DNA of 21,097 bases, taken from IMG/VR virus record IMGVR_UViG_3300006148_000272; one strand, 5' to 3'. Below, one piece after another: positions 1 to 21,097 of the stretch. Position 1 is the stretch's first letter, and the number at the start of each line of letters is the position of its first letter. This DNA comes from an uncultured virus (IMG/VR IMGVR_UViG_3300006148_000272) (taxonomy: Duplodnaviria; Heunggongvirae; Uroviricota; Caudoviricetes). A program made the position numbers and the translations under genes. The notes under the pieces are model-generated. The model worked only from the letters and a program-made list of their open reading frames with translations, searched no databases and was not told the DNA's origin.

Positions 1-1
1 G

Positions 2-334
2 ACAAAACAGGCCCTGAACGCGGAATATAAACGGCGCCTGGCCCGCGTGGGGCGCATGGCCGCCGGATGGATGGCCGGAGCGGTATTGAGCGGACGGCAA
101 ACCGGCATCCCCGCCTGGGTGAAACGCCACGGAACCGGCGGCGGGCGGGCCCGGCTGGTGAACCGCCGTGGGAAGTGGGAAATAATCATTACCAATTCCA
201 CGGCCTACCACCCAAACATGAACTTTATTATCAATCAATTACTTGATGAAGTAGTGAAAGCCAAAATACGGAAGCGGGATGAAAAAGTGAAATCATGGCT
301 GCTGAAAAAGGCGCAGTGCACCATGAGGGGATAA
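2..334 (+). CDS. 3' part of a phage morphogenesis protein (basic, neck/tail-completion-like), truncated by the window edge
   Basis: The frame is open from base 2 (TKQALNAEYKRRLARVGRMAAGW...) to TAA at 332-334, so the GTG start at 47 is probably not real. Function is from context only. Confidence 0.55.
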   Translation, partial: TKQALNAEYKRRLARVGRMAAGWMAGAVLSGRQTGIPAWVKRHGTGGGRARLVNRRGKWEIIITNSTAYHPNMNFIINQLLDEVVKAKIRKRDEKVKSWLLKKAQCTMRG

Positions 335-355
335 CCTCAAACATATCATGAAATC

Positions 356-1687
356 ATGATACCTATTTTCAAAGCAGGCGATCCTTTAAGCGCAGGAAAA
401 TTCAATGCGCTTGGTGACAGCATCCGCCACCTGTCAGAAAACGTCAGCACCGCAGGGGAAATGATGGTTCCGCAGCATTTTGACGCCCTGCCCCTGCCGG
501 AAATGGATTTTGCGGTCCTGTACCGGAAAGACGACGCGGGGGCCTGGGGCTGGTGTTGCCACCAGGGGCGCGTAATTGTTAAAGGAAAAGAAAATGTTGT
601 AGGGGAAAAAGAATGGACCCTGATTGCGGGCGATACCTATACCGGGGAAATCAAGCTTGTTGTCACGCTGGATGATGCCGGGGAATTTTCTTCCGGCGTG
701 GTCCAGGAAGGAACCGCCACGGAAGGAAGTGGAACCTCCCTGGAATTTTCGTTGGCTACCATTGGGGAAGAACTTATTTGGAGACATGCCGGGGGACCTG
801 TTTATATTATCCGCCCGGACGAAATTGTCATTAAAGCCGGGAAAGGAATTCAGGCGGAGGAAGACGAAGAAGACGGCGCAAACGGGAATAAAATAAAAAC
901 ATGGAAGATCAGCGCCTTGATTGAAGACGCGAAAGAACCTTCCAGCGCGGACTGTTCGCTGATTTACGAAGAAAAGGAAGACGGCGGGAACACTGATGGA
1001 GATCCTTATAAGCTTAAATTGTTATGTTCTTCTGACGGGTCCGTCAACATTGAGGACAAAGAAGGGAAGCTGTCTTTATCCGCCCAAAAAGTGGAACCTG
1101 GGGATGGGCTGGAATGGAAAAAGGACAAGGACCAGGACGGGAATGACATTGATACGCAGATTTTACAGATCAGGATTGATTCAACGGCGGTAGATTCCAA
1201 AACGCCGGGGGAAAATGGAAAATGGCCGCTGTCTTTGTCAGTATCTCCGGAGGGTTTGGCCGGGGAACTTGATTTAACGGTAGATACCAGCGTTCATGAT
1301 TTAGGTGGAGGCGCTAAGGTAGGATTGTCCACGGAGGCAGGGGCTCTTTCTCTTATAGTTACTCCTGGGGGCGACGCGGAAGAATTGAGTTTTCGCACCC
1401 CTTTGCGGAAAAATGGAAAATATGTGGTGCTGGATTATGAATCAAGTTGGTCTGATGCTGTCAACGGTGTGAAGGCAGGCTTGTTTATCCGGAATAATAA
1501 ATTGGCTGTGGAGCTGTACGCGGAAACGGCGCCGGATGGCTCTGATAGTCTTATAAGCGATTCCTGGACCGCTCTTGTATGCGACAGCGACCATGCAATA
1601 CGCCTGCACCGGGACGAAAACGGAAAAATCTATATCCAGCAGGGGGAATGGATTGTGACCTCCAAAATTTATTCACCGATAAATTAA
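356..1687 (+). CDS. putative tail/baseplate fibre-like structural protein (443 aa)
   Basis: Long acidic, Gly/Asp-rich ORF. The N-terminus FKAGDPLSAGKFNAL resembles the F-x-x-G-x-x-L-x-A-x-x-x-N anchor seen in tail fibres. It has fibre-shaft-like segments (AGKGI, PGDGL) and lies in the tail module. Confidence 0.5.
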   Translation: MIPIFKAGDPLSAGKFNALGDSIRHLSENVSTAGEMMVPQHFDALPLPEMDFAVLYRKDDAGAWGWCCHQGRVIVKGKENVVGEKEWTLIAGDTYTGEIKLVVTLDDAGEFSSGVVQEGTATEGSGTSLEFSLATIGEELIWRHAGGPVYIIRPDEIVIKAGKGIQAEEDEEDGANGNKIKTWKISALIEDAKEPSSADCSLIYEEKEDGGNTDGDPYKLKLLCSSDGSVNIEDKEGKLSLSAQKVEPGDGLEWKKDKDQDGNDIDTQILQIRIDSTAVDSKTPGENGKWPLSLSVSPEGLAGELDLTVDTSVHDLGGGAKVGLSTEAGALSLIVTPGGDAEELSFRTPLRKNGKYVVLDYESSWSDAVNGVKAGLFIRNNKLAVELYAETAPDGSDSLISDSWTALVCDSDHAIRLHRDENGKIYIQQGEWIVTSKIYSPIN

Positions 1688-1691
1688 ATAA

Positions 1692-2450
1692 ATGAACTAC
1701 GCAATATTTTTATATCGAGACGATCACCAATGCTTGAAAATATGCATGGAACAAATACGGAGAATAGACCAGGCCGCCCAATTTTATTTATTTGATGACG
1801 CGGCGAAGCCTTTATTTCCGGCACAAGTCCCCACGGGGAACGATATATTTTACAAAATCACCTATTTTGCCCGCGGGGGGAACCTGAACGGCCTGGAATG
1901 CGTGCGCGGCATGCTGGGGTGCATGCTGGACATCCCAGGGGATGATCCGGTCATCAAGATTGACGCTGATACGCTGCTCATGGATCCGGCGGAAATCACG
2001 CGCAGCCTGAAAGACCGCGGAAAGGTGGCGGGAGGGATGCAATGCCGTGTTCCGCTTGCCTGGGCCGGCTGCTGCTACTGGATCACGCGGGCGGCCATCA
2101 AAGCCGCGCTGGAATTGCTGTCCCGGCGGGAATGGCCGGAAAATGCCCGTCAGGAATATCCGGAAGACCAGACCATTTCAAAAATTCTGTTATACCTGTA
2201 CGGGTCCGCCGGGGTGGACGTGCTGGAATTCCGGGGCGGGCGGCGTCTGATTGGCGTCCGGACGTGTGATCCGCGCGATCTGGCGGAAATCGCCCGCCTG
2301 GCGCGCGGCGGCGTGTGCGCGGTGCATTGCGGGCAAATGGCGTTTTATCATCCTATTGTGGAGCGTGACGGAGGGACGATCCGGGAAGCGTGCGCGCGGA
2401 TCATGGAAGCCGTGCTGGAAGGGAAGCTGAAAGAGAAAGAGGGGATATAG
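1692..2450 (+). CDS. putative GT-A fold glycosyltransferase (252 aa)
   Basis: N-terminal beta-alpha pattern (YAIFLYRDD...CMEQIRR...FYLFDDA), DxD motif after a hydrophobic strand (VIKIDADTLL), GCCYWITR, a later ED (YPEDQTI) and C-terminal VHCG. Confidence 0.65.
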   Translation: MNYAIFLYRDDHQCLKICMEQIRRIDQAAQFYLFDDAAKPLFPAQVPTGNDIFYKITYFARGGNLNGLECVRGMLGCMLDIPGDDPVIKIDADTLLMDPAEITRSLKDRGKVAGGMQCRVPLAWAGCCYWITRAAIKAALELLSRREWPENARQEYPEDQTISKILLYLYGSAGVDVLEFRGGRRLIGVRTCDPRDLAEIARLARGGVCAVHCGQMAFYHPIVERDGGTIREACARIMEAVLEGKLKEKEGI

Positions 2451-2458
2451 TTATATGC
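2430..2458 (+). promoter_or_regulatory. repeated 29-bp initiation element, copy 1 (AAAGAGA-NN-GAGGGGATATAGTTATATGC)
   Basis: 27/29 identical to 7137-7165. Contains the ATG of the downstream gene at 2455. Confidence 0.7.
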
Positions 2459-2913
2459 GTGAAATAACCAATACCACATCCATTGTTTCCGGCGATCTGC
2501 CCCAGGCGGAAGTGAACGGCCTGAAAGTCCGCCCTATCAGCCTGTCAAGCATGGCTATGCTGGAACTCCTGAATAACTCCTGCCTGACTCAACTGAACCG
2601 CCGCCGGGAAGGTCCATCGTTGGAAGACGGCGCGGAGCCTGCGGAAAATCCTCCGGAAAAAATGAGCATGTACGCCCTGGCGGAATTTGTCTGGATCCAC
2701 GCGGCGCCGGAAGAAGACGTGGTGCGGCTGGTGGCCGGCGGCGGTTTTGACGATGCGGCAGCCATCCGCCGGGCCGTCCTGGCCTTTGCCGGAAAAGTGG
2801 GTTTTGGCGCGCTGGGGAAAATTGTGGAGGGCATGACGCGCGAAATGAACGCGATCATGTCTGCCCAGGCGGAGGGGATCAAGGATCCGGACGGGGCGCC
2901 CTCAAAAAACTAG
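2455..2913 (+). CDS. tail assembly chaperone (G-like, 152 aa)
   Basis: Small acidic ORF in the tail module ending ...PSKN*. The slippery heptamer A-AAA-AAC (2904-2910) lies immediately before the stop. Confidence 0.75.
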   Translation: MREITNTTSIVSGDLPQAEVNGLKVRPISLSSMAMLELLNNSCLTQLNRRREGPSLEDGAEPAENPPEKMSMYALAEFVWIHAAPEEDVVRLVAGGGFDDAAAIRRAVLAFAGKVGFGALGKIVEGMTREMNAIMSAQAEGIKDPDGAPSKN

Positions 2914-2967
2914 CGGAGCCGGACGGGTGGGCGGGATTGATTATGATCATGGCCCGCGCGACCGGCT
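2904..2967 (+). promoter_or_regulatory. programmed -1 ribosomal frameshift signal (A AAA AAC plus downstream stem-loop)
   Basis: In-frame X-XXY-YYZ heptamer, then a 6-nt spacer. AGCCGG (2917-22) pairs with CCGGCT (2962-67) and GCGGG (2931-35) with CCCGC (2953-57). The -1 frame is open to 3155. Confidence 0.75.
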
Positions 2968-3155
2968 GGACGGAATACTATATCAAGCACATGCCGTTGA
3001 AAATCCTGCTCCAATACGTCCATGCGTGGCTGGTCCAGGAAGGCAATGCTACCCGCTGGGCCTATGCGGACCGGGCAAAACAACGTGCCATGCGTTCCCG
3101 GATTGCTGAAATCATCGAACAGGACAATTCATTTTTAGCTACTTATGGCGATTGA
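2910..3155 (+). CDS. -1 frame extension of the tail assembly chaperone (T part of a ~233-aa GT fusion)
   Basis: The -1 frame reads LAEPDGWAGLIMIMARATGWTEYYIKHMPL..., the same frame as ORF 2937..3155. The GW-x6-MPL pattern resembles frameshifted chaperone extensions. Confidence 0.7.
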   Translation, partial: LAEPDGWAGLIMIMARATGWTEYYIKHMPLKILLQYVHAWLVQEGNATRWAYADRAKQRAMRSRIAEIIEQDNSFLATYGD

Positions 3156-3897
3156 ACAAGTACAGCGCAGTTATTGCGTAGTCAATAAAGGGAAAGGGGA
3201 ACCTGTCTCCGGGGGCTATACGGAAGAAACCTGGGAAGGAACCTGGGCTGAAATGTGCGCCTATGCGGCCCGCCAATCAGCCGCCGGCGGGGATTTGTGG
3301 AATATCACAGCCACCGTTACCCGGAAAGCCGGGGATTTTGCGGAATGCCGGGTGCGCCGCCAGGCCATGGACGGGAAGGAAGAGGAAGAATTTGAAATGC
3401 CGGGAAGCACCCGTGAAAGTCCGCAGTATTCCCTTTCCGTGACTTGCGTGCCGCAGCCCATTTTAACGCACAAACTCGCGGAAAGCTATTCCGGGGAGAA
3501 GTTGGACGCCCTGAAAAGGCTGGTGAACGGGGGTTGCATGGGGACCAAGATTGACATATCGAAAGACGGGCAGCCGGTCACACAAAAGACCATTAGAAGC
3601 ATTCTTGGGGATGATAACAGTAAATTGATTGAAAAGATAAAAAAGGGCATCACGAGCTTTTACAGCCCGCAAATTGTGCTGCAAGTCCGTTACAAAGTAA
3701 CGGATCCCGGAACGATCAATTATCAGAAAGCCTGCACGATTGCCGCGCCGCCGGGGCCGTTTGAATCCCCCTCCGGAAAATTCAACTGGATGAGTATGGG
3801 AACGTCCGTGGAAGGATACGGGAAGGAATGGCAAGTAACTGATACATACATGCTTTCCGGTCCGGACGGCTGGGACGAAGACATCTACGACAAATAA
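3145..3897 (+). CDS. phage tail structural protein (250 aa; tail tip/hub-like, unassigned)
   Basis: Overlaps the previous stop, beta-rich composition, ends WQVTDTYMLSGPDGWDEDIY, lies in the tail module. Confidence 0.5.
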   Translation: MAIEQVQRSYCVVNKGKGEPVSGGYTEETWEGTWAEMCAYAARQSAAGGDLWNITATVTRKAGDFAECRVRRQAMDGKEEEEFEMPGSTRESPQYSLSVTCVPQPILTHKLAESYSGEKLDALKRLVNGGCMGTKIDISKDGQPVTQKTIRSILGDDNSKLIEKIKKGITSFYSPQIVLQVRYKVTDPGTINYQKACTIAAPPGPFESPSGKFNWMSMGTSVEGYGKEWQVTDTYMLSGPDGWDEDIYDK

Positions 3898-3900
3898 ACC

Positions 3901-4317
3901 ATGAATACCGAAATTGTTGCACAAATTATTGCGGAGGCGCTTCAGGAACGCCCGGAATTCGCCGGCGTGCCTGTCTGGGAACCAACGGACGGCGAAAAGG
4001 AAGGGGACAAGGCCCTTCTGGTGAATGTAACTGGCGCGGATGAAATCATTTCCGGAAATTTCACCTACCAAATTTCCGGGGAAATCATGTACCGGCAACG
4101 GTACGCGGAAGCGGAGCCCGCCGCCCTGGTGCTGGACGTAACTGCCTTTTCCCGCGCCTGCGCGGAAGTCATGGCCGCGCTTGCCGGACGCCGGAACGGC
4201 CAGGACGCGCCCGCCGCCTGGGCAGTCCTGGGGGCGTCATCATCCCCCGCGCTTGCCGGCACATCGGAAACGTTCATGGTTTATAAGTGCAGTTACGAAT
4301 TATTCATTCAATTTTAA
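3901..4317 (+). CDS. putative tail completion/terminator-like protein (138 aa)
   Basis: Size, N-terminal helix followed by strands, C-terminal strand YKCSYELFIQF, and context. Confidence 0.45.
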   Translation: MNTEIVAQIIAEALQERPEFAGVPVWEPTDGEKEGDKALLVNVTGADEIISGNFTYQISGEIMYRQRYAEAEPAALVLDVTAFSRACAEVMAALAGRRNGQDAPAAWAVLGASSSPALAGTSETFMVYKCSYELFIQF

Positions 4318-4332
4318 CAAATTATCAATATT

Positions 4333-4782
4333 ATGCCGGATAAAAAAAACGAAGACGGCGGCGCCATCCTGACGCCGGAAGATTTTGACAGCACGCGCAA
4401 CACGGAACTTGCCGCGTGCCTGATCACATTGGGGTTCCCCCTCCTGAACAACACGCCGGGCTTTTCCCGCGTGATTGGCGAAGGGATCGCCGGGCCCGGC
4501 GGGGCGGTCACCTGGTGGTTTGGGAAACGCAGCCGGGATGGGAAATACACCATGGGAGAAGTGCTTGCGCGCTGGGAAGACTGGGACTGGCTGAACGATC
4601 CGAACAACCTTGATCCTCTGGCCTATATCATCACAGGCTTTCACAACAAGCGGCGGCTGGTGGACGAAGTGAAAAAGCGGGAAGTCATGGTGCTTGTGCA
4701 ATCCGGCGCCCGCCATGCCCTGTTTTCCAAAAACTGTTCCCGCGCCACCCTGGACCGGGTAGAGCGATTCATAGGATTTTAA
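4333..4782 (+). CDS. hypothetical phage protein (149 aa; DUF5659-like motif)
   Basis: STRNTELAACLITLGFPL resembles the T-x-D/N-x-x-LAA-x-L-x-x-x-GF motif of small phage proteins. ATG start after an AT-rich leader. Confidence 0.45.
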   Translation: MPDKKNEDGGAILTPEDFDSTRNTELAACLITLGFPLLNNTPGFSRVIGEGIAGPGGAVTWWFGKRSRDGKYTMGEVLARWEDWDWLNDPNNLDPLAYIITGFHNKRRLVDEVKKREVMVLVQSGARHALFSKNCSRATLDRVERFIGF

Positions 4783-4794
4783 CCGTTGGAAGCA

Positions 4795-7131
4795 ATGCCT
4801 GACGTAACTGTAACGCTGGGAGCGGATGCCGCTGAATTCAAGCAGGCATTGACGGAAATTCAAGAATCTGTGGATGCCCTGGCGAATTCCACCACAGCTA
4901 AAACGGCCCGGATTGGCCTTGCATTTTTCGGCGCGAAAGACATGGTTTCTACAGCGGGAGCCGCTATTGGCCGCGCTGTTCAAAAAGCCTTTGATTTTGT
5001 CGCGCCGTCTGCGGCCATCCAGCGCGTGGAACGTGAATTGACGGGCCTGACAGGCAGCGCGGATGAAGCAAAGCGCATCCTTGAAACCATCAATGACTGG
5101 GCCCTGACCTCCCAATATACCCCCACGGAAATGTTCAAAAACGCCGCCCAGTTAATCCGCGGCGGCATTTCCGAAAGTTTTGCACCTGATCTGGTCCGCC
5201 AGCTTGCCACGATCGCCCAGGGGGACCAAAGCAAAATGAATGCCCTGGTGGCCGCCATGGTCAAGGGTTCCGGGGGGCTGAAAGGTTTTAATTCTGAAAT
5301 CATGGAGGCATTCAACGCCGCCCAGGTGGATCTGATGGGAGCCATGGAAAAAACGTCCGGACTTTCAGGCTATGCCCTCCAGGAGAAACTGAAAGAAGGA
5401 ATTGGATTTGATGACGTGGCCGCCGCCATCCGGGAGCTTGCCAAGGAAGACGGCCCCCTGAAAGACGCGGAAAAGGAAGTGGGGAAAAGCTGGGAAGGGT
5501 TGCTAAAACGGGCGGAAAACGCCTGGGGCAACCTGCAGGAAAATTTTGGCGCCGGCTTGCTGGGGCCGTTAAGCGCCCTTTTGGAACAAGTGGACACCCG
5601 GCTGGTAAAATGGGAGGACGGGGCCACGGAATGGGGCCAAAAAACGGGAATTTTTTTGTTTCGGGCCGCGGATGCAGCCCTGGCGTTAGGCGAGGCGGCA
5701 GGGTATGCCCTGCCCCTCATTGTGGACAACGCAGATCATGTCTCTACGGCTGTACTAGGTATTGGGGTGGCGTTTCTCACGTCCCGGTCTCAAATGGTGG
5801 CCGCCATGGCGCAGACAAAGGGCAGCCTGACGTCCATGTCCTCCTGGGTATTGCTCGCCAAAGGCAGCTGGGCGGGATTGTGGAATGCCATCCGGACGGG
5901 CGCCGCCACGGCGGCGGGCGTGGTCCGCGCCGCAGCGGCGGGAATCGCGGCATCCGTCCGCGCGGCCATGGTCGCCATCAAGGGCGCCATTATTTCAACG
6001 GGGGTAGGTTTGGCCGTGGTGGCGATTGGTGAAGGGATCTCTTACATTTACCGGCAACTTTCCGGAGCGCCGGCAGCCCCCGCCGGCGGGGATAATGACC
6101 AGGAAGCCCGCACCCGTGCGGGCGATCGCGTAAGAAAAGGACAATTTCTTGATAATGAGTGGAGGGCGTATGAAGAAGGCATGAAAAATGCCAACACGGA
6201 AACGGATGTGGACGCCGTGGGGAACAGGATCTTGAACAATTTGCGCCGCGCGGAAGAAGAACTGGAATATGTCGCCAAGACCGCCGGCGAAGAATCGGAG
6301 GAATGGAAGGATCAGGCCGCCGTGGTGGGGAGCCTGACGGATCTTTACACCCTTTATCAATCGTCCCGTGAAGAAGCCCTGGCCCGGATCCGGGAACAGG
6401 CCGCCGCGGAAAAACGCCTGGCAGAACTCGCCAAGGAACGGGAAAAGGCGGAAAGGGAAGCGGAGCAGAACCGGAAGAAACTCCGGGAACTGGAAGCCTC
6501 CTGGATGAAAAGCGAATCTGACCGTACCTATAAGAAAAAGAGCCTCCGGGAACGCGGGGAATGGCTGGACCGGGAAGCCCGCGGCATGGGTTCCGAGCCC
6601 GGCATGGCCGGCATCACGTCCCGCATTGCCGAATTGTCCCGGCAGGAACCTACGGATGCCGTGATGAATCAAATTAAGGCCCTGGACGATTTGAGGAAAA
6701 AATATGCAGAACTGTCTGACGCCAGAAAAGATTATGAAAAAATGGAATCCGGGGCGCGCCGGAATCAGGAGTTAATGGCCGCGGAAATAGCGGGGCTTGA
6801 TCAACGGGCGCAAAAGATCCGGGATGAAATAGCCCTGCGGGAAAAAACGAAAAGCTACCAGGACGCCGGCATGGATGAAAAGGACGCCGCTGAAATGGCC
6901 CGGCGCGACGTAGCGCTTGAACGGACCCAGACCAGGCAGAAATCCCTGGGAGACGGCCCCGGCCTGAATGACATTATCAAACAAAGCGGCGTTGAGGTAG
7001 GCAACGGCGGAAAGAGCCTGGGCCTGTCATCCTCGCTCCTGTCGGCAACGGAAAAGCAAACATTGACGTTGAAGGACATACAAAGGATTCTTGAAACCTG
7101 GAAGCCCGGCCAGATCGTCCTGGCCGAGTAA
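4795..7131 (+). CDS. tail tape measure protein (~778 aa)
   Basis: Starts MPDVTVTLGADAAEF (ATG 4795, preferred over TTG 4786). Tape-measure domain LTGSADEAKRILETINDWALTSQYTPTEM, Ala/Gly-rich hydrophobic middle, coiled-coil C-terminal half. Confidence 0.9.
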   Translation: MPDVTVTLGADAAEFKQALTEIQESVDALANSTTAKTARIGLAFFGAKDMVSTAGAAIGRAVQKAFDFVAPSAAIQRVERELTGLTGSADEAKRILETINDWALTSQYTPTEMFKNAAQLIRGGISESFAPDLVRQLATIAQGDQSKMNALVAAMVKGSGGLKGFNSEIMEAFNAAQVDLMGAMEKTSGLSGYALQEKLKEGIGFDDVAAAIRELAKEDGPLKDAEKEVGKSWEGLLKRAENAWGNLQENFGAGLLGPLSALLEQVDTRLVKWEDGATEWGQKTGIFLFRAADAALALGEAAGYALPLIVDNADHVSTAVLGIGVAFLTSRSQMVAAMAQTKGSLTSMSSWVLLAKGSWAGLWNAIRTGAATAAGVVRAAAAGIAASVRAAMVAIKGAIISTGVGLAVVAIGEGISYIYRQLSGAPAAPAGGDNDQEARTRAGDRVRKGQFLDNEWRAYEEGMKNANTETDVDAVGNRILNNLRRAEEELEYVAKTAGEESEEWKDQAAVVGSLTDLYTLYQSSREEALARIREQAAAEKRLAELAKEREKAEREAEQNRKKLRELEASWMKSESDRTYKKKSLRERGEWLDREARGMGSEPGMAGITSRIAELSRQEPTDAVMNQIKALDDLRKKYAELSDARKDYEKMESGARRNQELMAAEIAGLDQRAQKIRDEIALREKTKSYQDAGMDEKDAAEMARRDVALERTQTRQKSLGDGPGLNDIIKQSGVEVGNGGKSLGLSSSLLSATEKQTLTLKDIQRILETWKPGQIVLAE

Positions 7132-7136
7132 GGGCA

Positions 7137-7165
7137 AAAGAGACGGAGGGGATATAGTTATATGC
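7137..7165 (+). promoter_or_regulatory. repeated 29-bp initiation element, copy 2
   Basis: AAAGAGA-CG-GAGGGGATATAGTTATATGC fills the tape measure / fibre gap and includes ATG 7162. Confidence 0.7.
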
Positions 7166-8817
7166 AAGAGCCCGCTACATTCAATTTTTCCGCCACGGCA
7201 CATGTTCCGGGGGAGCTGGTTTTGACGCTTGATCCGCCGGAGGAAGTGGATCTGGCCGGTTGCGCGGTCCGCGCCGCCGTTGCTATGTCCGGCGGCTGTG
7301 TCCGGCTGCTGGATTGCAGCGCCGTCAATCCCGAAAATATTGTTGCCATCAATTTTCCCGGACTTTCCGCCGGCTGGGCTTTTTATGACGTGTTCCTGAC
7401 CTTCCCCGGAGGCGCGGAAATGCCGCTCCTGAAGGGGGAAATAGATATTGCCCAACGTGTCACGCCGGCGGATCCGCAACAACGGGCGGAATGGTACGTA
7501 ACGGCCACCCTGCCCGGTGCGGAAACGGGCCGGGTGGAAATTATTTTGGCACAAGGCCCCCGTGGCCCCCAAGGGCGGCCAGGGGACAAGGGAGAACCGG
7601 GAACCCTGGAATCCAACGTTGGCGATGTGGACATTGGAGGGGCCCTGACCGCTGAATCGGCTACCATCAACGGGCCATTGATCGCCGGGAGGCCGGATGG
7701 CACCGTCAGCGGGGGGACTTGTAATCAGATTTACGGCATCACGAGATTTTGGCAGTCCCTTGATGTTCGGGACGGGGGATGGTGGCGCGGAACAATAATG
7801 TACGAATCGGGCATGCTTAACATTGCCCAGGGGGCAAGCCTGAACTGTATTGGACCCGCCACTTTTGCAAGCACACTTAACGCTAATGGCGGCGTCAATA
7901 TTCCGCTTGCCGTGGGGGCACCGACAGCCACGGGGGTGGTTAATCGCCTGTACGCGGCGGGCATGGCCGGAGTGACAGACATTTTTTCCCTTCATTTTTA
8001 CCTTAATACGGGCAGTATTACAGCCACCGGGACGGCGCAAACTTCTGTTCTTGTCGCTGGGCTGTACGCGCGGGTGAACGTTCCTGCGAATACGCACAGC
8101 ACGATCGTTTGTGCTTTTACAGGACCGGCCGGGCAATGGAATTATTCTAGTTTTGCGGGTTTTTCTATCCCCTGGCAATTAACGGGCGCGGGAAAGTTGA
8201 CTATTGGCATAGGGAGGGGGAGCAAGGCGACGCGGAAAGATTTAACGCTGGATTCTTACAGTATCATCCCCGGAAATGATCTGGCCTACAATACCGGCGA
8301 AATTCTGGATATTACGTTTGACAATGAGCGCGATGCGGCGCGTGGCGGGTATGTCGTCCGCGTACGGGAAATATACGCAGCCGAGACCGCGCGGAAGTGG
8401 ATGGTAAAGACCACAACCAGCTTTATCCCGGCGACGCAAAACGAGCCAATTCCCTATATTGTCAATAAAGTCATTTATCATCAATATGCCCCCCGATCGT
8501 ACAATGCCGGGGATTATGGGGACGCCTATGGCTCATTGTATTTGATGACAGGCGGGGGAAGCAGTCAGCAACTTTGGAAGATTGCCGCGGTGCGCGGCGT
8601 GACCACTTTTGAAACGGGCACGGGATTTTCCACGCTTGTAACAGACATGCCGGGAATTTCCCGGGGATCTGTCAGCGTGTTTGTTGGGGCGGCGGAGCGC
8701 ACCAACTACCAGCCCGGCAACGTCAATCCGGTTTATTACGCTCTGGAAGCTTTGGCTGTCAATGCCATTGAATCCGAGGATACGGCTGATTTTGTGGACA
8801 TTAACATTCCCTTGTAA
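7162..8817 (+). CDS. tail fibre / receptor-binding protein (551 aa)
   Basis: Follows the tape measure gene. BppU-like N-terminus (FYDVFLTFPGG...LLKGEI), short collagen stretch QGPRGPQGRPGDKGEPG, Gly/Thr-rich beta-type C-terminal region. Confidence 0.75.
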   Translation: MQEPATFNFSATAHVPGELVLTLDPPEEVDLAGCAVRAAVAMSGGCVRLLDCSAVNPENIVAINFPGLSAGWAFYDVFLTFPGGAEMPLLKGEIDIAQRVTPADPQQRAEWYVTATLPGAETGRVEIILAQGPRGPQGRPGDKGEPGTLESNVGDVDIGGALTAESATINGPLIAGRPDGTVSGGTCNQIYGITRFWQSLDVRDGGWWRGTIMYESGMLNIAQGASLNCIGPATFASTLNANGGVNIPLAVGAPTATGVVNRLYAAGMAGVTDIFSLHFYLNTGSITATGTAQTSVLVAGLYARVNVPANTHSTIVCAFTGPAGQWNYSSFAGFSIPWQLTGAGKLTIGIGRGSKATRKDLTLDSYSIIPGNDLAYNTGEILDITFDNERDAARGGYVVRVREIYAAETARKWMVKTTTSFIPATQNEPIPYIVNKVIYHQYAPRSYNAGDYGDAYGSLYLMTGGGSSQQLWKIAAVRGVTTFETGTGFSTLVTDMPGISRGSVSVFVGAAERTNYQPGNVNPVYYALEALAVNAIESEDTADFVDINIPL

Positions 8818-8819
8818 TC

Positions 8820-9227
8820 ATGAGTAACGCAGAAATACAGATACATTTTCCCCGGCCCGGCGAATGGGAAGAATTTACCTTGACGCCCATTTACCAGGCC
8901 GCGGGCGGTTATAGACCTCCGGCGCGCTTTACGCAGGACAATATACCCGTGGATCAAGCCCCGGCTATGCGGGCGGTAGTTGCCGCTCTGGTGGGGCTGG
9001 GTGAGGACTGGCAAGCGGGGCAGGTTTGGGCGCGGTTGAAAGAGATTTGCGCCAGGCAGGGGGATGATCCTGTGCGGACGGTGGAAACCGTGGATTTGAC
9101 CGTTGAGGCCGTCAACTCTCAAGGAGGCCGCCGGATTTTCACAGCCCGTGACTACCCCGAATTTACGGTTGCTTCACCCGCCGCCGTGGACTTTTTCAAA
9201 TACTTCACAAAGCAAAACCATGAGTAA
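8820..9227 (+). CDS. hypothetical protein, possibly a fibre chaperone or accessory (135 aa)
   Basis: Starts 2 nt after the fibre stop and overlaps the next start. Confidence 0.55.
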   Translation: MSNAEIQIHFPRPGEWEEFTLTPIYQAAGGYRPPARFTQDNIPVDQAPAMRAVVAALVGLGEDWQAGQVWARLKEICARQGDDPVRTVETVDLTVEAVNSQGGRRIFTARDYPEFTVASPAAVDFFKYFTKQNHE

Positions 9228-9537
9228 ATTAAGTGACGAGCAAAAGCAGGCCGCCCTTGAGGCGGGGAAGCAGGGCATGAAAGATGCCTACGAAAAAAGC
9301 AAAATTAAAACCGGCCTGAAGTGGTGGGAACGCCTTTTGTGGGTAGTCCTGGCAGGTGCTGCCTATGCGGCTTCCGCTCTGCTGGGTGGCTGCGGCCATT
9401 CCGTTGACGTGACGCCGAAAAAGACGGTGGTATGCAAGGACGGTTCCTGCCTGGTGCTGGAGCCGGGGCATATCTCCTATTCCCAGGCCCAGCCGGAAAC
9501 GGACGTTCCGCCCGTCGTTCAATCCCTGAAAAAGTGA
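9220..9537 (+). CDS. lysis-cassette lipoprotein (o-spanin candidate, 105 aa)
   Basis: ATG 9220 (MSKLSDEQ...). The hydrophobic stretch LLWVVLAGAAYAASALLGG-C ends in a lipobox. The mature part is short with Cys and Pro. Confidence 0.55.
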   Translation: MSKLSDEQKQAALEAGKQGMKDAYEKSKIKTGLKWWERLLWVVLAGAAYAASALLGGCGHSVDVTPKKTVVCKDGSCLVLEPGHISYSQAQPETDVPPVVQSLKK

Positions 9538-9541
9538 AGCC

Positions 9542-9820
9542 ATGACCGGATCTGTTGTCAACGCGGGCCTGCTGGGGGCTAATGCCCTGTCCGTGATTGC
9601 GTCCGTCACGTCAGGCAACCCGTTTTTGGAGTACATCCAGAACGGGGCGAGCGTGGCCGCGGTCATGGGAATTTTTCTGTGGCGGGAAATGAAACGGGCG
9701 GAACGTTATGAGCGGCTCTATGATGACGAACGCAAAAAACGCATTGATGCGGAAAATAAGTGTTCCGGCTGTGAGTTCGTCCGCAAGGCGCATGAAGAAT
9801 TTCTGGACAACAGGGACTAG
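9542..9820 (+). CDS. holin-like or i-spanin-like membrane protein (92 aa)
   Basis: One or two N-terminal hydrophobic segments and a charged coiled-coil C-terminus. Directly upstream of the endolysin. Confidence 0.6.
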   Translation: MTGSVVNAGLLGANALSVIASVTSGNPFLEYIQNGASVAAVMGIFLWREMKRAERYERLYDDERKKRIDAENKCSGCEFVRKAHEEFLDNRD

Positions 9821-9876
9821 TTCCAACTGTAAAGTTTTTCTTACAAGTTCCAACCATTTAACAATTAAATAATTAT

Positions 9877-10569
9877 ATGATTATCAAAGAATATCGGGAA
9901 TTCAAACCCGTTCAGCAGGCCCTGGGGCTGAAAGCGGATGGTTTGCCGGGGCCTAAAACGCTGGCCGCCGTAGCTCTGAAATTGCGCTGTCATGAAATAT
10001 GGTCCGCGGTCCAGGCCGCCGTGAACGTGACGCCTGACGGCATCCCCGGCCCTGCCACGGCCCGCGGCATTGCCGCCGCCCTGGACATTGCCCTGCCCCG
10101 GTCCTGGCCTGACCAGGCAACCGTCCGGGCCGGTCTTTCCATTTTTGGGCGGCCAGGGGACGAAAACAACCTTGTTTCTATTGTCCCCCCTTATCCTTTA
10201 TATTATGAGGGGCGGCCCGTGAAAACGATCCGCGTGCATCAGGCGATTGCCCAGGACGTTCAGGCGGCCCTGGCGGAAGTCCTGGCCGCGTATGGCCTGG
10301 ACCGGATCCGCGCGCTTCACCTGGACCAGTATGGCGGATCCTACAATGACCGCAGCACGGCCGGAGGCAAAAGCAAGAGCATGCACGCCTGGGGGATTGC
10401 CCTGGACTTTGACCCGGTGCGGAACAGTTATTCCTGCAAAGCCCCCCATGCCGGGCTTTCCCGCCCGGAGTGTGAAGAGTGGTGGCGAATATGGGAAGCC
10501 CATGGGGCCGTTTCTCTGGGCCGTGAACGGAATTATGACTGGATGCACCTTCAATTCGCCCGGCTGTAA
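9877..10569 (+). CDS. endolysin: peptidoglycan-binding repeats plus M15 family Zn peptidase (230 aa)
   Basis: Two PG-binding-like motifs (QQALGLKADGLPGPKT, VTPDGIPGPAT) and M15 motifs SMHAWGIALD and DWMHLQ. Confidence 0.9.
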   Translation: MIIKEYREFKPVQQALGLKADGLPGPKTLAAVALKLRCHEIWSAVQAAVNVTPDGIPGPATARGIAAALDIALPRSWPDQATVRAGLSIFGRPGDENNLVSIVPPYPLYYEGRPVKTIRVHQAIAQDVQAALAEVLAAYGLDRIRALHLDQYGGSYNDRSTAGGKSKSMHAWGIALDFDPVRNSYSCKAPHAGLSRPECEEWWRIWEAHGAVSLGRERNYDWMHLQFARL

Positions 10570-10613
10570 AACAGTAATCTTTTGAATGTCAAAAAATTAT
10601 AGATAAAAATATC

Positions 10614-10642
10614 TTGCAAAAAATCCTGTTTTTTTGTATATT
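10614..10642 (+). promoter_or_regulatory. sigma70-type promoter for the small peptide gene
   Basis: TTGCAA (10614-19), 17 bp spacer, TATATT (10637-42), with AT-rich DNA upstream. Confidence 0.7.
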
Positions 10643-10706
10643 GCCCCTGCCGGTTGATCCGGAGCGGCAGGGAATGAGCCCTGTCGTCAGTAGAAAGGAA
10701 TTAACA

Positions 10707-10721
10707 ATGAATAGTGAATAA
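10707..10721 (+). CDS. 4-codon leader ORF (MNSE*) overlapping the peptide start
   Basis: SD-like AGAAAGGA (10692-99) lies 7 nt before ATG AAT AGT GAA TAA. Confidence 0.45.
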   Translation: MNSE

Positions 10722-10782
10722 AGAAAAATTGATTGAACTAATCATCAAGCTCCTTGAAATGATTCTGATCATGATGGGCTAA
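10714..10782 (+). CDS. putative type I toxin, 22-aa hydrophobic peptide MNKEKLIELIIKLLEMILIMMG
   Basis: GTG 10714 to TAA 10780-82. Amphipathic/hydrophobic helix with its own promoter and a convergent antisense unit. Too short for the ORF track. Confidence 0.7.
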   Translation: MNKEKLIELIIKLLEMILIMMG

Positions 10783-10816
10783 AACAAAGACCCCGGAGGC
10801 GGCAACCTCCGGGGTC
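10781..10816 (-). terminator. intrinsic terminator, mainly for the - strand RNA
   Basis: Perfect 11-bp stem GACCCCGGAGG (10789-99) / CCTCCGGGGTC (10806-16). Followed by TTTGTTTT on the - strand, no U tract on the + strand. Confidence 0.85.
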
Positions 10817-10863
10817 GATCATCAGAAAGGAAAAAGTGAATAATTCCTTGATTGAACTAATCT
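10781..10863 (-). ncRNA. putative antisense antitoxin sRNA (~80 nt)
   Basis: Lies between a - strand promoter and the terminator. Complementary to the SD, start codon and codons 6-10 of the peptide gene through three direct repeats. Confidence 0.7.
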
Positions 10864-10869
10864 GCTTTT

Positions 10870-10897
10870 ACTATGCCCTTTCTTCCGGATTTGTCAA
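10870..10897 (-). promoter_or_regulatory. sigma70-type promoter for the antisense sRNA
   Basis: On the - strand: TTGACA (10897-92), 16 bp spacer, CATAGT (10875-70). Confidence 0.65.
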
Positions 10898-11000
10898 GCA
10901 GGCGTTTGTCATACAAGACTAACGGCGGCGGGTTATCTGGCCGGAACGGCTGTATTTTCCCGTAGATTCAGAACTTTCCCGCGTCTATGACAGTAAAAAT

Positions 11001-11018
11001 TATCATAACGTTATGATA
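11001..11018. repeat. perfect 18-bp palindrome TATCATAACGTTATGATA
   Basis: Read directly from the sequence. Overlaps the stop codon of the 11011..11913 gene. Confidence 0.8.
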
Positions 11019-11913
11019 CTAACCCAATACTTTCTTTAAATATTCTCCTATTCTTTTCATATTCTTCACCGAAAATCAATTTGGGTTCCATATGAAAATA
11101 TCCGCCTTTCCTTAATTCTTCTTCCATTTTGTGTTGTAGTTTATTACAAGAAATTTGTCCCATGATTTGAAGCAGATATTTTTGTCTATCAGAAAAATTA
11201 TCCATAATAGTTAAAAAATACAAATCCTTTTCTATTTCATTAAAAAAATCAGCTTCATTAACATAACGAATTAGAAAGTAAAATTTATTTGACCAGGCAA
11301 GCAAATCATTAAAATTTTGTACAAACAATCGACAGTTCTTTTTATATTCATTTATTTTATCGCTTGAGTTTTGCAAAACCGGTAAATTAACTAATTCACA
11401 ATACTGAATAATCTTTAAACAACTTCTAACATTATCTGCTATTTCATTAAAAATATCAGTTCCAGAATTTCCATTTATCCGTATATTCTTGCTTAAGTAA
11501 TCCAAATATTCCATTTGTTTAAAAAGAAAACTTTCAAATTGCTGAATTTGCATTACTCTGTTTTGCTTTTCAAGTTCATCACCTTGACGCTTCTGTTCCT
11601 CCTTCTGTAAATTCAGTTCTTCACGTTGCAGCGCTAAGTCCTTTCTTTGTAAGAGAATCGTGACAATAAGGCCTATAAACGCAAGAGCGGTAAAAAAAGT
11701 ATTGAGAATGTTGAATGCATTTCCAACTTTATTAAGCTCTTCTGATAAAAAATTTGCCCATATATAAAAGATGACAAACAGCAATAAAATGATGATGAAG
11801 ATATAACGCAGAGTTTTATTCCTCTTACATGTACGGATGAATCGCATCCATACCGCTTGTTCGTCCCTAGATGCCGCTCTTGCTCGCTTAAAAGAATGTA
11901 AGTCCGTGCGCAT
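11011..11913 (-). CDS. putative abortive-infection membrane protein (putAbiC-like, 300 aa)
   Basis: Two TM helices followed by FTALAFIGLIVTILLQRKDLALQREEL...QQFESFLF, the pattern of the 'putative phage abortive infection protein' family. Very AT-rich. Confidence 0.65.
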   Translation of the reverse strand: MRTDLHSFKRARAASRDEQAVWMRFIRTCKRNKTLRYIFIIILLLFVIFYIWANFLSEELNKVGNAFNILNTFFTALAFIGLIVTILLQRKDLALQREELNLQKEEQKRQGDELEKQNRVMQIQQFESFLFKQMEYLDYLSKNIRINGNSGTDIFNEIADNVRSCLKIIQYCELVNLPVLQNSSDKINEYKKNCRLFVQNFNDLLAWSNKFYFLIRYVNEADFFNEIEKDLYFLTIMDNFSDRQKYLLQIMGQISCNKLQHKMEEELRKGGYFHMEPKLIFGEEYEKNRRIFKESIGLVS

Positions 11914-11919
11914 ATTGCT

Positions 11920-11953
11920 TTCGTGATAGCATGCTTTTTCTGTCTTTGTCCAG
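11920..11953 (-). promoter_or_regulatory. shared moron promoter, copy 1 (CTGGACA-N14-ATGCTATCACGAA)
   Basis: -35 TGGACA and extended -10 TG-C-TATCAC. Ends 6 nt before ATG 11913. Same motif at 13431-13464. Confidence 0.65.
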
Positions 11954-12023
11954 CTATTCGTGAAAAATAAAAGGGCAGTTCCTTTCTTGATTCAATTTTG
12001 AAAAATTAATTTCTTGAAACAAA

Positions 12024-12737
12024 TCATACTTTCTTATCCTTCAACTTTTTCAGTTCTGCATACGCATTACCATCAGTTAATTTTCTATATCTTCTTAAAG
12101 CATTTTCTAACCCATTAGCATATTCTATCTGCATATATGTTTCAGTATTTATCTTACAAAATTTATCCTTAATTTGATCAATATTCGCTTTAGATTGTTT
12201 TTCATCAATTCTCAAATCGGCAACTTGACTATATATTGCATTATAATAATGCGTAACCTTATCATCCAAAGACTGTTGTATTTTCTTCTTTATATAAAGC
12301 TGCTGTTCTCGAACACGTTGTGCTACTTTAAAGAAATAATCAATTCTTTCAAAAGCCTCCGATGATAGAAGACCAGCCATTAGGTAAGAATATTTATCCC
12401 ATTGATTCTCCTCATATATTAAATTAGAATAATGAATAGGTCTTTCTTGAATAGCTCCATTTATTAAACCTTCTGAAAACAGATACTCAATATTTTTTTC
12501 TATATCTTTTATTTGAAGGGCAAGAATAGTTGCGGCTTTAGATATATCCTTTATTTTACTATCGTGATATATCCACCATGTAATAAAGGCGGCTAAAAGT
12601 AAGATAGTATTCTGTACCAAGTTCGCATCAGAGAAAAGCGAGAGAATAAAATAAGCAATAACAGCAAAAATTACAAATAATAATAATTTCATGACGACTC
12701 TTTGATACATTTTCTCTCTCATTATATACACAAACAA
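12024..12737 (-). CDS. hypothetical membrane protein with two N-terminal TM helices (start may be an ATG at 12722 or downstream)
   Basis: Long ORF in very AT-rich DNA. LLLFVIFAVIAYFILSLF and TILLLAAFITWWIY are followed by a helical soluble domain. Confidence 0.65.
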   Translation of the reverse strand: MFVYIMREKMYQRVVMKLLLFVIFAVIAYFILSLFSDANLVQNTILLLAAFITWWIYHDSKIKDISKAATILALQIKDIEKNIEYLFSEGLINGAIQERPIHYSNLIYEENQWDKYSYLMAGLLSSEAFERIDYFFKVAQRVREQQLYIKKKIQQSLDDKVTHYYNAIYSQVADLRIDEKQSKANIDQIKDKFCKINTETYMQIEYANGLENALRRYRKLTDGNAYAELKKLKDKKV

Positions 12738-12776
12738 AAGATATAATTATATAAAATCATGATTAAAATATAACAA

Positions 12777-13427
12777 TTAATTCATTTTCAACATTTGTTG
12801 ACTAGCTTTCCGGAATGCCTTTTCCTCATTCTCATAAAGAAGGAATTTGAGGGCAGGTATTCTTTCTCCATCCATTTCAACATGTCCGTTTGGAATCGCT
12901 TTTATTTTTAACAACGTGTCTTTTGTGATGCCCTTTTTCGGAATTCCTAAAACAATATATTTGACGCTTGTGTGCTCATGGACGCAATTCCCATCATAAT
13001 AAGAATAAGGATGTACCAGGATTCCATTCTTATAAGTTCCATATACGGCCAGCTGATAATATTCGGAACGGTTTAATTCATTCAAGAAGCCACGCAATTT
13101 TTCCTTTGTCTGTTCTCTTTCCTCAGCCTGTTTTTTCTTTTTTTCCAATGCTTTTTCTTTCAGGGCTTCCATCTTAGCCGTTTCCCTGGAAATAATTTCC
13201 GGAGTGATGCCAAGCGCAGCTTGATGTTCCGGAGCCAGTTTTGATACAGGTATGCTTTTCGTTCCCTCGTCATGACTGATTTTTGCCGTCAGGCCGCCTT
13301 TATAAGAAATGGTAGCGTTCTTGTAAGTATCATTACCGATAGTCAATGTTGGGACAGTAATATTTCCCGCAACGGCGGGAAGAGCCAGACAGGACGCTAT
13401 CAGTATAGAAAACAGATTTTTTATCAT
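12777..13427 (-). CDS. secreted/periplasmic protein (216 aa)
   Basis: Signal peptide MIKNLFSILIASCLALPAVA. A small beta domain (TLTIGNDTYKNATI...ISHDEGTKSIPVSKL) resembles one common in Verrucomicrobia exported proteins. Coiled-coil linker follows. Confidence 0.7.
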   Translation of the reverse strand: MIKNLFSILIASCLALPAVAGNITVPTLTIGNDTYKNATISYKGGLTAKISHDEGTKSIPVSKLAPEHQAALGITPEIISRETAKMEALKEKALEKKKKQAEEREQTKEKLRGFLNELNRSEYYQLAVYGTYKNGILVHPYSYYDGNCVHEHTSVKYIVLGIPKKGITKDTLLKIKAIPNGHVEMDGERIPALKFLLYENEEKAFRKASQQMLKMN

Positions 13428-13430
13428 GCG

Positions 13431-13464
13431 TTCGTGATAGCATAATATGCCGTTTTCTGTCCAG
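13431..13464 (-). promoter_or_regulatory. shared moron promoter, copy 2
   Basis: + strand TTCGTGATAGCAT-N14-TGTCCAG. ATG 13427 follows the -10 hexamer after a 6-nt spacer, consistent with a leaderless mRNA. Confidence 0.65.
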
Positions 13465-13528
13465 AAATAACATTTTTCTGTGGTTTTTGGTTGCCAACAG
13501 GAAAGAAGACCGTTAATGAAAAATAGTT

Positions 13529-14437
13529 ATGATTACGGTGACTTTGCCATTTGATGAAAATGAGCCCATGTATGCGCGGAATTGCGGGAGCCGGAAAACG
13601 GATGTCTATTTATTTGAGATCGCCGGGTATGCGCTAGCCTGTGACATGGGCGGCATTACTCCTGATGCAGAACATATTCCTGATACCATGAAGGGATTGA
13701 CGCGCGTCAGAAAAGAAGAAGGAGCATCAAACGTCTTATTTGCCCTGAAGGAAGGAAAAACCGCACGGGAAATTGGGGAGCTTGCTCTTGACATGATCAA
13801 GAAGCGGAATGACATTGAGACGGAAACGGAATATTTATTCTATTACAACCATTTATGGGTCAACATGCTTCGGAATTTCTTCGTTTTCGCCGGTGAAGAA
13901 AGCGCAACACGGGAAAACATGTCTTATTTGGCTCAATTCTTACCGGACGAGAAATTTGCATGGCATCCTTTCAACGCAATGCGGCGCATGTTCACCGCGT
14001 ATTTTGAGAATGAAGAGAACCGTTTGCGGCTTCTGCTTTTTCTTAGATCCCTGTGCCGTGGGGCTGTGCTTGCGCTTTCTTCTTACCATGTGGAAAAACA
14101 GCTTCAGGGGAACTATGAAGAAGAAAATTTCCCGGCGTTCAAGCGTACATGGTGCCAATTTACGGGCAAGTCATCAACAGGGCCGCGAAAGAACCTTGAA
14201 AAGATTGTGGAGATGTTGGGCGGCGGGGTTGTCGGGAAAGGTGCCCGTCCTGATTTGCTGATCTGGTGTGAAGAAGGGTCTCCCGCTTACAAATATGATA
14301 AGATTGGCGGGAAGCTTGCTCATGCCTTTGAACCCGATTCAGGTACGCTTGTCATTCCAGAAGAAGTTTTCTGGAAGGAAGCAGAAAAGGAAACAGGAAA
14401 GCCTAAGGAACAGATTCTGGAAGAGGTTAAGGGATAA
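13529..14437 (+). CDS. BRCT-domain protein (302 aa)
   Basis: C-terminal CQFTGKSSTGPRKNLEKIVEMLGG...PDLLIW...GS...GGKLAHA...VIPEEVFW fits the BRCT pattern. The N-terminal ~200 aa are not recognised. Confidence 0.7.
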   Translation: MITVTLPFDENEPMYARNCGSRKTDVYLFEIAGYALACDMGGITPDAEHIPDTMKGLTRVRKEEGASNVLFALKEGKTAREIGELALDMIKKRNDIETETEYLFYYNHLWVNMLRNFFVFAGEESATRENMSYLAQFLPDEKFAWHPFNAMRRMFTAYFENEENRLRLLLFLRSLCRGAVLALSSYHVEKQLQGNYEEENFPAFKRTWCQFTGKSSTGPRKNLEKIVEMLGGGVVGKGARPDLLIWCEEGSPAYKYDKIGGKLAHAFEPDSGTLVIPEEVFWKEAEKETGKPKEQILEEVKG

Positions 14438-14448
14438 CTAAAAATTTG

Positions 14449-14485
14449 AAAAGGCCGGCTTCTTTCCCTGATGCCGGCCTTTTTT
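14449..14485. terminator. bidirectional intrinsic terminator
   Basis: AAAAGGCCGGC, 13-nt loop, GCCGGCCTTTTTT, between two convergent genes. Confidence 0.85.
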
Positions 14486-14505
14486 ATGCCCAGATTCAAA
14501 AGCGG

Positions 14506-14895
14506 TCATGCGTTGTCGTCTGGCTCTTGGGGGCGCGGCATGGGTGGGGTAGAATCCACGATGGATTGAAGAAGGTTGCGGATATGCCTTTCCGCGGCGG
14601 CATAGTCTGACGGATCAATATCCGGGGGAAGAAGGGCTTTCCATTCCTCCGGCGTTAGACGTACGGGAAAAGTAAGAACATCATCATAATTAACCTTTTT
14701 ATTTTCAATAGTTTTTGATTGTTCCATGAGCTGTTGAATGAAAGCAAGCTTCGCTTTGGGTATTGGCGTAGGAGTAGAAGGAGCTAACCAATTATCAACA
14801 GTAGATTTACTAACATAAAGCTTCTTTGCCAACCAGTTACGATCTTTTCCGGCACCCTTTAACCATTTTTTTATGCTTTCAACAGAATAATCCAT
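14506..14895 (-). CDS. CI-like XRE/HTH repressor without a peptidase domain (129 aa)
   Basis: ATG 14895 gives MDYSVESIKKWLKGAGKDRNWLAKKLYVSKSTVDNWL, an HTH. Divergent from the early operon. Confidence 0.75.
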   Translation of the reverse strand: MDYSVESIKKWLKGAGKDRNWLAKKLYVSKSTVDNWLAPSTPTPIPKAKLAFIQQLMEQSKTIENKKVNYDDVLTFPVRLTPEEWKALLPPDIDPSDYAAAERHIRNLLQSIVDSTPPMPRPQEPDDNA

Positions 14896-15011
14896 GCGTG
14901 ACGGTTTACTAAAATCTTGAATAATTAGCAAGGGTGAAAACTGCAATTTCCGAAAAATACGAAATATAGACTTGACGTTTTTTACGATTTTTCATAGTTG
15001 TTAGTCCAGCT
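14896..15011. promoter_or_regulatory. divergent immunity/early switch region
   Basis: AT-rich gap between divergent regulators, with TTGACG at 14972-77 on + and repeated (T)ACGA/CCGA-AAA words. The exact promoters and operators are not resolved. Confidence 0.5.
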
Positions 15012-15284
15012 ATGAGAAACAAAATTACGGATAATAGTAATATCACCCTGCAAATTCCGGCACTAACGTTTGGAACTCTCGCCATTCAGGCCGCGCAGGC
15101 GGGAATAGATATTTCCACGTTGTTGACCAGGGAAGCGTTGACCCGTCAGGGACGGAACATGACCCCGGCAGCATTGCCCCCTGTCCCGGCCCCTGAGCCC
15201 GTAACATGCCCGGCGCCGGCAATGTTCCCCACTCCCGCCCCCGTAGTGGTCAACGGCGCGGATCCTGACCTGAATTTGAGATAA
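15012..15284 (+). CDS. Cro-position regulator, ribbon-helix-helix-like, with a Pro-rich tail (90 aa)
   Basis: ITLQIPALTFGTLAIQAAQAGIDISTLL fits an Arc/CopG strand-helix-helix pattern. First gene of the early operon. Confidence 0.5.
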   Translation: MRNKITDNSNITLQIPALTFGTLAIQAAQAGIDISTLLTREALTRQGRNMTPAALPPVPAPEPVTCPAPAMFPTPAPVVVNGADPDLNLR

Positions 15285-15300
15285 ACAACCGATTAGAATC

Positions 15301-15621
15301 ATGAAAATAAATACAGCATTCAATCCGGGCACCCCTGGGGATGCACGGAACATCAATATCATCCATGAAAGGCTCTCTAACATTCCCCCGGACGACATCA
15401 TAAAAAACGTTATCAACAATGCGCGGGAACTGGTGGAAGGTCTGCCACGTGTGCAACTGGAAGCGTTGGCCGGTTCGCTGGTTACGGAAATTCTTCTGGC
15501 CCAGGGCCTGGGATGCTCTGAAATCCCCCTGAAGAATCTGGAACAAATGATGGGGATTGCCGGAGTTTATGCGAAATGTGAATTCAAGCCCAGCAACGAA
15601 AATGGAACAAGTGAATCCTGA
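15301..15621 (+). CDS. hypothetical protein (106 aa)
   Basis: ATG start and operon packing. Confidence 0.6.
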   Translation: MKINTAFNPGTPGDARNINIIHERLSNIPPDDIIKNVINNARELVEGLPRVQLEALAGSLVTEILLAQGLGCSEIPLKNLEQMMGIAGVYAKCEFKPSNENGTSES

Positions 15622-15874
15622 AAGCGTGGTGGCCGTGGGGAACGTGCAAACGGCTGGGGATCAGATCAAATATCTGCCCCGCTTTTGCCGCCTGTACGAT
15701 CTGCCCAAAACGCCGGGCCTGTTCCTGCCGGACAGCGCCCCCAGCAAAGAAACGTTGCGGACCTGGCGCAACAACGGAACGCTGGTCATGGTGAAAATAG
15801 GAGCGTCCCTGTTTGTGGATCTCCACATGACCTTGAAAAAGAATAAAATAAAACTCGGAGTGCTTAACAATTAG
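15602..15874 (+). CDS. excisionase-like / winged-HTH DNA-binding protein (~90 aa)
   Basis: PSKETLRTWRNNGTLVMVKIGASLFVD resembles a Xis/MerR-type HTH with wing. ATG at 15602. Confidence 0.55.
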   Translation: MEQVNPESVVAVGNVQTAGDQIKYLPRFCRLYDLPKTPGLFLPDSAPSKETLRTWRNNGTLVMVKIGASLFVDLHMTLKKNKIKLGVLNN

Positions 15875-15881
15875 CGTTTTT

Positions 15882-16289
15882 ATGAGCAACAAATATGCCG
15901 CATGGTATTTGCGCGTGCAGGTGAAGGATCTGGAACAGCTTCCCTTTCATCCGCCGGCGGAAAATGAAGCGGGGGAAGGATTGCCCGCTGATTTTCCGCG
16001 TGAGGAATTCACGGAGGATCAGCTTGTGCTGCTGGATGAATACTACCACGCCAAGCGGGAAAACGTGGTGAAACAGTTTTTCCGGCTGCTGCGCGTCCAT
16101 CCCGGCAGCATGGATTTGACCCTGTGGCATCTGGCGCTTAATGCCGGCATCCTGGTAAAACTGCTTGGGATAGGGGATCCCCGCTCCTTTACCTGGCGGG
16201 AACTATGTGACCGGTTGGGCGTGGGGGAAGATGTGCTTTACCGGCACAAGAAAGAAATTTTGCGCCTGATTGATGAAATAAAAAAATAA
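15882..16289 (+). CDS. protein with a C-terminal HTH, putative transcription regulator (135 aa)
   Basis: TWRELCDRLGVGEDVLYRHKKEI. Confidence 0.55.
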   Translation: MSNKYAAWYLRVQVKDLEQLPFHPPAENEAGEGLPADFPREEFTEDQLVLLDEYYHAKRENVVKQFFRLLRVHPGSMDLTLWHLALNAGILVKLLGIGDPRSFTWRELCDRLGVGEDVLYRHKKEILRLIDEIKK

Positions 16290-16302
16290 TCTTCAATATA
16301 TT

Positions 16303-17097
16303 ATGAAAACATGTATCAAAGAACGCCCCATTGCCTTTTCCGCGGATATGGTGCGTGCGCTGCTGCAAGGCTGGAAAACACAGACCAGCCGCACGCGGGG
16401 CTTAGAACGTTTCAATGGCTGGCCGGACTGGAAAATCCCCCTGGGGGAAGATGCCTGGGAACTATGTCATTTTACAAAAGAAGAGCCGGGCATCTGGCGC
16501 GCCGTTTTCCAGGATCCGCGCGGGGAATGCCCGCCTGGGCTGGATCCTGTGGTGAAATGCCCCTATGGGAAGCCGGGGGAACGGCTATGGGTGCGGGAAC
16601 CCTGGAAAATAGGGTTATTCCTGCCATGGGGAGGCTTTGAAGTGGAATACCTGGCTGACGGGGCCCGGAAGGTATGCGAGCCGGGCGGCGGTTATTCTGC
16701 CGCCTGGCTGGATTGCCTGAAAGAACAATGCCTGGAAGACTGCCGGAAAGCGGGGGTGAAGCCCTGGCTGGACAGATCTGTCTTGCGGCGGCGTCAGGCC
16801 ATGTTCCTTCCCCGTTGCGCCTCGCGGATTCTGCTGGAAATAACTGATATTGAGGTCAGGAAACTACAATCCATTACTGAAGAAGAAGCCATGGCGGAAG
16901 GAATTGAAAGCATTTTTTACGATGAAGAAACGTCCTCCACCGGCTGGAAAAACTATCTGGACCCGGAAAGCATGTGCATCCGCGCCAGAGATTCCTTTTT
17001 CACGCTGTGGGATCGTCTGCACGACGGCGGGGAAGCGGATCCCTGGGTGTGGATGATCAAATTTAAGGTATTGGAAGTTAAAGGAATAATAAAATGA
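16303..17097 (+). CDS. conserved phage ASCH/PUA-like protein (264 aa)
   Basis: KERPIAFSADMVRALLQGWKTQTSR, CPYGKPGERLWVRE, SRILLEITDIEV..LQSITEEEAMAEGI and PWVWMIKF are hallmark motifs of this phage family. Confidence 0.8.
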   Translation: MKTCIKERPIAFSADMVRALLQGWKTQTSRTRGLERFNGWPDWKIPLGEDAWELCHFTKEEPGIWRAVFQDPRGECPPGLDPVVKCPYGKPGERLWVREPWKIGLFLPWGGFEVEYLADGARKVCEPGGGYSAAWLDCLKEQCLEDCRKAGVKPWLDRSVLRRRQAMFLPRCASRILLEITDIEVRKLQSITEEEAMAEGIESIFYDEETSSTGWKNYLDPESMCIRARDSFFTLWDRLHDGGEADPWVWMIKFKVLEVKGIIK

Positions 17098-17315
17098 AAA
17101 AACGATATACGCTTATTGGAGTAATTCATGATCCGGGGGATGAAGATTATTGCCTGCGGCTCAATGAAAACGGGTACGTGTTCAACATTCTGATCACAGA
17201 CCGTAAACATATCATATCGCTAAATATCAACTTGAAAACATGTGATATTCGTACCGCCCGGAAAAAAAGGAACAATATATATAAAGCGTTGTACGGGAAA
17301 GAATTTACCCTGTAA
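17094..17315 (+). CDS. hypothetical basic protein (73 aa)
   Basis: ATG overlaps the previous stop. AT-rich. Confidence 0.55.
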   Translation: MKKRYTLIGVIHDPGDEDYCLRLNENGYVFNILITDRKHIISLNINLKTCDIRTARKKRNNIYKALYGKEFTL

Positions 17316-17319
17316 AAAA

Positions 17320-17565
17320 ATGAATCCTGAAAATGAATTTGAAATACGCATCTATAATCCTGTTTTCAAAAACGGCCCTTGTGCGTCAATGTTTGTTTCC
17401 TATGAAGTTGCAAAAGACCTGATTGGAAAAGTGGATATAAACGCCGGGAAAAATGAAATTCTTTATTTCAGAAAAAATGAAAACCAAGCGTGGGTTGCTC
17501 TAAATATGAAATATTTTCAAAGTTATATATGCGACGGGAAAACAATTAACTTATTTTTTTCATAA
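17320..17565 (+). CDS. hypothetical protein (81 aa)
   Basis: ATG 17320, 4 nt after the previous stop. AT-rich. Confidence 0.5.
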   Translation: MNPENEFEIRIYNPVFKNGPCASMFVSYEVAKDLIGKVDINAGKNEILYFRKNENQAWVALNMKYFQSYICDGKTINLFFS

Positions 17566-17580
17566 GTCATTGAATAAAAA

Positions 17581-18378
17581 ATGAAAGCCGTACTGCGATA
17601 TTTAGGAGGGAAAAACCGATACGCGCGGGAAATCATTGAACACTTCCCGCCGCATTTCTGTTATCTTGAACCGTGCGGCGGATCCGCCGGCGTCCTGCTG
17701 AATAAGGCCCCTTCCGCGGTGGAAATTTATAATGACCTGGACGGGGAAGTGGTGAATTTTTTCCGGGTATTGAGGAATGGGAATTCCGGGGAACTTATTG
17801 ACGCTATCCGATTGACGCCTTACAGCCGGGAAGAACTGAACCATGCCTGGCCAGTCAAGGATCCCGTGGAACGTGCCCGCCGCTTTTTGGTGCGCTCCTG
17901 GTTCGGCATTGCCAATGACGCATTCCGGGACGCTTCTTCCGGCTTCCGGGTGAGCCGGAACCGTCAACCCACGGTGGCGGCTGACTGGAAAAACCTTCCG
18001 GAAACGCTGGAAAAGGCCGTTGAACGGCTTCGGAACGTGTACATTGAACAACGGGACGCCCTGGAACTGATCTCACGGCATGACGGCCCGGAAACCCTGC
18101 ATTTCATTGATCCGCCCTACCTGAAAAGCACCCGCACCCGTGAAGGATCCTACACGCACGAATTCACGGACAAACAGCATGTGGAACTTCTCCGGTTATT
18201 GCTGGATTGCCGGGGGAAAGTGGTGTTGTGCGGGTACGACAACGCGCTTTACAACAACGCCCTTTCCGGCTGGTGCAAGGTCAGCTACGGAGCCCGCGCC
18301 GGCATGGGAAAAAAACGGGTGGAATGCCTGTGGATGAACTATCCTGACCAACTTTCACTTTTCAAATTTCACGCATGA
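17581..18378 (+). CDS. dam: DNA adenine methyltransferase, D12/Dam family (265 aa)
   Basis: RYLGGK, YLEPCGGSAGV (SAM-binding motif I), EIYNDLD and catalytic DPPY. Target specificity cannot be read from the sequence. Confidence 0.88.
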   Translation: MKAVLRYLGGKNRYAREIIEHFPPHFCYLEPCGGSAGVLLNKAPSAVEIYNDLDGEVVNFFRVLRNGNSGELIDAIRLTPYSREELNHAWPVKDPVERARRFLVRSWFGIANDAFRDASSGFRVSRNRQPTVAADWKNLPETLEKAVERLRNVYIEQRDALELISRHDGPETLHFIDPPYLKSTRTREGSYTHEFTDKQHVELLRLLLDCRGKVVLCGYDNALYNNALSGWCKVSYGARAGMGKKRVECLWMNYPDQLSLFKFHA

Positions 18379-19499
18379 AATCACACAAGGAACTTGCCGA
18401 GGAAATTTTAGGCTATCCAATCGGGGAAGACGGGTGCGCCCCCTGCCCCGGCGCCGCGCTGCATACCACGCAAAGCGGGCCGCGGGATTGGCGGATCTGG
18501 TTTGACGGCGAAGGAAAACCGCATGAATATTGCTTCCATCAATCCTGCCAGAGCGCCCGCGACGACTTCATGAGGGTGCTTTACCGGGCTATCAGCGCGG
18601 AGGAACGCGGGGCCCGCAGCACCCGCAAGGCAACCCCCAAATACCAGCGTCCCCTGCCCCCGGCGCCCAAGGCGCGGAAGGTAAAAGCGGAAGAATTGAA
18701 TGAAGATCTGGCCCTTGCGCTGGCGGGCCGGGTGGAGGAAGAAATCACGTTTGACTGGCTGAGGGATCATAGCCCGGTGGAAATCCCCGGCAATCCCCGC
18801 GCCTGGGGGGAACTGCTGCTGAATGAACTATATCCCGCCGGCGCGCGGATCCTGGTATTCACGGCCTTTGCCTCCCAGGGTCAATATATGTATATCGTGA
18901 AGGATGGCGTTTACAAGCTGGGGCGGAAACCCGGCGTGGAGCCCGTGAAAGCCCCGCGTCTGCCTGCCGGCGGGGATGCCGGCGTCTGGTACTTAACGGC
19001 GCCCGTGACGGGCAAATGGGAACCTAACCCCGGCAAGCGGGATGCCATGGGAAATTTGATGCCGGGGCGGCGGCATGCGGCATGCTGCACGTCCTTTCCC
19101 TTCCTGGTCCTGGAAAGCGACGTACTGACCGCGGACGTATGGCTGAAAATTCTGGTGCAGCTTGCGGATCCGGTTGTGGCCGTTTACACCAGCGGCGGGA
19201 AATCCGTCCATGCCCTGGTGAAAATTTCCGCCGCCACGCCGGAGGAATTCAACGCCATTAAGTCAGAATACGTCTTGCGGCTGTCCGCCGTGGGAGCGGA
19301 CGCCGCGGCCATGACGCCTGTGCGGCTGTCCCGCCTGCCCGGCTGCATGAGGCACGGAGCCACCGGGGAAAACGGAACCTATTTCAAATACGACCAACCG
19401 CGCCTGCAGGAATTGCTTTACCTGAACCCCGGCGCGGTCCACGGCGTTCCCATCCTGACCATGCCCGCGCGGCAACCGAGAAAGGCGGCAAGATCATGA
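18375..19499 (+). CDS. primase (AEP/RepB-like) with an N-terminal Zn-binding motif (374 aa)
   Basis: CPG...H...CFHQSC, LVLESD, YTSGGKSVHAL and RLSRLPG. Confidence 0.75.
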   Translation: MKSHKELAEEILGYPIGEDGCAPCPGAALHTTQSGPRDWRIWFDGEGKPHEYCFHQSCQSARDDFMRVLYRAISAEERGARSTRKATPKYQRPLPPAPKARKVKAEELNEDLALALAGRVEEEITFDWLRDHSPVEIPGNPRAWGELLLNELYPAGARILVFTAFASQGQYMYIVKDGVYKLGRKPGVEPVKAPRLPAGGDAGVWYLTAPVTGKWEPNPGKRDAMGNLMPGRRHAACCTSFPFLVLESDVLTADVWLKILVQLADPVVAVYTSGGKSVHALVKISAATPEEFNAIKSEYVLRLSAVGADAAAMTPVRLSRLPGCMRHGATGENGTYFKYDQPRLQELLYLNPGAVHGVPILTMPARQPRKAARS

Positions 19500-21097
19500 G
19501 TGATTTGACCACCGCGCAAATATTAGGCGCGGCGCCCGTCATGGTGGACGGACGCCCCAATATCCGCACCAACCAGCAAGTGAGCCTGATCGCCCAGGCG
19601 GTAGCGGACAACCTGCCAAGCGGCGCCCTGTACCGGTATCATGACGAGTATGTGACCATCAGCACCATCAAGAGCACCAACCAGGACGGGGAAACGACGA
19701 CGGAACTTGAAAAAAGGCCCATGGATCCCCGGCGTTTCACAACGTGGATCGAACAATACATGACCTTTTCCGCCAGTGCGGAAGATCCGGTGGAAAGCAT
19801 GGGAAAAAATATGGCGGAATTGATTCTGGCGAGTGATTATCTGCGGGCCGCCGTGCCGGAAATTGCGGAAATCATGCCCGTGCGTCTGCCCGCCTGGGGC
19901 GTAGGGCCCAAGGGAGAGCGCTTCCTGCGGATCCTGCCCGCCGGCTATGATCCGGCCACGCGCATTTACAGCGCGGAAACCGTGGCATGGGACGCCAACA
20001 AGGTTTGGCCGGTGGATGCTGTTCTCCGGGCGATGAACAGAGCCCTGGCGTCCTTCCCATGGGCGGAAAAATCCGCCGGGCCTATCACGCATATCCGTTC
20101 CGCATCCTGCTTCATGGCGTATATGCTGGGGCAGTTCTGCCGCCACCTGATCGGGCGACAACCCATGATTCTTATTATAGGCAACCAGCCGGGGACGGGT
20201 AAAACGCTGCTTGCCAAATTTGCGCTAGGGCCCATTTATGGAGTGCCGAACGCCACGCCGTTTCCCAAGGATGACGCCGCCCTGCAAAAGCTGTTGTTTA
20301 CCAAGCTTATTTCCGGGGCGCCGTATGTCCTCATTGATGACCTGATCAATTTAAGCAGTACGACTTTGAACCAGTATGCCACCAGCGAGGCAATATCTGA
20401 TCGCGTCCTGGGAGGCAATAAGGAGTTTTGCGGGGTCAACCGCATGCAGATTGTCAGCACGGGGAACAATTTGACGGTAACGCCGGACATTGAGCGACGC
20501 AGCCTGATTATTGACCTGTTTGACGTGTGCAAGTCCGTCGAAAAAAACATTGCCAATCCATTAACGGAAAAAGTATTCAGCCGCCCGCAATGGCGCCGGG
20601 AAATGCTTATGGCCTTGTGGTCCCTGGTCTGGCATTGGAATGAACAGGGCTGTCCGTCCGTGTGTTCCGCGTCCGCCATGCCGTCCTTTGAAGGATTTTC
20701 GGAGGTAGTGGGATCCATCGTCATGACGGCGGGCTTTATCTCCCCCTTTACCAAACGCCCGGCCACCACGGACGGCGGGGACGTCCGGGGGAATGCCCTG
20801 GAACGGCTGCTGGTGGCCCTTGCGGACAAGATACAGCCGGAAACGCCGGAAGCGCCCCATACGCAGCTGACGCACCTGTACACGGTGGAAGCTGTGATGG
20901 GCGTGGCCGGGGATCTGGGGCTGGTGGACATTATTTGCAGCGGCAAAAACCAGAATCAGAGCATGGGGCATCAACTGCGGAAGCTCAAGGGGCGGCAATT
21001 TGTGGACAGTTCCGGGCGCGTCTTTACCTTTGGCCGCCGGGAAGACGCCGTGTCTTCACAATATAATGTAGTCATTCTTTCCGAACCGCGTATGTAA
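19496..21097 (+). CDS. replicative P-loop ATPase/helicase, SF3-like (533 aa)
   Basis: Walker A GNQPGTGKT, Walker B VLIDD, motif C STGNN and DIERR. Coupled to the primase by an ATGA overlap. Confidence 0.8.
   Translation: MSDLTTAQILGAAPVMVDGRPNIRTNQQVSLIAQAVADNLPSGALYRYHDEYVTISTIKSTNQDGETTTELEKRPMDPRRFTTWIEQYMTFSASAEDPVESMGKNMAELILASDYLRAAVPEIAEIMPVRLPAWGVGPKGERFLRILPAGYDPATRIYSAETVAWDANKVWPVDAVLRAMNRALASFPWAEKSAGPITHIRSASCFMAYMLGQFCRHLIGRQPMILIIGNQPGTGKTLLAKFALGPIYGVPNATPFPKDDAALQKLLFTKLISGAPYVLIDDLINLSSTTLNQYATSEAISDRVLGGNKEFCGVNRMQIVSTGNNLTVTPDIERRSLIIDLFDVCKSVEKNIANPLTEKVFSRPQWRREMLMALWSLVWHWNEQGCPSVCSASAMPSFEGFSEVVGSIVMTAGFISPFTKRPATTDGGDVRGNALERLLVALADKIQPETPEAPHTQLTHLYTVEAVMGVAGDLGLVDIICSGKNQNQSMGHQLRKLKGRQFVDSSGRVFTFGRREDAVSSQYNVVILSEPRM

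Follow-up and report, generated by a model that had tools for sequence, protein, structure and literature searches.

What occupies the gap that the open reading frame track leaves behind the endolysin gene of this phage? The gap (10614-10897) lies in a 21,097-nucleotide stretch of DNA from an uncultured member of the Caudoviricetes (IMG/VR record IMGVR_UViG_3300006148_000272), referred to here as the window. An initial annotation had proposed that it hides a type I toxin-antitoxin-like locus, consisting of a 22-residue peptide and a convergent small RNA built from copies of the peptide's initiation region. Sequence analysis predicts that Akkermansia prophages carry here a cassette of ∼340 bases, in which the gene for a membrane-type peptide of 20-22 residues faces that for a small RNA, and we consider it likely that this is a type I toxin-antitoxin-like accessory module. 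A 20-residue ORF with a GTG or TTG start escapes standard gene callers.

A shared cassette of Akkermansia prophages

Presence and absence at endolysin-anchored loci indicate that the whole cassette (10577-10914, no strand assigned) comes and goes as one unit. It sits directly 3' of the endolysin stop codon in 18 of 34 such loci, 15 have a plain terminator instead, and the remaining one is a distant relative; about half of the phages that are otherwise 90-99% identical are without it. The cassette is also found away from the endolysin, in C type loci, which have their own, different promoter, and at locus L060. When the block occurs in other contexts (L060) it has the identical left edge, AATCTTTTGAGCGTC..., and its right edge, ...TTTGTCAT, is the same in all contexts.

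Related Akkermansia phages and gut contigs share the cassette, with at least five pairing classes (see below), although the compared loci are phylogenetically non-independent and the same phages possibly appear twice across the viral and metagenome collections. Akkermansia phage Moulinsart was the sole phage-database match (75% identity over 78% of the query), and this phage, which resides in strain YL44 of the OMM12 consortium, has one variant of the cassette. Pattern scans of species-representative genomes with the minus-strand promoter block and the 3' codons of the peptide gave no matches, so that the cassette is missing from the representatives scanned.

The candidate toxin gene and its mRNA

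The candidate toxin is encoded by ORF1 (10714-10782, plus strand), which starts with GTG and specifies the 22 residues MNKEKLIELIIKLLEMILIMMG, as the ORF list and the comparison of variants agree; the ORF that the initial annotation had pointed out is thus confirmed. There are eight peptide variants across 62 loci. Loss of the ORF in homologues had been named as a finding that would count against the proposal, and ORF1 is intact in 62 of the 64 loci holding the peptide half, the other two having a nonsense codon in one case and a contig end cutting the gene in the other. Among eight non-window nucleotide variants of the 3' twelve codons, four codons show synonymous changes only (GAG/GAA; TTG/CTG/CTT/CTC; ATA/ATT; AGC/AGT) and one shows a conservative F/L exchange. 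The window and Moulinsart-type ORF1 sequences are identical at only 26 of 48 nucleotides (54%), yet in frame the BLOSUM62 sum reaches +31; the two remaining frames score -12 and -4, and both contain stop codons. By these sequence comparisons the peptide is under protein-level constraint.

The peptides are predicted to be small, hydrophobic and of membrane type, with 20-22 residues and GRAVY values of 1.05-1.44, and in five of seven peptide types the charged residues are predicted to fall inside an 80-degree arc of the helical wheel. They contain three to six charged residues, an uninterrupted hydrophobic stretch of just 10-12 residues and no charged C-terminal tail, a combination that is unusual for a type I toxin. 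None of the eight variants contains proline, and the C-termini read ...VLFS, ...VLLS or ...MMG. Searches of Pfam and NCBIfam (E up to 10), PHROG, PADLOC and PDB with the peptide gave no match to a toxin or other family, and the Fst signature is absent, in keeping with the earlier view that the peptide belongs to none of Hok, Ldr, Ibs or Fst. A PDB profile match to the 31-residue chain 7ns1_A (E 0.73) and matches of one peptide of eight each to Pfam MotB_plug (E 0.053) and NCBIfam MotB (E 0.16) were dismissed as noise. We also considered an antiparallel "charge zipper" dimer modelled on TisB. Pairing of K3 with E13' and of D6 with R10' fits six of the seven peptide types (in the window type the residues are K5/E8/K12/E15), but the commonest type, MIIDWHS..., has neither K3 nor D6 and we treat the dimer as an idea only.

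A consensus scan places the predicted promoter of the peptide mRNA, TTGCAA-17-TATATT, at 10614-10642 on the plus strand, where the initial annotation had located it, with a predicted start near 10649; both this promoter and the opposing one were called by E. coli-type consensus rules, which may not be those of Akkermansia. The site is kept in loci of the W, M, A and B types, and in C type loci its place is taken by another promoter-like site, TTGATT-17-TATGAT. The minimum-free-energy fold of the 5' UTR contains two hairpins, one of CCGG/CCGG (10650-10662) and one of CGGCAGGG/CCCTGTCG (10665-10686). In the second of these, three pairs are altered on both sides among variants (CGGCAGGG/CCCTGCCG versus CGGATGGA/TTCATCCG), and 95% of cells are paired.

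A Shine-Dalgarno site, AGAAAGGAA, follows at 10692-10700, and a mini-ORF of four codons, ATG AAT AGT GAA TAA (10707-10721), overlaps the GTG start of ORF1. In the window the Shine-Dalgarno spacing is better for the ATG of the mini-ORF than for the GTG of the peptide. A mini-ORF with a well-spaced ATG is present in every variant (MNSE*, MT* in ATGACTTGA, or M* in ATGTGA), and its stop codon always overlaps the GTG or TTG start or comes shortly after it. Because this weak start overlaps the leader stop, termination-reinitiation is the probable route by which the peptide would be made.

In the predicted fold of the full-length mRNA the probability that the Shine-Dalgarno site is unpaired is 0.58-0.80 in seven of eight types and 0.17 in the window. 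Apart from the window's own fold, we found no conserved mRNA structure hiding the site among the eight types, and both 5' hairpins lie upstream of it. Since the site is mostly unpaired in seven of the eight types, the translationally inert primary transcript that is typical of many type I toxins is not evident here. On the plus-strand side of the GC hairpin that follows ORF1, the window has no T-run (GATCATCAG), and the other types have a weak one (GATTGTTTAG). As a separate observation, a predicted mRNA hairpin overlaps the conserved 3' codons of ORF1 in the non-window types and could explain part of their nucleotide conservation.

The predicted opposing small RNA and the co-varying repeats

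The opposing promoter was recovered on the minus strand, as the initial annotation had it, with TTGACA at 10897-10892, a 16-nt spacer and CATAGT at 10875-10870; together with a conserved 17-nt upstream block the predicted element spans 10870-10914. It agrees with the consensus at 10 of 12 positions and is the best site in a 1-kb scan. The promoter-like site is unchanged across four different right-hand contexts, that of the window included. It is predicted to yield an 84-nt antisense RNA, the candidate antitoxin (10781-10864, minus strand, predicted ends), with a 5' pairing domain followed by a terminator and a predicted fold of -34.5 kcal/mol (z -6.2).

The inverted-repeat and terminator scans place an intrinsic terminator of the small RNA at 10779-10816, minus strand, with an 11-12-bp GC stem at 10789-10816 that in the window includes a perfect 11-bp inverted repeat (10789-10799 / 10806-10816). 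The hairpin noted earlier is thus present; it has a T-run on the minus strand only (TTTGTTTTAG), so that in the window it makes a clear terminator for the small RNA but not for the peptide mRNA. Four pairs of the GC stem are altered on both sides, with 100% of cells paired among 19 distinct modules. Taken together, the GC hairpin and 5'-UTR hairpin 2 have 98.8% of cells paired and seven compensatory pairs, a result equalled by none of 500 shuffles. No Rfam model matched the window or four related loci at gathering thresholds. A scan of 10300-11200 with E up to 10 returned four weak and unrelated matches only, to NsiR1 (the best, E 0.2), SNORD108, SQ1002 and RsmY, all far below gathering scores and regarded as noise.

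The three ordered repeat blocks described by the initial annotation were all recovered beyond the hairpin as direct repeats: AGAAAGGAA at 10692 and 10824, AGTGAATAA at 10713 and 10835, and TTGATTGAACTAATC at 10729 and 10848, the last identical at 15 of 15 positions. Chance does not account for these repeats: with up to two mismatches allowed, this 15-mer occurs at two places only in the whole 79-kb record, and a reversed control pattern gave no matches. The second copy of the three blocks (10824-10862, no strand assigned) is the predicted template of the RNA pairing domain, and it co-varies with the first copy (10692-10743). Because the first ∼45 nt of the RNA would be transcribed from this downstream copy of the initiation region, the RNA is expected to pair with that region of the mRNA.

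The duplex calculation that had been suggested as a check gave -42.6 kcal/mol for the minus-strand RNA and the mRNA of the window (z -7.1), compared with a value of -20.8 ± 3.1 among dinucleotide shuffles (0 of 500 as strong). For the five types tested, cognate duplexes range from -34.1 to -44.6 kcal/mol (z -5.3 to -7.4), again with 0 of 500 shuffles as strong in all five. In all five types the predicted duplex extends over the Shine-Dalgarno site as well as the start codons and codons 5-10, and so includes everything to which the initial annotation had expected a ∼80-nt minus-strand RNA to be complementary (Shine-Dalgarno site, start codon, codons 6-10).

The sequence of the pairing region differs between classes, with the first copy equal to the second within each: TTGATTGAACTAATC in the window, GACCTAATAC in the Moulinsart type, GTGAA(A/T)TGGTACA in the L061 type, GGCA(T/A)TCAATAC in the L064 type and TTGACCTGTTGC in the L087/L093 type. 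Co-variation of the repeat pairs, which had been put forward as something to seek in related phages, is thus seen in at least five pairing classes, and since the copies change together in each class, the predicted RNA always pairs with its own mRNA; a loss of complementarity, which would likewise have counted against the proposal, is not seen in these homologues. Among seven types, the cognate assignment of copies has the maximum identity sum, a value reached by 4 of 5040 permutations, and those four only swap types with an identical second copy. In an 8x8 matrix of duplexes the cognate class is strongest in seven of eight rows and tied in the A rows; A-type mRNAs pair about equally with cognate (-34.1) and non-cognate (-32.4 to -34.3) RNAs.

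A further frame of 28 codons in the ORF list begins within the second repeat copy (ORF2, 10836-10922, plus strand). As a gene it was rejected: over the conserved block, types W, M and A read it in frame 0 and types B, C1 and C2 in frame 2, M2 has no such ORF, and its length is likewise unconserved, from 27 to 130 codons. It is probably a by-product of the copied initiation region.

The two halves of the cassette differ in how they occur alone. In a search with the peptide gene alone, all 31 true matches had the hairpin and an intact TTGACA-16-CATAGT, and in a search with the plus-strand promoter the minus-strand block was also present in 16 of 16 contigs. The RNA half was found without the peptide half at 16 of 80 loci in one set and 8 of 39 in another, and a search for the peptide gene elsewhere in four records with an orphan RNA gene found it in none (positive control 1/1). 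The -10 hexamer is mutated in four of eight orphan RNA copies, two of which have lost the hairpin as well, and in none of the 31 loci carrying ORF1. One lineage (L017/L062/L176) has a nonsense codon in ORF1, and another (L138, L167) has lost the plus-strand promoter and the 5' UTR and has AAGGA changed to AAAGA; these look like signs of toxin decay. That the peptide gene is never seen without the RNA gene is a toxin-antitoxin-like asymmetry, and a peptide gene that decays by nonsense mutation or promoter loss, next to an RNA gene that decays only when alone, forms the pattern expected of a toxin and its antidote.

The proposed mechanism would run as follows. A plus-strand mRNA starting near 10649 would carry the two 5' hairpins, the Shine-Dalgarno site, the tiny leader ORF and the 22-codon ORF, with the peptide probably made by termination-reinitiation. 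The peptide is predicted to be a hydrophobic helix with a narrow charged stripe that would insert into and damage the inner membrane. From the convergent minus-strand promoter, an RNA of ∼84 nt ending at the GC hairpin and T-run would pair with codons 5-10, with both start codons and with the Shine-Dalgarno site, and so block translation and possibly promote decay. In four of 22 RNA-library runs, all of them in the form of assembled contigs, contigs of 2.9-8 kb span the entire region and give no starts, ends or strand. From the sequence patterns we infer the synthesis of both RNAs, a repression of translation by their pairing and the toxicity of the peptide, and the module may serve prophage maintenance or abortive defence, as the initial annotation proposed.

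Alternative readings and relation to known systems

Antisense control could be real and the peptide instead a phage membrane peptide of the lytic cycle, concerned with lysis timing or superinfection exclusion, which the RNA silences in the lysogen; we regard this as possible but doubtful. The position of the cassette directly after the endolysin fits such a role. No plus-strand terminator intervenes, the first terminator-like site being at 10938-10962 (plus strand, terminator scan; B-type loci have a clearer one at the equivalent place, GCGGCTAATAAGGCCGC followed by T6), so that late read-through would transcribe ORF1 together with a perfect complement of the small RNA. The right-hand neighbours on the minus strand (hicBA in Moulinsart-type loci, an S24 LexA/CI-like repressor in those of C type) are genes of lysogeny type and could feed transcription into the RNA region. 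A lytic function accords less well with cassettes that lie away from endolysins under a promoter of their own, with the close relatives that do without it, and with a peptide gene that decays by nonsense mutation or promoter loss, the RNA gene decaying only when alone.

The same neighbours bear on a further possibility, that the minus-strand element is simply the terminator or 3' UTR of leftward genes and the repeats are recombination scars with no function, which we think very unlikely. Loci of types M, A and C do have a gene on the minus strand, either hicB or the S24 repressor, that ends inside or just right of the conserved block, so the hairpin would terminate those transcripts too, but the same promoter-like site is present in four contexts on the right; in one of these, the window, the end of the closest minus-strand gene is at a distance of 97 nt. 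Nor would scars co-vary, or coincide in all classes with the Shine-Dalgarno site and the start codon, and the -10 decays in orphans only. It is more improbable still that ORF1 and ORF2 are tandem paralogous small-peptide genes on one plus-strand transcript, with the repeats as their common 5' ends and no small RNA at all. The erratic frame of ORF2 (0 in three types, 2 in three, absent in M2), its runs of 27-130 codons antisense into neighbouring genes and the end of copy similarity after codon 10 all speak against it, even if all classes have a start codon and a Shine-Dalgarno-like site in the second copy, the copy spacing in the window differs by a multiple of 3 and a plus-strand terminator lies beyond ORF2. 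Paralogy also leaves the joint change of both copies in five classes unexplained, and TTGACA-16-CATAGT and a minus-strand-only T-run are retained at all 31 loci.

More speculatively, the cassette may be a switch linked to lysogeny and lysis and a currency of competition between phages, a tentative reading to which we give a modest chance. In the lysogen, RNA from its own promoter and from read-through of hicBA or the CI-like repressor would silence the peptide, and upon induction late read-through from the endolysin would supply toxin mRNA and an RNA sponge and collide with the RNA promoter, so that the membrane peptide would be released exactly at lysis or upon prophage loss. The pairing classes, at least five, would then resemble incompatibility groups, with no cross-neutralisation between co-resident prophages, and stand-alone RNA genes could counter the toxin of a competitor as anti-addiction or cross-immunity elements.

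As a type I module, which we consider the likely reading, the cassette most resembles in layout the par locus of pAD1 (Fst/RNAII) from Enterococcus faecalis. In the sections of the sources drawn on here, par/Fst loci have convergent promoters, a shared terminator hairpin and opposite transcription across direct repeats, and the antitoxin pairs at the toxin initiation region, beyond the stretch where the two RNAs overlap (PMC7472228; 10.1101/2021.04.14.439843). The present cassette likewise has convergent predicted promoters, a hairpin between the genes and repeats that give complementarity at the initiation site, and it occurs on phages, as the Fst family does on phages and other mobile elements. 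The par/Fst-like architecture suggested by the initial annotation is therefore upheld by these features and the compensatory hairpin changes, as is its view that the peptide lies outside the known toxin families. Fst-like peptides are described as having a hydrophobic domain that bears a PXXXG(C) motif and, at the C-terminus, a charged tail, in a family described, in the part of the source cited, from Firmicutes (PMC7472228). Here the peptide has 20-22 residues rather than ∼33, with neither the motif nor the tail, and the host is a diderm member of the Verrucomicrobiota. There are three repeat blocks in place of DRa and DRb, an overlapping leader mini-ORF, no conserved 5' stem that would hide the Shine-Dalgarno site, a weak or absent plus-strand T-run, and a small RNA that no Rfam antitoxin RNA model matched.

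In mok-hok, translation of the toxin is coupled to a leader ORF. A leader ORF is reported for both hok/Sok and Ldr/Rdl in the portion of the source used (10.1101/2021.04.14.439843), and the present cassette shares with them an apparent coupling to a short overlapping leader ORF and an antisense RNA over the leader initiation site; it differs in an RNA encoded 3' of the ORF, in trans-like pairing through repeats and in unrelated peptides. As far as the same source was drawn on, the Gram-negative families Hok/Sok, Ldr/Rdl, Ibs/Sib, TisB/IstR1, ShoB/OhsC, Zor/Orz and DinQ/AgrB have an RNA that the mRNA overlaps along its full length or that is encoded 5' of the mRNA (10.1101/2021.04.14.439843). 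All seven thus contrast with the RNA gene here, which is located 3' of the ORF and has at most the hairpin in common with the mRNA, and none has a matching peptide. IbsC has 19 residues and, in the excerpted account, is still toxic at 15 with at least 10 hydrophobic residues (PMC8309996), so that the candidate toxin, likewise a very short hydrophobic peptide, is within the known size range. It has a charged stripe that Ibs lacks and no sequence match to it, and Sib RNAs are, from the part of the source cited, overlapping and fully complementary, spanning the whole ORF (10.1101/2021.04.14.439843). The classes seen here recall another kind of phage RNA as well. The c4 RNA of P1 and P7 and the immunity RNA of P4 are small phage RNAs that occlude a ribosome-binding site, and paired changes have given rise to specificity classes. 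Occlusion of that site, which is a prediction here, and paired changes creating classes among related phages are common to both, but the P1/P7 and P4 RNAs are processed from the strand of their target, and what they control is antirepressor or replication genes rather than a hydrophobic peptide of 20 residues.

The co-variation, the compensatory hairpin changes, the constraint on the peptide and the lack of a match to known families support the suggestion of a new type I toxin-antitoxin family, which the cassette probably represents. In the parts of the literature cited, type I families do not cross the Gram divide (10.1101/2021.04.14.439843; PMC7472228). We found nothing in full text that links Akkermansia or Verrucomicrobia to a type I system or to any small RNA that had been mapped, most subscription journals being outside the scope of the search, and such a module looks like a kind so far undescribed in the Verrucomicrobiota. 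In the prophages of Akkermansia muciniphila, a gut commensal of that phylum that has received much study, a par-type design so far described from Gram-positives would be joined to an unrelated peptide of 20 residues. With its pairing classes, decaying orphan antitoxin genes and expression-dead toxin genes, the group of cassettes would amount to a natural experiment on RNA-RNA specificity and the logic of addiction.

Layout and genomic setting of the cassette

All features listed in the initial annotation lie, at the same coordinates, in the interval from the endolysin gene (9877-10569, with matches to Peptidase_M15_4 and a PHROG endolysin) to the minus-strand gene that comes next (11011-11913). 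On the plus strand these are a promoter-like site, TTGCAA-17-TATATT (10614-10642), and ORF1, a predicted 22-codon ORF with a GTG start (10714-10782). A perfect 11-bp GC inverted repeat (10789-10816) follows, with a T-run after the hairpin on the minus strand only, and the opposing site TTGACA-16-CATAGT (10897-10870, minus strand) matches 10 of 12 consensus positions, the top score of the scan; both promoter-like sites were called with E. coli-type rules, which may not be the host's. Three direct repeats recur in the same order at the peptide initiation region (copy 1) and beyond the hairpin (copy 2), at 10692/10824, 10713/10835 and 10729/10848. The third pair is identical at 15 of 15 positions, and its 15-mer has no further occurrence in the 79-kb record when up to two mismatches are allowed.

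This region matches Akkermansia phage Moulinsart (ON453896.1; 75% identity), which PMC10197239 describes as a prophage induced from A. muciniphila YL44, and the window belongs to an IMG/VR provirus record. Its genes run in the order structural and tail, endolysin, cassette, minus-strand accessory, regulator-like (14506-14946), and methyltransferase and primase-like. Among 34 endolysin-anchored loci (35 fetched, minus L036 and L040, in which the contig ends inside the gene, plus the window), 18 carry the cassette directly after the endolysin stop codon. Another 15 are cassette-free, a lone GC hairpin terminator separating the endolysin from the 3' end of hicB, and one locus, a distant relative, has a different gene in this position. 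Comparison across these genomes shows the cassette to be discrete and movable. It occurs in a further context in L060, and in another in the L087/L093 type, whose plus-strand promoter-like site differs (TTGATT-17-TATGAT).

Several neighboring features were also recorded. In the L087/L093-type context an S24 peptidase, LexA/CI-like repressor gene (L093:541-1029, minus strand; motif ...VNGHSMEP...) is convergent with the cassette, and its stop codon falls in the ...TTTGTCATGC block, which is conserved and lies upstream of the small-RNA promoter. Left of this C-type cassette, at L093:80-240, lie a strong hairpin (GCCCCTGACCCGGAGGCCAAGGGC) and a GC-rich stretch that is conserved, and the sequence matches no Rfam family at gathering score. 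In Moulinsart-type phages a minus-strand HicA/HicB-like pair, annotated in Moulinsart as 'toxin' and 'transcriptional repressor', adjoins the cassette on the right (L001:3349-4020; L005:15-685). IMGVR_UViG_3300029707_000173 apparently has two such pairs, and an orphan small-RNA gene adjoins the second. The position of hicBA is occupied in the window by ORF 11011-11913 (minus strand, 300 residues), which has weak membrane-protein-like Pfam matches and a match to phrog_8999 (unknown function; E 1.9e-9). A perfect 18-bp palindrome at 11001-11018 (TATCATAAC/GTTATGATA) spans the stop-codon end of this ORF and overlaps a weak minus-strand promoter-like site (11040-11013).

A conserved short peptide and its leader

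Of 80 loci, 62 have an intact ORF1. The peptide half is missing from 16 more, and of the remaining two, one carries a nonsense codon and one is truncated by the end of its contig. Eight peptide variants were found, MNKEKLIELIIKLLEMILIMMG in the window and MIIDWHSIQRLIELLIVLFS, MIKYSDLLQRLIELLIVLLS, MIKYGEMVQRLIELLIVLFS, MIKYIDLLQRLIELLIVLFS, MIKYSDLIQRLIELLIVLFS, MIKHIDLIQRLIELLIVLLS and MIKYIDLLQRLIELLIVLLS elsewhere. Outside the window's own sequence there are eight nucleotide variants, and across their final 12 codons the differences are purely synonymous at four codons and F/L at one; in these types, however, the same codons sit in a predicted mRNA hairpin. The window and Moulinsart types have only 26 of 48 nucleotides in common in the aligned 3' part of ORF1, but their lengths and stop positions agree, and their BLOSUM62 score is +31 in frame as against -12 and -4 in the other frames, which contain stops. 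Codon-level comparison thus indicates that ORF1 is genuinely coding. Its predicted products are hydrophobic (GRAVY 1.05-1.44), and on a helical wheel the charged residues fall within an 80-degree arc in five of seven peptide types. A comparably short type I toxin is IbsC, whose 19 residues are reported to tolerate shortening to 15 (PMC8309996).

In the window a four-codon mini-ORF (ATG at 10707) overlaps the GTG start of ORF1 and has the better Shine-Dalgarno spacing of the two. Every class has a well-spaced ATG that opens a mini-ORF of one to four codons, and its stop overlaps or abuts the GTG or TTG start of ORF1 in all classes. Because three different sequences (ATG AAT AGT GAA TAA, ATGACTTGA and ATGTGA) keep the same arrangement, the pattern suggests that ORF1 translation is coupled to that of the leader mini-ORF.

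A second plus-strand frame, ORF2 (28 codons, 10836-10922), is opened by the second repeat copy, and it has a Shine-Dalgarno site and start codon because its start is a copy of the initiation region. We rejected it as a gene: the frame over the conserved block varies by class, the length runs from 27 to 130 codons, and one class has no ORF2.

Pairing classes of the predicted antisense RNA

Pattern scans of viral and metagenome collections yielded 19 distinct full cassettes (alignment A3), which form at least five pairing classes. All classes have in common the promoters, the hairpin, the 3' half of ORF1 and the minus-strand promoter block. The stretch at codons 5-10 is rewritten class by class, identically in copy 1 and copy 2: TTGATTGAACTAATC in the window class, GACCTAATAC in the Moulinsart type, GTGAA(A/T)TGGTACA in the L061 type, GGCA(T/A)TCAATAC in the L064 type and TTGACCTGTTGC in the L087/L093 type. 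When the two copies were permuted among seven types over 17 positions in register, the cognate assignment gave the maximal identity sum of 93, reached by 4 of 5040 permutations that differ solely by swapping types with identical copy 2. The repeat pairs thus co-vary in related phages, a check that the initial annotation had proposed.

That annotation also had the minus-strand RNA pairing with the Shine-Dalgarno site, the start and codons 6-10, and prediction agrees: each mRNA would pair with the 5' portion of the cognate minus-strand RNA over the Shine-Dalgarno site, the two start codons and codons 5-10, and over the mini-ORF site as well. Cognate duplex energies are -34.1 to -44.6 kcal/mol (z -5.3 to -7.4) in five types, and in each type none of 500 dinucleotide shuffles was as strong. 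In an 8x8 duplex matrix the cognate class is strongest in every row but those of the A types, in which it is equalled by other RNAs.

In alignment A3, pairing holds in 98.8% of the cells of the terminator hairpin and the two hairpins of the 5' UTR, and seven pairs are changed on both sides; 0/500 shuffles and 0/6 slid controls came close. The predicted 84-nt minus-strand RNA has a weakly structured 5' domain and the terminator (-34.5 kcal/mol, z -6.2). The predicted mRNA fold has two 5' hairpins, and a fold sequestering the Shine-Dalgarno site is predicted for the window version only. The terminator loop (A3 columns 206-211; window 10800-10805) occurs in two mutually reverse-complementary forms, TTCCAG and CTGGAA, on the same stem among otherwise near-identical L064-type cassettes, a pattern suggestive of inversion of the loop, perhaps through template switching.

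Asymmetry of the two halves and relation to par

A peptide-codon scan gave 33 matches, two of them chance matches in unrelated genes; the hairpin and TTGACA-16-CATAGT are present in all 31 true loci. Here and in the counts below, loci rather than independent events were counted, from viral and metagenome collections that may overlap. The minus-strand block is likewise present on 16 of 16 contigs found via the plus-strand promoter. The RNA half (promoter, pairing domain, terminator) occurs as an orphan in 16 of 80 loci, and an independent scan gave 8 orphans among 39 loci, the junction lying exactly at the terminator A-run; in four orphan-bearing records checked, no peptide gene was found elsewhere. 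The -10 is mutated (CACAGT or CTCAGT) in four of the eight orphans, two of which also lack the hairpin, and CATAGT is kept in all 31 loci with ORF1. One lineage has a nonsense change in ORF1 (GAG to TAG). In the toxin-anchored loci L138 and L167 neither the plus-strand promoter nor either 5'-UTR hairpin remains and the Shine-Dalgarno is weakened to AAAGA, with ORF1, hairpin and small-RNA promoter intact; these copies look like a silenced candidate toxin gene.

The regulatory design, as predicted from sequence, is like that of pAD1 par, for which convergent promoters, a shared bidirectional terminator and oppositely transcribed direct repeats DRa and DRb are described, RNA pairing hiding the fst initiation site (PMC7472228). 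The T1TAdb preprint describes a 3'-located antisense RNA interacting outside the overlap as peculiar to Fst/RNAII and SprA1, both Gram-positive, and the antisense RNAs of Gram-negative type I families as 5'-located or fully overlapped. Unlike Fst, the cassette peptide has no PXXXG motif or charged tail. The cassette has no significant match in Pfam, NCBIfam, PHROG, PADLOC or PDB, and its RNA matched no Rfam model; for these reasons we place it outside the par family. As far as sequence reaches, the comparative evidence supports the earlier proposal of a par/Fst-like architecture with a peptide outside known families.

We consider it fairly probable that the Akkermansia cassette is a full toxin-antitoxin system with the peptide as candidate toxin, and hold with greater confidence a more limited claim, namely that translation of a conserved 20-22-residue peptide would be under the control of an antisense RNA. 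A full-text literature search covering few subscription journals returned nothing relevant on type I toxin-antitoxin systems in Akkermansia or Verrucomicrobia, or on transcription start sites or sRNA of A. muciniphila; within that scope, type I systems are without prior description in this host phylum. The par-type regulatory design was already known; here it comes with a new peptide family, a leader mini-ORF, a number of natural specificity classes and candidate-antitoxin genes that occur as orphans.
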